Source: a virus
Lineage: Duplodnaviria; Heunggongvirae; Uroviricota; Caudoviricetes
IMG/VR virus record: IMGVR_UViG_2939162341_000002
Reading direction: 5' to 3' (one strand)
Length of the DNA: 37,948 bases
Shown here one piece after another: positions 1 through 37,948 of this stretch. Below the pieces are notes generated by a model, which did not search any database, was not told the origin of the DNA, and worked only from the letters and a program-made list of their open reading frames with translations. Numbering within the stretch: the first letter of the stretch is position 1; each line of letters opens with the position of its first letter. A program made the translations under genes and the position numbers.

Positions 1-19
1 CTATTTGATAAATATTAAA

Positions 20-1315
20 TTAATTTTTCATTGCTTCGTTATGGGGCATGGTTGGGGCAAACTCGCTTAACTGTGTATTTAACAAAGCTACCTGTGCATT
101 ATTGTTTTCAGACATCCATTTTCCGTATACCTGAAATACCATTTGCGCATCTGCATGGCCCATCTGGTTTGCTATAAATGCCGGGTTAGCACCAGCTGTC
201 AGCGACCAGCAGGCATAAGTATGTCTCGACTGATATGATTTTCGATGGCGGAGTCCGGCACGTTTTATCGCTGCGTCCCACATCTGCCTTATTGAGTCAA
301 CGGTAAAATGGTCACCATAATTTTTTACTCTCGCTGACACTTCAGGTTGAAAAACAAAGGTGCATTTTTGTTTTTCTGTTCTGCCATACTCTCTGAGGTG
401 AACATCAATGATATGCTCTTTGCTCAGTCTCGTTAATGTCATCTGACTCCGGAGAGCGTCGATTGCTGGCTTAATAAGATGAATGACCCGATTGGTTCCC
501 GCCTGTGTTTTTGGTACCGTGAAACGGTCTTTTGCTAAATTTCTCCTGATCATCATTGTTCCATTTTTCAGATCTATGTCCTCCCATCCAAGTGCACACA
601 GCTCACCAGGGCGAACGCCAGTATAAACAGAAACACACCATAAATTTTTTGCTTGCTGATTTCTGCATGCATCGATAAGACGGATAAATTCCTCCCGCGA
701 AAGAGGATCCGGAATGGTTCTTGATTCCTTTAATGGCGAGATCCCCTTAAACGGATTATCTGCCAGGTAACCGTTATCAACACCAAACTGGAACACGGCG
801 TTAAGATTTGTCATGTAATTATTTACAGTTACAGCCGATCTCCCTGGTTGTGTAACAATATAGTTACTTTTGGGGATCTGGTATCCAGTCAGTAGCTCTT
901 TACGAACCTCCAGTAATTTTTCTTTATTAATCGATGAGGCAAGATTTTTTTCACCGATTATGCTCAGGATATTTTTGATGACGGCACGGTATGTGTTGAG
1001 TGATGTTTTGGAGACTTCAGTTTCTTTCAGTGCCAGAAATTTTTCAGCCAGTTCTTTTATGGTTAAATCTTGTCGGGCCTCACCAAATTTTTCCAGATTG
1101 CGTGAGGAGGGAAACTGTTTTGCATAGTCGAAAACACCAGTTTTTATTGCGTAACAAACAGAGGAGCGTAGTTCACCTGCAACGCGCCTGTTTTTTGCTG
1201 TGTCAGGAACCCCCAGATTTTCCCTGACTCTTACGCCTTTATAAACAAACCAGATACGTAATTTCCCTCCATGGTTTTCCACGCCTGTCGGATATTTCAT
1301 TTCAACTTCTCTCAT
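20..1315 (-). CDS. int: Phage integrase, tyrosine recombinase (lambda Int family)
   Basis: 431-aa ORF; C-terminal catalytic region with R...H..R..Y pattern (RHTYACWSLTAGANPAFIANQMGHADAQMVFQVYGKW); sits at prophage edge reading outward, next to an excisionase-like gene. Native start may be the internal MKYPTG. Confidence 0.9.
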   Translation of the reverse strand: MREVEMKYPTGVENHGGKLRIWFVYKGVRVRENLGVPDTAKNRRVAGELRSSVCYAIKTGVFDYAKQFPSSRNLEKFGEARQDLTIKELAEKFLALKETEVSKTSLNTYRAVIKNILSIIGEKNLASSINKEKLLEVRKELLTGYQIPKSNYIVTQPGRSAVTVNNYMTNLNAVFQFGVDNGYLADNPFKGISPLKESRTIPDPLSREEFIRLIDACRNQQAKNLWCVSVYTGVRPGELCALGWEDIDLKNGTMMIRRNLAKDRFTVPKTQAGTNRVIHLIKPAIDALRSQMTLTRLSKEHIIDVHLREYGRTEKQKCTFVFQPEVSARVKNYGDHFTVDSIRQMWDAAIKRAGLRHRKSYQSRHTYACWSLTAGANPAFIANQMGHADAQMVFQVYGKWMSENNNAQVALLNTQLSEFAPTMPHNEAMKN

Positions 1316-1334
1316 TAGTTAGTGTGGCTTTTAG

Positions 1335-1586
1335 TCAAGTAAGATGACGTCTTGGTCTCGCTGATGCCTGGCGCTCAATCCAGCGATCAATTTCTTCCAG
1401 GTTGTAAAAGCATGGACTGTTATCCCATGGCATACCGTCATGAGCGACATGCTTATATTCCCTTCCTTCCATAAACGATTTTTCCCGGGCCTTTTTTAAC
1501 GTACCTTTTTTTATTCCTTTCAGCGCAATTAACTGCTCTTCGGATACCCATTTGCCGGGAGAGACAATCATGATTACTTCGCTCAT
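1335..1586 (-). CDS. xis: Excisionase-like DNA-binding protein (Xis)
   Basis: 83-aa ORF immediately upstream of int on the same strand; shares the GREY segment with lambda Xis as I recall it; small basic protein in the canonical int-xis arrangement. Confidence 0.7.
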   Translation of the reverse strand: MSEVIMIVSPGKWVSEEQLIALKGIKKGTLKKAREKSFMEGREYKHVAHDGMPWDNSPCFYNLEEIDRWIERQASARPRRHLT

Positions 1587-1658
1587 CGATTTCTTTATCT
1601 CTTACATCAGACGAGCGCCGGTTGCAGAATACCAGTCACAACCGGCGACAGTTGAACA

Positions 1659-3587
1659 TTAAGAATCAGCCTGACTCGGGATCAGTTTTTGCCAGATAAC
1701 TGAAACGTATTTTGCCTGGTAACGGGCGTCATCAAGTGCATTATGGCGCTCACCTTCGAATGGAATAGCCGTTCTGGCATCGAAGTCTATGGCTTTCCCC
1801 AGCTCAACGATTGTGCGTACATCGCGATCGTTGTAGTAACGCCACGGGCAGGGGATCCCCTGCCGTTCGTATGAACGGCGCAAAATCGTGTTGTCGAAGT
1901 TGGCTCCATTTCCCCAAACCTGAACAAAAAATTCACCGGAGTTTTCGTCGATAAATTCCCGCAATTGTAACAGTGCATCATCTAACGGGATTTCATCGGT
2001 CATAATGGCAGATTGCGATTCGCGTGATTGCTTAAGCCACCATTTAATGGTGTCCCGATCAATGACTCCGCCAGCAGTTTCCAGATCGATAGTCTTACTA
2101 AATTCCGGTCCCATATCTCCGGTTTGCGGATCGAAAAATATTGCACCTATTGAGATGATCGGGGCATCAGGATTTTTTCCCATGGTTTCAAGGTCGATCA
2201 TTAGATGGTCACACGTCCTGCTGGTGGATGTGATTTCGTGATGACCGTTCACCTTAATTGGGTGATCTGCCGTCTCGCCAGTTTCATTATCGCTATTGTG
2301 ATGCTGATTGCCGCCAGTGTTCTCCTTGTGTGGATGTTCAGCGCCTTCCATTTCCTCCGGATCATCTTCCTGAACTTCAACCTGATACTCTTCATCGAAT
2401 GTTTCTTGGTATGTTGCGTCGCCCATCACCGCGCCACAATCAGGGCAGTTGCCGCCGCCGGTCTGACCGCAGGCGGTGCAGGCTTTTTCCACTTCCTGGT
2501 GCGCCACTGGTTCAGGCTGTTTCGTTTCTGGCTCGTTTTGTAACGCATTTGGACTGTTTTGTTCCGCTTTTTGGTAGTTCCGTTCCGATTCATGCTGGTT
2601 CTGGTTCACAGAATCGCGGGTCTGGATCCCCTTAACCCATTTCGGATCATTCGGGTCACTAATCCCTTCAACAAATTCACCACGTGATGCAGCAAGCAAC
2701 TTATCGGCGTCAGGCTGGCTGATATTGGCTGCCTGCATAATTTTGTTTACTTCGTCAGCGGTAACTTTTATCGGCTCTGGTTGTTCTGAATCTTCAGCGG
2801 TATCTACATTTTGCGGTAAGCCCGTGTATGTGCCATTTTTTCGGGCAAAATATTCTTCTTTTGTGATTTCAGTGGCGCCAGCAGCCAGTGCCTTATCCAG
2901 ACCAGAAAGTTTGTTTGCGCGACCGTATTTTTCTCCGTCCTTATCTGCGAAGAGGAAATAGAACGGCCCCTCACGCTCTACAGATGGTTCAGCTTCCGGC
3001 GCGGTTTCATTTTTTGGGATATCAGATACCTCAGTTTCCACTGCATCAGTTTGTGTTTCTGATGACTGGAGAACATCAACAGTGCCCAGGTCTGTTTCTT
3101 CATTCTCAAACACGCCCTTTGTCGTCAGGTATTCGCAGATATATTTGTTCAGTGCTACGGGATCTTTGTGAATGTCGATCGGACGCTCACGGACAAGGCC
3201 AAAAATAGTTTGGCGGTCGTAGCGAAGGGCATCAGGCTGTTTGCGCATTGATGCCGAGATACGCTTCCAGTCTTCGCGGTCGTTGTCGATAACTTCTTTT
3301 TTTGCCCAGCGATGGATGCTGCCGTCAATGTTTCCGGCATCCACATCACCAGGCCAGAGAGCGTAGGCCAGTTCGTCATCCAGTGTTTTCCATGTCTGCT
3401 TGTATTCGCGATGAATGGCAGCAATGACCGGGCTGATTTTTCCTGTTGAATTTTCAGTGTACTGTTGATTGGCTCTGGCGCGGGCGAGATCAACAACAGA
3501 CGTGTATTTTCCGGTTTCCTTGCGTTCACCTTCGCGACGTTTTTTCCAGATGCGCATCTCTGCCTGAATTTCGGGTGATGCTGCCAA
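1659..3587 (-). CDS. Prophage exonuclease with C-terminal DnaQ-like 3'-5' exonuclease (DEDDh) domain; 5' end runs into IS1, so likely truncated or promoter-less
   Basis: C-terminal region has DEDDh-type motifs (MIDLETMG, NGANFDNTILRR, HNALDDARYQAKY); central CxxC...CxxC zinc-ribbon (CTACGQTGGGNCPDCGAV). The ORF-finder start (TTG) lies inside the IS1 terminal repeat, so the native 5' end is lost or displaced. Confidence 0.75.
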   Translation of the reverse strand: MAASPEIQAEMRIWKKRREGERKETGKYTSVVDLARARANQQYTENSTGKISPVIAAIHREYKQTWKTLDDELAYALWPGDVDAGNIDGSIHRWAKKEVIDNDREDWKRISASMRKQPDALRYDRQTIFGLVRERPIDIHKDPVALNKYICEYLTTKGVFENEETDLGTVDVLQSSETQTDAVETEVSDIPKNETAPEAEPSVEREGPFYFLFADKDGEKYGRANKLSGLDKALAAGATEITKEEYFARKNGTYTGLPQNVDTAEDSEQPEPIKVTADEVNKIMQAANISQPDADKLLAASRGEFVEGISDPNDPKWVKGIQTRDSVNQNQHESERNYQKAEQNSPNALQNEPETKQPEPVAHQEVEKACTACGQTGGGNCPDCGAVMGDATYQETFDEEYQVEVQEDDPEEMEGAEHPHKENTGGNQHHNSDNETGETADHPIKVNGHHEITSTSRTCDHLMIDLETMGKNPDAPIISIGAIFFDPQTGDMGPEFSKTIDLETAGGVIDRDTIKWWLKQSRESQSAIMTDEIPLDDALLQLREFIDENSGEFFVQVWGNGANFDNTILRRSYERQGIPCPWRYYNDRDVRTIVELGKAIDFDARTAIPFEGERHNALDDARYQAKYVSVIWQKLIPSQADS

Positions 3588-3628
3588 CTTACTGATTTAG
3601 TGTATGATGGTGTTTTTGAGGTGCTCCA

Positions 3629-3904
3629 GTGGCTTCTGTTTCTATCAGCTGTCCCTCCTGTTCAGCTACTGACGGGGTGGTGCGTAACGGCAAAAGCACC
3701 GCCGGACATCAGCGCTATCTCTGCTCTCACTGCCGTAAAACATGGCAACTGCAGTTCACTTACACCGCTTCTCAACCCGGTACGCACCAGAAAATCATTG
3801 ATATGGCCATGAATGGCGTTGGATGCCGGGCAACTGCCCGCATTATGGGCGTTGGCCTCAACACGATTTTACGTCACTTAAAAAACTCAGGCCGCAGTCG
3901 GTAA
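3629..3904 (+). CDS. insA: IS1 InsA
   Basis: 91-aa ORF with Cys-rich N-terminus ([28 protein letters not shown]), recognised as IS1 InsA from memory. Confidence 0.93.
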
Positions 3905-4326
3905 CCTCGCGCATACAACCGGGCAGCGATGTGATTGTCTGCGCTGAAATGGACGAACAGTGGGGCTACGTAGGTGCTAAATCACGTCAGCGCTGGCTGT
4001 TTTACGCGTATGACAGGATACGGAGGACGGTTGTGGCGCACGTCTTCGGTGAACGCACTCTGGCCACACTGGAGCGTCTTATGAGCCTGCTGTCGGCCTT
4101 TGACGTGGTGATATGGATGACGGATGGCTGGCCGCTGTATGAATCCCGCCTGAAGGGAAAGCTGCACGTAATCAGCAAGCGTTACACTCAGCGCATTGAG
4201 CGACATAATCTGAATCTGAGACAACATCTGGCAAGGCTGGGACGGAAGTCACTGTCGTTCTCAAAATCGGTGGAGCTGCATGACAAAGTCATCGGGCATT
4301 ATCTGAACATAAAACACTATCAGTAA
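3823..4326 (+). CDS. insB: IS1 InsB (transposase, made as InsAB' by -1 frameshift)
   Basis: 167-aa ORF overlapping the insA 3' end in the -1 frame, characteristic of IS1. Confidence 0.93.
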
Positions 4327-4387
4327 GTTGGAGTCATTACCGAATCGCAACGTAGTTATTATCATATAACAGCTTGTTTCCTGATTT

Positions 4388-4417
4388 AGCCAGCCTCCCC
4401 AAAGGCTGGTTTTTTTC
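4388..4417 (+). terminator. Rho-independent terminator (hairpin plus T7 run)
   Basis: AGCCAGCCT-CCCCAAA-AGGCTGG followed by TTTTTTT, directly right of IS1. Confidence 0.6.
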
Positions 4418-4444
4418 TAATAAGTATCATTTCGGGTGGGGATT

Positions 4445-4969
4445 TTATTGTTTAACCCATAATAGTTCATTGACATTGAATCCCAACTTTTGAGCGGTAC
4501 GCACATAGTCTGCTTTTACATTATCTGGAATAGTTTGGGTCCTTGCCAGAATCCATAGGTATTCTCTGTTCGGACCACTGACAAGAGCATACTTATACTC
4601 ATCATCCAGCTTGATTACATTATAGCCACCATAGAAGGGGCCAAAAAACGAAACTTTCAACGCTGCAGTTTTAGTATCTCCAGTAAAGTATGCTTTACCT
4701 TCGCTCTCGCTCCATTTGTTTTTCGTTGGATCGTATCCACGGTTAAGTACGCGAATCCCTCCGTCGTTCCGTTTTTCATAAGTAGCGCTGACCTGTTCCA
4801 GACCACGTTCGAACCAGTTCTCGAGGCGAGCTATTTCATACCATTTTCCGAGGTAGCGGTTGGCGTCAAAATTTGTAATCGGCTGCACACCTTTAGGTGG
4901 TGTCGGGGCCTTACATGCTATAAGAGTGAAAGAGAGTGCAATGCCAGTCAACACAGGCCATAACTTCAT
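4445..4969 (-). CDS. Outer-membrane lipoprotein of the bacterial lipocalin family (Blc-like paralog)
   Basis: 174 aa; lipoprotein signal peptide with lipobox (LIAC); lipocalin motifs shared with E. coli Blc as recalled (FDANRYLGKWYEIAR, GKAYFTG, ALKVSFFGPFYGGYNVI). Confidence 0.85.
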   Translation of the reverse strand: MKLWPVLTGIALSFTLIACKAPTPPKGVQPITNFDANRYLGKWYEIARLENWFERGLEQVSATYEKRNDGGIRVLNRGYDPTKNKWSESEGKAYFTGDTKTAALKVSFFGPFYGGYNVIKLDDEYKYALVSGPNREYLWILARTQTIPDNVKADYVRTAQKLGFNVNELLWVKQ

Positions 4970-5161
4970 AATAAATCCTGTACTTTTGATAGTTGAGAGT
5001 AAGTATGAAAGATAGATGAGTACGACCGATCACTTAAAGAACTTTCCTACTATATTAGGAATAGTCAATAACAGAAAAATTGTCAGTGATGAAGCCAGAA
5101 AGGCAATTTAGTCCGTGCACTACAAAGTTTATGTGTTAATGAATTAGTCAAGGGGGAGGAA

Positions 5162-6121
5162 ATGATAAAAAAACCTGTGATTGGGATCAGCGGTTGTTTG
5201 GGCGGTTCTGCTGTTCGTTTTGATGGTGGTCACAAAAGAGATGACTTTTTAATGGACAAATTAGTGGAATGGGTAACATTCAGACCAGTATGTCCGGAAA
5301 TGGCTATAGGGCTGCCAGTTCCGCGTCCTGCTCTACGACTTGTGCGCTCGAAGCAAGGAAATATACGGATGTGTTTCAGCCACGACCAGAATGAGGATGT
5401 GACAGAGAGAATGACAGAGTTTAGTCGTTCTTATATGGACAAATTAAAGGATGTATCGGGGTTTGTGGTTTGTGCTAAATCTCCCAGCTGTGGCATGGAG
5501 CGCGTGCGTGTCTATGGTGAAAATGGTAATCGAGGTCGTAAAGATGGAGTGGGACTATTTACGAGCACTTTGATGGAAAAGTTTTCCTGGCTACCGGTTG
5601 AAGAGGATGGGCGATTACATGATCCAGTGCTTCGTGAGAATTTTATTGAAAGAGTTTTTGCTTTGCATGAGCTCAATCACCTTTACAAGGAGAAATTATC
5701 AAGAAGAGAGTTATTAGCTTTTCATAGTCGTTATAAGCTTCAGTTGTTGGCGCATAGCCAGGCAGGCTATAAAGATATGGGACCATTTGTGGCTGCAATA
5801 CACGAGTGGGCGGACCTTGAATCATACTTTGAGGTGTATCGTGATAATCTGATGGCGATTCTCAGAAAACCAGCATCACGTAAAAATCACACGAATGTGC
5901 TGATGCATATACAGGGGTATTTTAGTAATTACTTAAGTACACGCCAGCGTAAAGAGTTGAGCGAGGTTATACTTAACTATCGCTTTGGCACATTGCCTCT
6001 TCTTGCGCCGTTGACTCTGCTGAAGCATTATCTGGGTGAGTATCCTAATGATTACTTGCTTACACAGAATTACTTCGATCCCTATCCGGAAGAACTGGCT
6101 CTAAGACTGATGGTGAATTAA
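5162..6121 (+). CDS. DUF523 (TudS-like thiouracil desulfidase fold) fused to DUF1722 (YbgA-like) protein
   Basis: N-terminal Cys motifs typical of DUF523 (GISGCLGG, VCPEMAIGLPVPRP, KSPSCG); C-terminal half resembles YbgA (NHTNVLMHIQGYF, LPLLAPLTLLKHYL); strong RBS AGGGGGAGGA 2 nt upstream of the ATG. Confidence 0.7.
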   Translation: MIKKPVIGISGCLGGSAVRFDGGHKRDDFLMDKLVEWVTFRPVCPEMAIGLPVPRPALRLVRSKQGNIRMCFSHDQNEDVTERMTEFSRSYMDKLKDVSGFVVCAKSPSCGMERVRVYGENGNRGRKDGVGLFTSTLMEKFSWLPVEEDGRLHDPVLRENFIERVFALHELNHLYKEKLSRRELLAFHSRYKLQLLAHSQAGYKDMGPFVAAIHEWADLESYFEVYRDNLMAILRKPASRKNHTNVLMHIQGYFSNYLSTRQRKELSEVILNYRFGTLPLLAPLTLLKHYLGEYPNDYLLTQNYFDPYPEELALRLMVN

Positions 6122-6527
6122 CTGTATGCGATATCATCTGAAAGTGATGAGTTCCTGTATGCAGGATATTTACAATCGTAAAAACTACGCTATGATGCTC
6201 ATAGTGTCAGTTTTTATAAAAATCCTGTTCACGCTAAAGAAAACATTGAGATGCAATTTAATGTTGGTAAACATACCAGCCCCAAACGATTTTATTCAAT
6301 CTGTTTTTATATGAAGATATTTCAAGTGAATATTAAGAGCATATAATATTATTATTGCACGCAGCTATTATAATATAACAGATTAGTTTAATGATTTGTT
6401 TTTTGTGAGTTAAACACATGGTTTTATAGTTGTGATGCAATGAGATTTTCCTTATTGTTGAACTGGCGAATATTGATTTTCCACCTATACTTACCTGGTG
6501 TAACCCCAATGATATCAGGTGGATAAT

Positions 6528-7241
6528 ATGCCATACATATGTTCTATCATTTTGGTGTTGAACTCGTTTGGTGTCCGAATTGGTAAAGAAGATATTTTGT
6601 TTAAAAAAGGAAATGCTGTCCTCATTGAATACAATTTAAAAGATCTTTTTTCGTCAAATACAGATCATCTAATGATCGTAGATGTTGAGGAGAAAACAGT
6701 TAATGATTTCTTTAAAAACTACACACTCTCACCTTTTTCTGTAAGAAGGTTTTATCCGTCATACTTGATAGTAGAATGTGAAGATTTTTCATTGTTAAAG
6801 AACTTGGTTGCATGCTTGAATTGTGATAGCAAAACCGTGGATGTAGTTAGAAATCAAATATCACTTGCATGTCTTGCTGTCTTATCTTCAGAGAAAATAG
6901 TGCAAAGTTTTTTGTTCGGAAGTCTTAATAACTTAGGTTGTAAAGTTAAGGCTATTATTCACTCGGATATCTCAGCGTCATGGAGACTTTGTGATATATC
7001 TTCAAGATTATATATGAGCGAGAGTTTGTTAAAAAGAAAATTAAAAGACGAAGGATTATCGTTTAGTAAATTAATTCTTGAAGAACGAATGATGATGGCG
7101 CAAAGATTATTGATCTACAGTAACCATACTGTCGGCAAGGTGGCGGGAATATGCGGGTATGACAATGCATCATATTTTGTAAGTGTTTTTAGAAGATATT
7201 TTGGTGTGCCTCCGCACCAATATTTATCAAGATTTTCTTAG
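6528..7241 (+). CDS. AraC/XylS-family transcriptional regulator (AppY/PatE-like), AT-rich
   Basis: C-terminal AraC-type HTH region (MAQRLLIYSNHTVGKVAGICGYDNASYFVSVFRRYFGVPPHQY); N-terminus resembles AppY-type prophage regulators; visibly AT-rich. ORF-finder start is GTG at 6519; ATG at 6528 has RBS AGGTGG. Confidence 0.8.
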   Translation: MPYICSIILVLNSFGVRIGKEDILFKKGNAVLIEYNLKDLFSSNTDHLMIVDVEEKTVNDFFKNYTLSPFSVRRFYPSYLIVECEDFSLLKNLVACLNCDSKTVDVVRNQISLACLAVLSSEKIVQSFLFGSLNNLGCKVKAIIHSDISASWRLCDISSRLYMSESLLKRKLKDEGLSFSKLILEERMMMAQRLLIYSNHTVGKVAGICGYDNASYFVSVFRRYFGVPPHQYLSRFS

Positions 7242-7310
7242 AAGATATGATGTGATGGTATTTTATAAAGTTATTTTTTGAAGTGTAAGATTATACGATA
7301 TTTTTAGCTA

Positions 7311-7340
7311 CGCCAGAATAATTGCTGGCGTTTTTCTTTT
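7311..7340 (+). terminator. Rho-independent terminator upstream of holin (tR'-like position)
   Basis: CGCCAG-AATAATTG-CTGGCG hairpin followed by TTTTTCTTTTT, about 90 bp upstream of the holin ATG. Confidence 0.55.
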
Positions 7341-7431
7341 TGAATAGATGTTCGGGCCTTACGCTAATGTAACTTCTTTCCTTCTTCGAACCAAACCGTG
7401 TACACCATCCGTTATCTGCGGAGGTGAGGCT

Positions 7432-7647
7432 ATGAAATCCATGGATAAGTTAACAACGGGCATCGCCTACAGCACCTCTGCAGGCAGTGCTGGCTACTGG
7501 TTTTTACAGTTGCTCGATAAAGTCACACCCTCACAGTGGGCGGCAATAGGTGTATTGGGTAGTCTGGTATTTGGCATGCTGACGTATCTGACAAACCTTT
7601 ATTTCAAGATTAAAGAAGACAGGCGTAAGGCTGCGAGAGGAGAGTAA
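7432..7647 (+). CDS. Class II holin (phage 21 / Stx-phage S type) with dual-start motif
   Basis: 71 aa from ATG at 7432 with RBS GGAGGTGAGG upstream; begins MKSMDK (Met1-Lys-Ser-Met4); two hydrophobic segments and a charged C-terminus ([13 protein letters not shown]). The ORF extends upstream to 7348 but that part lacks an RBS. Confidence 0.85.
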
Positions 7648-7651
7648 GACA

Positions 7652-7870
7652 ATGACTAAAAACTATGAACTGATTGTGAAAGGGACCCGCAATTTTGAGA
7701 ATAAAGTTACGGTAATCTTAACGTTACAGGACAAAGAACGTTTTGCCGGTGAAATTTTTGATCTGAACATCAACCTTGAGCGACTTGAAGGAGCTGGTTT
7801 GGATTATTATGAAGTTACTGCGGTAAAACATGCCAAACAGTTCTTGAGAGATTTGGCTGAAAAAATATAA
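7652..7870 (+). CDS. Hypothetical protein (72 aa) translationally coupled to holin
   Basis: ATG 4 nt after the holin stop; RBS AGAGGAGAG lies inside the holin 3' end; AT-rich; no recognisable domain. Confidence 0.5.
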   Translation: MTKNYELIVKGTRNFENKVTVILTLQDKERFAGEIFDLNINLERLEGAGLDYYEVTAVKHAKQFLRDLAEKI

Positions 7871-7888
7871 AGCGGCATTACTGCCGCT
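7871..7888. terminator. Bidirectional hairpin between convergent genes
   Basis: AGCGGCA-TTAC-TGCCGCT perfect 7-bp stem, A-rich on the left and T-containing on the right, between the stops of the convergent 72-aa and 98-aa genes. Confidence 0.55.
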
Positions 7889-7894
7889 TAGAAA

Positions 7895-8191
7895 TTATTC
7901 AATGTCTGGTAGCTTATCAAAGATTTCGGATACTCTTATATTTGTCATATAAGCAAATTGAGATTCTGCCAGCTCTTTGGGTGATTTTCCCGCTTTTTCT
8001 GAGCCAAAAATTGTTTCTAAAGCCAGCATGTTATATTTGAGAACCTCTTCTCGAGTTTTACCTGATAATTTTGCGGTAACAGCAATATAAAAAGGCAACA
8101 CTTTATCCAGAAGGTCGTTGTGTTTTGTCAGTTGTGGTAATACCACATCAAGTTGCTTACTGATTGGTTTGAATGGATCTATACCGTTCAT
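7895..8191 (-). CDS. Hypothetical protein (98 aa), transcribed opposite to the late operon
   Basis: Clean ATG start with upstream AAGGGA; 128-bp divergent intergenic region shared with the endolysin gene; no recognisable domain; predicted soluble. Confidence 0.5.
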   Translation of the reverse strand: MNGIDPFKPISKQLDVVLPQLTKHNDLLDKVLPFYIAVTAKLSGKTREEVLKYNMLALETIFGSEKAGKSPKELAESQFAYMTNIRVSEIFDKLPDIE

Positions 8192-8318
8192 AGTTACATT
8201 CCCTTATCAGAGGTAATCAGCCATCCCCCCTTTATTACACACGCCAGTATCCACCACTGACGGGCTGAGTGCTTAACATATCTAGAGATTAGAAACTGAT
8301 AAATCCTGATAAATATCC

Positions 8319-9346
<1,028 letters not shown>

Positions 9347-9709
9347 ATTAATATTAAATCGGATTATTTTTAGCGCTGAATGTGAAATTTAAATAAAAAG
9401 GACTCTTCCATGAGTCAAAATCCTTGAAATCTTAAGGGTAAGATAAAAGGTCATTAGACAGAATGACACGTTTTATTAATAAATAAAGCTATTGTTTCAT
9501 TCGTGTGTTTTTCTTTACAAAAGTAATCCTTGCTATGGTTGGTTAATCATGCGTTAATGGTGTTCTGGTTTGTTACAAAATTATCTGAAGCAGTCATTGT
9601 TATAATTTTATTATTTGTACCTCTTGAGATTTCCTTGTTGGTTTTTCTCTCTGATATTTTTTTTCGGACCATTCTGCCCAAGGGCTAACTTCTTCAAAAG
9701 GTAATAATG

Positions 9710-9922
9710 ATGTCTAACAAAATGACTGGTTTAGTGAAATGGTTTAACCCTGAAAAAGGTTTTGGTTTCATCACGCCGAAAGATGGTAGCAAAGATGTGT
9801 TTGTCCATTTCTCAGCTATTCAGAGCAACGATTTCAAAACGTTAACTGAGAATCAGGAAGTCGAATTTGGTATTGAGAACGGACCTAAAGGCCCCGCGGC
9901 TGTTCATGTTGTGGCACTTTGA
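9710..9922 (+). CDS. cspI: Cold-shock protein, CspA family (CspI-like)
   Basis: 70 aa; [38 protein letters not shown] matches CspA-family RNP motifs; roughly 360 bp upstream non-coding leader as in cold-shock genes. Confidence 0.9.
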
Positions 9923-10121
9923 GGTAGAAAATATTACAAACCATATTCACTTTAGATGCCCGTGTTGCCATGGTTCTCAGTATAGAACATCATCTTTTGA
10001 TGTTTCTGACAGGAATCCTTTCGGGGCAAAATGTATCTTTTGTAAATCAATGATGATTACATTTGATAATATTTCACAATACTTAAATGTTAGCCGTCTG
10101 TCGTTAGATTTAAGAAAGTGA
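9906..10121 (+). CDS. ynfN: Small Cys-rich protein (YnfN-like, Qin-type)
   Basis: Contains [19 protein letters not shown]...CIFCKS; the first in-frame ATG (9906) overlaps the cspI 3' end, so the true start is uncertain. Confidence 0.5.
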
Positions 10122-10127
10122 AAATGA

Positions 10128-10150
10128 AGGCTCCTTCGGGAGCTTTTTTG
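10128..10150 (+). terminator. Rho-independent terminator after the ynfN-like gene
   Basis: AGGCTCC-TTCG-GGAGCTT stem followed by TTTTTT. Confidence 0.6.
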
Positions 10151-10193
10151 CTTAGTGTCTAGTCGATGGATACTCACATATTACGGTAACATT

Positions 10194-10424
10194 ATGAAAA
10201 AAATAATAGTTTTTTTTAACTCTGAACCAGCAATGGTAGTGCCAGTGATGACCGGAGTTAACACCATCATGCGTGAATATCCAAATGGCGAAACAACACA
10301 CCTCACTGTAATGGCTGCAGGGTTTCCATCTCTGACCGGAGATCATAAAGTCATTTATGTAGCAGCGGATCGGCATGTAACTTCAGAAGAAATTCTGGAA
10401 GCAGCAATGAGACTCTTGAATTGA
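10194..10424 (+). CDS. Hypothetical small protein (76 aa from first ATG)
   Basis: ORF with ATG at 10194 (ORF-finder start is GTG at 10155); weak RBS; possibly related to Qin ynfO/ydfO-type genes but not confidently recognised. Confidence 0.4.
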   Translation: MKKIIVFFNSEPAMVVPVMTGVNTIMREYPNGETTHLTVMAAGFPSLTGDHKVIYVAADRHVTSEEILEAAMRLLN

Positions 10425-10596
10425 TTTGATTCTAATGCATTGATAATAAATGATAATCATCTTTATCTGTTTGTGTGAAATTTAGACCGTCGTATGTTGA
10501 TTATTGCGATGTTTCATCTTATCTTTTATACGCTTGCTCCATATAATTGACACTACTGTGTACCAGGAAAGTCATAACAGACTAAAAGAGGAAATG

Positions 10597-10770
10597 ATGA
10601 ACATTGAAGAGTTAAAAACAAAAACAGAAGCAGATATTTCTGAATATATAACAAAAAAAATCATTGAGCTTAAGAAAAAGACCGGGAAAGAAGTTACCAG
10701 TATCCAGTTTACTGCACGGGAAAAAATGACTGGTCTTGAAAGCTATGATATCAAGATTGATTTAATCTAG
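10597..10770 (+). CDS. gnsB: GnsA/GnsB family protein
   Basis: 57 aa (MNIEELKTKTEADISEYITKKIIELKKKTGKEVTSIQFTAREKMTGLESYDIKIDLI) matches GnsA/GnsB as recalled; RBS AAAGAGGAAA upstream; an extra ATG lies at 10594. Confidence 0.85.
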   Translation: MNIEELKTKTEADISEYITKKIIELKKKTGKEVTSIQFTAREKMTGLESYDIKIDLI

Positions 10771-11172
10771 TCTGTTTATAGCATTAGCATCAATTTCTCA
10801 TCAGATGCTATTCAACAATACAAATTACCCATAAACCTCGTTTTTACGGGGTTTTGTTATATTTAAACATTACCGAATAGGTATAAATCTCGATTGTCGA
10901 TGGTATTGGTTGTGTGACAATACCTAGTCTTTTCGGTATGCCTGAAGAGAATACAAACGACAGATTATGTAAGGGAAACGCGCTGAATCTTTCACTCTTT
11001 CATGCTGAGTGATTTGACGTTATATTTTTAGCCGTAAGTGAAGAGCAAACGCATGGAGCGACAAAATGCATAAAGATCAATACACTGATGCCCCCTCCCA
11101 GGAGCAGGTTCGTGTAAAAACTATGCTTAATAGCACCATTTCTGATCCTACCCACGTAATATGGACACAGGC

Positions 11173-12039
11173 CTAAGCGAGGTTCTTGTTTTCAAATTGT
11201 TCCGGACTGAGGCCGCCACACCAACTGTGCCGCCGCCACCGATTGTAATCACATTCGATATAATTAAACACCGTTGCCCGCATTATTTCCCGGCTGATAA
11301 AGTGTTCTCCATGGATACATTCCACTTTCAGCGAATGAAAGAAGCTTTCCACGCAGGCATTATCGTAGCAGCAACCTTTTGCGCTCATACTTCCACGCAG
11401 ATTATGCCGCTTCAGTTGCGCCTGATAATCTGCTGAACAGTACTGGCCTCCACGGTCCGTGTGAACGATAACGTTCCGGGGCCTCTTACGCCGCCACAGC
11501 GCCATCTGCAGGGCATCGCAGGCCAGTTGCGCCGTCATGCGTGGCGACATTGACCAGCCAATAACGGCACGTGACCACAGGTCAATGACCACTGCCAGAT
11601 ACAGCCAGCCTTCATCTGTACGTAAGTACGTGATGTCTCCTGCCCACTTCTGGTTCGGGCCACTGGCGTAAAAATCCTGCTCCAACAGATTTTCTGACAC
11701 AGGCAGGCCGTGTGCGCGGTAGCTGACCGGGCTGAACTTCCGGGAGGCCTTTGCCCTCAGTCCCTGACGGCGCAGGCTTGCCGCCACGGTTTTTACGTTA
11801 AAGGGGTAACCCTGAGCACGCAGTTCATCCGTCAGGCGTGGGGAACCGTAACGCTGTTTTGACCGGGTAAAAGCCGCGAGGACAACGCTGTCGCAGTGTT
11901 GGCGGAACTGCTGACGCGTGCTTATCCTTGTCCGCCGCTGACACCACGTATACCAGCCGCTGCGGGCCACCCGGAGCACGCGGCACATTGCTTTGATGCT
12001 GAACTCAGCCTGATGTTTTTCAATAAAGACATACTTCAT
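11173..12039 (-). CDS. insF: IS3 transposase OrfB (InsF, DDE integrase domain)
   Basis: 288-aa ORF recognised as IS3 InsF; overlaps orfA in the -1 frame as in IS3-family frameshift fusions. Confidence 0.93.
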
Positions 12040-12344
12040 TTCAGGCGCTTCGCGAAGTATGTCGCGGCCTTTTGGAGGATAGCCAGCTCTTCATCCCGTT
12101 CTGCCAGCTGGCGTTTGAGACGTGCAATCTCGGTAGACATCTCCAGTTCACGTTCAGAAGACGTCTGCTGATTTTGCTGTTTACTGCGCCAGTTGTAGAG
12201 TTGTGATTCATACAGGCTGAGTTCACGGGCTGCGGCAGTAACACCGATGCGTTCAGCAAGCTTCAGGGCTTCACTGCGAAATTCAGGCGAATGCTGTTTA
12301 CGGGGTTTTTTACTGGTTGATACTGTTTTTGTCATGTGAGTCAC
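12036..12344 (-). CDS. insE: IS3 transposase OrfA (InsE, HTH)
   Basis: ~100-aa ORF recognised as IS3 InsE ([32 protein letters not shown]...). Confidence 0.93.
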
Positions 12345-12401
12345 CTCTGACTGAGAGTTTACTCACTTAGCCGCGTGTCCACTATTGCTGGGTAAGATCA
12401 A

Positions 12402-12584
12402 AAGGCTGTCGTCCAGGTTCTGGAGACAATTCCGGATGTTCTTGAACGCGATTGCGCCCTGACTCCTCAGGCCGTTGGCGTTGTACAGCAGGCCATTGAT
12501 GACCTGCGATACACTCTTCAGGAAAAATCCTACGAGGCTTGTGCTGCTGAATTAATTCCTGATGAGGAAGGAGAGAGTCTCTAG
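12402..12584 (+). pseudogene. 3' remnant of the terminase small subunit gene, truncated by IS3
   Basis: Open frame starts exactly at the IS3 boundary with no start codon and ends in a TAATG stop/start overlap with the large terminase ATG, the usual small/large terminase coupling. Confidence 0.6.
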
Positions 12585-12592
12585 GAGGAATA

Positions 12593-14692
12593 ATGGGTTT
12601 TTCATCAGCCCGAAATTTGGGAAGGGACATATCGGCAGGATTTTCCCCACCACGTCGCATGCCGATTTCGGAGGCTGTTAAAAAATTCATGCGTGTTCCC
12701 AAGGGGGCTGGTAACTCGGTGCCATGGGATCCTGAACTGACACCCTACATCATTGAGCCCATGAACTGCCTGGCATCGCGTGAATACGATGCGGTGATTT
12801 TTGTTGGTCCTGCGCGAACAGGGAAGACCATTGGTCTGATCGATGGATGGATTGTCTATACCATCGTTTGCGATCCTTCGGACATGCTCGTTGTGCAGAT
12901 GACCGAAGATAAGGCCCGCGAGCATTCAAAAAAGCGCCTCGACAGAACGTTCAGAAGCAGTGCGGCGGTAAAGAAAAGAATGAGTCCACGTCGTAATGAC
13001 AATAATGTCCATGATAAGACGTTCAGGGATGGCTCGTTCCTTAAAATTGGTTGGCCCTCGGTCAACATTATGTCGTCGTCGGATTACCGGTTTGTCGCCT
13101 TAACCGATTACGACCGTTTTCCGGAGAATATCGACAGCGAGGGTGATGGTTTCTCCCTGGCCTCAAAACGTACCACCACATTTATGTCCGCCGGGATGAC
13201 TCTGGTGGAGAGCTCGCCGGGACGTGACATCTGCGACAGCAAATGGCGACGTAAGTCGCCTCATGAAGCGCCACCGACGACTGGTATTCTTTCCCTTTAC
13301 AATCGTGGTGACCGCCGCCGCTGGTACTGGCCATGTCCGCACTGCGGTGAATATTTTCAGCCAGCCATGGATGCCATGACCGGCTACCGTAATGAACCGG
13401 ATCCCTTTAAAGCCAGTGAGGCGGCGTATCTACTTTGCCCGCACTGCAGCGGCATTATCACTGCGGAGAAAAAGCGTGAGCTCAATAGTGCAGGAGTCTG
13501 GTTGCGTGAAGGTCAGGTCATTGATTGTAACGGCAACGTTTCCGGTGAACCGCGCCGCTCCCGTATCGCCAGTTTCTGGATGGAAGGGCCAGCTGCTGCG
13601 TATCAGACCTGGGCGCAACTGGTTTACAAATTACTGACTGCAGAACAGGAGTATGAAGCGACAGGAAGTGAAGAAACACTCAGGGCGGTTATCAACACCG
13701 ACTGGGGATTACCTTATCTTCCCCGCGCCAGCATGGAGCAACGAAAAAGTGAACTGCTTGAGCAGCGGGCAGAGCCAGTTCCTTCCCGCAGTGTGCCAGA
13801 TGGCGTTAATTTTCTTGTGGCGACAGTGGATGTGCAGGCGGGACGTCACCGCCGTTTTGTGGTTCAGGTAACGGGCTATGGCAGCCGTGGCGAACGCTGG
13901 ATTATTGATCGTTACAACATCACGCAGTCATTGCGCGGTGACAGCGACGGGGAGAGCCAGCGAATTGATCCGGCCAGCTATCCGGAAGACTGGGATGTCC
14001 TGCTGACGGATGTTTTTCATAAAAGCTGGCCGCTGGCCTCCGATCCTTCTCAACAAATGCGACTGATGGCAATGGCGGTGGACTCCGGCGGTGAAGACGG
14101 GGTCACTGATAATGCCTATAAATTCTGGCGTCGTTGCCGTCGTGATGGCCTTGGTAAACGTATTTACCTGTTTAAGGGCGACAGCATCCGGCGCGCAAAA
14201 CTGATCACCCGTACATTCCCTGATAACACCGGACGAACGGGCCGACGGGCGCAGGCCGCAGGTGATGTGCCGCTCTGGCTTCTTCAGACGGATGCACTGA
14301 AAGACCGGGTGAATAACGCGTTATGGCGTGACTCGCCAGGTCCCGGCTATGTGCATTTCCCTGACTGGCTGGGGAGCTGGTTTTACGACGAACTGACGTA
14401 TGAAGAGCGGAGCAGTGACGGGAAATGGAGTAAGCCGGGTCGCGGTGCCAACGAAGCTTTTGACCTGATGGTGTATGCCGAGGCTCTGGTCATTCTGCAT
14501 GGATACGAAAAGATCCGCTGGCCGGATGCACCGGAGTGGGCGAGCCGGGAAACCTGGCTGGAGTGTGTCCCGGACAGTACCGAACCGTCATCCTCACCGG
14601 AACCGGTATCCACGCCTGTTAAAAAACAAAAACGGAAGAAAACAGTAACTGACGATGTTAACCCCTGGCTGACTTCCGGAGGATGGTTATGA
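12593..14692 (+). CDS. Terminase large subunit (GpA family)
   Basis: 699 aa; Walker A (VGPARTGKT); zinc-finger-like CPHCGEYFQ...CPHCSG resembling lambda gpA as recalled; followed by W-like and portal genes. Confidence 0.9.
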   Translation: MGFSSARNLGRDISAGFSPPRRMPISEAVKKFMRVPKGAGNSVPWDPELTPYIIEPMNCLASREYDAVIFVGPARTGKTIGLIDGWIVYTIVCDPSDMLVVQMTEDKAREHSKKRLDRTFRSSAAVKKRMSPRRNDNNVHDKTFRDGSFLKIGWPSVNIMSSSDYRFVALTDYDRFPENIDSEGDGFSLASKRTTTFMSAGMTLVESSPGRDICDSKWRRKSPHEAPPTTGILSLYNRGDRRRWYWPCPHCGEYFQPAMDAMTGYRNEPDPFKASEAAYLLCPHCSGIITAEKKRELNSAGVWLREGQVIDCNGNVSGEPRRSRIASFWMEGPAAAYQTWAQLVYKLLTAEQEYEATGSEETLRAVINTDWGLPYLPRASMEQRKSELLEQRAEPVPSRSVPDGVNFLVATVDVQAGRHRRFVVQVTGYGSRGERWIIDRYNITQSLRGDSDGESQRIDPASYPEDWDVLLTDVFHKSWPLASDPSQQMRLMAMAVDSGGEDGVTDNAYKFWRRCRRDGLGKRIYLFKGDSIRRAKLITRTFPDNTGRTGRRAQAAGDVPLWLLQTDALKDRVNNALWRDSPGPGYVHFPDWLGSWFYDELTYEERSSDGKWSKPGRGANEAFDLMVYAEALVILHGYEKIRWPDAPEWASRETWLECVPDSTEPSSSPEPVSTPVKKQKRKKTVTDDVNPWLTSGGWL

Positions 14693-14901
14693 ACCAGAAT
14701 GATATCGAAGCCATGATTCAGCGTTATACGGAAGCTGAAATGGCGGTGCTGGACGGAAAATCCGTCACCTTTAATGGTCAGCAGATGACCATGGAAAACT
14801 TATCTGAGATCCGGCAGGGACGGCAGGAGTGGGAGCGCCGCCTTGCGGCTCTGATTACACGACGACGGGGGCATCCCGGGTATCGGCTGGCGAGGTTCTG
14901 A
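14689..14901 (+). CDS. Head-tail joining protein (lambda gpW-like)
   Basis: ~70 aa; ATGA overlap with the terminase stop; RBS GGAGGA; position between terminase and portal as in lambda. Confidence 0.7.
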   Translation: MNQNDIEAMIQRYTEAEMAVLDGKSVTFNGQQMTMENLSEIRQGRQEWERRLAALITRRRGHPGYRLARF

Positions 14902-16409
14902 TGGCAATTCTTGATGATGTGATTGGCGTTTTTTCACCAGGATGGAAAGCGGCAAGGCTGCGTTCCCGTGCGGTGATCCAGGCTTATGAGGCCGTAAAAA
15001 CGACGCGGACACACAAAGCCCGACGGGAGAACCGAACTGCCGACCAGTTAAGCCAGTACGGGGCCGTGTCGTTACGTGAGCAGGCCCGTTACCTTGATAA
15101 CAACCACGATCTGGTTATTGGTGTATTTGACAAGCTGGAAGAACGGGTGGTGGGGAAAAACGGGATTATTGTCGAGCCACATCCGGTATTACGCAATGGG
15201 GCCATTGCCCGTGACCTGGCTGCGGAGATTCGCACCCGATGGAGTGAATGGTCTGTCAGCCCGGAAGTCACCGGGCAGTTTACCCGTCCGATGCTGGAAC
15301 GTCTGATGCTTCGTACCTGGCTGCGCGATGGTGAGGTGTTTGCCCAGATGGTTTCCGGGCGCATAAACAGCCTGACGCCTTCTGCCGGTGTTCATTTCTG
15401 GCTGGAGGCGCTCGAGCCGGACTTTATTCCCATGACCAGTGATGAGAGCAACAGGCTGAATCAGGGCGTGTTTGTTGATGACTGGGGGCGTCCCGAAAAA
15501 TATCTGGTGTATAAAAGCCGTCCCGTATCCGGACGGCAGATGGAAACCAAAGAAGTGGATGCAGAGCGAATGCTGCATCTTAAATTTGTTCGCCGTCTGC
15601 ACCAGATGCGCGGGACGTCTTTATTGTCCGGTGTGCTGATCCGCCTCAGTGCCCTGAAAGAGTATGAAGATTCTGAGCTGACTGCAGCAAGGATCGCCGC
15701 TGCTCTGGGGATGTACATCCGGAAAGGCGACGGGCAGAGCTATGAAGCGGATGGTAATGGCAGCAAGGATAAGGAACGCGAGCTTACCATTCAGCCAGGC
15801 ATTATTTACGATGATCTGAAACCCGGCGAAGAAATCGGAATGGTGAAGTCGGATCGCCCAAATCCTAACCTTGAAACTTTTCGTAATGGTCAGTTGCGTG
15901 CCGTGGCGGCGGGCAGTCGTCTGAGTTTTTCCAGTACAGCGCGCAACTATAACGGCACTTACAGCGCCCAGCGTCAGGAGCTGGTTGAATCCACTGATGG
16001 CTACCTGATCCTGCAGGACTGGTTTATTGGTGCCGTCACCCGTCCGATGTATCGTGCCTGGCTGAAACAGGCTGTGGCATCCGGTGTTATCAGGCTACCC
16101 CGCGATCTTGACCTTTCTTCACTGTATACCGCGGTGTATTCCGGACCGGTGATGCCGTGGATTGACCCTGTTAAGGAGGCTGAGGCCTGGAAAATCCAGA
16201 TTCGTGGTGGAGCGGCGACAGAATCAGACTGGGTACGTGCTGGTGGTCGTAATCCGGATGATGTCAAACGTCGGCGCAAGGCCGAAATTGATGAAAACCG
16301 CAAGCTGGATCTGGTATTTGATACCGATCCGGCCAGTGATAAAGGAGGCAGCAGTGCCGCAACGAAACGACAGGAGCCGCAGCACACCGACGACCAGTCC
16401 GAAGAATAA
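14901..16409 (+). CDS. Portal protein (lambda B family)
   Basis: 502 aa from ATG at 14901 (TGATG overlap with the W stop); acidic C-terminus; gene order terminase-W-portal-protease. Confidence 0.85.
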   Translation: MAILDDVIGVFSPGWKAARLRSRAVIQAYEAVKTTRTHKARRENRTADQLSQYGAVSLREQARYLDNNHDLVIGVFDKLEERVVGKNGIIVEPHPVLRNGAIARDLAAEIRTRWSEWSVSPEVTGQFTRPMLERLMLRTWLRDGEVFAQMVSGRINSLTPSAGVHFWLEALEPDFIPMTSDESNRLNQGVFVDDWGRPEKYLVYKSRPVSGRQMETKEVDAERMLHLKFVRRLHQMRGTSLLSGVLIRLSALKEYEDSELTAARIAAALGMYIRKGDGQSYEADGNGSKDKERELTIQPGIIYDDLKPGEEIGMVKSDRPNPNLETFRNGQLRAVAAGSRLSFSSTARNYNGTYSAQRQELVESTDGYLILQDWFIGAVTRPMYRAWLKQAVASGVIRLPRDLDLSSLYTAVYSGPVMPWIDPVKEAEAWKIQIRGGAATESDWVRAGGRNPDDVKRRRKAEIDENRKLDLVFDTDPASDKGGSSAATKRQEPQHTDDQSEE

Positions 16410-16422
16410 TTCCTGGTTCAGG

Positions 16423-18282
16423 ATGCAGGCTGGTCACCAGAGTGACGCGGATATTTATATTTATGACGAGATTGGTTTCTGGGGTGTTACAGCGAAGCAG
16501 TTTATCAGTGATCTGAATGCACTGGGCGATATCACCCACATTAATCTCCATATTAATTCACCGGGTGGCGATGTCTTTGAAGGCATCGCCATTTTTAATG
16601 CGCTGAAAACACATGGTGCGTCCATTACCGTTTATGTCGACGGTGTGGCGGCGTCAATGGCGTCGGTCATTGCGATGGTGGGAAACCCGGTCATTATGCC
16701 GGAAAACACCTTCATGATGATTCATAAACCATTTGGCTTTACGGGCGGTGATGCGGAGGACATGCGCACCTATGCCGACCTGCTCGATAAAGTTGAGGCG
16801 GTTCTGTTACCCGCTTATGCACAGAAAACCGGGAAAACCACCGATGAAATTGCTGCCATGCTGGCGGATGAGACCTGGATGTCCGGTGCCGAATGTCTGG
16901 CACATGGATTTGCTGATCAGGTGACACCAGCCGTTAAGGCAATGGCATGTATTCAGTCAAAACGTACAGAGGAATTTAAAAAGATGCCGGAATCCATTCG
17001 AAATATGATTACTCCGCCACGCAACAGTGCTCCACGCGTACAGGATGATGGACCTGCAGCCTCCCGGACGCCAGTGCAGGCAGCAGCACCCGTGGTGGAT
17101 GAAAACAGCATCCGTGCGCAGGTCCTGGCAGAGCAAAAAGCGCGTGTAAACGGTATTAATGATCTGTTTGCCATGTTTGGCGGGCGTTATCAGTCGTTGC
17201 AGGCTCAGTGTCTTGCCGATCCTGAATGTTCGCTGGAGCAGGCCCGCGAAAAGCTGTTGAACGAGATGGGGCGCGAGTCCACGCCATCCAATAAAAATAC
17301 CCCGGCTCATATTTATGCCGGTAACGGTAATTTTGTGGGGGACGGGATCCGCCAGGCGCTGATGGCGCGTGCCGGATTTGAAAAAACCGAACGTGATAAT
17401 GTCTACAACGGGATGACCCTGCGTGAATATGCCCGTATGTCACTGACTGAACGGGGTATTGGGGTTTCCAGTTATAACCCGATGCAGATGGTCGGTGCGG
17501 CGTTCACACACAGTACGTCTGACTTCGGTAATATTCTGCTGGATGTTGCGAACAAAGCCATTCTGCAGGGCTGGGAAGATGCCCCTGAAACCTATGAACA
17601 GTGGACGCGGAAAGGTCAGTTGTCTGATTTTAAAATTGCCCATCGTGTGGGTATGGGGGGCTTCAGTGCTCTGCGTCAGGTGCGTGAAGGGGCGGAATAT
17701 AAATACGTCACCACCGGAGATAAACAGGCCACTATTGCACTAGCGACCTATGGCGAGCTGTTCAGTATCACCCGTCAGGCCATTATCAATGATGATCTGA
17801 ATATGCTGACCGATGTCCCGATGAAACTGGGCCGTGCGGCGAAATCCACTATTGCCGATCTGGTTTATGCCATTCTGACGTCTAACCCGAAAATCTCCAC
17901 AGATAATGTAAGTCTGTTCGATAAAGCGAAACATGCAAACGTACTGGAGAGCGCTGCAATGGACGTGGCATCGCTGGATAAAGCCCGCCAGTTGATGCGC
18001 GTTCAGAAAGAGGGGGAGCGTCATCTGAATATTCGTCCTGCGTTCGTACTGGTACCGACGGCGATGGAGTCTGTTGCTAACCAGGTCATTCGCTCCTCAA
18101 GTGTCAAGGGGGCTGACATTAACGCCGGTATTATTAACCCGGTGAAAGATTTTGCGACCGTTATTGCAGAGCCTCGTCTTGATGATAACAGCCAGACCAC
18201 CTTCTACCTGGCTGCGTCAAAAGGCTCCGATACGATTGAAGTGGCTTATCTCAACGGTGTGGATACGCCATATATTGATTAG
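16423..18282 (+). CDS. Fused prohead protease (ClpP/S14-like) and major capsid protein
   Basis: 620 aa from ATG at 16423; N-terminal ClpP-like region (IYIYDEIGFWGV...NSPGGDVFEGIAIFNALKTHG...MASVIAMVG); long C-terminal capsid-like domain. Ends at a TAG followed by 32 in-frame codons. Confidence 0.8.
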   Translation: MQAGHQSDADIYIYDEIGFWGVTAKQFISDLNALGDITHINLHINSPGGDVFEGIAIFNALKTHGASITVYVDGVAASMASVIAMVGNPVIMPENTFMMIHKPFGFTGGDAEDMRTYADLLDKVEAVLLPAYAQKTGKTTDEIAAMLADETWMSGAECLAHGFADQVTPAVKAMACIQSKRTEEFKKMPESIRNMITPPRNSAPRVQDDGPAASRTPVQAAAPVVDENSIRAQVLAEQKARVNGINDLFAMFGGRYQSLQAQCLADPECSLEQAREKLLNEMGRESTPSNKNTPAHIYAGNGNFVGDGIRQALMARAGFEKTERDNVYNGMTLREYARMSLTERGIGVSSYNPMQMVGAAFTHSTSDFGNILLDVANKAILQGWEDAPETYEQWTRKGQLSDFKIAHRVGMGGFSALRQVREGAEYKYVTTGDKQATIALATYGELFSITRQAIINDDLNMLTDVPMKLGRAAKSTIADLVYAILTSNPKISTDNVSLFDKAKHANVLESAAMDVASLDKARQLMRVQKEGERHLNIRPAFVLVPTAMESVANQVIRSSSVKGADINAGIINPVKDFATVIAEPRLDDNSQTTFYLAASKGSDTIEVAYLNGVDTPYID

Positions 18283-18467
18283 ATGGAGGGCTTCAGTGTG
18301 GATGGCGTGACAACGAAAGTGCGTATTGACGCCGGTGTCGCGCCAGTTGATCACCGCGGTCTGGTGAAATGTACGGCGTAAACGTCGCAGACAACAACTC
18401 TGATGGCCCGTAAGGGCTTTTTTTGTACCTGAAATCAGCCCCTGAACGGGGCTGTGCGGAGACAGTT

Positions 18468-18791
18468 ATGGCAAAGAATTTTGTAGAAGAAGGAAAAACG
18501 GTGGCGATTGTTGCCAGTGCAGCCATCAGCAGCGGAGATCTGGTGCAGGTGGGCGATGTTTTTGCGGTGGCGCTGACCGATATTCCACAGGGTGAAACAG
18601 GCGACGGCATGACCGAAGGTGTGTTTATGCTGCCTAAGCTGAAAACGGATGACATGAAAACGGGTAAGAAGGTTTATCTGAAGTCCGGAAAAGTTCAGCT
18701 GACTAACAGCGGCTCTGAGCCGCTGGTCGGGGTTGTCTGGGCAGATGCTGGAACCAGTGCAGAAGAAGTGCCGGTAAAACTCAATGTCTGA
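18468..18791 (+). CDS. Small head-associated protein (DUF2190-like, possible decoration protein)
   Basis: 107 aa from ATG at 18468 with GGAG RBS; immediately downstream of the capsid gene; family assignment from memory, low certainty. Confidence 0.55.
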   Translation: MAKNFVEEGKTVAIVASAAISSGDLVQVGDVFAVALTDIPQGETGDGMTEGVFMLPKLKTDDMKTGKKVYLKSGKVQLTNSGSEPLVGVVWADAGTSAEEVPVKLNV

Positions 18792-19059
18792 TCCCTTTTC
18801 CCGGCTGGCTGCGCGTATGGATGCTATCACGGTCAGAAAGATGGGAAAGACAGCCTCGATTAATGATGTCGATATGACTGTGATCCCGGGAGAAACACTG
18901 GCAGAACTGAATGCTCTGTCCGGACCTGCGGTCTCTCTGGTGGTGTTTTCTTCGGGATACCGCCCACGGCGCGGGGATCGCGTTGTTTATGACGGACAAC
19001 AATGGACGGTCACACGGCATGAACGCTTTAACGGTAAGCCAATGATCTTTATTGAGTAA
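18784..19059 (+). CDS. Head-tail connector protein (lambda gpFII-like)
   Basis: 91 aa; ATG overlaps the preceding stop; position and size consistent with FII. Confidence 0.6.
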   Translation: MSDPFSRLAARMDAITVRKMGKTASINDVDMTVIPGETLAELNALSGPAVSLVVFSSGYRPRRGDRVVYDGQQWTVTRHERFNGKPMIFIE

Positions 19060-19070
19060 AGAGGTGTGGG

Positions 19071-19649
19071 ATGAAGGGGCTTGAGAATGCCATCCGTAAT
19101 CTGAACAGCCTTGATACCCGTATGGTGCCACAGGCCAGCGCATGGGCGATAAACCGTGTGGCACAGAAAGCGGTCTCGGTTGCCACCCGGCAGGTTGCCA
19201 GGAATACCGTTGCGGGAGATAACCAGGTGAAAGGGATCCCCCTGAAACTGGTACGTCAGCGTGTCCGGGGGTTTAAAGCCAGTCCGTCAGGAAAAATGAC
19301 GGCCAGGATCCGCGTTAACCGGGGCAATCTTCCCGCCATTAAGCTGGGGACAGCCCGGGTCAGACTGGCCCGGCGTGGTGGAAAACTGCAGTACCGTGGC
19401 AGTGTGCTGAAGGTGGGTAAATATCTTTTCCGGGATGCGTTTATTCAGCAACTGGCGAATGGTCGCTGGCATGTGATGCGGCGTATTGATGGCAAAAATC
19501 GTTACCCCATTGATGTGGTGAAAATCCCGCTGTCCGGACCGCTGACACAGGCATTTGAAGATGCCCGCGACCGCATCATTGCTGCGGAAATGCCGAAACA
19601 GCTGGGGTATGCACTGAAACAACAACTGAGGTTATGGCTGACCCGATGA
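19071..19649 (+). CDS. Minor tail protein (lambda gpZ-like)
   Basis: 192 aa; shares MKGLE...NRVA...NRYPIDVVKIP...LGYAL.QLR pattern with lambda Z as recalled; RBS GAGGTG. Confidence 0.8.
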   Translation: MKGLENAIRNLNSLDTRMVPQASAWAINRVAQKAVSVATRQVARNTVAGDNQVKGIPLKLVRQRVRGFKASPSGKMTARIRVNRGNLPAIKLGTARVRLARRGGKLQYRGSVLKVGKYLFRDAFIQQLANGRWHVMRRIDGKNRYPIDVVKIPLSGPLTQAFEDARDRIIAAEMPKQLGYALKQQLRLWLTR

Positions 19650-20047
19650 ACCGACATACACAAATCCGCCAGGTCGTACTGGCACGCCTTCGGGAACAGT
19701 GTGGAGACAGCGCCACGTTTTTTGACGGACTTCCGGCATTTGTTGATGCGCAGGAACTGCCTGCCGTGGCGGTGTGGCTGAGTGATGCTCAGTACACCGG
19801 AAAAATGACGGATGAAGATGACTGGCAGGCTGTTCTGCATATTGCTGTCTTCATCCGGGCACAGGCACCGGATTCAGAGCTGGATATGTGGATGGAGAGC
19901 ACCATTTTCCCGGCCCTGAATGATGTACCGGCACTTTCCGGACTCATCGACACCCTGATCCCACTCGGTTTTAACTATCAACGTGATAATGAGATGGCCA
20001 CCTGGGCGATGGCGGAAATCACGTACCAGATCACGTACACGAATTAA
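19646..20047 (+). CDS. Tail terminator protein (lambda gpU-like)
   Basis: Shares ATFFDG...FPAVAV...AQYTG...PDSELD.WMES pattern with lambda U; start taken at the ATG overlapping the Z stop (ATGA); the ORF also has an upstream ATG at 19634. Confidence 0.85.
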   Translation: MNRHTQIRQVVLARLREQCGDSATFFDGLPAFVDAQELPAVAVWLSDAQYTGKMTDEDDWQAVLHIAVFIRAQAPDSELDMWMESTIFPALNDVPALSGLIDTLIPLGFNYQRDNEMATWAMAEITYQITYTN

Positions 20048-20057
20048 GGAGGTGGTA

Positions 20058-20801
20058 ATGACCACACCAAATCCACTGGCAAAAACGAAAGGTGCGGGAA
20101 CGACGTTCTGGATGTACACCGGCAAGGGCGATGCGTTTGCGAACCCTTTATCGGACACTGACTGGCTGCGTCTTGCGATGGTGAAGGATCTGCAACCTGG
20201 CGAAATGACCGCTGATGCAGAAGATGACACTTATCTCGATGATGAAGATGCAGACTGGAAAACGACAACTCAGGGGCAGAAATCCGTCGGTGATACTTCG
20301 GCGACGCTGGCCTGGCGTCCGGGTGACAGCGGACAGAAAAAACTGGTTCAGTTGTTCGACTCCGGTGAAATCTGCGCGTTTCGTATCAAATATCCCAACG
20401 GCACTGTTGATGTTTTCCGTGGCTGGCTGAGTTCACTGGGTAAAACCATTGCCTCAAAAGACGTGATGACCCGCACCGTGAAAATCAGCGGTGTGGGGCG
20501 TCCGTATCTGGCAGAGGAGGGCACTGAAACCGTGGGCGTTACCGGGCTGACGGTGGCACCGGCATCCGCCAGTATCAATGTGGGAGCAACCACCACGCTG
20601 ACCTTTACAGTAAAACCTGACGGAGCCAGTGACAAAGCGATCAGTGTGCATTCGACAGATCCACAGACAGCCACTGTGACCCTGAACGGACTTGTGGCCA
20701 CGGTGAAAGGCGTGAAGCAGGGCAGTGTCAGCATTGTGGGCATGACTTCTGACGGCGATTTTGTGGCAGTGGCTACGGTGGCTGTCAGCGCCGCAGGTTA
20801 A
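20058..20801 (+). CDS. Major tail protein (lambda gpV-like) with C-terminal Ig-like domain
   Basis: Strong resemblance to lambda V (KGAGTT.W.Y.G.GD..ANPLSD.DW.RLA.VKDL.PGE.TA...DD.YLDDEDADW, FPNGTVDVFRGW); RBS AAGGAGGTGG. Confidence 0.93.
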   Translation: MTTPNPLAKTKGAGTTFWMYTGKGDAFANPLSDTDWLRLAMVKDLQPGEMTADAEDDTYLDDEDADWKTTTQGQKSVGDTSATLAWRPGDSGQKKLVQLFDSGEICAFRIKYPNGTVDVFRGWLSSLGKTIASKDVMTRTVKISGVGRPYLAEEGTETVGVTGLTVAPASASINVGATTTLTFTVKPDGASDKAISVHSTDPQTATVTLNGLVATVKGVKQGSVSIVGMTSDGDFVAVATVAVSAAG

Positions 20802-20821
20802 CAGGATGATACTCATCATTT

Positions 20822-20845
20822 GCCCCGGTTATTCGGGGCTTTTTT
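20822..20845 (+). terminator. Hairpin plus T-run between V and G (possible attenuator)
   Basis: GCCCCG-GTTATT-CGGGGC followed by TTTTTT. Confidence 0.5.
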
Positions 20846-20858
20846 GCAGGTGGAGAAT

Positions 20859-21248
20859 ATGATGTTTCTGAAACAGGGCACGTTTAATTATGAAAAACAG
20901 TCCGTGGTGCTCAGTGAGCTGTCCGGGCTGCAGAGAATTGAATATCTGGCGTTTGTTCAGCAGCGAACGGCAAAGTTTGATGCCGGGGAGGGAGAACTAT
21001 CGGAGGCTGAACGACAGATTGCTTTTCTGCGGATGGGGATGGATATCAATGCCTGGCTGGTTTCCCGCTCACTGTGGAATGCGGAACAGTCTCAGGATGT
21101 TGAGACGCTTTACGCATCCGTTATTACAAGATGGTCGTATGATGCCCTAGGTGCGGGGGCGGAGATGGTTCTGTCGCTGAGCGGTATGGGGGCCATTGAT
21201 AATGCCGGGGATTTGGAGCATGAGGTGCTGACGCCGGAAAAGTCCTGA
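20859..21248 (+). CDS. Tail assembly chaperone G
   Basis: Starts MMFLKQ with RBS GGTGGAG; lambda G-like (MFLK..., LSELS.LQRIE.LA); followed by a T ORF in the -1 frame. Confidence 0.85.
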   Translation: MMFLKQGTFNYEKQSVVLSELSGLQRIEYLAFVQQRTAKFDAGEGELSEAERQIAFLRMGMDINAWLVSRSLWNAEQSQDVETLYASVITRWSYDALGAGAEMVLSLSGMGAIDNAGDLEHEVLTPEKS

Positions 21249-21535
21249 CGCGGGAAATGCAGTTTGTCATGCGGCTTGCCCGGGAGTTCCGGCGGGCAGA
21301 CTGGCGGCGGATGCTGTCGGAAATGTCGGCCACTGAGCTTGGTGAGTGGGGCGATTATTTCCGGATGCAGAGCTTCAGTGATGTGTGGATGGATGCGCAG
21401 TTTGCCTCGCTGAAGGCATTGATCGTGAGAATGGTGTCCGGCAGCAGTGATGCTGCGGTGGCTGATTTCAGCCTTTTACCGGAAGAGAACGGGATACCGG
21501 AGCGAACGGACGAAGAACTGATGCATCTTGGGTAA
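20859..21535 (+). CDS. Tail assembly chaperone G-T fusion, made by a programmed -1 frameshift near the end of G
   Basis: The T frame (ORF 21257..21535) is -1 relative to G and is open from 21224; only 21224..21245 allows the shift; candidate site G GAA AAG at 21236..21242. Confidence 0.6.
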
Positions 21536-21557
21536 GGTATTTCCGGAGGTGTGCGTT

Positions 21558-24500
21558 ATGGACCAGATAGCCAACCTGGTCATTGATTTGGGGATTGATG
21601 CGGCAGAGTTTAAAAATGAAATTCCCCGTATCAAAAACCTTCTGAATGGTGCAGCCAGCGATGCAGAACGGTCTTCTGCCCGTATGCAGCGTTTTATGGA
21701 GCGTCAGACTCAGGCCGCCCGGCAGACAACGCAGGCGGCGTCTTCGGCTGCAACAGCCGCATCCGTCCATGCGCAGACGGTGGAGAAGAACGCACAGGCT
21801 CATGAACGCATGGCCCGCGAGGTGGAGAAAACCCGCCAGCGTATGGAGGCACTGAGCCAGAAAATGCGCGAGGAACAGGCGCAGGCCATGGCTCTGGCGG
21901 AGGCTCAGGATAAAGCAGCTGCTGCGTTTTATCGTCAGATTGACAGTGTGAAACAGGCCAGTGCGGGGCTGCAGGAATTACAGCGTATTCAGCAGCAGAT
22001 CCGACAGTCCAGAAACAGTGGCGGGATTGGTCAGCAGGATTATCTGGCGCTGATTTCTGAGGTTACGGCGAAAACCCGTGTTCTTACGCAGGCTGAGGAA
22101 GAGGCTACCCGACAGAAAGTGGCGTTTATCCGTCAGCTTAAAGAGCAGGCAACCCGCCAGAATCTTTCTTCTTCTGAGTTGCTTCGTGCTAAGGCTGCCC
22201 AGCTGGGGGTAAGCAGTGCTGCAGAAGTGTATATCCGCAAAATGGAGCAGGCAGGAAAAGCCACGCATTCGCTGGGTCTGAAAAGTGCAGCGGCCCGCCA
22301 GGAGATAGGCGTTCTGATAGGTGAACTGGCCCGCGGCAATGTAGGGGCGCTGAGGGGATCCGGGATAACGCTGGCTAACCGTGCCGGATGGATAGACACT
22401 CTGATGTCACCGAAAGGCATGATGCTTGGCGGGGTTATTGGCGGTATTGCCGCGTCCGTCTATGGTCTGGGTAAAGCCTGGTATGACGGTCAGAAGGAGG
22501 GGGAAGAATTTAACCGCCAGTTGTCGCTGACGGGGCATTATGCCGGAGTCACTGCCGGGCAGCTGTGGACGCTCAGTCGTGCTATTTCCGGGAATGGTAT
22601 CACGCAACATGCTGCAGCCGGTGTGCTGGCTCAGGTGGTGGGGAGTGGTGCATTTCGTGGAAACGATATCGGTATGGTGGCGAGAGCTGCCGCACAGATG
22701 GAGCGATCGGTTGGCCAGTCGGTCAGCGATACCATAAATCAGTTTAAGCGGCTGAAGGATGATCCTGTAAATGCCGCGAAGGCTCTGGACAATGAGCTGC
22801 ATTTTCTTACTGCCACTCAGCTTGAGCAGATACGTGTCCTTGGGGATCAGGGACGGTCCAGTGATGCTGCACGGATAGCCATGTCTGCACTGGCAGAGGA
22901 AACCGGTCGGCGTACTGCGGATATTGATAATAACCTCAATGCGCTTGGCAGTACGCTGAAGTATCTGTCTGATTTGTGGAGTCGTTTCTGGGATGCGGCC
23001 ATGAATATTGGTCGTGAAGACTCGCTGGATGAACAGATTGCCGCTTTACAGGAGAAAGTGTCGCGGGCGAAAAGACTCCCCTGGACGGCATCATCTTCTC
23101 AGGTTGAATACGATCAGCAGCGTCTTAACGATCTTCAGGAGAAAAAACGCCAGAAGGATTTGCAGGATGCAAAAGAGCAGGCAGAGCGGAATTATCAGGA
23201 GCAACAGAAACGACGTAATGCTGAAAATGCTGCACTGAACCGGATGAATGAAACGGAAGCAGCACGACATCAGCGTGAAATTGCGCGTATTAATTCCATG
23301 CAGTACGCCGATCAGGCTGTCAGGGATGCAGCGATACAACGTGAAAATGAACGTTACGAGAAAGCCCTGGCATCCGGTAAGAAAAAAACACGCGAAACCC
23401 GTAATGATGAGGCCACCCGGTTATTGCTGCAGTACAGTCAGCAACAGGCACAGGTGGAAGGACAGATTGCTGCTGCAAGACAGTCAGCAGGCATTGCCAC
23501 TGAAAAGATGACAGAAGCGCATAAACAGCTTCTGGCTCTGCAGCAGCGCATCAGCGATCTGGACGGGAAAAAACTGACGGCAGATGAAAAGAGTGTGCTG
23601 GCCCGTAAAGATGAACTGATTCAGGCACTGACGCTGCTGGATGTAAAACAGCAGGAGCTTCAGAAACAGACGGCACTCAACGATCTGAAGAAAAAAACAA
23701 TTCAGCTGACCAGTCAACTGGCTGAAGAAGAGCTCGTTCAGCGTCAGCAACATGACCTGGATATCGCCACGGTGGGTATGGGTGATCAGCAGCGGCAGCG
23801 ATATCAGGTACAACTGAGTCTTCGCCAGAAATACCAGCAACAGCTGGAGCAGTTGAGGCGGGATAGTGAGCAGAAAGGGACATATAACACGGATGACTAC
23901 AGAAAGGCCGAGCAGGCGCTGACGGAGAGCCTGAACCGACAACTGAATGAGAATCGCCGTTACTGGCAACAGCTTGAAGTTGTGCAGGGTAACTGGAAAA
24001 ACGGAGTCCTGCGTGCATTTCAGGATTTTACCGTGGATGCAGACAATACGGCAGGAACAGCAGAACAGGTGTTCTCGTCAGCCTTCAGCAACATGGGAAA
24101 TGGTCTGGCAACTTTTGTCACTACCGGCAAACTCAACTTCAAATCCTTCACCTCTTCGGTGCTGTCAGATATGGCGAAAATCCTGGCGCAGGCAACCATG
24201 ATGAAATCGATAAAAGGGATTGGCAGTGTACTGGGATTTGATCTCAGCAGCCTTTCCCTGAATGCCAATGGGGGGATTTATCAGTCTGCTGATTTGAGTC
24301 GTTACAGTGGCACGGTGGTTAACCGTCCGACGTTTTTTGCTTTTGCAAAAGGCGCGGGTGTGATGGGGGAAGCTGGACCTGAAGCCATTCTGCCACTGCG
24401 TCGTGGTGCTGACGGTAAGCTGGGGGTTGTGGCGGATATTGGTGGTTCAGGTATGGCGATGTTTGCCCCGCAGTACAACATCGAGATCAATAACGATGGC

Positions 24501-24623
24501 ACGAACGGGCAGATAGGTCCGGCTGCCCTGAAGGTGGTTTATGACCTTGGGAAAAAAGCGGCAGCGGACTTTATGCAACAGCAGGCCCGTGATGGTGGTC
24601 GGTTAAGTGGAGCATATCGGTAA
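21558..24623 (+). CDS. Tail tape measure protein (lambda gpH-like)
   Basis: ~1020 aa; coiled-coil-rich; C-terminus INNDGTNGQIGPAALKVVYDLGKK...DGGRLSG resembles lambda H; ATG at 21558 with RBS GGAGGTG (ORF-finder start is TTG at 21528). Confidence 0.92.
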   Translation: MDQIANLVIDLGIDAAEFKNEIPRIKNLLNGAASDAERSSARMQRFMERQTQAARQTTQAASSAATAASVHAQTVEKNAQAHERMAREVEKTRQRMEALSQKMREEQAQAMALAEAQDKAAAAFYRQIDSVKQASAGLQELQRIQQQIRQSRNSGGIGQQDYLALISEVTAKTRVLTQAEEEATRQKVAFIRQLKEQATRQNLSSSELLRAKAAQLGVSSAAEVYIRKMEQAGKATHSLGLKSAAARQEIGVLIGELARGNVGALRGSGITLANRAGWIDTLMSPKGMMLGGVIGGIAASVYGLGKAWYDGQKEGEEFNRQLSLTGHYAGVTAGQLWTLSRAISGNGITQHAAAGVLAQVVGSGAFRGNDIGMVARAAAQMERSVGQSVSDTINQFKRLKDDPVNAAKALDNELHFLTATQLEQIRVLGDQGRSSDAARIAMSALAEETGRRTADIDNNLNALGSTLKYLSDLWSRFWDAAMNIGREDSLDEQIAALQEKVSRAKRLPWTASSSQVEYDQQRLNDLQEKKRQKDLQDAKEQAERNYQEQQKRRNAENAALNRMNETEAARHQREIARINSMQYADQAVRDAAIQRENERYEKALASGKKKTRETRNDEATRLLLQYSQQQAQVEGQIAAARQSAGIATEKMTEAHKQLLALQQRISDLDGKKLTADEKSVLARKDELIQALTLLDVKQQELQKQTALNDLKKKTIQLTSQLAEEELVQRQQHDLDIATVGMGDQQRQRYQVQLSLRQKYQQQLEQLRRDSEQKGTYNTDDYRKAEQALTESLNRQLNENRRYWQQLEVVQGNWKNGVLRAFQDFTVDADNTAGTAEQVFSSAFSNMGNGLATFVTTGKLNFKSFTSSVLSDMAKILAQATMMKSIKGIGSVLGFDLSSLSLNANGGIYQSADLSRYSGTVVNRPTFFAFAKGAGVMGEAGPEAILPLRRGADGKLGVVADIGGSGMAMFAPQYNIEINNDGTNGQIGPAALKVVYDLGKKAAADFMQQQARDGGRLSGAYR

Positions 24624-24952
24624 TGGAGACGTTTCACTGGAAAGTGCGCCCGGATATGAATGTGGTATCAGAGCCGAAAGTGGTGACAGTGAAGCTGGGC
24701 GATGGTTATGAACAGCGTCGTGCGGCGGGACTGAATAACCAGTTGTCGACTTACAGCGTGACGATACGTGTTCGTAAATGTGAACACCCATCTTTAAAAG
24801 CCTTTCTGGAACGGCACGGTGGCGTCCGCGCATTTCAGTGGACGCCACCTTATGACTGGAAGCCGATCAGGGTGGTTTGTCGTAAATGGTCGGCAAGCGT
24901 GGGGGCGTTGTGGGTAACCATAACGGCAGATTTTGAACAGGTCGTGGCATAG
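24623..24952 (+). CDS. Minor tail protein M
   Basis: 109 aa; TAATG overlap with the H stop; lambda M position and size. Confidence 0.85.
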   Translation: METFHWKVRPDMNVVSEPKVVTVKLGDGYEQRRAAGLNNQLSTYSVTIRVRKCEHPSLKAFLERHGGVRAFQWTPPYDWKPIRVVCRKWSASVGALWVTITADFEQVVA

Positions 24953-24961
24953 GAGTCTCTG

Positions 24962-25660
24962 ATGCAGGATATTCCACAGGAAACACATCATGAGACGACA
25001 CGCCTCACTCAGTCAGCCCAGGTGGTGCTCTGGGAAATCGATCTGACAGTGGTCGGTGGAGAACGTTATTTTTTCTGTAATGAGCAGAATGAAAAAGGTG
25101 AGTCTGTCACCTGGCAGGGGCGACAGTATCAGGCGTATCCCATTCAGGGGACGGGATTTGAACTGAACGGCAAGGGCAGTGCTGCCCGTCCGACACTGAC
25201 GGTTTCTAACCTGCACGGCATGGTCACCGGGATGGCGGAAGACCTGCAGAGTCTGGTCGGAGGAACGGTGGTCCGGCGTAAGGTTTACGCCCGTTTTCTG
25301 GATGCGGTGAACTTCGTCAACGGAAACAGTGACGCCGATCCGGAGCAGGAGGTGATCAGCCGCTGGCGCATCGAGCAGTGCAGCGAACTGAGCGCGGTGA
25401 GTGCCTCTTTTGTACTGTCCACGCCGACGGAAACGGACGGTGCCGTTTTTCCGGGACGTATCATGCTGGCCAACACCTGCACCTGGACCTATCGCGGTGA
25501 TGAGTGCGGTTATCACGGTCCGGCGGTCGCGGATGAATATGATCAGCCGACGTCCGATATCACGAAGGATAAATGCAGCAAATGCCTGAGCGGCTGTAAG
25601 TTTCGCAATAACGTCGGCAACTTTGGCGGCTTCCTTTCCATTAACAAACTTTCGCAGTGA
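24962..25660 (+). CDS. Minor tail protein L
   Basis: 232 aa; near-identical in pattern to lambda L as recalled, including the C-terminal Cys cluster (CTWTYRGDECGY...CSKCLSGCKFRNN). Confidence 0.92.
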   Translation: MQDIPQETHHETTRLTQSAQVVLWEIDLTVVGGERYFFCNEQNEKGESVTWQGRQYQAYPIQGTGFELNGKGSAARPTLTVSNLHGMVTGMAEDLQSLVGGTVVRRKVYARFLDAVNFVNGNSDADPEQEVISRWRIEQCSELSAVSASFVLSTPTETDGAVFPGRIMLANTCTWTYRGDECGYHGPAVADEYDQPTSDITKDKCSKCLSGCKFRNNVGNFGGFLSINKLSQ

Positions 25661-26409
25661 ATCCCATGACAGAGACAGAATCAGCGATTCTGGCGCACGC
25701 CCGGCGATGTGCGCCAGCGGAGTCGTGCGGCTTCGTGGTGAGAACGCCGGAGGGGGAAAGATATTTTCCCTGCGTGAATATCTCCGGTGAGCCGGAGGAT
25801 TATTTCCGGATGGCTCCGGAGGACTGGCTGCAGGCAGAAATGCAGGGTGAGATTGTGGCGCTGGTCCACAGCCACCCCGGTGGTCTGCCCTGGCTGAGTG
25901 AGGCCGACCGGCGGCTGCAGGTGCAGAGTGATTTGCCGTGGTGACTGGTTTGCCGGGGGGCGATTCACAAGTTCCGCTGTGTGCCACATCTTTCCGGGCG
26001 GCGCTTTGAGCACGGGGTGACGGACTGTTACACGCTGTTCCGGGATGCTTACCATCTGGCGGGGATTGAGATGCCGGATTTTCATCGCGAGGATGACTGG
26101 TGGCGTAACGGTCAGAATCTCTATCTGGATAATCTGGAGGCCACAGGGCTGTATCAGGTGCCGTTGTCAGCGGCGCAGCCGGGCGATGTGCTGATGTGCT
26201 GTTTTGGTTCATCGGTGCCGAATCATGCCGCCATTTACTGTGGTGACAGCGAGCTGCTGCACCATATTCCTGAACAACTGAGCAAACGAGAGAGGTACAC
26301 CGACAAATGGCAGCGACGCACACACTCCCTCTGGCGTCACCGGGCATGGCACGCATCTGCCTTTACGGGGATTTACAACGATTTGGCCGCCGCATCGACC
26401 TTCGAGTGA
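25657..26409 (+). pseudogene. Tail tip assembly protein K (MPN/JAMM plus NlpC/P60 domains) interrupted by an in-frame TGA at 25942..25944
   Basis: The two ORF-finder pieces (25657..25944 and 25981..26409) are in the same frame. The upstream piece carries HSHPGG (JAMM); the downstream piece carries the Cys region (DCYTLF). The stop follows a Trp codon (PW*LVCRG), consistent with TGG to TGA. Confidence 0.8.
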
Positions 26410-26954
26410 AAACGGGGTCCGAAGCCATCCGGGCGCTGGCCATGCAGAACCCGGCGTTTCGTCAGAAACTGAGCGACGGCTGGTACCAGGTACGCATTGC
26501 CGGGCGTGATGCAGGTGAAACCGAATTGTCTGCCCGTCTTAATGAGCCGCTGGCAAATGGTGCCGTGATCCACATCGTGCCGCGTCTGGCGGGAGCTAAA
26601 AGTGGCGGTGTGTTTCAGGTGGTGCTGGGGGCGGCGCTGATTGCGGTGGCATGGTGGAACCCTGTGGGCTGGCTGGGTGCCGCGGCTGTATCGGGCATGT
26701 ATGCGGCAGGGGCCAGTATGATCCTGGGCGGAGTGGCGCAGATGCTGGCACCGAAAGCCAGGACGCCCACGGCAGCAAGTACAGATAACGGCAAACAGAA
26801 CACCTATTTCTCCTCACTGGATAACATGGTTGCCCAGGGCAATGTTCTGCCCGTTCTGTACGGTGAAATGCGCGTGGGGTCGCGGGTGGTCTCTCAGGAG
26901 ATCAGCACGGCAGACGAAGGGGATGGTGGTCAGGTTGTGGTGATTGGTCGCTGA
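26307..26954 (+). CDS. Tail assembly protein I
   Basis: 215 aa; lambda I-like, with hydrophobic Gly/Ala-rich segment and C-terminus NVLPVLYGEMRVGSRVVSQEI; start overlaps the K 3' end (internal alternative MARICLYG). Confidence 0.88.
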   Translation: MAATHTLPLASPGMARICLYGDLQRFGRRIDLRVKTGSEAIRALAMQNPAFRQKLSDGWYQVRIAGRDAGETELSARLNEPLANGAVIHIVPRLAGAKSGGVFQVVLGAALIAVAWWNPVGWLGAAAVSGMYAAGASMILGGVAQMLAPKARTPTAASTDNGKQNTYFSSLDNMVAQGNVLPVLYGEMRVGSRVVSQEISTADEGDGGQVVVIGR

Positions 26955-27013
26955 TGAAAAACGTTTATGTGAAACCGCCTCCGGGCGGTTTTGTCGTTTA
27001 TGGAGCATGACGA

Positions 27014-30000
27014 ATGGGTAAAGGCAGCAGTAAGGGGCATACTCCGCGCGAAGCGAAGGACAACCTGAAGTCCACGCAGTTGCTGAGTGTGATCGATGCC
27101 ATCAGCGAAGGGCCGGTTGAAGGTCCGGTGGATGGATTAAAAAGCGTGCTGCTGAACAGTACGCCAGTGCTGGACAGTGAGGGGAATACCAATATATCCG
27201 GCGTCACGGTGGTGTTCCGGGCCGGTGAGCAGGAGCAGACACCGCCGGAGGGATTTGAATCCTCCGGCTCCGAGACGGTGCTCGGTACAGAAGTGAAATA
27301 TGACACGCCGATCACCCGGACCATCACGTCGGCAAACATTGACCGTCTGCGTTTTACTTTCGGCGTGCAGGCACTGGTGGAAACCACCTCAAAGGGGGAC
27401 AGGAATCCATCGGAAGTCCGCCTGCTGGTTCAGATACAACGTAACGGTGGCTGGGTGACGGAAAAAGACATCACCATTAAGGGTAAAACCACTTCACAGT
27501 ATCTGGCCTCGGTGGTGGTGGATAACCTGCCGCCGCGCCCGTTCAGTATCCGGATGCGCAGGATGACGCCGGACAGCACCACAGACCAGCTGCAGAACAA
27601 AACGCTCTGGTCGTCATACACCGAAATTATCGATGTGAAACAGTGCTACCCGAACACGGCACTGGTCGGCGTGCAGGTGGACTCGGAGCAGTTCGGCAGC
27701 CAGCAGGTGAGCCGTAATTATCATCTGCGCGGGCGTATTCTGCAGGTGCCGTCGAATTATAACCCGCAGACGCGGCAATACAGCGGTATCTGGGACGGAA
27801 CGTTTAAACCGGCATACAGCAACAACATGGCCTGGTGTCTGTGGGATATGCTGACCCATCCGCGCTACGGCATGGGGAAACGTCTTGGTGCGGCGGATGT
27901 GGATAAATGGGCGTTGTATGTTATCGGCCAGTACTGCGACCAGTCAGTGCCGGACGGTTTTGGCGGCACGGAGCCGCGCATCACCTGTAATGCCTGGCTG
28001 ACCACACAGCGCAAGGCGTGGGATGTGCTCAGTGATTTCTGCTCGGCGATGCGCTGTATGCCGGTATGGAACGGGCAGACGCTGACGTTCGTGCAGGACC
28101 GACCATCAGATAAGGTGTGGACCTATAACCGCAGTAATGTGGTGATGCCGGATGATGGCGCGCCGTTCCGCTACAGCTTCAGCGCCCTGAAGGACCGCCA
28201 TAATGCCGTTGAGGTGAACTGGATTGACCCGAACAACGGCTGGGAGACGGCGACAGAGCTTGTTGAAGATACGCAGGCCATTGCCCGTTACGGTCGTAAT
28301 GTTACGAAGATGGATGCCTTTGGCTGTACCAGCCGGGGGCAGGCACACCGCGCCGGGCTGTGGCTGATTAAAACGGAGCTGCTGGAGACGCAGACCGTGG
28401 ATTTCAGCGTGGGTGCCGAAGGGCTTCGCCATGTGCCGGGTGATGTTATTGAAATCTGCGATGATGACTATGCGGGGATCAGCATCGGCGGGCGCGTGCT
28501 GGCTGTGAACAGCCAGACCCGGACGCTGACGCTCGACCGTGAAATCACGCTGCCATCCTCCGGTACCACGCTGATAAGCCTGGTTGACGGAAGTGGCAAT
28601 CCGGTCAGCGTGGAGGTCCAGTCCGTCACCGACGGCGTGAAGGTAAAAGTGAGCCGTGTTCCTGACGGCGTTGCCGGATACAGCGTATGGGGGCTGAAGC
28701 TGCCGACGCTGCGCCAGCGCCTGTTCCGCTGCGTGAGTATCCGTGAGAACGATGACGGCACGTATGCCATCACCGCCGTGCAGCATGTACCGGAAAAAGA
28801 GGCCATCGTGGATAACGGGGCGCACTTTGACGGCGACCAGAGCGGCACGGTGAATGGTGTCACGCCGCCAGCGGTGCAGCACCTGACTGCCGAAGTCACC
28901 GCAGACAGCGGGGAATATCAGGTGCTGGCGCGCTGGGACACGCCGAAGGTGGTGAAGGGGGTGAGCTTTATGCTTCGCCTGACCGTGGCAGCGGATGACG
29001 GCAGTGAGCGGCTGGTCAGCACGGCCCGGACGACGGAAACCACATACCGCTTCACGCAACTGGCGCCAGGGAACTACAGGCTGACAGTCCGGGCGGTAAA
29101 TGCGTGGGGACAGCAGGGCGATCCGGCATCGGTATCGTTCCGGATTGCCGCACCGGCAGCGCCGTCTCGGATTGAGCTGACACCGGGCTATTTTCAGATA
29201 ACCGCCACGCCGCATCTTGCGGTTTATGACCCGACGGTACAGTTTGAGTTCTGGTTCTCGGAAAAACGGATTACCGATATCAGGCAGGTTGAAACCACAG
29301 CCCGCTATCTTGGCACGGCGCTGTACTGGATAGCTGCCAGTATCAATATCAGGCCGGGCCATGATTATTATTTTTACGTTCGTAGTGTGAACACCGTTGG
29401 CAAATCGGCATTCGTGGAGGCTGTCGGTCGGGCGAGCGATGATGCGGAAGGTTACCTGGATTTTTTCAAAGGCAAGATAACCGAATCTCATCTCGGCAAG
29501 GAGTTGCTGGAAAAAGTCGACCTGACGGAGGATAACGCCAGCAAACTGGATGAGTTTTCGAAAGAGTGGAAGGACGCCAACGATAAGTGGAATGCCATGT
29601 GGGGCGTCAAAATTGAGCAGACCAAAGACGGCAAACATTATGTCGCGGGGCTTGGCCTCAGCATGGAGGATACAGAGGAAGGCAAACTGAGCCAGTTTCT
29701 GGTTGCCGCCAATCGTATCGCGTTTATTGACCCGGCAAACGGGAATGAAACGCCGATGTTTGTGGCGCAGGGCAACCAGATATTCATGAACGACGTGTTC
29801 CTGAAACGCCTGACGGCCCCCACCATTACCAGTGGTGGAAATCCACCGGTATTTTCCCTGACACCGGACGGAAAGCTGACCGCTAAAAATGCGGATATTA
29901 GTGGCAGTGTGAATGCGAACTCCGGGACGCTCAACAACGTCACGATAAATGAAAACTGTACGATTAAGGGCATGCTGGAGGCGAATCAGGTCAGAGGTGA

Positions 30001-30427
30001 TTTTGTTAAAACAGTATCCAAATCATTCCCGAAAAAGGCTGGTACGTGGGGTAACACGGAAACACCAGACGGGACGGTTACAGTCACCATCAGCGATGAT
30101 CATAACTTTGACCGTCAAATCATTATTCCGCCCATTATCTTTAACGGTATAGCGTATGATGATCCGGGAAGTGGTGATAACCCGGGAGGTACAAGGTACA
30201 CGGGGTATGGTTTTGAAGTTCGCAAAAACGGCGTATTAATCGCATCCAGAGAAACTAAAGGGGCCATTCCCGGTAGTTACAGTGCGGTTATTGATATGCC
30301 GAGTGGCAGGGGAAGCGTCACTCTGGAGTTTAAGATTTTCCAGAAAGGCAATCAGGGGGCAGGCAATATCACCGACTGTACGGTGATTGTGACCAAAAAG
30401 GCTGCTTCCGGCATCAGTATTCGTTGA
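27014..30427 (+). CDS. Central tail fibre / host specificity protein J
   Basis: 1137 aa; lambda J-like N-terminus ([22 protein letters not shown]...); position after I. Confidence 0.92.
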
Positions 30428-30449
30428 AATTGTTATAACCCCAATAAAG

Positions 30450-30473
30450 GGCGTCAGGAATGACGCCTTTTTT
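30450..30473 (+). terminator. Rho-independent terminator after J
   Basis: GGCGTCA-GGAA-TGACGCC followed by TTTTTT. Confidence 0.65.
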
Positions 30474-30497
30474 ATTGCAGAAAAGCGAGAGGTAATT

Positions 30498-31097
30498 ATG
30501 CGTAAAGTTTGTGCAGCCATTTTGTCCGCAGCCATCTGTCTGGTCGTATCCGGTGCGCCTGCATGGGCGTCTGAACATCAGTCCACGCTGAGCGCGGGGT
30601 ATCTTCATGCCTCGACGAACGTTCCCGGCAGCGATGATCTGAACGGGATTAATGTGAAATACCGCTATGAGTTTACGGACACGCTGGGGATGGTGACGTC
30701 ATTCAGCTATGCAGGAGACAAGAATCGCCAGCTGACCCGCTACAGCGATACCCGCTGGCATGAAGATTCCTTGCGTAACCGCTGGTTCAGCGTGATGGCG
30801 GGGCCGTCTGTACGCGTGAATGAATGGTTCAGCGCGTATGCGATGGCGGGTGTGGCTTACAGCCGTGTGTCGACTTTCTCCGGGGATTATCTCCGCGTAA
30901 CTGACAACAAGGGGAAAACGCACGATGTGCTGACCGGAAGTGATGACGGTCGCCACAGCAACACGTCTCTGGCGTGGGGAGCTGGCGTGCAGTTTAACCC
31001 GACCGAATCGGTGGCCATTGATATTGCTTATGAAGGCTCCGGCAGTGGCGACTGGCGCACTGACGGTTTCATCGTGGGTGTCGGTTATAAGTTCTGA
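30498..31097 (+). CDS. lom: Lom-like outer-membrane beta-barrel protein (Ail/PagC/Lom family)
   Basis: 199 aa; signal peptide; alternating beta-strand pattern; C-terminal aromatic residue (GVGYKF); canonical lom position between J and stf. Confidence 0.85.
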   Translation: MRKVCAAILSAAICLVVSGAPAWASEHQSTLSAGYLHASTNVPGSDDLNGINVKYRYEFTDTLGMVTSFSYAGDKNRQLTRYSDTRWHEDSLRNRWFSVMAGPSVRVNEWFSAYAMAGVAYSRVSTFSGDYLRVTDNKGKTHDVLTGSDDGRHSNTSLAWGAGVQFNPTESVAIDIAYEGSGSGDWRTDGFIVGVGYKF

Positions 31098-31123
31098 TTA
31101 GCCAGGTAACACAGTGTTATGAC

Positions 31124-31150
31124 AGCCCGCCGGTTCAGGCGGGCTTTTTT
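31124..31150 (+). terminator. Rho-independent terminator after lom
   Basis: AGCCCGCC-GGTTCA-GGCGGGCT followed by TTTTTT. Confidence 0.65.
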
Positions 31151-31161
31151 GTGGGGTGAAT

Positions 31162-34100
31162 ATGGCAGTAAAGATTTCAGGTGTACTGAAAGACGGTGCA
31201 GGTAAACCGGTACAGAACTGCACAATCCAGCTGAAAGCAAAACGTAACAGCACCACGGTGGTGGTGAACACGGTGGCATCTGAAAATCCGGATGAAGCAG
31301 GGCGTTACAGCATGGACGTTGAGTACGGTCAGTACAGCGTTATTCTGTTGGTGGAAGGATTCCCGCCGTCACATGCCGGGACCATCACCGTGTATGAAGA
31401 CTCACAACCGGGTACGCTGAATGATTTTCTCGGTGCCATGACGGAGGATGATGCCCGTCCGGAGGCACTGCGCCGCTTTGAACTGATGGTGGAAGAGGTG
31501 GCGCGTAACGCGTCCGCAGTGGCACAGAACACGGCAGCCGCGAAGAAGTCAGCCAGTGATGCCAGCACATCTGCCAGTGAGGCGGCAACCCATGCGACTG
31601 ATGCTGCAGATTCAGCACGTGCAGCCAGCACGTCAGCCGGACAGGCCGCGACGTCGGCTCAGGAGGCTTTTTCCAGCGCAGGAACGGCATCAGCAAAAGC
31701 CTCTGAGGCATCAAAAAGTGCTGCCGCTGCAGAGTCCTCAAAAAGCGCGGCGGCTACCAGTGCCGGTGCGGCGAAAACGTCAGAAACGAATGCTGCAGCG
31801 TCACAAAAATCTGCAGCCACTTCTGCATCCACCGCGACCACGAAAGCGTCAGAAGCTGCCACCTCAGCCCGGGATGCGGCGGCCTCAAAAGAGGCAGCGA
31901 AATCATCAGAAACGAACGCATCATCAAGTGCCAGTAGTGCAGCTTCCTCGGCAACGGCGGCAGGAAATTCCGCGAAGGCCGCAAAAACGTCTGAGACGAA
32001 TGCGGATAACAGCGCACAGGCGGCAGCAGACTCACAAACTGCATCGGCAAACTCCGCGACAGCAGCCAAAAAATCAGAAACCAACGCGAAAAATAGCGAG
32101 GCAGCAGCAAAGAGCAGCGAAACAAACGCTAAAGCCAGCGAAACTAATGCTAAATCCAGTGAAACAAACGCGGCGAAATCTGCGGCGGACGCACTTAATT
32201 ATCGCAACCAGGCGCAAGTAATTGTTGGCGATAATATCGGTCTTGGTGAAGTTGCCATGACCTGCACTGATATCTCTGTTGAGCCATCAGGTTATATTGG
32301 ATTTGTCAGGATTTACATCTCAGCGAAAGGTTATCCATCAGTAGCGTCTAGTGCCGGGGATAATCTTATTTCTGGTTATATAGTTAGATCAGAAGTGTCA
32401 ACAAAAAGATATTCCGGTCTATTTGTTGGTTCAGATACAAAATCATTGTATTCGTACATTTACAGCCAAAGTTCTGGCCCGCAATGGATACGTCATACCC
32501 GCAGAGATGAATTAAGCCGCTTTGGTCAAAATGAATCAACAACTCGTATGTATGGTCCAACTGGTGATCGTTTCTTTGAAATCCATACTAACGGGAGTTG
32601 GGGGGTTTATGATTCTTCTTCTGGACAATGGTCTCCGTTAGGTTTAGCCCAGGGCGGTACTGGTGGAAGAACTATCGAGCAAGCACGTGCGAACTTGCGG
32701 GTAATGTATGAGCAAAAAGCTGGCCTTGCTAATACTGACCTAAACACCCTTACCGGTGAATATTCTGGTTTCTATCAACAACCAACGAGCGCTTACGCAA
32801 CAGAAGAATTAAATTACCCAATCGGTCTGGCGGGCGCTTTAATAGTGCTCCAAACGAGAGCCAACACTGCTTCTTCCTGCGTTCAGGTGTACTACCCTTA
32901 TAATAATCCGGGAATTACTTATAGACGAATATATGAAGGAGGTAGCGGTACCTGGTCTGAATGGAAGAGAGATGTATCAACAGAAAGGGTTGAAGAGGGA
33001 AAAGAAACAACTTACGTATATTCTACGTATTCTTCAGGCGCACCACGCTTACAGGTTTCCAAATCTGGTTTGTGGGGTTGTCATAATGGCACTGGCTGGT
33101 TGCCATTAGCTGTTGGGCAAGGAGGTACAGGTGCGACAACAGTAGAAGATGCGCGAAACAACTTAAGTCTTGGCGAAAGTAGCGCAGTTAAATTTAAAAA
33201 CCTTACTTTAACCGAAGCGCTCGACACGACATTAGGACTGCTTACAAAAACAGGACGAGACTGGAACACGCAGCATACTGATAACATTAATAAATTTATA
33301 CCAATTGCAGGCAGTACAAACGGCCCGGCAGGTTCTATGGTTCTTGGCGGCATTCATGTTCAATTTAGTAAAAATTATGCTGTGCAGTTCGGAGGCCGCA
33401 ATTCCGGTTTTTGGGGAAGAACAATTGAAAATGGAACGACGCAGGAATGGAAGAAATTACTAACAGTAGACGATCTCAATTCATCTACCGATCTTGCTGT
33501 CAGGTCATTAACCACATCTAACCCGGTAAAATCTGGCGGAGGGCGAATTGATGTCCTTGGAAGCACGTCAGACTATAGCAAAATGGATTGCTTTGTACGT
33601 GGGTTTGATAGCACCGGTAATTCTCTCGCGTGGGCGTTGGGTTCATCAGTCGGCGTAAGTAAGATGCTGTCGCTAAAAAATTTCTTTAGCGGAGCTGAGA
33701 TACTGCTAAATGGTAATGACGGCGCGGTTCAACTCAAAACAGGTGCTGTTAACGGGGCTAAAGCGCAGGCGCTCACTATCAACAAGGATGAGGTTAACTC
33801 AACAGTTGATTTAACCCTTACAAAACAATCAGGGACTGGCAATCGTTTTGTTTTACAGAACTTAGGTAATACAGAACTATCATTTGCCGCAAAAGTATGG
33901 GGATCAAGTGATCGACAAAACGTTTTTGAGGTTGGAACGTCTGCTGCATATCTGTTTTATGCGCAAAAAACATCAGCAGGCCAGTTGTTTGATGTAAATG
34001 GCGCTATTAATTGCACAACGCTGAATCAGTCATCAGACCGCGACCTTAAAGACGATATTCTCGTTATCAGCGACGCGACGAAAGCAATCCGTAAAATGAA

Positions 34101-34467
34101 CGGATACACCTACACGCTCAAGGAAAACGGGATGCCTTATGCTGGCGTTATTGCACAGGAAGTAATGGAGGCGATACCAGAAGCTGTGGGATCGTTTACT
34201 CATTATGGTGAAGAGTTGCAAGGTCCGACCGTTGACGGCAACGAGCTACGCGAAGAAACTCGCTATCTTAATGTTGACTACTCCGCCGTGACGGGTTTAC
34301 TTGTTCAGGTCGCCCGTGAAACAGATGATCGCGTTACCGCGCTGGAAGAGGAAAACACAACGCTACGTCAAAATCTGGCAACAGCAGGCACCCGGATCAG
34401 CACTCTGGAAAATCAGGTAAGCGAACTGGTTGCACTTGTCGGGCAGTTAACAGGAAGCGAACATTGA
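31162..34467 (+). CDS. stf: Side tail fibre protein (StfR-like N-terminus, Ala/Ser-rich repeat shaft, C-terminal intramolecular chaperone domain)
   Basis: Starts MAVKISGVLKDGAGKPVQNCTIQLKAKRNS like K-12 StfR as recalled; long AS-rich repeat region; C-terminal region (SDRDLKDDILVISDATKAIRKMNGYTYTL...) resembles peptidase S74-type chaperone domains. Confidence 0.88.
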   Translation: MAVKISGVLKDGAGKPVQNCTIQLKAKRNSTTVVVNTVASENPDEAGRYSMDVEYGQYSVILLVEGFPPSHAGTITVYEDSQPGTLNDFLGAMTEDDARPEALRRFELMVEEVARNASAVAQNTAAAKKSASDASTSASEAATHATDAADSARAASTSAGQAATSAQEAFSSAGTASAKASEASKSAAAAESSKSAAATSAGAAKTSETNAAASQKSAATSASTATTKASEAATSARDAAASKEAAKSSETNASSSASSAASSATAAGNSAKAAKTSETNADNSAQAAADSQTASANSATAAKKSETNAKNSEAAAKSSETNAKASETNAKSSETNAAKSAADALNYRNQAQVIVGDNIGLGEVAMTCTDISVEPSGYIGFVRIYISAKGYPSVASSAGDNLISGYIVRSEVSTKRYSGLFVGSDTKSLYSYIYSQSSGPQWIRHTRRDELSRFGQNESTTRMYGPTGDRFFEIHTNGSWGVYDSSSGQWSPLGLAQGGTGGRTIEQARANLRVMYEQKAGLANTDLNTLTGEYSGFYQQPTSAYATEELNYPIGLAGALIVLQTRANTASSCVQVYYPYNNPGITYRRIYEGGSGTWSEWKRDVSTERVEEGKETTYVYSTYSSGAPRLQVSKSGLWGCHNGTGWLPLAVGQGGTGATTVEDARNNLSLGESSAVKFKNLTLTEALDTTLGLLTKTGRDWNTQHTDNINKFIPIAGSTNGPAGSMVLGGIHVQFSKNYAVQFGGRNSGFWGRTIENGTTQEWKKLLTVDDLNSSTDLAVRSLTTSNPVKSGGGRIDVLGSTSDYSKMDCFVRGFDSTGNSLAWALGSSVGVSKMLSLKNFFSGAEILLNGNDGAVQLKTGAVNGAKAQALTINKDEVNSTVDLTLTKQSGTGNRFVLQNLGNTELSFAAKVWGSSDRQNVFEVGTSAAYLFYAQKTSAGQLFDVNGAINCTTLNQSSDRDLKDDILVISDATKAIRKMNGYTYTLKENGMPYAGVIAQEVMEAIPEAVGSFTHYGEELQGPTVDGNELREETRYLNVDYSAVTGLLVQVARETDDRVTALEEENTTLRQNLATAGTRISTLENQVSELVALVGQLTGSEH
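31525..32200 (+). repeat. Low-complexity Ala/Ser/Thr-rich tandem repeat region inside stf
   Basis: Reiterated SETNA(K/A)(S/A)S-type units in the translation; produces multiple overlapping spurious ORFs on both strands. Confidence 0.8.
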
Positions 34468-34640
34468 TATCCTTCAAGCCCTGAAGGAGGCTGTTCCTGG
34501 TACGTTCAGACTGTTGTTGAGCTGGAAATCGCAACGGAGGAAGAAACTTCGTTGCTGGAAGTCTGGAAAAAGTATCGGGTGTTGCTGAACCGTGTTAATA
34601 CATCAGTAGTACCGGATATTGAATGGCCAGCACTGCCGTA
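34468..34640 (+). pseudogene. Remnant of a tail fibre assembly gene (tfa C-terminus), in frame directly after the stf stop
   Basis: Translation ...[39 protein letters not shown] matches the conserved Tfa C-terminus as recalled; no start codon or RBS of its own. Confidence 0.7.
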
Positions 34641-34738
34641 GGGTAAAACATATAAATTCTATAATTAGATGTATCTTTCCATTTACGGCAAGGAAGGGGG
34701 CTTGGAAGACGTAAAGCATCTCACACCGAGATTATTTT

Positions 34739-35329
34739 TTATATGTCAGGTGTCTGAAGTTTTGCTTTGGCTCTTAAAATGGTTTGCCGCGAGGTTTTGA
34801 ATTCCCGGGCAATGGCACTTATACTTACACCTGACTTAATTCGTTCGAATACCACCTGTTTCTGTTCTTCATTTAACACAGGTGGTCGACCAAAACGTTT
34901 CCCTGCGCCGCGGGCTCTTACTATCCCGGAATGAGTGCGTTCAAGTAAAAGGTCTCGTTCAAATTCAGCGACTGCTGAAATTACTTGCATCATCATTTTT
35001 CCTGTTGGACTGGTCAGGTCAATGCCACCCAATGCTAAGCAATGCACTCTGATACCTGTTTCGGTCAGTTGTTCCACTGTTTTCCTGATATCCATTGCAT
35101 TACAACCAAGGCGATCCAGTTTTGTCACAATCAATTGATCACCACATTTCAGGCGAGCAAGCAACCGGTTAAAACCAGGACGCTCACTGGTTGCTGCTGA
35201 GCCGCTAATGTGTTCTTCGATTATTTGCTGAGGTTTGATTTTAAAACCTGCACTTTCGATTTCCCGGCGTTGATTTTCGGTGGTCTGATCCAGCGTTGAT
35301 ATCCGACAGTAAGCAAAAATTCGAGACAT
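34739..35329 (-). CDS. Serine recombinase (resolvase/invertase family)
   Basis: 196 aa; N-terminal catalytic motif (YCRISTLDQ with Ser nucleophile, KLDRLG); C-terminal HTH ([20 protein letters not shown]); occupies the Pin-invertase position next to the tail-fibre genes. Confidence 0.88.
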
Positions 35330-35645
35330 AGTGAGACTCTATACGAAATTGGTGTTCATATCATAATGCATCTCAGAAAATAATTATGATTATTTTTGTG
35401 CATATTTGTATGTACACGTTCGAAAATAAACGAATGCGTATGCAACCCCGTAATTTTGGTGAGACCCAAAATCGATTTTGTGAAAAATGGCTTTAACTCG
35501 GTTTGTTTTTCGAGTTCCGGGCGGACTCAAGGAAGAAGAATAGTGTTGCGTGTTATTTTAACCAGATTTCAAGTTGTTTGGTCGTGGAAAAGTGGAGCAA
35601 AATGTTGTTAAAGTGGAAAAATGATAAAAAAGTAAGTTTATTATA

Positions 35646-35879
35646 TTACATTTTACCATTTAAATTTTGGTTGTCTTTAAGAACTGATATCGCTGTTTGT
35701 AATAATTCTTTGTTATCCAGCCATGATTTTTTCTTTATGTTTCCTTCAATGTAATCAAGCAATGTTCTGGTATTGATAGGTCTTCCCTGTTTTGCTACTT
35801 CCACTACAGCATCCCCTAGGATAATTCTTACTTCAGGAAGCTGCGCAGGGAACCACTTTAGGGTGTCTTTTGATTTCAT
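35646..35879 (-). CDS. ydfK: YdfK/YnaE-family small protein
   Basis: 77 aa from the ATG with RBS AAGGA (MKSKDTLKWFPAQLPEVRIILGDAVVEVAKQG...); matches my recollection of K-12 YdfK; the ORF extends 11 codons upstream without an RBS. Confidence 0.7.
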   Translation of the reverse strand: MKSKDTLKWFPAQLPEVRIILGDAVVEVAKQGRPINTRTLLDYIEGNIKKKSWLDNKELLQTAISVLKDNQNLNGKM

Positions 35880-36664
35880 GAAGATATTCCTTAAAATATT
35901 ATTGATTTTCATTGCGATATTGTATGTCTGATTCAGGATATGTTGACTTATACATCGGTTTTGTCTGGGTTATTGGATATGCCAATCCCTAATTTTATTA
36001 GGGCATGACTAAAAATGCTGAATATGATAAGGAGAGATGTGATTATCAGTATGCTGTTCATATAGCCTCGAATTAGTAATGTGTTATATATGATATAGTT
36101 GACAATTTTTATCTTGGGTGTTCTTAAAGTTCGTAGATAAACATTGTCGTTTCAGGTATACAGGAATGCTAACAGGTGGCAGCAAAAATCAGGCGGTTTA
36201 TGGCGCAAGCTGAAGCGGCAACTGCAAACTATCTTATGCAGAGACTCTACACGGATTGGGTTTAAAAGTATACATAGATAACAGTTTTTATCTGAAAAAG
36301 AAAAATATCAAGGTGATATAGCCTATATGCCTTTGATGCGGAGGAATGAATGTGATGGGAGTGATGTATCTGAATAGTTGAAAAACCGCAGACACGCCTT
36401 ATGCAAGAACGTGCTGCGGTTGGCTGGTAAATTTTTCGATAGTGTGAGTATTGAATGATTTCCAGCCGTTCTTGATTTTACGCATAAATCCATGAAAAAA
36501 CTACTTATCTGTTGGGGAGTTTTTTTGGGGCATATATGGGACAGAAATAGGCCCCAGATAGACACTGAGATCGAACTTAGGATGCTTTTTAAAAAATGCA
36601 ACTATCTGAAAAAACCTAGAAAACGCCAAGGAAACCACAGGATGGGAAAAAACACCTGTGAATT

Positions 36665-37948
36665 ATGGATTTCCAGTTATATTCGCTCGGCGCAGCGTTA
36701 GTGTTTCATGAAATATTTTTTCCTGAATCATCAACGGCAATGGCGTTAATTCTGGCAATGGGAACCTACGGTGCAGGTTATGTGGCGCGTATTGTCGGAG
36801 CATTTATTTTCGGCAAAATGGGCGACAGAATAGGGCGTAAAAAAGTGCTCTTTATTACCATCACCATGATGGGGATCTGTACCACCTTAATTGGTGTGTT
36901 ACCGACCTATGCACAGATTGGTGTTTTTGCACCCATCTTGCTGGTGACGTTGCGTATTATTCAGGGGTTGGGTGCAGGTGCGGAAATTTCCGGTGCCGGT
37001 ACGATGCTGGCGGAATATGCGCCAAAAGGTAAGCGCGGAATTATCTCCTCATTTGTGGCTATGGGAACTAACTGCGGAACCTTGAGCGCAACGGCAATCT
37101 GGGCCTTTATGTTCTTCATTCTCAGTAAAGAGGAACTGCTGGCGTGGGGATGGCGTATACCGTTCCTGGCGAGCGTTGTCGTGATGGTCTTTGCTATCTG
37201 GTTGCGTATGAATCTGAAAGAAAGCCCGGTCTTTGAGAAGGTTAACGACAGTAACCAACCGACAGCAAAACCTGCACCTGCTGGTAGCATGTTCCAGAGC
37301 AAATCCTTCTGGCTGGCAACAGGGCTGCGTTTTGGTCAGGCGGGTAACTCCGGGTTAATTCAGACTTTCCTTGCAGGCTATTTAGTGCAGACGTTATTGT
37401 TTAACAAAGCAATTCCAACAGATGCATTGATGATCAGTTCGATTCTCGGCTTTATGACCATTCCGTTCCTTGGTTGGTTATCCGATAAAATTGGTCGCCG
37501 GATCCCGTATATTATTATGAATACCTCCGCGATTGTGCTGGCATGGCCAATGCTTTCTATCATTGTAGATAAAAGCTATGCCCCGAGCACCATTATGGTT
37601 GCACTGATTGTGATTCATAACTGTGCGGTGCTGGGATTATTTGCTCTGGAAAACATTACCATGGCAGAAATGTTCGGCTGTAAAAACCGCTTTACCCGGA
37701 TGGCTATTTCTAAAGAAATTGGTGGTCTTATCGCTTCCGGTTTTGGTCCTATCCTGGCGGGTATTTTCTGCACCATGACGGAATCCTGGTATCCGATCGC
37801 CATTATGATCATGGCATATTCAGTGATTGGTTTAATCTCTGCGCTGAAAATGCCAGAGGTGAAAGACCGTGATTTAAGTGCGCTGGAAGACGCTGCGGAA
37901 GATCAACCGCGTGTTGTAAGAGCTGCGCAACCTTCCAGAAGTCTGTAA
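36665..37948 (+). CDS. ydfJ: MFS metabolite:H+ symporter (YdfJ-like), N-terminally truncated host gene at the prophage junction
   Basis: 427 aa with MFS motifs (GKMGDRIGRKK, multiple TM segments); begins mid-way through the first transmembrane helix with no RBS, consistent with a lost 5' end; runs to the window end. Confidence 0.85.
   Translation: MDFQLYSLGAALVFHEIFFPESSTAMALILAMGTYGAGYVARIVGAFIFGKMGDRIGRKKVLFITITMMGICTTLIGVLPTYAQIGVFAPILLVTLRIIQGLGAGAEISGAGTMLAEYAPKGKRGIISSFVAMGTNCGTLSATAIWAFMFFILSKEELLAWGWRIPFLASVVVMVFAIWLRMNLKESPVFEKVNDSNQPTAKPAPAGSMFQSKSFWLATGLRFGQAGNSGLIQTFLAGYLVQTLLFNKAIPTDALMISSILGFMTIPFLGWLSDKIGRRIPYIIMNTSAIVLAWPMLSIIVDKSYAPSTIMVALIVIHNCAVLGLFALENITMAEMFGCKNRFTRMAISKEIGGLIASGFGPILAGIFCTMTESWYPIAIMIMAYSVIGLISALKMPEVKDRDLSALEDAAEDQPRVVRAAQPSRSL

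What the first reader, a model, noticed from the sequence alone, without database searches (positions are those of the whole stretch)
21224..21259. G/GT frameshift window is only 22 nt and lacks a canonical slippery heptamer
The T frame is -1 relative to G and opens after a TGA at 21221..21223, while G ends at 21246..21248, so any shift must occur within GTGCTGACGCCGGAAAAGTCC. The best candidate is G GAA AAG at 21236..21242, which departs from the lambda-type GGGAAAG. The G to GT ratio may differ from lambda, or the shift may be inefficient in this degenerate element.
Basis: partly seen in the sequence, partly recalled or inferred. Interest (0 to 1): 0.4.

Follow-up and report, generated by a model that had tools for sequence, protein, structure and literature searches.

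The report
Ordinary G/GT tail-chaperone frameshift site
This is the normal ribosomal frameshift site of a lambda-like phage tail-assembly gene pair. Its "non-canonical" slippery sequence G_GAA_AAG is the commonest one in this gene family, so it is not decay, and the real damage in this prophage lies elsewhere.

Summary
G ends at TGA 21246-21248, and the -1 (T) frame opens at 21224 after TGA 21221-21223. The overlap is 22 nt, and its only slippery motif is G_GAA_AAG at 21236-21242.

The interpretation as an oddity or as decay is not supported.
- The junction is nearly invariant in 83 close relatives: the heptamer and stop never vary, and the only changes are a few upstream substitutions. These relatives include deposited isolate phage genomes (mEp460, Ayreon, cdtI, Tritos, HannyBb, phi458).
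- The G-T segment occurs in 1848 of 5426 complete E. coli genomes.
- G_GAA_AAG sits at the orthologous position in phi80, where GenBank annotates it as the -1 slippery sequence. It also sits there in mEp043, Gifsy-1 and Klebsiella phage Kp4865-4.
- A scan anchored only in T found G_GAA_AAG or G_GGA_AAG at that offset in 42 of 42 loci. G_GAA_AAG accounts for 28 of 35 dereplicated lineages.

The likely mechanism is tandem -1 slippage: tRNA-Lys moves AAG to AAA, and tRNA-Glu moves GAA to GGA with a central G·U pair. Efficiency is unmeasured, and in vitro this heptamer is less slippery than lambda's. No downstream structure is evident here. An SD-like GAGGTG lies at dnaX-like spacing upstream, but its role is speculative.

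The real decay is a private GAA-to-TAA nonsense at 21533 that truncates T by 17 residues. There are also IS insertions and a gpK stop.

Verdict: already known, low interest.

The parts
20058..20801 (+). Major tail tube gene (lambda V homologue), immediately upstream of G
   Evidence: Pfam Phage_TTP_12 3.5e-66 plus Big_2. Annotated as major tail protein in mEp460 and Ayreon.
20822..20845 (+). Terminator-like hairpin GCCCCGGTTATTCGGGGC followed by T6, between the V stop and the G start
   Evidence: Consensus scan. The equivalent site is annotated as a rho-independent terminator in mEp460 and Ayreon.
20859..21248 (+). Gene G, tail assembly chaperone (129 aa from ATG 20859; a second ATG lies at 20862); stop TGA at 21246-21248
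   Evidence: Pfam Phage_TAC_2 1.5e-39. ORF list. Same length as mEp460 G.
21221..21223 (+). TGA in the -1 frame that closes the T frame upstream, so the T frame opens at 21224
21222..21227 (+). Shine-Dalgarno-like GAGGTG. Aligned to the SD consensus, 11 nt separate the equivalent of dnaX's last SD G from the heptamer (10 nt in dnaX). Possible upstream stimulator; function not shown.
   Evidence: Duplex with the 16S 3' end is -8.8 kcal/mol for the core and -9.2 for the 16-nt window; 3.6% of 16-nt windows in the late operon bind as well. GAGG is kept in every close-relative context seen. Similar motifs in the same register occur in other lineages of the same clade.
21224..21245 (+). G/T overlap (22 nt), the only stretch in which a -1 shift yields GT
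21236..21242 (+). Slippery heptamer G_GAA_AAG (zero frame CCG GAA AAG; -1 frame GGA AAA G)
   Evidence: Only slippery motif in the overlap. Invariant in 83 close relatives. Aligned with lambda G_GGA_AAG and Stx-phage A_AAA_AAG. Identical to the annotated phi80 slippery sequence. Present in 28 of 35 dereplicated lineages.
21242..21535 (+). T-encoding segment read after the shift (VLTREMQFVMRLAREF...LMHLG), ending at a premature TAA
   Evidence: Pfam Phage_tail_T 7.4e-13, matching profile positions 1-65 of 73. Translation.
21533..21535 (+). Private nonsense codon TAA (GAA in relatives) that removes the last 17 residues of T/GT, including the conserved GGVRYG motif
   Evidence: Alignment with mEp460 and Ayreon. 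GAA in 81 of 82 relatives with a scorable T end; the only other TAA is the near-identical HUE1 locus. The motif is conserved in lambda, phi80, Gifsy-1 and Kp4865-4.
21536..21586 (+). Remnant of the ancestral T C-terminus (GISGGVRYGPDSQPGH, then TGA at 21584-21586). It overlaps the RBS (GGAGG 21545-21549) and the start of H.
21558..24623 (+). Tape measure gene (lambda H homologue)
   Evidence: Pfam TMP_2 1.2e-48, Tape_meas_lam_C 3.2e-22, TMP_4.

Best explanation
This is the standard programmed -1 ribosomal frameshift site of a lambda-type tail assembly chaperone pair (G and GT). It belongs to an mEp460/cdtI-like lambdoid prophage of E. coli.

Most ribosomes read CCG GAA AAG TCC TGA and release G. 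A minority slip back one base on G_GAA_AAG. In that slip the A-site tRNA-Lys (anticodon mnm5s2UUU) moves from AAG to the cognate AAA. The P-site tRNA-Glu (mnm5s2UUC) moves from GAA to GGA, keeping G-C and A-U pairs around a central G·U. Translation then continues as ...TPEK|VLTREMQFVMRLAREF..., producing GT.

G_GAA_AAG is not a degraded lambda site. It is the predominant, selectively maintained heptamer of this family, an intermediate 'G_GA' type between a full X_XXY_YYZ heptamer and a bare A_AAG tetramer.

Shown here: the geometry, the homology and the conservation. Inferred: the tRNA re-pairing scheme, and that the shift is low-level as in lambda (about 4%, G:GT about 30:1). Not shown: the efficiency, or any stimulator.

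In this particular copy the GT product would lack its conserved C-terminus because of a nonsense mutation at 21533. The prophage is defective, so the signal is intact but its product is probably not functional.
For: - Geometry and domains.
- Close relatives: the G-T segment is 97-99% identical to 17 phage records (13 distinct phages) deposited as isolate genomes. The heptamer and G stop are invariant in 83 close relatives. The G-T segment is present in 1848 of 5426 complete E. coli genomes.
- Orthologous G_GAA_AAG: found in phi80, where FN582354 carries a misc_feature 'slippery sequence for -1 translational frameshift' on exactly these 7 nt plus a joined G-T CDS. Also in mEp043, in Gifsy-1 (T annotated as made by translational frameshifting) and in Kp4865-4. 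G proteins of the lambda/phi80-type lineages are only 31-38% identical to this one; Gifsy-1 is the closest outside the group at 56%.
- Register: an eight-lineage alignment puts G_GAA_AAG, G_GGA_AAG and A_AAA_AAG in the same columns, with AAAG invariant.
- IMG/VR scan requiring only AAAG plus T motifs: GGAAAAG 59 loci (34 contexts), GGGAAAG 43 (13), AAAAAAG 6 (3), and four loci with AGAAAAG, CGAAAAG or CGCAAAG.
- Species-representative genome scan anchored only inside T: 42 of 42 loci carry GGAAAAG (23 loci, 17 contexts, at least 10 enterobacterial genera) or GGGAAAG (19 loci, 4 contexts). No synonymous GAG or AAA variants were seen, although E. coli uses AAG for only 24% of Lys codons (PMC3296357).
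- Position 1 is G in 28 of 30 lineages that have xGAAAAG, which argues that P-site re-pairing matters.
- T-frame homology (V/A-L/F-x-x-E-L/M-x-F) begins right after the heptamer in all lineages.
- Literature: A_AAG is the most shift-prone tetramer in E. coli (PMC4066793). 'G_GA' P-site intermediates are a recognised class, and phage G-T shifting is low-level and apparently without stimulators (PMC5009743). G·U re-pairing of the Glu anticodon on GGA is noted for phage chaperone motifs (PMC10885494).
Against: - No efficiency has been measured for this context.
- In a reconstituted E. coli system, G GAA AAG gave mainly zero-frame product and was called unfavourable because of the second-position mismatch (PMC6924986).
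- A_AAG tetramers alone were near background (about 0.15%) without a stimulator (PMC4066793).
- No significantly stable downstream structure exists here (z = -0.9 to -1.1).
- The database search returned no annotated GT protein with the junction TPEK|VLTREM. The only full-length matches are three singleton deletion fusions.
- In this window the T frame is truncated by a nonsense codon, so the product is probably not functional here.
Confidence: 0.87

Rival explanations
1. Decay: the site is a lambda-type G_GGA_AAG ruined by a G-to-A point mutation in a dying prophage, so GT is no longer made.
For: The prophage is defective. By mapping of the 99.99% identical HUE1 locus it carries IS1 and IS3 insertions and truncated genes. 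It has a gpK-like internal stop at 25942 and a T nonsense at 21533. The heptamer differs from lambda's by one base.
Against: The heptamer is identical in all 83 close relatives, including deposited isolate phage genomes. It is also the heptamer of phi80, mEp043, Gifsy-1 and Kp4865-4, and of 28 of 35 dereplicated lineages. The nearest outgroup, Gifsy-1, already has it, so it is ancestral to this clade and not a recent lesion.
Confidence: 0.02
2. T is made on its own from the ATG at 21257, as PGAP and most phage records annotate it, with no frameshift.
For: An in-frame ATG lies at 21257 with a weak GGGA two bases upstream. T is annotated as a separate CDS in HUE1, mEp460 and others.
Against: That ATG is not conserved: Gifsy-1 has CTG there, and phi80, lambda and Kp4865-4 have CTG or TTG. 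T-frame homology extends upstream of it to the heptamer (VLTRE / VLNRE / ALASE / VFDGE). The heptamer is conserved at synonymous sites, which independent initiation would not require. In lambda, T is expressed as part of gpGT (PMC5009743 and PMC3296357).
Confidence: 0.04
3. Same site, different sub-mechanism: only the A-site tRNA-Lys slips on A_AAG (hexanucleotide NNA_AAG type), and tRNA-Glu does not re-pair.
For: Family variants in which P-site re-pairing is impossible or poor exist: C_GCA_AAG, C_GAA_AAG, A_GAA_AAG. A_AAG is the best tetramer in E. coli (PMC4066793). Productive use of G_CGA_AAG and A_CGA_AAG, and the dependence on the two 5' bases, are described in PMC5009743.
Against: Position 1 is G in 28 of 30 xGAAAAG lineages and in 23 of 23 genome-scan loci, well above the roughly 35-50% expected from NNG codon usage (my estimate). 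That points to a contribution from G-C re-pairing by tRNA-Glu. Tetramers alone were near background without a strong stimulator.
Confidence: 0.25
4. The weak heptamer is boosted, dnaX-style, by the upstream SD-like GAGGTG (21222-21227) pairing with 16S rRNA. In this clade that would replace the downstream helix seen in the lambda/phi80 clade.
For: GAGGUG pairs with the anti-SD at -8.8 kcal/mol, and the aligned spacing is 11 nt against 10 in dnaX (dnaX cassette in PMC6924986). SD-like motifs in the same register occur in 8 of 9 lineages of the window's clade despite different tail peptides. Across 35 lineages, SD strength anticorrelates with downstream folding z-score (Spearman -0.45, p = 0.006; Mann-Whitney p = 0.005). 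The downstream 90 nt fold significantly in lambda, phi80 and Kp4865-4 (z = -2.5, -3.2, -3.6) but not in the window or Gifsy-1.
Against: The correlation rests mainly on one deep clade split, so the p-values are inflated. 3.6% of 16-nt windows in the late operon bind as well, and G itself contains stronger SD-like runs. The motif derives from a family-wide conserved Glu codon in an acidic tail. mEp460 has the weaker GAGGCG (-5.6). Reviews state that phage G-T shifting seems not to involve stimulators. RNAalifold on 35 lineages finds no consensus structure.
Confidence: 0.2

Closest known systems
Bacteriophage lambda G/GT programmed -1 frameshift (G_GGA_AAG; Levin, Hendrix and Casjens 1993; Xu, Hendrix and Duda 2004, 2013, 2014, as cited in PMC5009743)
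   Same: Same gene order V-G-T-H and same Pfam families (Phage_TAC_2, Phage_tail_T). The T frame is -1 and has no conserved start of its own. The heptamer sits in the same alignment columns, with the same A-site codon AAG and the same tRNA-Lys.
   Different: - The P-site codon is GAA (Glu) rather than GGA (Gly), so re-pairing includes a central G·U.
- The G stop lies 3 nt after the heptamer rather than 15, and the overlap is 22 nt rather than 61.
- The downstream 90 nt do not fold significantly, whereas lambda's do (z = -2.5).
- The G proteins are only about 31% identical.
Phage phi80 G-T (GenBank FN582354: joined gpG-T CDS and a misc_feature 'slippery sequence for -1 translational frameshift')
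   Same: Identical heptamer G_GAA_AAG at the orthologous position.
   Different: phi80 belongs to the lambda-like clade (AEK junction, DWRAML T motif). Its G stop is 15 nt downstream and its overlap is 82 nt. It has a stable downstream fold (z = -3.2) and no SD-like motif in the -21..-6 range.
Phages mEp460, cdtI, Ayreon, Tritos, HannyBb and phi458, and Salmonella phage Gifsy-1
   Same: The first six have a G-T segment 97-99% identical and a near-identical junction. Gifsy-1 (56% G identity) has the same ...ACGCCGGAAAAGTCCTGA junction, and its T is annotated as made by translational frameshifting.
   Different: Their T frames are intact (120-121 codons). The window's is cut to 103 by TAA at 21533.
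E. coli dnaX -1 frameshift (A_AAA_AAG with an upstream SD-like element and a downstream stem-loop)
   Same: Same A-site event (tRNA-Lys, AAG to AAA). An SD-like element lies at similar spacing upstream.
   Different: dnaX has a fully slippery heptamer, a proven stem-loop and about 50% efficiency. Here there is no evident stem-loop, the SD-like role is untested, and the expected level is a few percent at most.
'G_GA'-type and NNA_AAG intermediate shift sites (G_GAU_UUU of insect-specific flaviviruses, dianthoviruses and mesoniviruses; G_CGA_AAG of IS1222; PMC5009743)
   Same: The P-site codon re-pairs imperfectly while the A-site re-pairs cognately.
   Different: Those sites generally depend on strong 3' stimulators. 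This is a bacterial, low-level site with none demonstrated.

Membership tests
Lambda-type G/GT tail assembly chaperone with programmed -1 frameshift | A G homologue lying between the major tail (tube) gene and the tape measure gene | tested here: met
   Phage_TAC_2 1.5e-39, flanked by Phage_TTP_12 and by TMP_2 / Tape_meas_lam_C genes.
Lambda-type G/GT tail assembly chaperone with programmed -1 frameshift | A T domain encoded in the -1 frame, overlapping the 3' end of G, with homology starting at the shift site and no conserved start codon | tested here: met
   Phage_tail_T 7.4e-13. The -1 frame is open from 21224. The post-heptamer peptide is conserved across lineages, and ATG 21257 is not.
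Lambda-type G/GT tail assembly chaperone with programmed -1 frameshift | A slippery sequence within the overlap, conserved among relatives | tested here: met
   G_GAA_AAG at 21236-21242. It is invariant in 83 close relatives, orthologous in 5 divergent lineages, and one of only two heptamers found in 42 of 42 T-anchored loci.
Lambda-type G/GT tail assembly chaperone with programmed -1 frameshift | A GT fusion protein actually produced at a low fixed ratio (about 1:30 in lambda) and required for tail assembly | not testable with these tools
   No expression data. The only fused proteins in the database are three singleton deletion fusions.
Lambda-type G/GT tail assembly chaperone with programmed -1 frameshift | An intact T domain including the conserved C-terminal GGVR(Y/F)G motif | tested here: not met
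   TAA at 21533 removes 17 residues. GAA in 81 of 82 relatives with a scorable T end (the other TAA is the near-identical HUE1 locus). The Pfam match stops at profile position 65 of 73. This affects the function of this copy, not the identity of the site.
Canonical X_XXY_YYZ tandem-slippage heptamer | Positions 1-3 identical and positions 4-6 identical | tested here: not met
   G-G-A / A-A-A / G. Position 3 is A, not G. It fits the recognised 'G_GA' intermediate class instead (PMC5009743).
dnaX-type stimulated -1 frameshift | An SD-like element about 10-14 nt upstream of the heptamer that pairs with 16S rRNA | tested here: inconclusive
   GAGGTG at 21222-21227, -8.8 kcal/mol, aligned spacing 11 nt. 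Such windows occur at 3.6% background frequency, and the cross-lineage correlation is confounded by phylogeny.
dnaX-type stimulated -1 frameshift | A stable stem-loop or pseudoknot starting 5-9 nt downstream of the heptamer | tested here: not met
   z = -0.96, -0.93, -1.09 and -0.87 for the downstream windows. The predicted local hairpin starts 0-1 nt after the heptamer. The window keeps 13 of 20 pairs of the helix pair seen in the lambda/phi80 clade (my reading of alignment A3).

The most novel reading that the evidence does not exclude
Within lambda-like chaperone genes there may be two solutions for driving a low-level shift on the intrinsically weak G_GAA_AAG. One is a downstream helix pair, seen in the lambda/phi80 clade. 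The other is a dnaX-like upstream SD-like element at about 11 nt, seen in the mEp460/Gifsy-1 clade that includes this window.

In addition, both slipping tRNAs (Glu and Lys) carry mnm5s2U34, whereas in lambda only tRNA-Lys does. The G:GT ratio of this large prophage family could therefore be more tightly coupled than lambda's to the host's 2-thiouridine (Tus/MnmA) pathway.
Probability: 0.15. Interest if true: 0.45.

Novelty: already known. Interest (0 to 1): 0.15.

Why it matters
Little is new here. The result corrects a plausible misreading: a heptamer that fails the X_XXY_YYZ rule is not a sign of decay. G_GAA_AAG is the majority slip site of lambda-type G/GT genes, and the G-T segment carrying it is present in about a third of complete E. 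coli genomes.

Two practical points follow.
- Annotation pipelines, and most phage records, still call T as a separate gene from an unconserved ATG. Motif-based frameshift finders restricted to XXXYYYZ will miss this family.
- The same heptamer has been used in vitro as a 'poorly slippery' control, yet phages rely on it. That makes it a convenient natural system for asking how little slipperiness suffices and whether context compensates.

For this locus specifically, the functional lesion is the T nonsense codon at 21533, not the slip site.

Tried and rejected
- **Downstream stimulator.** RNAalifold on 8 lineages proposed two nested helices starting 7 nt after the heptamer. On 35 dereplicated lineages the consensus collapsed to 4 invariant pairs. 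Counting the proposed pairs gave 82.9% paired against 30-41% for slid controls, and covariation 0.132 against 0.05-0.08. However, the structure was derived from a subset of the same sequences and lies in strongly conserved coding sequence. The window keeps only 13 of 20 pairs and shows no significant folding. Rejected as a stimulator for this window; left open for the lambda/phi80 clade.
- **Trade-off between SD-like motif and downstream structure.** It is nominally significant, but a G-protein tree shows it rests mainly on one deep split. Kept only as a low-probability hypothesis.
- **Annotated GT fusion proteins with this junction.** The search found only three singleton in-frame deletion fusions.
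- **Literature on GGAAAAG as a phage slip site.** Searches found only the in vitro control use. Licznar et al. 2003 on NNA_AAG motifs is not held, and Xu et al. 2004 could not be consulted directly.
- **Transcriptional slippage on A4.** Considered and dismissed, because the run is far shorter than the 7-9 or more A/T known to support it (established knowledge; not tested).
- **Internal initiation driven by GAGGTG.** No start codon lies at suitable spacing.
Full report
**1. Observation**

Reading the sequence and running a frame script confirm every coordinate in the finding.
- G runs from ATG 20859 to TGA 21246-21248 (129 aa).
- The -1 frame carries TGA at 21221-21223 and is open from 21224.
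- The overlap is 22 nt (GGTGCTGACGCCGGAAAAGTCC).
- It contains no X_XXY_YYZ heptamer. The only zero-frame motif with a slippery A-site codon is G_GAA_AAG at 21236-21242, one codon (TCC) before the G stop.

Pfam identifies G as Phage_TAC_2 (1.5e-39) and the -1 frame as Phage_tail_T (7.4e-13). They lie between a lambda-type tail tube gene and a tape measure gene. The heptamer itself occurs 8 times in the window against about 6 expected. Its presence alone therefore means nothing; the frame, the position and the conservation are what count.

**2. What the element is**

The G-T segment is 97-99% identical to 17 phage records (13 distinct phages) deposited as isolate genomes, including mEp460, cdtI, Ayreon, Tritos, HannyBb and phi458. 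It occurs in 1848 of 5426 complete E. coli genomes.

The window as a whole is 99.99% identical to a prophage of E. coli HUE1. That prophage sits next to a 5'-truncated ydfJ and alongside Qin-type genes (pinQ, ydfK, rzpQ). By mapping of the HUE1 annotation it is defective:
- IS1 and IS3 insertions;
- a truncated exonuclease gene and a truncated small-terminase-like gene;
- a gpK-like gene with an internal TGA at window 25942.

It does not apply to the slip site.

**3. The slip site is conserved, not decayed**

Among 83 close relatives (80 IMG/VR loci, mEp460, Ayreon and HUE1), the junction GCATGAGG(T/C)GCTGACGCCGGAAAAGTCCTGA never varies in the heptamer or the stop.

I extracted the same region from more distant relatives.

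| Phage | G stop after heptamer | Overlap |
|---|---|---|
| phi80 | 15 nt | 82 nt |
| mEp043 | 15 nt | 40 nt |
| Gifsy-1 | 3 nt | 28 nt |
| Klebsiella phage Kp4865-4 | 3 nt | 22 nt |

All four carry G_GAA_AAG at the orthologous position. Lambda and one Stx2a phage have G_GGA_AAG, and another Stx2 phage has A_AAA_AAG. An eight-lineage alignment places all of these in the same columns, with AAAG invariant.

For phi80, GenBank record FN582354 annotates exactly these seven bases as 'slippery sequence for -1 translational frameshift' and gives a joined gpG-T CDS. Gifsy-1's T is annotated as made by translational frameshifting.

**4. How common the heptamer is**

An IMG/VR scan required only AAAG at a fixed distance from invariant T-domain bases. 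It returned 120 loci, capped. Among the 113 scorable matches:

| Heptamer | Loci | Distinct contexts |
|---|---|---|
| GGAAAAG | 59 | 34 |
| GGGAAAG | 43 | 13 |
| AAAAAAG | 6 | 3 |
| AGAAAAG | 2 | 2 |
| CGAAAAG | 1 | 1 |
| CGCAAAG | 1 | 1 |

One further match (GAGAAAG) was not a G/T locus.

A second scan, of one genome per species, used a pattern lying wholly inside T, so the heptamer was unconstrained. It returned 42 loci. All 42 have GGAAAAG (23 loci, 17 contexts, at least ten enterobacterial genera) or GGGAAAG (19 loci, 4 contexts) at the expected offset. Sixteen of the GGGAAAG hits are lambda itself on short, low-coverage contigs of unrelated organisms, which points to contamination.

Two further observations argue for selection on the nucleotides:
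- No synonymous GAG or AAA variant was seen, although AAG is the minor Lys codon in E. coli (0.24; PMC3296357).
- After dereplication at 94% identity, 28 of 35 lineages carry G_GAA_AAG, and position 1 is G in 28 of 30 lineages with xGAAAAG.

Overlaps in relatives range from 13 to 91 nt, so 22 nt is unremarkable.

**5. Mechanism**

The A-site event is the classic one for E. coli. The single tRNA-Lys re-pairs from AAG to the better-matched AAA, and A_AAG is by far the most shift-prone tetramer (PMC4066793; PMC5009743).

In the P site, tRNA-Glu (anticodon UUC) moving from GAA to GGA keeps the first and third pairs and gains a central G·U. The near-invariance of the first G argues that this re-pairing contributes. 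The site is therefore best described as an intermediate 'G_GA' heptamer, a class recognised in the review literature. The same G·U argument has been made for phage chaperone motifs (PMC10885494). The predicted product reads ...LTPEK|VLTREMQFVMRLAREF....

Efficiency is unknown, and there are real reasons for caution:
- In a purified system G GAA AAG was used as the poorly slippery comparator of G GGA AAG and gave mainly zero-frame product (PMC6924986).
- Tetramers alone were near background in vivo without a pseudoknot.

Lambda needs only about 4% (G:GT about 30:1), and too much GT is harmful (PMC5009743; PMC3296357). A low intrinsic rate may therefore be sufficient.

**6. Stimulators**

The 90-100 nt downstream of the window's heptamer do not fold better than shuffles (z about -1). 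The equivalent regions of lambda, phi80 and Kp4865-4 do (z = -2.5, -3.2, -3.6). They form an outer stem starting 5-7 nt after the heptamer around a GGCGCG...CGCGCC hairpin. Twenty-one of 35 lineages have z below -2.

Covariation support for that structure is weak and ambiguous. It coincides with the coding of LAREF...DWRAML, so it may be incidental.

Upstream, the window has GAGGTG at 21222-21227. It binds the 16S 3' end at -8.8 kcal/mol and sits at dnaX-like spacing. Similar motifs in the same register recur in 8 of 9 lineages of the window's clade. SD strength anticorrelates with downstream folding across the 35 lineages (rho = -0.45, p = 0.006).

A G-protein tree shows that this correlation rests mainly on one deep clade split. 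In addition, such SD-like windows are not rare in this purine-rich gene (3.6%). I therefore rate the SD-stimulator idea at about 0.2.

**7. Where the decay really is**

The T frame ends at TAA 21533-21535. mEp460, Ayreon and all 80 IMG/VR relatives have GAA or another sense codon there and continue for 17 more residues (EGISGGVRYGPDSQPGH) to a TGA at the position of window 21584-21586. Only the near-identical HUE1 locus shares the TAA.

The lost segment contains the GGVR(Y/F)G motif, which is conserved in lambda, phi80, Gifsy-1 and Kp4865-4. Any GT made here is therefore C-terminally truncated. PGAP does not flag this.

**8. Comparison and verdict**

The site meets the testable defining features of a lambda-type G/GT frameshift: synteny, domains, -1 overlap and a conserved slip site. 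It fails only the strict X_XXY_YYZ rule. In this copy it also fails T-domain integrity.

It is already known in substance: phi80's record annotates the same heptamer, and Gifsy-1's record describes the frameshift. Interest is low (0.15).

The most novel reading not excluded is clade-specific alternative stimulators, together with double dependence on s2U34-modified tRNAs. I give it about 0.15 probability and moderate interest if true.

Noticed in passing
window 21533-21535 (ancestral stop at 21584-21586): A private GAA-to-TAA nonsense mutation truncates T/GT by 17 residues, including the conserved GGVRYG motif. Among the relatives it is seen only in the near-identical HUE1 locus. PGAP annotates the shortened T as a normal gene.
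   Followed up: yes
window 25666-26409 (stop at 25942); about 11173-12335; about 3629-4326; 4345-4648; 12593-14692: Other signs of a defective prophage: an internal TGA in the gpK-like C40 peptidase gene, and IS3 and IS1 insertions (by mapping of the HUE1 annotation). The window differs from HUE1 by about 304 extra nt next to IS1 and by 3 SNPs. One of those SNPs leaves the window's large terminase gene intact, whereas HUE1's has a stop at codon 246.
   Followed up: partly
window 20822-20845: A strong terminator-like hairpin (GCCCCGGTTATTCGGGGC followed by T6) lies between the major tail gene stop and the G start. The equivalent site is annotated as a terminator in mEp460 and Ayreon. It might set V:G/T/H stoichiometry by partial termination.
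   Followed up: partly
L003:517-606 (lambda), L086:1315-1404 (phi80), L090:1318-1407 (Kp4865-4): The 90 nt after the heptamer fold significantly better than shuffles in the lambda/phi80 clade (z = -2.3 to -4.7 in 21 of 35 lineages), with a stem starting 5-7 nt downstream. Reviews say the G-T shift seems to need no stimulator. The fold may be a by-product of coding LAREF...DWRAML.
   Followed up: partly
L214, L215, L217, L218, L221, L223, L225, L226, L232, L237, L241-L243, L247, L251, L252: Sixteen species-representative assemblies of unrelated taxa (Kitasatospora, Neobacillus, Oceanobacillus, Chromatium, Pseudoxanthomonas, Psychrobacter and others) carry a G-T junction identical to lambda, many of them on short and/or low-coverage contigs. 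This looks like lambda DNA contamination.
   Followed up: no
L207, L192, L168, L205: Rare family variants at the orthologous site: C_GCA_AAG, C_GAA_AAG and A_GAA_AAG. In L192 and L205 a TAA stop immediately follows the heptamer. These are sites where P-site re-pairing is poor or impossible.
   Followed up: no
P0001, P0002, P0003: Three singleton database proteins are in-frame genomic G-T fusions created by deletions around the junction, so they would produce GT constitutively and no free G.
   Followed up: partly

Follow-up and report, generated by a model that had tools for sequence, protein, structure and literature searches.

The tail assembly protein K of lambdoid phages (gpK, or TAPK) unites a JAB domain with an NlpC/P60 domain, an architecture set out by Iyer, Burroughs and Aravind in 2006 (PMC1779556). 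The lambda protein is needed for assembly of the tail (PMC12617516), and is absent from the virion (PMC10721106).

The K gene analyzed here lies in a window of 37,948 nucleotides, by which we mean the whole stretch of DNA that was studied, and its reading frame is broken by a single TGA codon. We conclude, with a probability of about 0.9, that this is an ordinary loss-of-function nonsense mutation in the K gene of an already crippled cryptic prophage at the Qin site. Pseudogenization of K in this element is unexceptional and already known; it is annotated by PGAP, and both the mechanism and the protein family are textbook matters.

The opal codon in gene K

Reading and translating the window gives TGG at 25939–25941, with TGA directly after it at 25942–25944. 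The translation of 25657–26412 in one frame runs ...RRLQVQSDLPW*LVCRGAIHKFRCVPHLSGRRFEHGVTDCY..., the immediate surroundings of the stop being ...QVQSDLPW*LVCRGAIHKF.... Apart from this TGA the frame is open to the natural TAG end of the gene at 26409. The open reading frame thereby falls into two pieces, 25657/25666..25944 and 25945..26409, of which the second is listed from a GTG at 25981; both are in one frame, as 25981 − 25657 = 324 = 108 × 3. A sequence-only reading of the window had described two K pieces sharing a frame and separated by a single TGA right after a Trp codon, and the translation agrees in full. It had also stated that full-length K needs read-through, and indeed the NlpC/P60 part is encoded past the TGA and is otherwise untranslated. 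The features of the gene are as follows.

25666..26409, plus strand: K pseudogene, homologous to K of lambda (TAPK, the tail tip assembly protein K; called 'C40 family peptidase' by PGAP); 247 codons long, codon 93 being the internal stop; from PGAP, Pfam and synteny.
25942..25944, plus strand: premature TGA, ancestrally TGG (Trp93), the mutated base being 25944, G>A; from the sole K difference to strain WCHEC050613 and from 41-mer counts.
25666..25941, plus strand: 5′ K fragment of 92 codons, the JAB/MPN domain minus its last β-hairpin; from the Pfam Prok-JAB match at 4–84 on the fragment and the AlphaFold2 secondary structure.
25945..26409, plus strand: 3′ in-frame remainder of K, comprising a linker and the complete NlpC/P60 (C40) domain; from the Pfam NLPC_P60 match at 111–224; translated only if the TGA is read through.

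The identity of the gene is clear. A 753-nt stretch containing K is 96–98% identical in nucleotide sequence to K of lambda-like phages (mEp460, Ayreon, 434 and lambda derivatives), in which K lies between L and I/J; the order M-L-K-I-J is seen in the annotation of lambda and of DNA that is identical to the window or nearly so. When Trp93 is restored, the protein matches Prok-JAB (PF14464) over residues 4–98 (E = 3e-14, above the gathering score) and NLPC_P60 (PF00877) over residues 111–224 (E = 2e-12, above the gathering threshold). The JAMM residues E19, H68-S69-H70 (25867–25875) and S78..D81 lie upstream of the stop, and Cys121 (26026–26028) lies downstream. In alignments of 18 and 23 homologues E19, H68, H70, S78 and D81 are invariant, as are C121, H187 and H199, which are probably the catalytic residues of the NlpC/P60 domain.

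The position of the stop within the fold was judged from an AlphaFold2 model of the intact homologue P0006, which is 98% identical (mean pLDDT 80.8). In the model the last two strands of the JAB domain, at 92–96 and 99–103, form its final β-hairpin (92–103); a low-confidence linker at about 104–120 follows, and then the NlpC/P60 domain. The stop is thus predicted to fall inside strand 92–96 and not in the linker. The sequence-only reading had placed the JAMM motif upstream of the stop and the NlpC/P60 cysteine region downstream. That order is borne out by the Pfam matches to the repaired protein; the one nuance is that the model places the stop within the last JAB hairpin and not cleanly between the domains. 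A Foldseek search with the N-terminal half of the model matched JAMM1 of P. furiosus (5ld9), an archaeal deubiquitinase homologue, and the C-terminal half matched the NlpC/P60 domains of MepS, LytE and autolysin. A sequence search of solved structures returned none for K itself, just the distant JAB protein 2kks.

The gene thus encodes a JAB domain with its JAMM motif (E...HxH...S..D) and an NlpC/P60 domain, in the M-L-K-I-J order of a lambdoid tail module, all as in the gpK/TAPK family, and lacks the uninterrupted frame of about 245–247 codons. With a TGA at codon 93, K of the window is therefore a pseudogene derived from the TAPK family, and not a functional member of it.

The direction of the change is equally plain. 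Base-by-base comparison of K in the window with that of a near-identical sister prophage in E. coli WCHEC050613 gives a single difference, A instead of G at 25944. WCHEC050613 and the outgroup 2017.20.01CC, whose K genes are each 99.9% identical (one base off), both have G at this position, hence TGG and an intact K (WP_064732705.1), and lambda and mEp460 read TGG TGG CTG at the site. Both W92 and W93 are invariant in the 18 and 23 aligned homologues, which are 67–98% identical and come from five genera (Escherichia, Salmonella, Citrobacter, Yersinia and Edwardsiella); a two-domain protein of 245–247 aa is the dominant form among 836 K homologues. TGG is therefore the ancestral codon, which a G>A transition has turned into TGA. 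This is the change that had been proposed as likely from the window itself, together with the expectation that intact homologues would have Trp here; all of the homologues examined read TGG or Trp, and none terminates at this point.

The gene might instead be functionally split, giving a stand-alone JAB protein and a separately initiated NlpC/P60 protein. There is some precedent for such a division, in that NlpC/P60-only variants of TAPK occur in some prophages (Iyer et al. 2006, PMC1779556). Moreover, the NlpC/P60 domain lies entirely downstream of the in-frame GTG at 25981, and the annotated K of the lambda reference starts at an internal ATG (199 aa), so that an N-terminally shortened K may be tolerated. 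A naturally split gene would provide its NlpC/P60 part with its own start and ribosome-binding site, in an arrangement common to its relatives, and this is not what we find. No Shine–Dalgarno-like sequence precedes GTG 25981; the following GTG in this frame, at 26017, lies just three codons ahead of the catalytic Cys121, which is too near. We thus rejected a re-initiation product from either codon. Neither the exact 142-aa product nor the exact 95-aa product (from a GTG start) is present in a collection of 15 billion proteins, so the former has never been called there. The nearest relatives, WCHEC050613 and 2017.20.01CC, have a fused K, the truncated JAB piece would lack two core strands according to the model, and the allele is limited to a single clonal lineage, in which the prophage is defective. 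Separate initiation of a downstream protein, which the sequence-only reading had named as grounds for giving up its view, is on this evidence highly improbable.

Distribution of the TGA allele

How widely does the stop occur? A megablast search with K of 5426 complete E. coli genomes returned 13 records that are 100% identical. The allele was also counted using a 41-mer centred on the mutated base, which megablast cannot match unless the central base is the same. The version with TGA was found in exactly 13 records among the 5426 complete genomes (12 strains, T16R being represented twice), in one copy each, always chromosomal and at one Qin/ydfJ site; the TGG version was found in 353 of the genomes searched. 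The TGA 41-mer is absent from free phages, of which 50,697 records were searched. The truncated product of 92 aa is encoded, with exactly this sequence, in 48 public contigs (NCBI, ENA and Logan), and the exact repaired K of 247 aa in 919 contigs. The sources of the strains with the TGA allele were pigs, a cow, a dog, humans and sediment, and several countries are represented, among them China, Thailand and Singapore. In all 13 RefSeq records PGAP labels K as 'C40 family peptidase', a pseudogene with an 'internal stop'.

The TGA allele is real and inherited, and is not a sequencing error. That it might reflect a faulty base call or assembly at 25944 had been recognized when the stop was noticed, and is now scarcely conceivable: 13 complete assemblies, produced independently of one another, have the same allele, as do the 48 contigs, and it co-segregates with three other SNPs on the stem of the lineage and with a deletion. 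With a single codon the point at issue is this recurrence and not chance.

The window itself is essentially identical to E. coli L37, with no mismatch over its 37,948 bases and just two compensating 1-nt indels, located in IS3. These lie at 11749 and 11790; in RefSeq L37 they render the IS3 transposase 'frameshifted', and the window agrees with HUE1 at these positions. The indels in RefSeq L37 may be assembly errors.

Decay of the prophage at the Qin site

The element occupies the ydfJ locus, with ydfJ truncated at its right end, and carries the Qin markers pinQ, ydfK, cspI, rrrQ, rzpQ, gnsB and ynfN. The single Rfam match in the window, to the cspA thermoregulator at 9552–9968 (109.8 bits), covers the cold-shock gene cspI and its 5′ leader; there is no Rfam match near the stop in K. 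From left to right, annotation and Pfam identify an integrase, an excisionase, an exonuclease gene that IS1 has cut short, cargo of non-phage origin and the lysis genes. Genes for a repressor, for replication and for Q were found in the element neither in the L37 annotation nor with Pfam. With ydfJ and the Qin markers present and the lytic modules missing, the element is a cryptic (defective) lambdoid prophage of the Qin type. Its insertion sequences and cargo are the following; the cargo and IS1 together span 3629–7241, the place in which a lambdoid prophage would be expected to have its early, immunity and replication region.

3629..4326, plus strand: IS1 transposase; IS1 truncates the exonuclease gene and adjoins cargo in place of the early/immunity/replication region; from L37 annotation and Pfam.
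4445–4969, minus strand: lipocalin, non-phage cargo.
5162–6121: 2-thiouracil desulfurase/DUF1722 YbgA-like protein, cargo.
6519–7241: AraC-type regulator, cargo.
11143..12400, minus strand: IS3 of 1258 bp with an adjacent 897-bp deletion, junction 12400/12401; from BLAST break points against WCHEC050613.

The 897-bp deletion, defined relative to WCHEC050613, removes the 5′ 344 nt of a DUF1441 small-terminase-like gene together with the DNA upstream, and what remains of the gene matches only positions 103–144 of the profile. To the left of IS3 the clade members differ. A truncated integrase adjoins it in DY612, T16R, YY76-1, 19-5, SEV1 and ET915, and a holin in YZ22PE244. Such differences indicate that rearrangements mediated by IS3 have occurred repeatedly in the clade.

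The lesions of the stem were scored in 11 aligned clade records (of the 13 with TGA) and the window, and to these are added changes that are confined to individual strains.

12400/12401, stem: the 897-bp deletion, truncating the small-terminase-like gene.
17742, stem: SNP, synonymous.
19270, stem: SNP, Val>Gly.
21533–21535, plus strand, stem: G>T in gene T, GAA (Glu93) to TAA, cutting T (a G-T frameshift product, the tail chaperone) by 17 codons.
25944, stem: G>A, K W93*.
18280..18282, plus strand, the window and L37 only: prohead protease/major capsid fusion gene, in which the Gln643 codon, ancestrally CAG, is TAG.
HUE1 only: additional stop in TerL, W246*.
ET915 only: additional 1-nt deletion (frameshift) in the tape-measure gene.

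Gene T ancestrally extended over 21257–21586, and is annotated as 279 nt in the clade versus 330 nt in WCHEC050613 and 2017.20.01CC. The stop in T is not flagged by PGAP, which simply annotates a shorter T. At 18280–18282 CAG is found in 12 of the 12 other relatives compared, i.e. in all but L37; a synonymous change at 13849 is likewise specific to L37 and the window.

From the capsid TAG, the K stop and two insertion sequences the sequence-only reading had drawn the picture of a prophage accumulating inactivating mutations in its structural genes. The capsid stop and both IS elements are confirmed, and to them may be added the stop in T, the 897-bp deletion and the absence of the early region; the picture is correct and, if anything, understated. 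The locus provides a clean and datable series of decay in a Qin-site prophage, in which insertion of IS3 was followed by the adjacent deletion, then by the stops in T and K, and then by strain-specific stops in TerL and capsid and the frameshift in the tape-measure gene. It could make a small case study of prophage erosion.

The substitutions of the lineage are 14 non-synonymous to 3 synonymous, a pattern consistent with relaxed constraint. The proportion of stops among them is high. The comparison covers 12593–34467 of the window against the corresponding DNA of the relatives (loci L002–L015), and comprises 17 derived coding SNPs, divided into 4 nonsense, 10 missense and 3 synonymous changes. 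The neutral expectation for nonsense is 3.3–4.1%, giving P = 0.002–0.004 for 4 of 17. The spectrum is strongly biased towards G:C>A:T, with 14 of the 17 SNPs being G:C to A:T or T:A changes, and given the mutation classes actually seen, the expected number of nonsense changes is 0.83 (P = 0.007).

Could stops in the late operon have been favoured by the host, for example by ending the synthesis of costly or harmful tail and head proteins from a remnant without a repressor? The four nonsense changes where about 0.8 are expected by class speak for such a selected knock-out, as does the finding that two of the four stem SNPs are nonsense. Pure neutral decay does not predict the excess, though it fades on correction for ascertainment. 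The count is biased because the window and the site were chosen for their stop codons: leaving out the focal K site gives P = 0.04, and if the capsid TAG is also left out, 2 of 15 remain by our estimate where about 0.7 would be expected, and significance is lost (P of roughly 0.16). The numbers are small, and without the Q antiterminator or an early region the strong late transcription that is the presumed source of the cost is not evident. Selection for the knock-out is accordingly unlikely, and the excess of stops is a weak hint of it that we treat as a lead only. Should a census free of this bias confirm the excess, it would be relevant to the question of whether hosts actively select for inactivated structural genes in their prophages.

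The ordinary nonsense mutation remains our preferred explanation of the K allele. On this reading the invariant Trp93 codon became TGA, in place of TGG, through a spontaneous G:C>A:T transition at 25944, which arose once, on the stem of the clonal lineage, and has been inherited vertically since. The analysis establishes the base change itself, its direction and its inheritance, as well as the domain layout and the other lesions. Its persistence would be due to the tail genes lying outside purifying selection in a prophage that can neither replicate nor package its DNA.

Consequences of the stop and comparison with known systems

On translation of the K message the ribosome meets UGA at codon 93, where termination by RF2 would free a JAB fragment of 92 residues that lacks two core strands; the fragment is probably unstable. 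The NlpC/P60 peptidase domain would not be made. We infer that K function is lost (a null allele) and that the change is neutral. Since gpK is needed for tail assembly in lambda, the TGA allele should by analogy block assembly of the tail tip. In this element, which is already unable to yield phage, the block changes nothing more. From 26307 onward the 3′ end of K is shared with the downstream gene I, whose translation may be reduced through lost coupling or polarity.

The allele may be hypomorphic rather than null. The stop lies in the context UGG UGA CUG, and leakage at a level of a few per cent could yield wild-type K if near-cognate Trp-tRNA(CCA) inserted the ancestral Trp. Poole, Brown and Tate reportedly found in 1995 that UGA followed by C is the weakest termination context in E. 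coli. UGA is the leakiest stop codon of E. coli, competition between Trp-tRNA and RF2 giving 2–4% read-through in K-12 reporters (PMC10570021). A small amount of K might suffice for tail assembly, since gpK acts in assembly without being a structural component; virions do not contain it (PMC10721106), and it may be needed only sub-stoichiometrically. (The study of termination context in PMC9841425 concerns mammalian cells, not E. coli.) Against this, the RNA offers nothing that would stimulate read-through downstream; a segment of 81 nt that surrounds the TGA and extends 3′ from it has a minimum free energy of −23.7 kcal/mol against a shuffle mean of −27.5, so that the fold is weaker than that of the shuffles (z = +1.1). 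The weak RF2 allele of K-12 probably inflates the read-through values obtained in that strain. The TGA is not conserved in any relative. Phage cannot be made at any level of K, with no early region, a partial small terminase, a truncated T and a TAG in capsid. Residual K would therefore have no target, except possibly in tail-only particles. We consider a functionally significant leak at the TGA improbable.

Two more adventurous ideas extend these alternatives. One is that the UGG-UGA-C allele is a 'self-correcting' nonsense mutation, in which leaky insertion of Trp restores K itself; the other, separate from it, is that the approximately five- to six-fold excess of nonsense changes (in K, T, TerL and capsid) reflects host selection against late genes. 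We regard the pair as a long shot. With loss of K by simple nonsense mutation as the preferred reading, what follows is correct annotation: K should be labelled a pseudogene, and the prophage classed as cryptic and unable to make particles. The stop has little significance beyond that.

How does the locus compare with systems that are already described? It shares with programmed UGA read-through and selenocysteine insertion an in-frame UGA beyond which coding continues in frame. We rejected recoding of this kind for K. The TGA is unconserved, occurring in one clonal lineage only, and the ancestral codon is Trp. In addition, there is no SECIS-like element or other stable 3′ structure that might stimulate recoding.

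The closest known counterpart is gene K of lambda. At about 96% nucleotide identity to K genes of the lambda type, the gene of the window has the same two-domain layout and the same place between L and I/J, and it encodes all the invariant catalytic residues, but codon 93 is TGA in place of the invariant TGG, so that normally only the first 92 residues would be made. The lambda reference (NC_001416) itself differs from the window at another point of K. At about position 1262, equivalent to about 25799 of the window, it is one base shorter, reading GGAGG-CTATTT versus GGAGGATTATTT. With one base fewer, the first approximately 45 JAB codons of the reference, including that of the conserved Glu19, are therefore in another frame. 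The lambda protein is annotated as 199 aa from the internal ATG, compared with 247 aa for K of other lambdoid phages. The one-base difference could be a real lesion of laboratory lambda or an old sequence error.

The amber mutants of lambda K (Kam) provide a further parallel, as they too have a nonsense codon in K. Kam mutants fail to assemble tails in non-suppressing hosts. They are laboratory amber alleles, whereas the allele of the window is opal, of natural origin, and belongs to a prophage with many other defects.

Lastly, the element shares its chromosomal site with Qin of E. coli K-12, together with the flanking and marker genes at ydfJ listed above. It differs in keeping a whole head and tail module, which we take the K-12 Qin prophage to have lost. 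By this comparison the element of the window represents an earlier stage of decay than K-12 Qin, marked by point lesions in place of wholesale deletion.

Follow-up and report, generated by a model that had tools for sequence, protein, structure and literature searches.

The side tail fibre gene stf, on the plus strand at positions 31162-34467 of the window (the whole stretch of DNA analysed here, 37,948 nucleotides in length), encodes a mosaic protein of 1101 residues. We consider it highly probable that this Stf carries a self-chaperoning tip and is followed by an untranslated stub of a tail fibre assembly gene, tfa, and that the two were brought together in one old join that has since spread by homologous recombination. 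The domain identities, the breakpoints relative to K-12, a junction common to many genomes and the multiple downstream contexts and crossover points of that junction are direct observations; the function of the tip and the history of the join are proposed from them. The window is a Qin-like prophage inserted at ydfJ, with the layout found in K-12, and ydfJ itself (36665-37948, plus strand), 5'-truncated by the prophage and recorded in RefSeq as a pseudogene with a missing N-terminus, marks the Qin attachment site.

The stf open reading frame begins with an ATG at 31162 (an alternative GTG lies at 31156) and has the same coordinates as the RefSeq CDS; its product belongs to PHROG 6578, tail fibre (E = 0). 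Placed after J (27014-30427) and lom (30498-31097) in the late operon, it encodes at residues 1-134 (31162-31563, plus strand) the N-terminal tail-attachment domain phage_tail_N (PF08400; 3e-72, full-length profile), as expected of a lambdoid Stf, and an Ala/Ser-rich shaft extends over about residues 118-350. Because BLASTP of Stf against StfR gave, in the output shown, low-complexity alignments only, the two were compared as DNA. By blastn, identity to K-12 stfR is 95.5% over 30908-32003, where the homology ends, and the 5' part of stf common to the two (31162-32003, plus strand) includes most of the shaft; the StfR-like N-terminus and Ala/Ser-rich shaft recognized in the initial annotation are thereby confirmed. 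A pyocin-knob-like domain, with a GGTGA...AR.NL motif at its end, follows at residues 529-673 (32746-33180, plus strand) and matches the R-pyocin tail fibre structure 6CL5 (phmmer, 1.4e-6); PGAP names relatives of the gene 'pyocin knob domain-containing S74 family peptidase'. The distal part, presumed to bind the receptor (residues 677-957; 33190-34032, plus strand), was delimited by BLASTP, tblastn and PDB matches, the last including T4 gp34-type repeats, and residues 697-1101 are 39-44% identical to the products of tail-fibre genes in Salmonella/Escherichia phage genomes of 106-121 kb (tblastn). Judged by its sequence, Stf is a mosaic lambdoid side tail fibre, with a lambda/StfR-type N-terminus and shaft and a distal half of another kind. 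An NCBIfam search matched nothing informative, and an AF2 monomer model of residues 677-1101 (pLDDT 39) was unusable.

The final 144 residues of Stf (958-1101; 34033-34464, plus strand) form an intramolecular chaperone (IMC) domain, composed of an S74 core and a C-terminal coiled coil and placed, as in other S74 proteins, at the extreme C-terminus. Peptidase_S74 (PF13884) matches residues 958-1009 at 1.8e-12 and 47.8 bits, against a curated Pfam cut-off of 22 bits, and over profile positions 1-57 of 58. The motif S957-S958-D-R-D-L-K963, encoded at 34030-34050, supplies a Ser nucleophile at the first residue of the domain and a Lys five residues on (S-D-x-x-x-K), as expected of S74 members; in the homologue alignments (A2, A4 and A5) K963 is invariant, and S958 and D959 are at least 90% conserved. 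The chaperone-like C-terminal domain with an SDRDLKDD motif, as originally described, is therefore a genuine S74 match with the Ser/Lys pair conserved. The Ser-x4-Lys spacing is that of Ser1264/Lys1269 in T5 pb1, where the Thr1263-Ser1264 bond is cut (PMC4690869), and cleavage of Stf is predicted at the S957|S958 bond. PDB entry 6F45 aligns with the domain (4.4e-9), and the coiled coil has sequence matches to P22 gp26. In an AF2 model of the IMC domain alone (pLDDT 72), short helices and a beta-hairpin are accompanied by a helix that spans model residues 101-159. The best nine PDB matches in a fold search with this model were all IMC domains, led by those of the K1F/GA-1/MyRF ICA type (3GW6, 3GUD and 7DC3), but they were weak (E 0.013-0.6; TM 0.3-0.5), the model being confined to a monomer. 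From these comparisons we infer autoproteolysis of the fibre and its independence of Tfa.

The stf gene ends in a TGA at 34465-34467, beyond which its frame stays open for 57 codons, as previously noted, to a TAG at 34639-34641; the end coordinate given at the time, 34640, is one base short. The match to Tfa had been extended to all 57 codons, but it covers only codons 13-57 (34504-34638), that is, 45 codons, and the first 12 are a 36-nt spacer (34468-34503, plus strand) unrelated to tfa, with which no intact Tfa aligns. What follows (34504-34641, plus strand) is a 3' stub of tfa, a pseudogene fragment equivalent to TfaR/TfaQ residues 147-191 and the stop. The resemblance of the peptide to the C-terminus of Tfa proteins, already recognized from the letters alone, is substantiated by Caudo_TAP (PF02413; 8.5e-18), which aligns peptide residues 14-57 with profile positions 87-130 of 131. 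All intact phage Tfa matches begin at peptide residue 13, blastn homology to tfaR and tfaQ begins at 34505, intact lambda-type phage Tfa proteins share 75-80% identity with the stub at their C-termini, and RefSeq annotates 34516-34641 as a pseudogene, 'tail fiber assembly protein, missing N-terminus'. A complete Tfa has a start codon, the N-terminal two thirds and about 190 residues, of which residues 147-191 only are found here, with no start codon in frame. The frame common to stf and the stub has a one-in-three chance of arising and was inherited from a single junction, so it is no evidence of function; the stub is probably not translated. That the spacer and tail act as a terminator or hairpin was rejected, no terminator-like site being found in 34300-35500; the RNA fold of the spacer is no better than that of shuffled sequences (z = -0.24). 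Rfam has no match in the stf-tfa region, its sole match in the window being a cspA thermoregulator at 9552-9968. The S74, phage_tail_N and Tfa matches are all far beyond chance.

Against K-12 Rac and Qin, blastn finds no match between 32003 and 34505. The segment without a DNA counterpart (32004-34504, plus strand) occupies the K-12 slot of the 3' part of stf and tfa codons 1-146, with both flanks conserved, and the mapping against stfR/tfaR and stfQ/tfaQ proposed in the initial annotation places the breaks at 32003 and 34505. To the right of the segment, mismatches with K-12 number 19 in the 109 nt of 34505-34613 and then only 2-3 in the 1337 nt of 34614-35950, a stretch of backbone that holds pinQ, ydfK and the final 28 nt of tfa at about 99.8% identity to K-12 Qin and Rac. 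This step in identity at 34613/34614 places a homologous crossover inside the tfa tail; since the tail of the window is itself recombinant, it has been used as a homology arm and is not merely a fossil. The earlier description of the tail as a fossil of the recombination junction is thus correct in that the stub is real, but incomplete in that the stub has also served as a homology arm, with a crossover near 34614. The pinQ-type serine invertase gene (34739-35329, minus strand; Pfam Resolvase and HTH_7; named pinQ in RefSeq) is an orphan. As in Mu G/Gin, P1 C/Cin and e14 P/Pin, a pin-family invertase gene adjoins the fibre genes; unlike those systems, the window has no inverted crossover sites or alternative fibre ends, so that host range is not switched by inversion. 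A search of 30400-36700 gave no convincing inverted repeats or Pin crossover sites and no invertible segment, and the locus has a single fibre end and a single tfa stub.

The S74 end, spacer and tail are contiguous in 803 of 5426 complete E. coli genomes (about 15%), and the same junction is found in the cultured phages mEp460, Ayreon and PhiR70_1. At the IMG/VR loci, all close S74 modules with sufficient downstream DNA are followed by a tail that begins at TfaR residue 147, 36 nt past the stop; the spacer is present in every copy examined, and the stop context CAT TGA TAT C is identical in 56 copies. Past the tail lie at least 13 unrelated downstream contexts. Homology to other contexts stops at 34602, 34627-34632 or 34646, that is, within the tail or at its end, and the pin-context copies change to K-12-like sequence after 34563, 34581 or 34613. 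Two loci (L059 and L087) have S74 fibres without any tfa tail; the PhiR63_1-type junction joins the tail elsewhere, behind another ORF, and in two further loci (L012 and L037) a cargo gene lies between two tfa tails. In mEp460 the stub is the only Tfa C-terminal match, and no tfa is annotated beside stf. The exact junction 29-mer has no match in a set of one genome per species, a weak negative for an exact-match search, which tentatively suggests a junction restricted to the E. coli pool. One candidate for exchange through the tail, mEp460_ev081, was rejected: it is an mEp460 x Rac recombinant that carries the whole stfR-tfaR-pinR-int-recE block and is therefore uninformative on the tail.

That the tail is expressed and functional, either as a read-through extension past the TGA or as a small fibre-assembly peptide, seems to us extremely unlikely, even though it lies in the stf frame, is open in nearly all copies and varies as coding sequence does. 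Its pN/pS, 0.29, is the same as in the stf coding region, third positions hold more of its variable sites (13) than the other two (6 and 7), 36 distinct variants have no premature stop, and the spacer holds an SD-like GAAGGAGG at 34483-34490, described as strong. Such variation could mean translation of the tail; we attribute it to import from intact tfa alleles by recombination, which fits a diversity in the tail (0.075-0.081) roughly four-fold that of the adjacent stf end (0.019). No intact tfa allele identical to the tail of the window was found in phages, the best being 89% identical. Expression is further contradicted by the lack of an in-frame ATG, GTG or TTG between the SD-like motif and the tail, and read-through by the invariance of the TGA in its context and by the 12 spacer codons, which vary at three first positions and at no third position, a pattern that is not coding-like, although the numbers are small. 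Moreover, otherwise intact cassettes include tails that stop short at codon 179 and one with a frameshift; together with the tailless S74 fibres, these sequences indicate that the tail is dispensable. The PhiR63_1-type junction likewise speaks against a functional tail, and a read-through extension would belong to a domain predicted to be cut away. It is also very unlikely that stf is decaying in a cryptic prophage, with a dead S74 domain and a fibre unable to fold after the loss of tfa. The window is Qin-like, and in K-12 Qin is cryptic and stfQ truncated; against this, the stf ORF is intact and full length, is kept in 81 genomes across the whole 4.3 kb and, for its 3' end, in 803, and has a pN/pS of 0.28, indicative of purifying selection. 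The catalytic motif is conserved in homologues, and mEp460, a plaque-forming phage, has the 3' module with 92.5% identity in DNA. The viability of mEp460 is, however, no proof that its Stf works, since laboratory lambda can do without side tail fibres, which are missing from lambda PaPa.

The remaining alternatives concern the history of the join. The stub could be static, the neutral debris of a recent event, with its variation an ancestral polymorphism and no recombination within the tail, and the low divergence of the S74 3' end and spacer (diversity 0.019-0.03) is what a young cassette would show. We regard this as improbable in view of the sharp step to K-12 identity inside the tail, at least three switch points among the pin-context copies, the end of homology to other contexts within the tail or at its end, and the four-fold excess of diversity over the adjacent sequence. 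A reversed polarity, in which the S74 fibre was resident, the tfa tail came in from the right along with a downstream module, pin-type or other, and nothing was replaced in the stf lineage, has a limited but real chance of being correct. The replacement of the stf 3' end and tfa envisaged in the initial annotation holds as a segment swap relative to K-12, but it was not made in this prophage, and the junction alone does not reveal which partner was the recipient. S74 fibres without a nearby tfa occur, as in L059 and L087, and the DNA from 34614 on has a single Qin-like origin (99.8%), unlike the left part of the tail. Yet in K-12 and lambda a 5' part of stf, lom and J of this type are paired with a stf 3' part and tfa, and it is the S74 cassette, in at least 13 contexts, and not the downstream DNA that the left part of the tail (34505-34563) accompanies. 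Both polarities yield the same present-day structure and mechanism.

In the mosaic-fibre account that we prefer, the lambda/StfR-type N-terminal domain and shaft would attach the fibre to the tail, and the distal half would be a different receptor-binding module ending in the S74 domain. If Stf works as T5 pb1 and K1F endosialidase do, its C-terminal domain would trimerise and nucleate folding of the distal fibre, after which the S958/K963 dyad would cut S957|S958, freeing the 144-residue chaperone and exposing the tip, so that Stf would not require a separate Tfa chaperone. The 3' flank of the S74 module was presumably joined once, by illegitimate recombination, to tfa at about codon 147, leaving the 138 nt past the spacer as an untranslated 3' stub. 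Homologous recombination would then have carried the unit formed by the receptor-binding tip, IMC, spacer and tfa tail from one E. coli lambdoid prophage to another, the left crossover falling at some point of the fibre gene and the right one within the conserved tfa tail, which would act as the right-hand homology arm. The cassette of the window would have entered a Qin-like prophage at ydfJ in this way, with its right crossover at about 34614.

Among known systems, T5 pb1 (PDB 4UW7/4UW8; PMC4690869) is likewise a long, trimeric lateral fibre of a siphovirus in which a distal binding domain precedes a C-terminal S74 chaperone. In both proteins the chaperone has about 133-144 residues with a coiled coil and Ser-x4-Lys at its boundary, and there is no separate assembly chaperone (for Stf, a prediction). 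In contrast, the N-terminal two thirds of Stf are of the lambda/StfR type and not of the pb1 type, and a comparison of Stf with the T5 pb1 PDB chains gave no detectable sequence match; the 39-44% identity to the tail-fibre genes of the 106-121 kb phage genomes, counted in this comparison, extends over residues 697-1073. The chaperones of K1F endosialidase and the GA-1 neck appendage (MEROPS S74; 3GW6 and 3GUD) and the MyRF ICA (7DC3) are also PF13884 domains with the Ser/Lys dyad, but they serve tailspikes or a eukaryotic transcription factor. With lambda Stf/Tfa and the K-12 stfR-tfaR-pinR and stfQ-tfaQ-pinQ loci the window has in common the slot J, lom, stf, tfa, pin, ydfK/ynaE; with K-12 Rac and Qin, in addition, the first 840 nt of stf (95.5% identical to stfR), a homologous tfa tail, pin and ydfK, and the ydfJ attachment site of Qin. 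The fibre tips of lambda, Rac and Qin rely on a separate Tfa of 191-194 residues, whereas the window has a self-chaperoning module in place of the tip and tfa codons 1-146. Stf of mEp460 (AFM76057) has, like those of Ayreon and PhiR70_1, the N-terminus, spacer and tfa stub of the window; its last 425 residues (677-1101) are 89% identical (BLASTP), but the middle 300-400 residues differ, and downstream, where homology stops at 34627, a DinI-like gene and an integrase gene take the place of pin.

Mosaic tail fibres, self-chaperoning S74 ends and stubs left by module exchange are already established in kind, and RefSeq contains this very locus, where the stub is marked as a pseudogene of tfa. Thus, with an arrangement that is common in E. 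coli and already annotated, the locus is a tidy example of phage module swapping and not a discovery, and its significance beyond illustration is small. Our literature search found no paper linking S74 with tail fibre assembly in lambdoid phages, and the papers that it matched are silent on the stub. The tip, IMC and tfa tail together amount to a naturally portable host-range cassette with a defined right-hand crossover zone, which could guide the engineering of lambdoid host range without co-transfer of a matching Tfa, and its many copies are a clean data set on which to measure how far short conserved patches direct mosaicism in phages. Possibly, though we would put this forward only tentatively, the tail is kept because its roughly 110-140 nt of tfa sequence, 3' of the cassette, serve as a portable adaptor for recombination. 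Were this so, the tail would let a chaperone-independent cassette enter any tfa-bearing lambdoid phage by homologous recombination, and cassettes that keep the tail would spread while those that lose it would not; the terminal tail of the PhiR63_1/Tritos module and the two-tail cargo of L012 and L037 would be further cases.

The right arm of this lambdoid prophage forms the end of the window, with J (27014-30427), lom (30498-31097), stf (31162-34467; 1101 residues), a short tfa-like stretch, a pinQ-type invertase gene on the minus strand (34739-35329), ydfK and a 5'-truncated ydfJ (36665-37948). Because the attachment site and the right end are the same as in Qin, the cryptic prophage of K-12, the element is a Qin-like prophage, far more complete than Qin itself. 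At least 14 complete E. coli genomes contain DNA identical to 31100-35400, and 81 E. coli genomes cover 80% or more of this region. The invertase gene is intact (about 99.8% DNA identity to the K-12 copies); no invertible segment, inverted crossover sites or alternative fibre ends were found around it, and it is therefore an orphan with no evident substrate in the window.

The side tail fibre begins with a phage_tail_N domain (aa 1-134; Pfam, 3e-72), and homology to K-12 Rac runs from lom into stf up to 32003 at 95.5% identity, bearing out the StfR-like N-terminus proposed in the initial annotation. The self-chaperone domain suggested there for the C-terminus was also recovered: Peptidase_S74 ("chaperone of endosialidase") matches aa 958-1009 (Pfam, 1.8e-12; 47.8 bits, for a gathering score of 22). 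S958, the first residue of the match, lies in the string S957-S958-D-R-D-L-K963 (34030-34050); K963 never varies in homologue alignments, in which S958 and D959 show conservation of at least 90%. The Ser-x4-Lys spacing is the same as that of Ser1264/Lys1269 in T5 pb1, in which the Thr1263-Ser1264 bond is cut and the S1264A substitution stops cleavage (PMC4690869). A profile of the C-terminal region matches the chaperone segment of gp37 from phage S16 (PDB 6F45, 4.4e-9), as well as the fibre repeats of T4 gp34 and the coiled coil of P22 gp26. Residues 529-673 match an R-pyocin fibre knob (6CL5, 1.4e-6). For aa 940-1101, the top nine PDB matches of an AF2 model (pLDDT 72) are all intramolecular chaperone domains, including the MyRF ICA (7DC3), GA-1 (3GUD) and endoNF (3GW6); with weak E-values (0.013-0.6), these may be taken as supportive only.

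Past the stf TGA (34465-34467) the frame stays open for 57 codons, to a TAG at 34639-34641. The initial annotation had taken the whole peptide as a tfa remnant. Caudo_TAP (Pfam, 8.5e-18) covers residues 14-57 with its last 44 profile positions, intact phage Tfas align in every case only from residue 13 onward, and DNA homology to K-12 tfaR/tfaQ starts at 34505; hence the tfa-derived part comprises 45 codons (34504-34638), equivalent to TfaR 147-191, an extent that this analysis adds. Once corrected in this respect, what the initial annotation described is confirmed. It is preceded by a 36-nt non-tfa spacer, which carries a strong Shine-Dalgarno-like GAAGGAGG (34483-34490) and no significant RNA structure; the Shine-Dalgarno-like sequence may be a leftover ribosome-binding site from whichever gene lay behind the S74 fibre in the donor phage. 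Neither a terminator-like site nor an Rfam family was found in the stf-stub region.

Comparison with K-12 upholds in essence the proposal that the stf 3' end and tfa were replaced by a self-chaperoning module. In Rac, 2.5 kb without homology to the window are followed by a renewed match at 34505-35950, and in Qin, where the 5' part of stf is lost, the match begins only at 34505. Segment 32004-34504 thus occupies the place of the 2.5 kb of the stfR 3' end and tfa codons 1-146. The join lies somewhere within 34504-34522, because only 12 of the tail's first 18 nt agree with tfaR. In comparison with mEp460 the window's fibre is again mosaic, being 95% identical over 30401-32304, different in the middle, and 92.5% identical over 33250-34627. 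The fibre combines a lambda-type attachment domain and shaft with a foreign tip predicted to fold by its own cleavable S74 domain; we propose that this self-folding makes Tfa unnecessary and allows the loss of tfa codons 1-146 to be tolerated.

The arrangement is a common outcome of ordinary mosaicism among lambdoid phages and has already been annotated. Of 5426 complete E. coli genomes, 803 contain an uninterrupted match to a 311-nt probe that runs from the S74 end through the spacer into the tail. The stub is also present in three cultured phages, mEp460, Ayreon and PhiR70_1; mEp460 has no other match to the Tfa C-terminus, and its annotation shows no tfa gene beside stf. RefSeq labels the stub "tail fiber assembly protein, incomplete, missing N-terminus", and the names that PGAP gives to the fusion products include "prophage tail fiber N-terminal domain and S74 family ..." and "pyocin knob domain-containing S74 family peptidase"; we found no mention of the stub in the literature. 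Among 80 IMG/VR loci encoding relatives of the C-terminal 271 residues, the tail occurs in every close relative with enough downstream DNA, always starting at TfaR residue 147 and at a constant distance from the stop. The stop context CAT TGA TAT C is the same in 56 copies, and the exact junction 29-mer occurs in 51 IMG/VR contigs and is absent from a set of one genome per species. This distribution, also new here, points to an old, shared junction formed in a single ancestral event. Given the constant tail start and the identical stop context, the common reading frame is one inherited accident (prior 1 in 3) and not repeated evidence of selection.

Downstream of the tail, at least 13 unrelated contexts were found in 49 loci, including pin, an AraC-type gene, in mEp460 a DinI-like gene with an integrase, and a methyltransferase-like ORF that has a second partial tfa behind it. 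Homology of other loci to the window stops within or at the end of the tail (34602, 34627-34632 or 34646). Up to 34613 the window tail and K-12 disagree at 19 of 109 positions, beyond it at only 2-3 of 1337, and other pin-context copies switch to K-12-like sequence after 34563 or after 34581. The pattern is that left by repeated homologous crossovers inside the tail, its left part moving with the S74 cassette and its right part belonging to the recipient backbone; the stub has thus served repeatedly, in the window included, as a right-hand homology arm, the third addition made here. The left edge of the cassette is variable: the N-terminal 600 residues of one prophage Stf (L037) are wholly different and sharing begins only at about aa 780, so the minimal mobile unit is roughly 33500-34613. 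In the IMG/VR prophages L037 and L012 (3554-4548 in both), a reverse-strand 222-aa methyltransferase-like ORF follows the S74 stf and stub, and behind it lies the second partial tfa, an 89-aa ORF ending ...DIEWPANPVRE; the cargo gene is thus bracketed by two tfa tails.

Variation in the tail has a coding-like look: pN/pS is 0.29, as against 0.28 in the stf 3' coding region, variable sites fall at codon positions 1/2/3 in the numbers 6/7/13, and none of 36 distinct variants has a premature stop. However, translation of the stub seems unlikely, since no in-frame ATG, GTG or TTG follows the Shine-Dalgarno-like sequence, the spacer codons vary at first positions alone (3, 0, 0), tails cut short at codon 179 and one with a frameshift are retained, and tail diversity (0.075-0.081) exceeds that of the adjoining stf end (0.019) about fourfold. 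The simplest account is that tail variation was imported from functional tfa alleles through crossovers inside the tail, though the closest intact allele in the phage collection is only 89% identical to the window tail. S74-type stf genes without nearby tfa sequence exist, as in L059 and L087 (the latter with an integrase-like ORF behind stf), so the fibre can do without the tail. The tail may be merely tolerated, or favoured as making the cassette portable.

Another fibre module, made up of four genes, occurs in PhiR63_1 (454-4623), Tritos and HannyBb. It consists of a 790-aa stf, orf93, an S74 fibre of 346 aa, and orf97, and it likewise ends in a tfa tail beside pin, but the join sits some 15-25 nt further in and follows another ORF. 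In PhiR63_1 and Tritos this is a second, separate junction within the same tfa 3' region, and the tfa end is thus a recurrent module boundary.

In L059 (3284-5596; also L060-L064), the same stf has a different coiled-coil end to its chaperone domain (...AIEAALASK) and no stub. Two reverse-strand ORFs follow it, one of 458 aa resembling a reverse transcriptase and one of 183 aa with a membrane-associated look, both judged by eye; they may form a defence-type moron. In the "evolved" mEp460_ev081 (LR597641), the S74-type stf end and the integrase region are swapped for a Rac-type block (stfR 3' end, tfaR, pinR, ynaE, int, xis, recE), apparently through recombination of this phage with the Rac prophage of K-12. 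Elsewhere in the window, an Rfam cspA thermoregulator match (9552-9968, plus strand; 109.8 bits) presumably marks the leader of a cold-shock gene of the prophage, of the cspI/cspB type that Qin carries.

Follow-up and report, generated by a model that had tools for sequence, protein, structure and literature searches.

PinQ of Escherichia coli prophages: probable relic of a transposon resolvase on a decayed, transposase-less mini-Tn3 element

The window analysed here is a 37,948-nucleotide stretch of DNA (IMG/VR virus record IMGVR_UViG_2939162341_000002) that forms the right arm of a full-length lambdoid prophage, with J, lom, stf, a tfa fragment, pinQ, ydfK, ynfT and a 5'-truncated ydfJ. The gene of interest, pinQ, lies on the minus strand at 34739..35329 and is an intact open reading frame of 196 amino acids. 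Its product is a small serine recombinase with a Resolvase domain (PF00239, E = 2.5e-36) and an HTH_7 domain (PF02796, E = 3.8e-11) in Pfam, which bears out the first-pass annotation of a serine recombinase next to stf/tfa. On the left is a C-terminal fragment of tfa (34516..34641, plus strand), annotated as partial in strain AR_0077, and beyond it stf, which encodes 1103 amino acids with an S74 chaperone domain. On the right is the cold-shock protein gene ydfK (35646..35879, minus strand), followed by ynfT and the truncated ydfJ at the end of the prophage. The window protein shares 194 of 196 amino acids with K-12 PinQ (b1545), differing at 2 residues; over the 316-bp spacer between ydfK and pinQ, the window and K-12 Qin show 100% identity. 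The window prophage and Qin also share the ydfJ integration site, and strain AR_0077 carries an identical locus in which the gene is annotated pinQ. Since the protein, the spacer and the neighbours all match K-12 Qin, the recombinase gene is pinQ, already known from E. coli prophages, and it occupies its customary position.

The gene order tfa - pin - ydfK/ynaE, characteristic of PinQ and PinR, is found at the window locus. PinQ and PinR of K-12 Qin and Rac resemble it in protein, spacer and neighbours (tfa, ydfK, ynfT and truncated ydfJ), as well as in the relics of inverted repeats (IRs) and the TTCCT duplication described below. Qin and Rac are cryptic, whereas the window prophage is full length (J, lom and the 1103-aa stf), with tfa reduced to its C-terminal fragment. 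A terminator scan found no terminator between ydfK and pinQ, a promoter scan returned one weak promoter-like match (35416..35389, minus strand), and an Rfam scan of the ydfK-pinQ spacer gave no match.

The first-pass annotation had placed the gene at the position of a Pin invertase and proposed comparing the protein with Pin/Gin/Hin and with resolvases. This comparison comes out on the side of the resolvases: the closest relatives of PinQ, at 59-84% identity, are the resolvases (TnpR) of Tn3-family transposons, and PinE stands at 38%. When one genome per species was scanned, relatives at 59-78% identity came to light in Shewanella, Erwinia, Photorhabdus, Budvicia, Mycoavidus and Sphingobium, among others, and tblastn found homologues on 1858 plasmid records; the PinQ-type resolvase family is abundant on enterobacterial plasmids. 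In three relatives (L013, L016 and L019) the gene is divergent from a large open reading frame with the Pfam domains DDE_Tnp_Tn3 and/or DUF4158. In L031 / plasmid pAA-ST131, an open reading frame annotated 'Tn3 family transposase' ends 160 bp upstream of the resolvase gene. Given these divergent Tn3-type transposase neighbours, the PinQ family can be assigned to the TnpR proteins of a Tn3-family transposon group. The likeness to the Tn3/gamma-delta system is one of both protein and layout. TnpR of Tn3 and gamma-delta is likewise a small serine recombinase with HTH_7, and the relatives of PinQ share the arrangement in which tnpR is divergent from tnpA and res lies between the two, overlapping the promoter. 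Identity between PinQ and Tn3/gamma-delta resolvase is about 30-35%, as estimated by eye from the alignment.

The DNA upstream of the gene in these relatives is highly ordered. In nine of them, the half-site TGT(A/C)CGAAA recurs at fixed offsets from the ATG, namely -115/-101, -75/-55 and -37/-24. The pair at -115/-101 is inverted and makes up a 26-bp site I (12+2+12) with the sequence TGTCCGAAAyCGrCCGGTTTCGGACA, and the inverted pair at -75/-55 makes up a 32-bp site II. Site III consists of two direct half-sites, at -37 and -24, placed around a conserved TATAAT. To judge from the sequence alone, this array reads as a resolvase-type res that overlaps the promoter of the gene; its 26-bp site I, 32-bp site II and directly repeated site III set it apart from that of Tn3/gamma-delta. 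The recognition helix is nearly unchanged between PinQ and its relatives (TSRQTIL and TTRQTIL, respectively), so PinQ should prefer the same TGT(A/C)CGAAA half-site.

A further change concerns the catalytic residues of PinQ. Codon 76 of pinQ (35102..35104) is TGT (Cys), where relatives have CGT or CGC (Arg). Both HMMER and MAFFT align LDRLGC of PinQ with LDRLGR of the resolvases, so Cys76 replaces R71 of Tn3/gamma-delta resolvase. Arginine occupies position 76 in 112 of the best 120 protein clusters, and among these 120 the cysteine is confined to one sister cluster and the clusters of PinQ/PinR themselves; one substitution, from CGT to TGT, accounts for it. Of the other primary catalytic residues, Y7, R9, S11 and R73 are present, and E39 stands in place of D36 throughout the PinQ family. 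PinQ thus lacks the full primary set (Y6, R8, S10, D36, R68 and R71 in Tn3 numbering). R71 is one of six residues essential for recombination by Tn3 resolvase, and its replacement by Ala or Lys abolishes recombination and lowers cleavage roughly 1000-fold or more (Olorunniji and Stark, PMC2794168). From these considerations, PinQ is probably a poor catalyst.

The selective record of the gene is mixed. The dN/dS ratio is 0.35-0.4 between Cys-bearing forms, as against about 0.15 between Arg-bearing forms (small counts in both cases), and frameshifted copies of pinQ were found in 2 genomes. This higher ratio, together with the frameshifts, suggests that constraint on the sequence has been relaxed and is still present. 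On the other side, the reading frame of pinQ is intact, about 2600 records carry it at 99% identity or more, and dN/dS is below 1, all of which counts against regarding the gene as a relic.

What remains of res in the window can be assessed with a half-site matrix built from 39 half-sites of the relatives (44 were collected, including a second Erwinia copy), on which real sites score at least 10.8 bits. Relics of the subsites were located on the plus strand. The site III relic (35340..35364) has a proximal half TATACGAAATTG (35340..35351) and a distal half TGTTCATATCAT (35353..35364), and it keeps the register of the direct half-site pair (-24 and -37) of the nine relatives. The distal half overlaps a conserved -10 element, TATGAT (35360..35365, minus strand). 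The site II relic (35371..35402) is the 32-bp stretch TCTCAGAAAATAATTATGATTATTTTTGTGCA, which aligns column for column with the inverted site II of the relatives. The relic of site I, the crossover site (35417..35442), is the 26-bp stretch CGTTCGAAAATAAACGAATGCGTATG, which aligns with their 26-bp site I. The proximal half-site of site III, at 12.0 bits, is the only one of the six that scores like a real site. The distal half-site scores -5.1 bits, those of site II 4.0 (left) and 1.7 (right), and those of site I 5.9 (right) and -1.8 (left). There is accordingly no intact multi-subsite res in the window, five of six half-sites lying at -5 to +6 bits. BLAST homology to Tn3-type loci runs through pinQ up to about 35408.

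A multiple alignment arranges the relatives into a series of progressive erosion. Plasmid pS84 (83% amino acid identity) has all res sites intact; in the prophage variant L033, site I is altered and sites II and III are mostly good; the P0009 variant follows, and the form shared by the window and K-12 is the most eroded. Nor does the rest of the window supply a replacement. A search of the whole 38-kb window for an inverted pair of good half-sites found none, the best pair reaching 17.7 bits as compared with about 32 for a real site I, and the relics of sites II and I rank 6th and 9th among the inverted half-site pairs of the window. A cognate partner site for PinQ is therefore absent from the window, as had been suspected when the gene was first described as an orphan.

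The first-pass annotation had also pointed to two palindromes in the spacer as possible binding or crossover sites. Both exist, each displaced by one position from where it had been placed. The first, ATTTTGG-TGAGAC-CCAAAAT, is at 35453..35472 (not 35452..35471) and lies 124 bp upstream of the pinQ ATG, in agreement with the earlier figure of about 125 bp. The second, CGTTCG-AAAATAAA-CGAATG, is at 35417..35436 (not 35416..35435), with arms complementary at 5 of 6 positions. The two fare differently as candidate sites. The second falls within 35417..35442, which is aligned with site I of the relatives, and it is thus the eroded crossover site. The first was rejected as a recombinase site: it lies outside res, the family matrix gives its arms -35 and -31 bits, and the whole window holds no second copy even with 2 mismatches allowed. 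As the sequence itself shows, its polarity (TTTGG..CCAAA) is also opposite to that of gix and pix half-sites (AAACC..GGTTT). The evidence for a recombinase site here is negative.

The first palindrome belongs to a palindromic stretch (35453..35480) in the interval from the left terminal repeat (IRL) to res site I, where it overlaps a perfect 14-mer, CAAAATCGATTTTG (35467..35480). It is not strictly conserved among variants, one arm being weaker in each of L010, L024 and L033. In L033 and L011 a paired change of C..G to A..T leaves the 14-mer perfectly symmetrical. A further perfect palindrome, AAAATAAT-TATG-ATTATTTT, is found at 35377..35396, inside the site II relic. In all, the 316-bp spacer holds 4 perfect palindromes that overlap one another and whose arms are 7 bp or longer, where 0.37 would be expected. 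At least 4 such palindromes occurred in only 8 of 1000 dinucleotide shuffles of the spacer, and the enrichment is therefore real; a single palindrome of this size would be unremarkable, as 24% of the shuffles had one or more. RNA folds of both of the originally described palindromes are unremarkable (z = -1.1, +0.2 and -1.1). Where sites I and II lie, dyad symmetry has been retained, and at site II it is perfect. It could mean continued binding of a dimer; this, too, counts against the relic reading.

Such symmetry raises the question of whether res has co-evolved with the enzyme rather than died. In that case PinQ, on its own or together with a host factor, would bind sites I and II in their altered yet symmetric form and either resolve phage or prophage multimers or regulate its own promoter. 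The palindrome enrichment fits this picture, as do the site II arms, perfect over 8 bp, the 5/6 symmetry at the homologous position of site I, the retained 12-bit half-site proximal to the promoter, the conserved -10 between sites II and III, and the dN/dS of pinQ below 1. However, the recognition helix is essentially unchanged, and yet the CG core has been lost in five half-sites. Compared with pS84, core positions agree at 39 of 54 and spacer positions at 30 of 49, which is no better than would be seen without constraint. Cys76 also speaks against an active enzyme, and resolution needs a second copy of res, of which the window has none. We consider a co-evolved res very unlikely.

The boundaries of the Tn3-type DNA can also be drawn. 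A mini-element of 834 bp (34696..35529) comprises, in order, IRL, a 48-bp spacer, res, pinQ and the right terminal repeat, IRR. IRR (34696..34730, plus strand; GGGGGCTTGGAAGACGTAAAGCATCTCACACCGAG) is decayed, with 27/35 identity to the family IR, GGGGTCCGCTTGGAAAACGGAAA(T/A)TATCCCACGCTAAG, and a 3-nt deletion. It lies 8 nt beyond the pinQ stop codon, and plasmid pS84, whose IR matches at 37/38, has exactly this spacing. IRL (35491..35529, minus strand; TGAGTCCGCCCGGAACTCGAAAAACAAACCGAGTTAAAG) is decayed as well, with 24/38 identity to the canonical IR and 27/38 to the IRL of pS84 by hand count. Terminal repeats of about 38 bp of the GGGG...TAAG form are thus present at the element as decayed copies. 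Their identification does not depend on where they were looked for. In a blind scan of both strands of the whole window with 4 reference IRs and no prior positions (about 76,000 positions), IRL ranked first and IRR second, facing each other across pinQ. Immediately outside each repeat is a perfect 5-bp target-site duplication, AGGAA, with one copy beside IRR (34691..34695) and the other beside IRL (35530..35534). A 5-bp target duplication is typical of Tn3-family transposition, so that the element shares both the 38-bp GGGG...TAAG repeats and the duplication with that family. An intact counterpart can be seen on pS84, where an 852-bp unit has a 38-bp IR, GGGGTCCGCTTGGAAAACGGAAAATATCCCACGCTAAG, and a facing copy upstream of res.

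No tnpA is found inside the element, only 48 bp separating IRL from site I. Just inside IRL, the initial 18-20 nt of the spacer resemble the 3' end of tnpA in full-length relatives, and the remainder gives a weak match to pS84 only. In comparison with Tn3/gamma-delta, then, the window element lacks tnpA, its res and IRs are eroded, and R71 has become Cys. Non-autonomous Tn3 derivatives, such as TIMEs and mobile insertion cassettes, also have Tn3-type IRs and no tnpA. The window element resembles them in combining Tn3-type ends and a duplication with the lack of a transposase, which implies mobilisation in trans; it differs in that res and a resolvase gene are its only cargo, as reflected in the 852-bp intact counterpart on pS84.

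The same AGGAA/TTCCT duplication is common to K-12 Qin, Rac-type copies, the Arg76 variant L033 and the phages Tritos and Kati, the last two being viable phages that carry the same element ends. Identical ends and duplication in all copies examined indicate that these copies would stem from a single ancestral insertion, between the fibre genes and attP/int. An unoccupied target, with the flanks joined over one AGGAA (...GGCAAGGAAGAAGAAT...), was found in 0 of 5426 complete E. coli genomes, and the case for insertion is consequently built on the IRs and the duplication. These two features also give the position of the gene a different meaning: its adjacency to stf/tfa would reflect a transposon insertion into the phage b-region rather than a module for fibre switching.

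This brings us to the reading from which the first-pass annotation had started, in which the gene is a Din-type (Pin/Gin/Hin) fibre invertase whose adjacent segment has been replaced and the palindrome at 35453..35472 is its site. The general resemblance is easily stated. Din invertases (PinE, Gin, Hin and Cin) are, like PinQ, small serine recombinases of the same fold encoded near tail-fibre genes, as pinQ adjoins stf/tfa; a 26-bp crossover site is also found in intact members of the PinQ family; and in a PDB sequence search the score of PinQ was 105 bits with Gin, slightly above the 82-83 bits or so with gamma-delta/Tn3 resolvase. The differences are more specific. Members of the Din family share high mutual identity, about 60% or more, a level that PinQ, at 38% identity to PinE, falls short of. 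No NCBIfam family was matched at its cut-off; the best, the Mpi invertase family, gave 85 bits where 272 are required. Din invertase genes adjoin a segment bounded by inverted 26-bp crossover sites (..AAACC NN GGTTT..) and contain a Fis-dependent enhancer in their 5' part. The pinQ gene has neither flanking inverted crossover sites nor an invertible segment, and its relatives have accessory subsites II and III (resolvase-type control) instead of a remote enhancer.

Searches for such a segment likewise came back empty. The Din core AAACCNNGGTTT does not occur in the stf-pinQ region, its lone match with 1 mismatch being at 10833 (1.44 expected by chance), and the e14 pix site TTGGTTTGGGAGAAGG was not found anywhere in the window, even with 3 mismatches allowed. 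Around pinQ, just one inverted repeat of appreciable size occurs, a perfect 14-mer (33271..33284 and 36043..36056); the junction expected from inversion at this repeat was constructed and found in 0 of 5426 E. coli genomes. The premise that Pin of Rac and Qin flips an adjacent fibre segment is itself mistaken: an invertible segment flanked by inverted pix sites beside its invertase is found only in e14 (PinE), and K-12 Qin has stfQ-tfaQ-pinQ with no inverted copy. With the gene bounded by Tn3-type IRs and a duplication, and the supposed site being single and of the wrong polarity, a Din-type invertase is extremely improbable and the idea can be taken as largely refuted.

We think it likely that pinQ is instead the relic of a transposon resolvase, hitch-hiking on a transposase-less mini-Tn3 and left with no target in cis. 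A Tn3-family transposon may have lost its transposase gene, giving rise to the 834-bp mini-element in which the resolvase was kept. This element would have transposed once into an ancestral lambdoid phage, where it landed in non-essential DNA with the tail-fibre genes on one side and ydfK on the other and generated the AGGAA duplication; Qin, Rac and related phages would have carried it passively from then on. In intact relatives, the resolvase is predicted to bind the six TGT(A/C)CGAAA half-sites of the three subsites just upstream of its own gene; crossover at the 26-bp site I would resolve cointegrates, and the resolvase would probably repress its own promoter. In the window, res and the terminal repeats have eroded and Cys stands in place of the catalytic Arg71, as would be expected of slow relic decay. 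An eroded res and a lost catalytic arginine would leave PinQ without an adjacent target, and any present activity would be exerted in trans. The anatomy of the element, which is well supported, the homology series, the residue change and the lack of partner sites are direct observations, from which the loss of catalysis and resolution, the autoregulation and the sequence of events are inferred. The inactive relic that the first-pass annotation had named as its fallback is what best fits the eroded res, Cys76 and the missing partner site.

Activity in trans has in fact been reported. Kirigo et al. (2025, NAR, PMC12529663) present PinQ as the prototype of an anti-phage system that a recombinase activates: inversion of the P segment of e14 went up from about 30% to 88% when PinQ was over-produced, and deletion of pinQ sensitised cells to T2. 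Their paper makes no mention of a Tn3 relationship, of res or of the Arg/Cys position (PMC12529663). The reported PinQ-driven inversion and T2 phenotype argue for some activity and count against the relic reading (PMC12529663). According to that paper, over-produced PinQ inverts the segment at its pix sites and thereby blocks adsorption of T2 (PMC12529663). On this reading PinQ is an active invertase acting in trans on the e14 pix sites and yielding a chimeric StfE2 that blocks the phage, and the local palindromes are irrelevant. Besides the 88% inversion upon over-production, the P segment was inverted in T2 survivors, and the effect was lost in stfP, stfE and e14 deletions (PMC12529663). However, the P segment is locked in a pinE single mutant (PMC12529663), which means that native PinQ alone does not invert it. 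PinQ also lacks the R71-equivalent arginine. On the family matrix no pix half-site exceeds 3.9 bits, no pix site with 3 or fewer mismatches occurs in the window, and the 88:12 bias would be unlike the equilibrium of a simple invertase. Furthermore, a complete e14-type P segment is present in 284 complete E. coli genomes, as against 2732-2873 with the pinQ element, so inversion of this segment cannot be the general role of pinQ. Direct inversion in trans by PinQ therefore seems unlikely.

Alternatively, PinQ and PinR may be domesticated, catalytically attenuated resolvases, retained by lambdoid phages because they bias the inversion switches of other prophages through non-catalytic DNA binding or by partnering with true invertases such as PinE. 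We regard this as quite unlikely; if true, a non-catalytic role would explain the anti-T2 phenotype despite Cys76 and the requirement for pinE.

Whichever applies, the gene is widespread: the pinQ element is present in 2873 of 5426 complete E. coli genomes, about half, and pinQ is annotated as a 'DNA invertase' or 'recombinase family protein'. In the open-access literature, no prior description of a transposon origin or catalytic defect of pinQ was found, and full-text matches for the half-site sequences, or for the Tn3 family with pinR, were only primers and resistance surveys. Recognising pinQ as a likely transposon resolvase, within a decayed mini-Tn3 with an eroded res and a missing catalytic residue, changes how the 2025 anti-phage result can be read and offers an explanation for a long-standing 'orphan' recombinase. 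The comparison also defines the res architecture of a plasmid-abundant resolvase family, with its 26-bp site I, 32-bp site II and direct-repeat site III.

The side tail fibre encoded to the left of pinQ, the small serine recombinase gene (34739..35329, minus strand), ends in an S74 intramolecular chaperone domain (Peptidase_S74) and is followed by a tfa remnant consisting of only the last ~40 codons of that gene (window 31156..34641 for the fibre and remnant together). A fibre with an S74 end, combined with a tfa of this reduced length, indicates that a self-chaperoning fibre module took the place of an stf-tfa pair, and the tfa tail is thus a leftover of this replacement. The same tfa C-terminal fragment (34516..34641, plus strand) is overlapped by a partial match to the Rfam family IS009 at 34500..34607 (plus strand; 91 bits, E = 7e-21), which covers model positions 92-199 only and falls below the gathering score once a wider stretch is searched. 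This match probably just mirrors the truncated 3' region of tfa. A weak match to CssrB, a Shigella sRNA family, lies at 36281..36418 (plus strand; 25 bits, E = 0.016), between ynfT and the truncated ydfJ and close to the prophage end, and is far under the gathering score of 76.

The window also holds a perfect 14-nt inverted repeat at 33271..33284 and 36043..36056 (CAGCATACTGATAA / TTATCAGTATGCTG), which encloses the 3' end of stf, pinQ, ydfK and part of ynfT. By our own estimate, about 0.07 such repeats would be expected by chance in a 6.3-kb stretch. The inversion junction predicted from this repeat was found in 0 of 5426 E. coli genomes.

Copies of pinQ at 6001..6591 in the loci from Shigella flexneri (L023) and E. 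coli ECGI0523 (L024), with ~93% DNA identity, are frameshifted and carry 10-11 in-frame stop codons, and pinQ is therefore a pseudogene in some lineages. An unusual back-to-back layout is seen in Erwinia oleae (L017, 1268..2652), where two divergent genes encode PinQ-like resolvases with 72% and 78% identity to PinQ, and the 203-bp region between the two genes holds two mirror-image sets of res half-sites. In Photorhabdus cinerea (L015), a Tn3-type terminal repeat (IR; 37/38) lies at ~5253, within the 3'-terminal part of a PinQ-like gene, and the C-terminus of the protein diverges from this IR onward, suggesting that the HTH domain of the resolvase was truncated by the end of another element.

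E. coli plasmid pS84-1 (L030, 4786..5637) carries the mini-element in intact form, 852 bp long, with a good res, Arg76, and IRs of 29/38 and 37/38. Matching 5-bp flanks were not found at its ends (TTAGC versus AAGGA). The flank on the IRR side, AGGAAGA, is similar to the phage target sequence, a resemblance hinting that the plasmid element may derive from a copy carried by a phage.

Follow-up and report, generated by a model that had tools for sequence, protein, structure and literature searches.

Organization of the right end of a prophage integrated into the 5' end of ydfJ

Genes and signals between the prophage and ydfJ

The window analyzed here is a stretch of 37,948 nt of Caudoviricetes DNA (IMG/VR record IMGVR_UViG_2939162341_000002), and the interval of interest, 35913..36700, lies toward its right edge, where truncated ydfJ begins (Table 1). 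A preliminary description had portrayed this interval as an AT-rich junction that lacks any credible open reading frame (ORF). It is indeed AT-rich, with a GC content of 37.9% compared to 49.2% in the whole window. The second part of the statement holds for most ORFs of the interval, which are not conserved, but not for ynfT on the minus strand. Its product matches PF23676 over the full length (positions 1-37 of 37; 96.2 bits), and the identical YnfT peptide, which is the same as YnaM/"YnfQ", has been detected in K-12 by epitope tagging (PMC6001520). That the interval encodes additional proteins, e.g. ORFs annotated in phage HannyBb, the 69-aa ORF at 36492..36701 (plus strand) or the 92-aa ORF at 36323..36601 (minus strand), is very improbable. 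These ORFs exist mechanically and several are labelled as hypothetical proteins in HannyBb; however, 1-nt indels in close relatives shift the frame of both the 92-aa and the 69-aa ORF (an additional A at 36597 in K-12 and a 1-nt deletion near 36519 in the BKQWHE type, each of which falls inside both ORFs), the 92-aa ORF would start with TTG, the DNA is conserved here as blocks without a codon pattern, and neither PGAP nor the K-12 curators annotate the additional ORFs.

Upstream of ynfT, a predicted sigma-70-type sequence, which overlaps the first copy of a repeat discussed below, is the likely promoter of ynfT-ydfK. Genomic-SELEX in K-12 placed RNA polymerase peaks at ~36235 and ~36336 (our own coordinate conversion), and promoter-like matches in the region are no commoner than in shuffled sequences. 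The hexamers printed as the "ydfK promoter" in the RpoD SELEX paper map to 37067..37040, i.e. inside ydfJ, and were therefore disregarded. The ynfT leader, in which a K-12 RNA 3' end has been mapped, was also considered as a structured RNA or thermosensor. This candidate was rejected, the leader fold being no better than those of shuffled sequences (z = -0.9). No match to the cspA-type cold-shock 5' UTR (Rfam thermoregulator) was found at E <= 1 in 35000..37200.

To the right of the interval, the MFS ORF begins at 36665 without a ribosome binding site, as had been noted: its ATG corresponds to codon 29 of full-length ydfJ (455 aa), and a Shine-Dalgarno sequence cannot be seen upstream of it. 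At the opposite edge of the window, int encodes a tyrosine integrase in which the N-terminal arm-DNA-binding domain is separate from the recombinase domain, and the excisionase gene is the next ORF. No tRNA or tmRNA gene that could serve as an integration target is present in the window.

Table 1. Coordinates of the features discussed, in window numbering
Feature	Position	Strand	Description and basis
Tyrosine integrase (int)	20..1315	-	431 aa; PF12167 Arm-DNA-bind_2, 82.9 bits; PF00589, 66.2 bits
Excisionase (xis)	1335..1586	-	PF06806, 108 bits; excisionase family protein in HUE1 annotation
IHF-consensus site, window part (H'-like)	1..10	-	full site TATCAAATAGTTA, starts 3 bp outside window
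P'-arm pair, candidate arm-type Int sites	42..59	+	TGGGGCATGGTTGGGGCA; 11-bp spacing; about +65/+76 from core centre
ydfK	35646..35879	-	77 aa, annotated cold shock protein; called by PGAP and in K-12 on identical DNA
ynfT	35948..36061	-	37-aa hydrophobic small protein (YnaM/YnfT family); PGAP, K-12 annotation, PF23676
RNA 3' end in ynfT leader	36207	-	mapped in K-12 (1632744 +); Term-seq, Adams et al. 2021, PMC7815308
Predicted ynfT-ydfK promoter	36267..36296	-	sigma-70-type, TTCAGA-18-TATACT; consensus 9/12
TATCTGAAAAA copy 1	36289..36299	+	reverse complement supplies predicted -35 hexamer; no att role
Hairpin (36384..36421), U5 tract and RNA 3' ends	36377..36421	-	int/ydfK-sense strand
Spacer, hairpin to P arm	36422..36520		~82% to phiP27; in BKQWHE-type prophages, absent from Stx2a-type phages
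P arm of attP	~36521..36662	+	alignments with diverged phages
P-arm pair, candidate arm-type Int sites	36526..36543	+	TGGGGCATATATGGGACA; about -142/-131 from core centre
Best-conserved internal P-arm block	36590..36625	+	AAAAAATGCAACTATCTGAAAAAACCTAGAAAACGC; alignment of 15 diverged P arms
TATCTGAAAAA copy 2	36603..36613		inside conserved P-arm block 36590..36625
Common core (attR copy)	36663..36673	+	TTATGGATTTC; 11 bp, overlaps ydfJ codons 28-31 and ydfJ ATG
Truncated ydfJ	36665..37948	+	427/455 codons; PGAP pseudogene flag
attB			...GAATTTATGGATTTCCAGTTAT..., expected after excision; empty-site junction expected to read ...GAATTTATGGATTTCCAG...
Circular attP			...GTGAATTATGGATTTCAAGAGTC..., expected after excision

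Integration site and arms of attP

The prophage sits in the 5' end of ydfJ, and the attR junction lies inside the interval. The core and the junctions were defined by alignment to an uninterrupted ydfJ, a check that the preliminary description had itself proposed. In this comparison of the empty ydfJ locus (attB; L003), the left junction (attL; L005), the window (attR) and the free phages mEp460 and HannyBb (attP; L007, L008), the sequence TTATGGATTTC is identical in all four types of site while the flanks are reciprocally exchanged, as required by the Campbell model. The attL copy of the core is located 19-29 bp beyond the left window edge. The joined form of attP can be read directly in mEp460_ev081 and HannyBb, and these two phages together with Tritos and PhiR42_1 share the region at 98-99.7% identity. 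DNA from 35913 to 36662 is entirely phage DNA and is contiguous with int in the free phage genomes. Thus, the expectation that the attachment site and the missing 5' end of ydfJ would map to the interval and beyond the left edge was correct for attR, which is inside the interval, and for the ydfJ 5' end, which is beyond the left edge, but there is no ydfJ sequence within 35913..36662. The first 28 codons of ydfJ and its promoter remain at attL, a short distance beyond the left window edge, where the remnant has been described as the small protein YnfP (PMC6001520). An insertion into the 5' end of ydfJ that costs the gene 28 codons has already been published (PMC6379469), and in the K-12 annotation the Qin feature ends at the base equivalent to the TTATGGATTTC boundary. 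An inspection by eye only for core-type Int half-sites around the core showed a CTTGAA/TTCCAG dyad in attB, the spacing of which is off by 1 nt in attP; we make no claim of such sites.

The direct repeat TATCTGAAAAA had been put forward as weak evidence for the att core. Two copies exist, although the coordinates originally given (36282..36292 and 36604..36614) were off by 7 and 1 bp. The proposal that this repeat, with a degenerate copy at positions 1..19 of the window, is the att core or marks attL and attR is almost certainly wrong. In its favor are the two occurrences of the 11-mer in the window and a loose match of 12 of 14 positions between AACTATCTGAAAAA (36599..36612) and AACTATTTGATAAA at the left edge. 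By contrast, the alignment of attB, attP, attL and attR places the crossover at TTATGGATTTC, by which the proposal was already refuted, and both exact copies are located in phage DNA on one side of the core. Moreover, a direct repeat of at least 11 nt arose in 12.7% of first-order Markov simulations of a 788-nt sequence of the same composition, and the repeat is therefore not beyond chance. Similarly, 12-mer pairs with two mismatches are no commoner than in the null, and the resemblance of positions 1..19, which read CTATTTGATAAATATTAAA and represent phage P'-arm DNA without a core, does not exceed the background of such pairs. The two loosely similar stretches coincide with the P'-side IHF consensus and the conserved P-arm block described below.

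The extent of the P arm follows from diverged Stx2a-type phages with the same core, in which similarity to the window begins at ~36521 and the DNA upstream of this point has no relation to it. Each arm of attP contains a pair of TGGGRCA motifs that we suggest as candidate arm-type Int sites, distinct from the core; the P'-arm pair falls within the 3' codons of int. The pattern TGGGRCANNNNTGGGRCA (TGGGRCA-N4-TGGGRCA) matches only these two places in the 38-kb window, with 0.07 matches expected for a pattern that was derived from the same sequences on which it was scored. In every attP-bearing locus, the P and P' pairs are exactly 207 bp apart and no further match to the pattern is present. The TGGGGCATATATGGGACA block is invariant among relatives found by BLAST, including phiP27, while its invariance in the IMG/VR set arises because the block was the search pattern. 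When repeated 9- to 12-mers were searched for blindly in the reconstructed attP, they were no more numerous than under the Markov null; the arm sites are therefore not callable in this way and emerged only from the cross-phage alignment. As an arm code, the TGGGRCA pairs may be common to integrases of different core specificity, i.e. those of Qin/mEp460 and phiP27 as well as one or more other core types. In the literature searched, we found no earlier description of the P arm and its candidate arm-type Int sites.

Two further sites may bind accessory factors. The best-conserved block inside the P arm contains the second repeat copy together with a weak IHF-like match, and its position and conservation make it a candidate site for IHF and/or Xis. 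On the P' side, TAA joined to window positions 1..10 (L005 3498-3500 plus window 1-10) gives TATCAAATAGTTA when reverse-complemented; in mEp460 attP, this is a perfect IHF consensus, located 16 bp from the core, and the only match to WATCAANNNNTTR in 5.7 kb, and IHF may bind here. In strain HUE1, which matches the window exactly at the left end, the annotation describes the prophage as decayed, with IS1 and IS3 insertions, internal stops and no genes for immunity or replication. It may therefore be that the att machinery is never active here.

A minus-strand terminator

The hairpin and its U tract are an intrinsic (Rho-independent) terminator on the minus strand. The hairpin folds with -20.7 kcal/mol (z = -3.0), UUUUUC follows directly, and the K-12 Term-seq 3' ends 1632571/1632574 (+) (Adams et al. 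2021, PMC7815308, supplementary file 1) correspond to 36380/36377 after transfer to the window by our own sequence match and coordinate conversion. The preliminary description had allowed for small RNAs or regulatory sites in the interval and suggested a search for transcription. The first of these points is supported by the published K-12 3' ends that map here, by ynfT and by reported Hfq-bound ydfK leader fragments. Among variants of the hairpin, compensatory and wobble-preserving changes keep the pairing of the minus-strand RNA; a stem pair is broken in three rare variants, and copies of the BKQWHE type are without the U tract. A simple terminator scan did not flag the hairpin at 36384..36421. 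Rfam yielded only sub-threshold matches, i.e. one meaningless miRNA match and CssrB (RF02799; 25.3 bits in the window and 28-31 in related loci versus a gathering score of 76). The CssrB match was rejected; it is weak, hairpin-driven and on the plus strand, while the mapped 3' ends and the wobble-preserving changes favor the opposite strand.

In the circular phage, ~290 nt separate the terminator from the int stop codon upstream of it, with attP in between, and this position suggests a role toward int similar to that of lambda tI. Alternatively, the hairpin could end a separate, possibly Hfq-binding sRNA that starts at 36425..36560 (minus strand) in or near the P arm or spacer and corresponds to the reported "ydfK/ynaE 5' leader" RNAs; it would then not chiefly be a terminator for int or read-through transcripts. 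We consider this somewhat unlikely. The "orphan" Term-seq 3' ends are found at the hairpin in K-12 although int is not upstream there, short ydfK/ynaE leader RNAs have been reported, "5' UTR-ydfK" and "ttcC-ynaE" RNAs reportedly co-immunoprecipitate with Hfq, and a stem-loop with a U tail is the usual Hfq-binding module. Also, a second stem (GGCUGG...CCAGCC) precedes the hairpin and the spacer is conserved with phiP27. However, a consensus scan of the minus strand upstream of the hairpin revealed no promoter-like site, a short leader RNA that starts at the predicted promoter accounts at least equally well for the second mapped 3' end (36207), and Term-seq reads at the hairpin are few (~2,000-3,300), known sRNAs reaching 10^5-10^6 in that table.

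A retroregulator of the lambda sib type, in which anti-terminated early-left read-through would lengthen the stem to form an RNase III site and destabilize int mRNA in the free phage while integration would part the hairpin from int, is quite unlikely. The hairpin shares with lambda tI/sib its int-sense orientation and its place on the other side of attP, immediately past the P arm, and its structure is kept with compensatory changes even in the BKQWHE type, from which the U tract is gone. Against this, a 221-nt fold around the terminator gives long-range pairing only, with no contiguous perfect extension of the stem, and the hairpin is missing from Stx2a-type phages that share the core, where dinI adjoins the P arm. 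In strain D5, the hairpin is directly 3' of a minus-strand methyltransferase gene. The same hairpin after an unrelated gene suits a generic terminator rather than a sib-type element.

Relation to known prophages and proposed organization

The closest known systems include the right end of the cryptic Qin prophage in E. coli K-12 (ydfJ'-ynfT-ydfK-pinQ; feature 1632277..1652745), in which insertion point, gene order and core are all the same; over 35880..36700, it differs from the window by three substitutions and one indel. The prophage in the window is larger (~36.7 kb, with int and xis intact and a full set of head and tail genes) than K-12 Qin, which is 20.5 kb with intQ disrupted. The junction is present at >=80% coverage in ~2000 of 5426 complete E. 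coli genomes. The right end of Rac (pinR-ynaE-ynaM-ttcC) shares the cargo unit and the hairpin with the window, at 98-99% identity as far as window position 36423, and its small protein is identical in sequence; past the hairpin, the P arm, the core and the target gene (ttcA) differ. In the Stx2e phage phiP27, which has an annotated 11-bp attL/attR, Int is 60% identical with a well conserved arm domain, and the hairpin type, the spacer, the TGGGGCATATATGGGACA block and TGGGRCA pairs on both arms (P' equivalent at L135 76-93) are shared. However, phiP27 has two pairs in the P arm, which is wholly diverged from the arm sites to the core, and its core, CACGCAGTTAA, is different; its chromosomal target is therefore different as well.

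The layout also resembles lambda attP in its short common core, its long P arm carrying candidate arm-type sites at ~-140/-130 (lambda P1, -148..-129), candidate P' sites that overlap the 3' end of int, a putative IHF-type site beside the core on the P' side, and a hairpin with a U tract on the int-sense strand just past the P arm, as in tI/sib. By contrast, there is no sequence similarity to lambda. Int is only 21% identical over 105 residues and has another Pfam arm domain (PF12167), the arm motif is TGGGRCA in pairs with 11-bp spacing, the core measures 11 bp as opposed to 15 bp in lambda, and the distance between the terminator and the arm sites is ~100 bp larger.

Based on these comparisons, we suggest, with a probability of roughly 0.88, that the interval is the right (attR) end of a lambdoid Qin/mEp460-type prophage that has integrated site-specifically into codons 28-31 of ydfJ. 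In this model, reading leftward from ydfJ, the 11-bp crossover core TTATGGATTTC would be followed by a ~140-bp attP P arm, on which the N-terminal arm domain of the integrase is expected at the two 11-bp-spaced TGGGRCA sites (36526..36543), while host bending factors and Xis probably occupy the conserved block at 36590..36625. Further to the left, a ~100-bp spacer would lead to the minus-strand intrinsic terminator, which in the circular phage, ~290 nt past int across attP, would be in the lambda tI/sib position and would also guard the next unit against incoming transcription. That unit, furthest to the left, would be independently transcribed cargo (a "moron") consisting of promoter, leader, ynfT and ydfK. 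Integration would split ydfJ, with 28 codons and the promoter left at attL as the YnfP remnant.

This is an ordinary, known prophage end. The insertion in ydfJ, the boundary base, ynfT and YnfP are already on record in the K-12 annotation, in a comparative paper from 2019 and in surveys of small proteins, and the significance of the locus is small beyond bookkeeping. The present analysis adds the base-precise att core of the window, a comparative definition of the P arm with candidate arm-type Int sites, and the link between the "orphan" K-12 RNA 3' ends and a conserved prophage-end terminator. We speculate that two more far-reaching ideas may hold jointly, which as a whole is doubtful: the hairpin would be more than a terminator (the 3' end of an Hfq-associated sRNA expressed in the lysogen, or an integration-dependent sib-like switch), and the code of TGGGRCA pairs would represent natural att retargeting by swaps restricted to the core-proximal P arm. 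The conserved hairpin module is found in a large share of E. coli genomes, namely those with this prophage end. More immediately, the details reported here could serve the engineering of mEp460/Qin-type integrases or the annotation of prophage borders.

The prophage-host junction in ydfJ

An uninterrupted ydfJ locus, HUE1, free phages and the four att sites together support the general idea in the preliminary description that prophage and host meet at ydfJ; however, the core differs from the one suggested there, and 35913..36662 is phage DNA throughout. When the window was aligned, as that description had proposed, with the uninterrupted rspB-ydfJ (455 aa)-ydfI locus of strain Ec-050-T5-ESBL, it matched only from ~36663 rightwards. 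The left junction was taken from strain HUE1, the DNA of which is identical to window 1..1800; here, phage DNA takes over from ydfJ codons 1-31 at a point 19 bp left of window position 1. Window 35913..36673 is present at 98-99.7% identity in four sequenced phages (mEp460_ev081, HannyBb, Tritos and PhiR42_1). Directly after this stretch, mEp460_ev081 and HannyBb, the two phages read in detail, carry the sequence preceding window position 1, with int coming next. Compared side by side, attB, attL, attR and attP have in common the exact sequence TTATGGATTTC, the flanks of which are swapped among the sites in keeping with the Campbell model. The ATG at the start of the truncated ydfJ is Met29 of YdfJ, and the K-12 feature "cryptic prophage Qin" begins at the equivalent of base 36673. 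Published work describes integration in the 5' end of ydfJ, which costs the gene 28 codons and its promoter (PMC6379469).

By contrast, the direct repeat TATCTGAAAAA, previously proposed as the att core, is not the core. It does occur twice, with true positions (36289..36299 and 36603..36613) that differ from those first reported, and a direct repeat of at least 11 nt turns up in 12.7% of composition-matched simulations. Its loose resemblance to the left edge is not statistically distinguishable from background, and may be explained by the location of copy 2 within the best-conserved internal block of the P arm (phage DNA left of the core). The interval is indeed AT-rich (GC 37.9% vs 49.2% across the window), but the claim that it lacks a credible ORF does not hold because it contains ynfT, the 37-aa product of which is a full-length match to Pfam PF23676. 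Mechanical ORFs of 92 aa (minus) and 69 aa (plus) were rejected, as single-base indels disrupt them in K-12 and BKQWHE-type relatives. The original finding thus recognised a well-known prophage-host junction correctly, but imprecisely.

[quoted passage not shown] A 1.3-kb probe across the junction (>=80% coverage) found it in ~2000 of 5426 complete E. coli genomes, and the differences between window and K-12 over 35880..36700 amount to three substitutions and one indel in an A run.

At attL, left of window position 1 (L005, the left-junction locus, 3390..3500), the ydfJ remnant runs through the core into phage DNA (...EFMDFKSHAC-stop). This remnant, MTIEKHERSTKDLVKAAVSGWLGTALEFMDFKSHAC, is catalogued in K-12 as the 36-aa small protein YnfP, the C-terminal FKSHAC of which agrees with the attL reading; the prophage junction has therefore created a translated mini-ORF.

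The HUE1 prophage has a decayed look (window ~1659..4400, ~11000..14700): its exonuclease gene is split by IS1, an IS3 element lies ahead of the terminase gene, and terminase and a C40 peptidase contain internal stops. Its annotation lists no repressor or replication genes, and it differs from the window by ~308 bp somewhere between both ends. Between pinQ and the tail fibre gene, the window retains just a 126-bp C-terminal fragment of a tail fibre assembly gene (34500..34620), which suggests partial deletion of the Pin-invertible segment. In related prophages, tfa genes adjoining pin contain Rfam "IS009" matches of 172-227 bits, and this "RNA family" appears to be tfa coding sequence.

Coordinates of features in the window and, where a locus is named, in related loci
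Feature	Coordinates	Strand	Basis or description
Integrase gene	20..1315	minus	tyrosine integrase
P'-arm pair TGGGGCATGGTTGGGGCA	42..59		last codons of int; arranged as the P-arm pair
pinQ	34739..35329	minus	PGAP annotation of identical DNA, K-12 MG1655
ydfK	35646..35879	minus	PGAP annotation of identical DNA, K-12 MG1655
ynfT	35948..36061	minus	PGAP annotation of identical DNA, K-12 MG1655
Hairpin	36421..36384	minus	bulged stem-loop, -20.7 kcal/mol, z = -3.0, then UUUUUC
P-arm pair TGGGGCATATATGGGACA	36526..36543		first conserved element; two TGGGRCA units, 11 bp apart
Best-conserved internal P-arm block	36590..36625		includes copy 2 of TATCTGAAAAA
attR core	36663..36673		four-way att comparison
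Truncated ydfJ (MFS transporter ORF)	36665..37948		PGAP annotation of identical DNA, K-12 MG1655
Rfam "IS009" matches	L132 755..953; L133 1310..1508; L002 2302..2500; L006 4845..5001		within tfa

The ynfT-ydfK unit and the hairpin

The ynfT product is identical to a K-12 protein detected by chromosomal tagging and named YnaM and "YnfQ" (PMC6001520). Because prophages share the ynfT-ydfK unit as one block that extends to the hairpin, the promoter of the unit is expected within 36062-36383. The sole minus-strand consensus match there is TTCAGA-18-TATACT (36296..36267), in a region where promoter-like matches are not more numerous than in shuffles. Genomic-SELEX places RNA polymerase holoenzyme peaks in the K-12 "ydfI/ydfK spacer", which by our own conversion, using a 1976-bp shift between genome versions, correspond to ~36235 and ~36336. 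A further Term-seq 3' end lies at 36207 (Adams et al. 2021, PMC7815308), and published work reports short leader transcripts of ydfK and ynaE that co-immunoprecipitate with Hfq. Neither a significant fold nor a cspA-type Rfam match was found in the ynfT-ydfK leader. The HUE1 prophage (L136 9535..10595) carries several cargo genes with cold-shock labels (cspI, ymcF, ynfN and gnsB), suggesting that these and ydfK are accumulated cold-related morons.

Two K-12 Term-seq 3' ends classified as "orphan" (1632571 and 1632574, plus strand; Adams et al. 2021, supplementary file 1) have a printed flanking sequence that is the hairpin, and their window equivalents are 36380 and 36377 on the minus strand. 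The two K-12 stem substitutions give G.U pairs in a minus-strand RNA but A.C mismatches in a plus-strand RNA, copies of the BKQWHE and phiP27 types have double compensatory changes, and in strain D5 the hairpin is directly 3' of a minus-strand methyltransferase gene. Module boundaries also fall here: Rac-type and other prophages have ydfK-ynfT-hairpin in common with the window up to 36423/36437, while phiP27 and BKQWHE-type phages have hairpin, spacer and arm sites in common with it. We conclude that the hairpin acts as an intrinsic terminator of int-sense transcription and at the same time insulates the cargo unit. In a circular phage of the window type, it would lie on the far side of attP, ~290 nt downstream of int. 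The lambda tI/sib hairpin is at -149..-197, adjoining P1; a sib-like RNase III role, though conceivable, found no support. An Rfam CssrB match was rejected, being below threshold and on the opposite strand. In BKQWHE-type hairpins (L002 ~4000..4040 and 15 IMG/VR loci), compensatory changes keep the stem while the U tract is absent, and selection there may thus be for something other than intrinsic termination.

Candidate integrase sites in the attP arms

The core-adjacent region is 74-92% identical to the window in other ydfJ prophages. In the Stx2a-type class, similarity starts abruptly at ~36521, and the DNA upstream is unrelated, with dinI in its place. The pattern TGGGRCANNNNTGGGRCA has just two matches in the 38-kb window, the P-arm and P'-arm pairs, vs 0.07 expected. 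In every fetched intact-attP locus, both TGGGRCA pairs are on one strand, at a distance of exactly 207 bp. The phiP27 integrase is 60% identical to that of the window, with an especially conserved arm domain, and phiP27 has two TGGGRCA pairs in the P arm and one in the P' arm at similar core distances, while its annotated core, CACGCAGTTAA, is unlike that of the window. In our translation, the amino acids encoded by the P'-arm motif differ (APTMPH vs VPMMSH in phiP27), whereas the DNA motif is retained. Based on the conserved pairs, their spacing, the Arm-DNA-bind_2 domain of the window's integrase and the phiP27 parallels, this comparison suggests that the pairs, at about -142/-131 and +65/+76, are candidate arm-type Int sites. 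A caveat to this reading is that in the IMG/VR set the invariance of the P-arm block is built in, since the block served as search pattern. In lambda, the P' sites likewise overlap the int 3' end. A perfect match to the IHF consensus TATCAAATAGTTA/G, the only one within 5.7 kb of mEp460, lies 16 bp right of the core and overlaps part of window 1..10.

In Stx2a-type P arms (L095, L117, L023 and others), the pair is preceded, 11 bp upstream, by a further TGGGGCA unit, so that three arm-type units stand in tandem (ATGGGGCACCTTGGGGCATATATGGGACA). In three IMG/VR loci (L116, L120 and L080), the 18-bp arm block is followed by wholly different sequence without the ydfJ core, implying that at least a third core or target type uses this arm motif.

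Overall, the interval is a compact row of ordinary lambdoid elements: a cargo gene with its leader, a terminator, the P arm and the core. Its novelty is low; what the analysis adds, modestly, is a candidate arm-site code and a connection to orphan RNA 3' ends.
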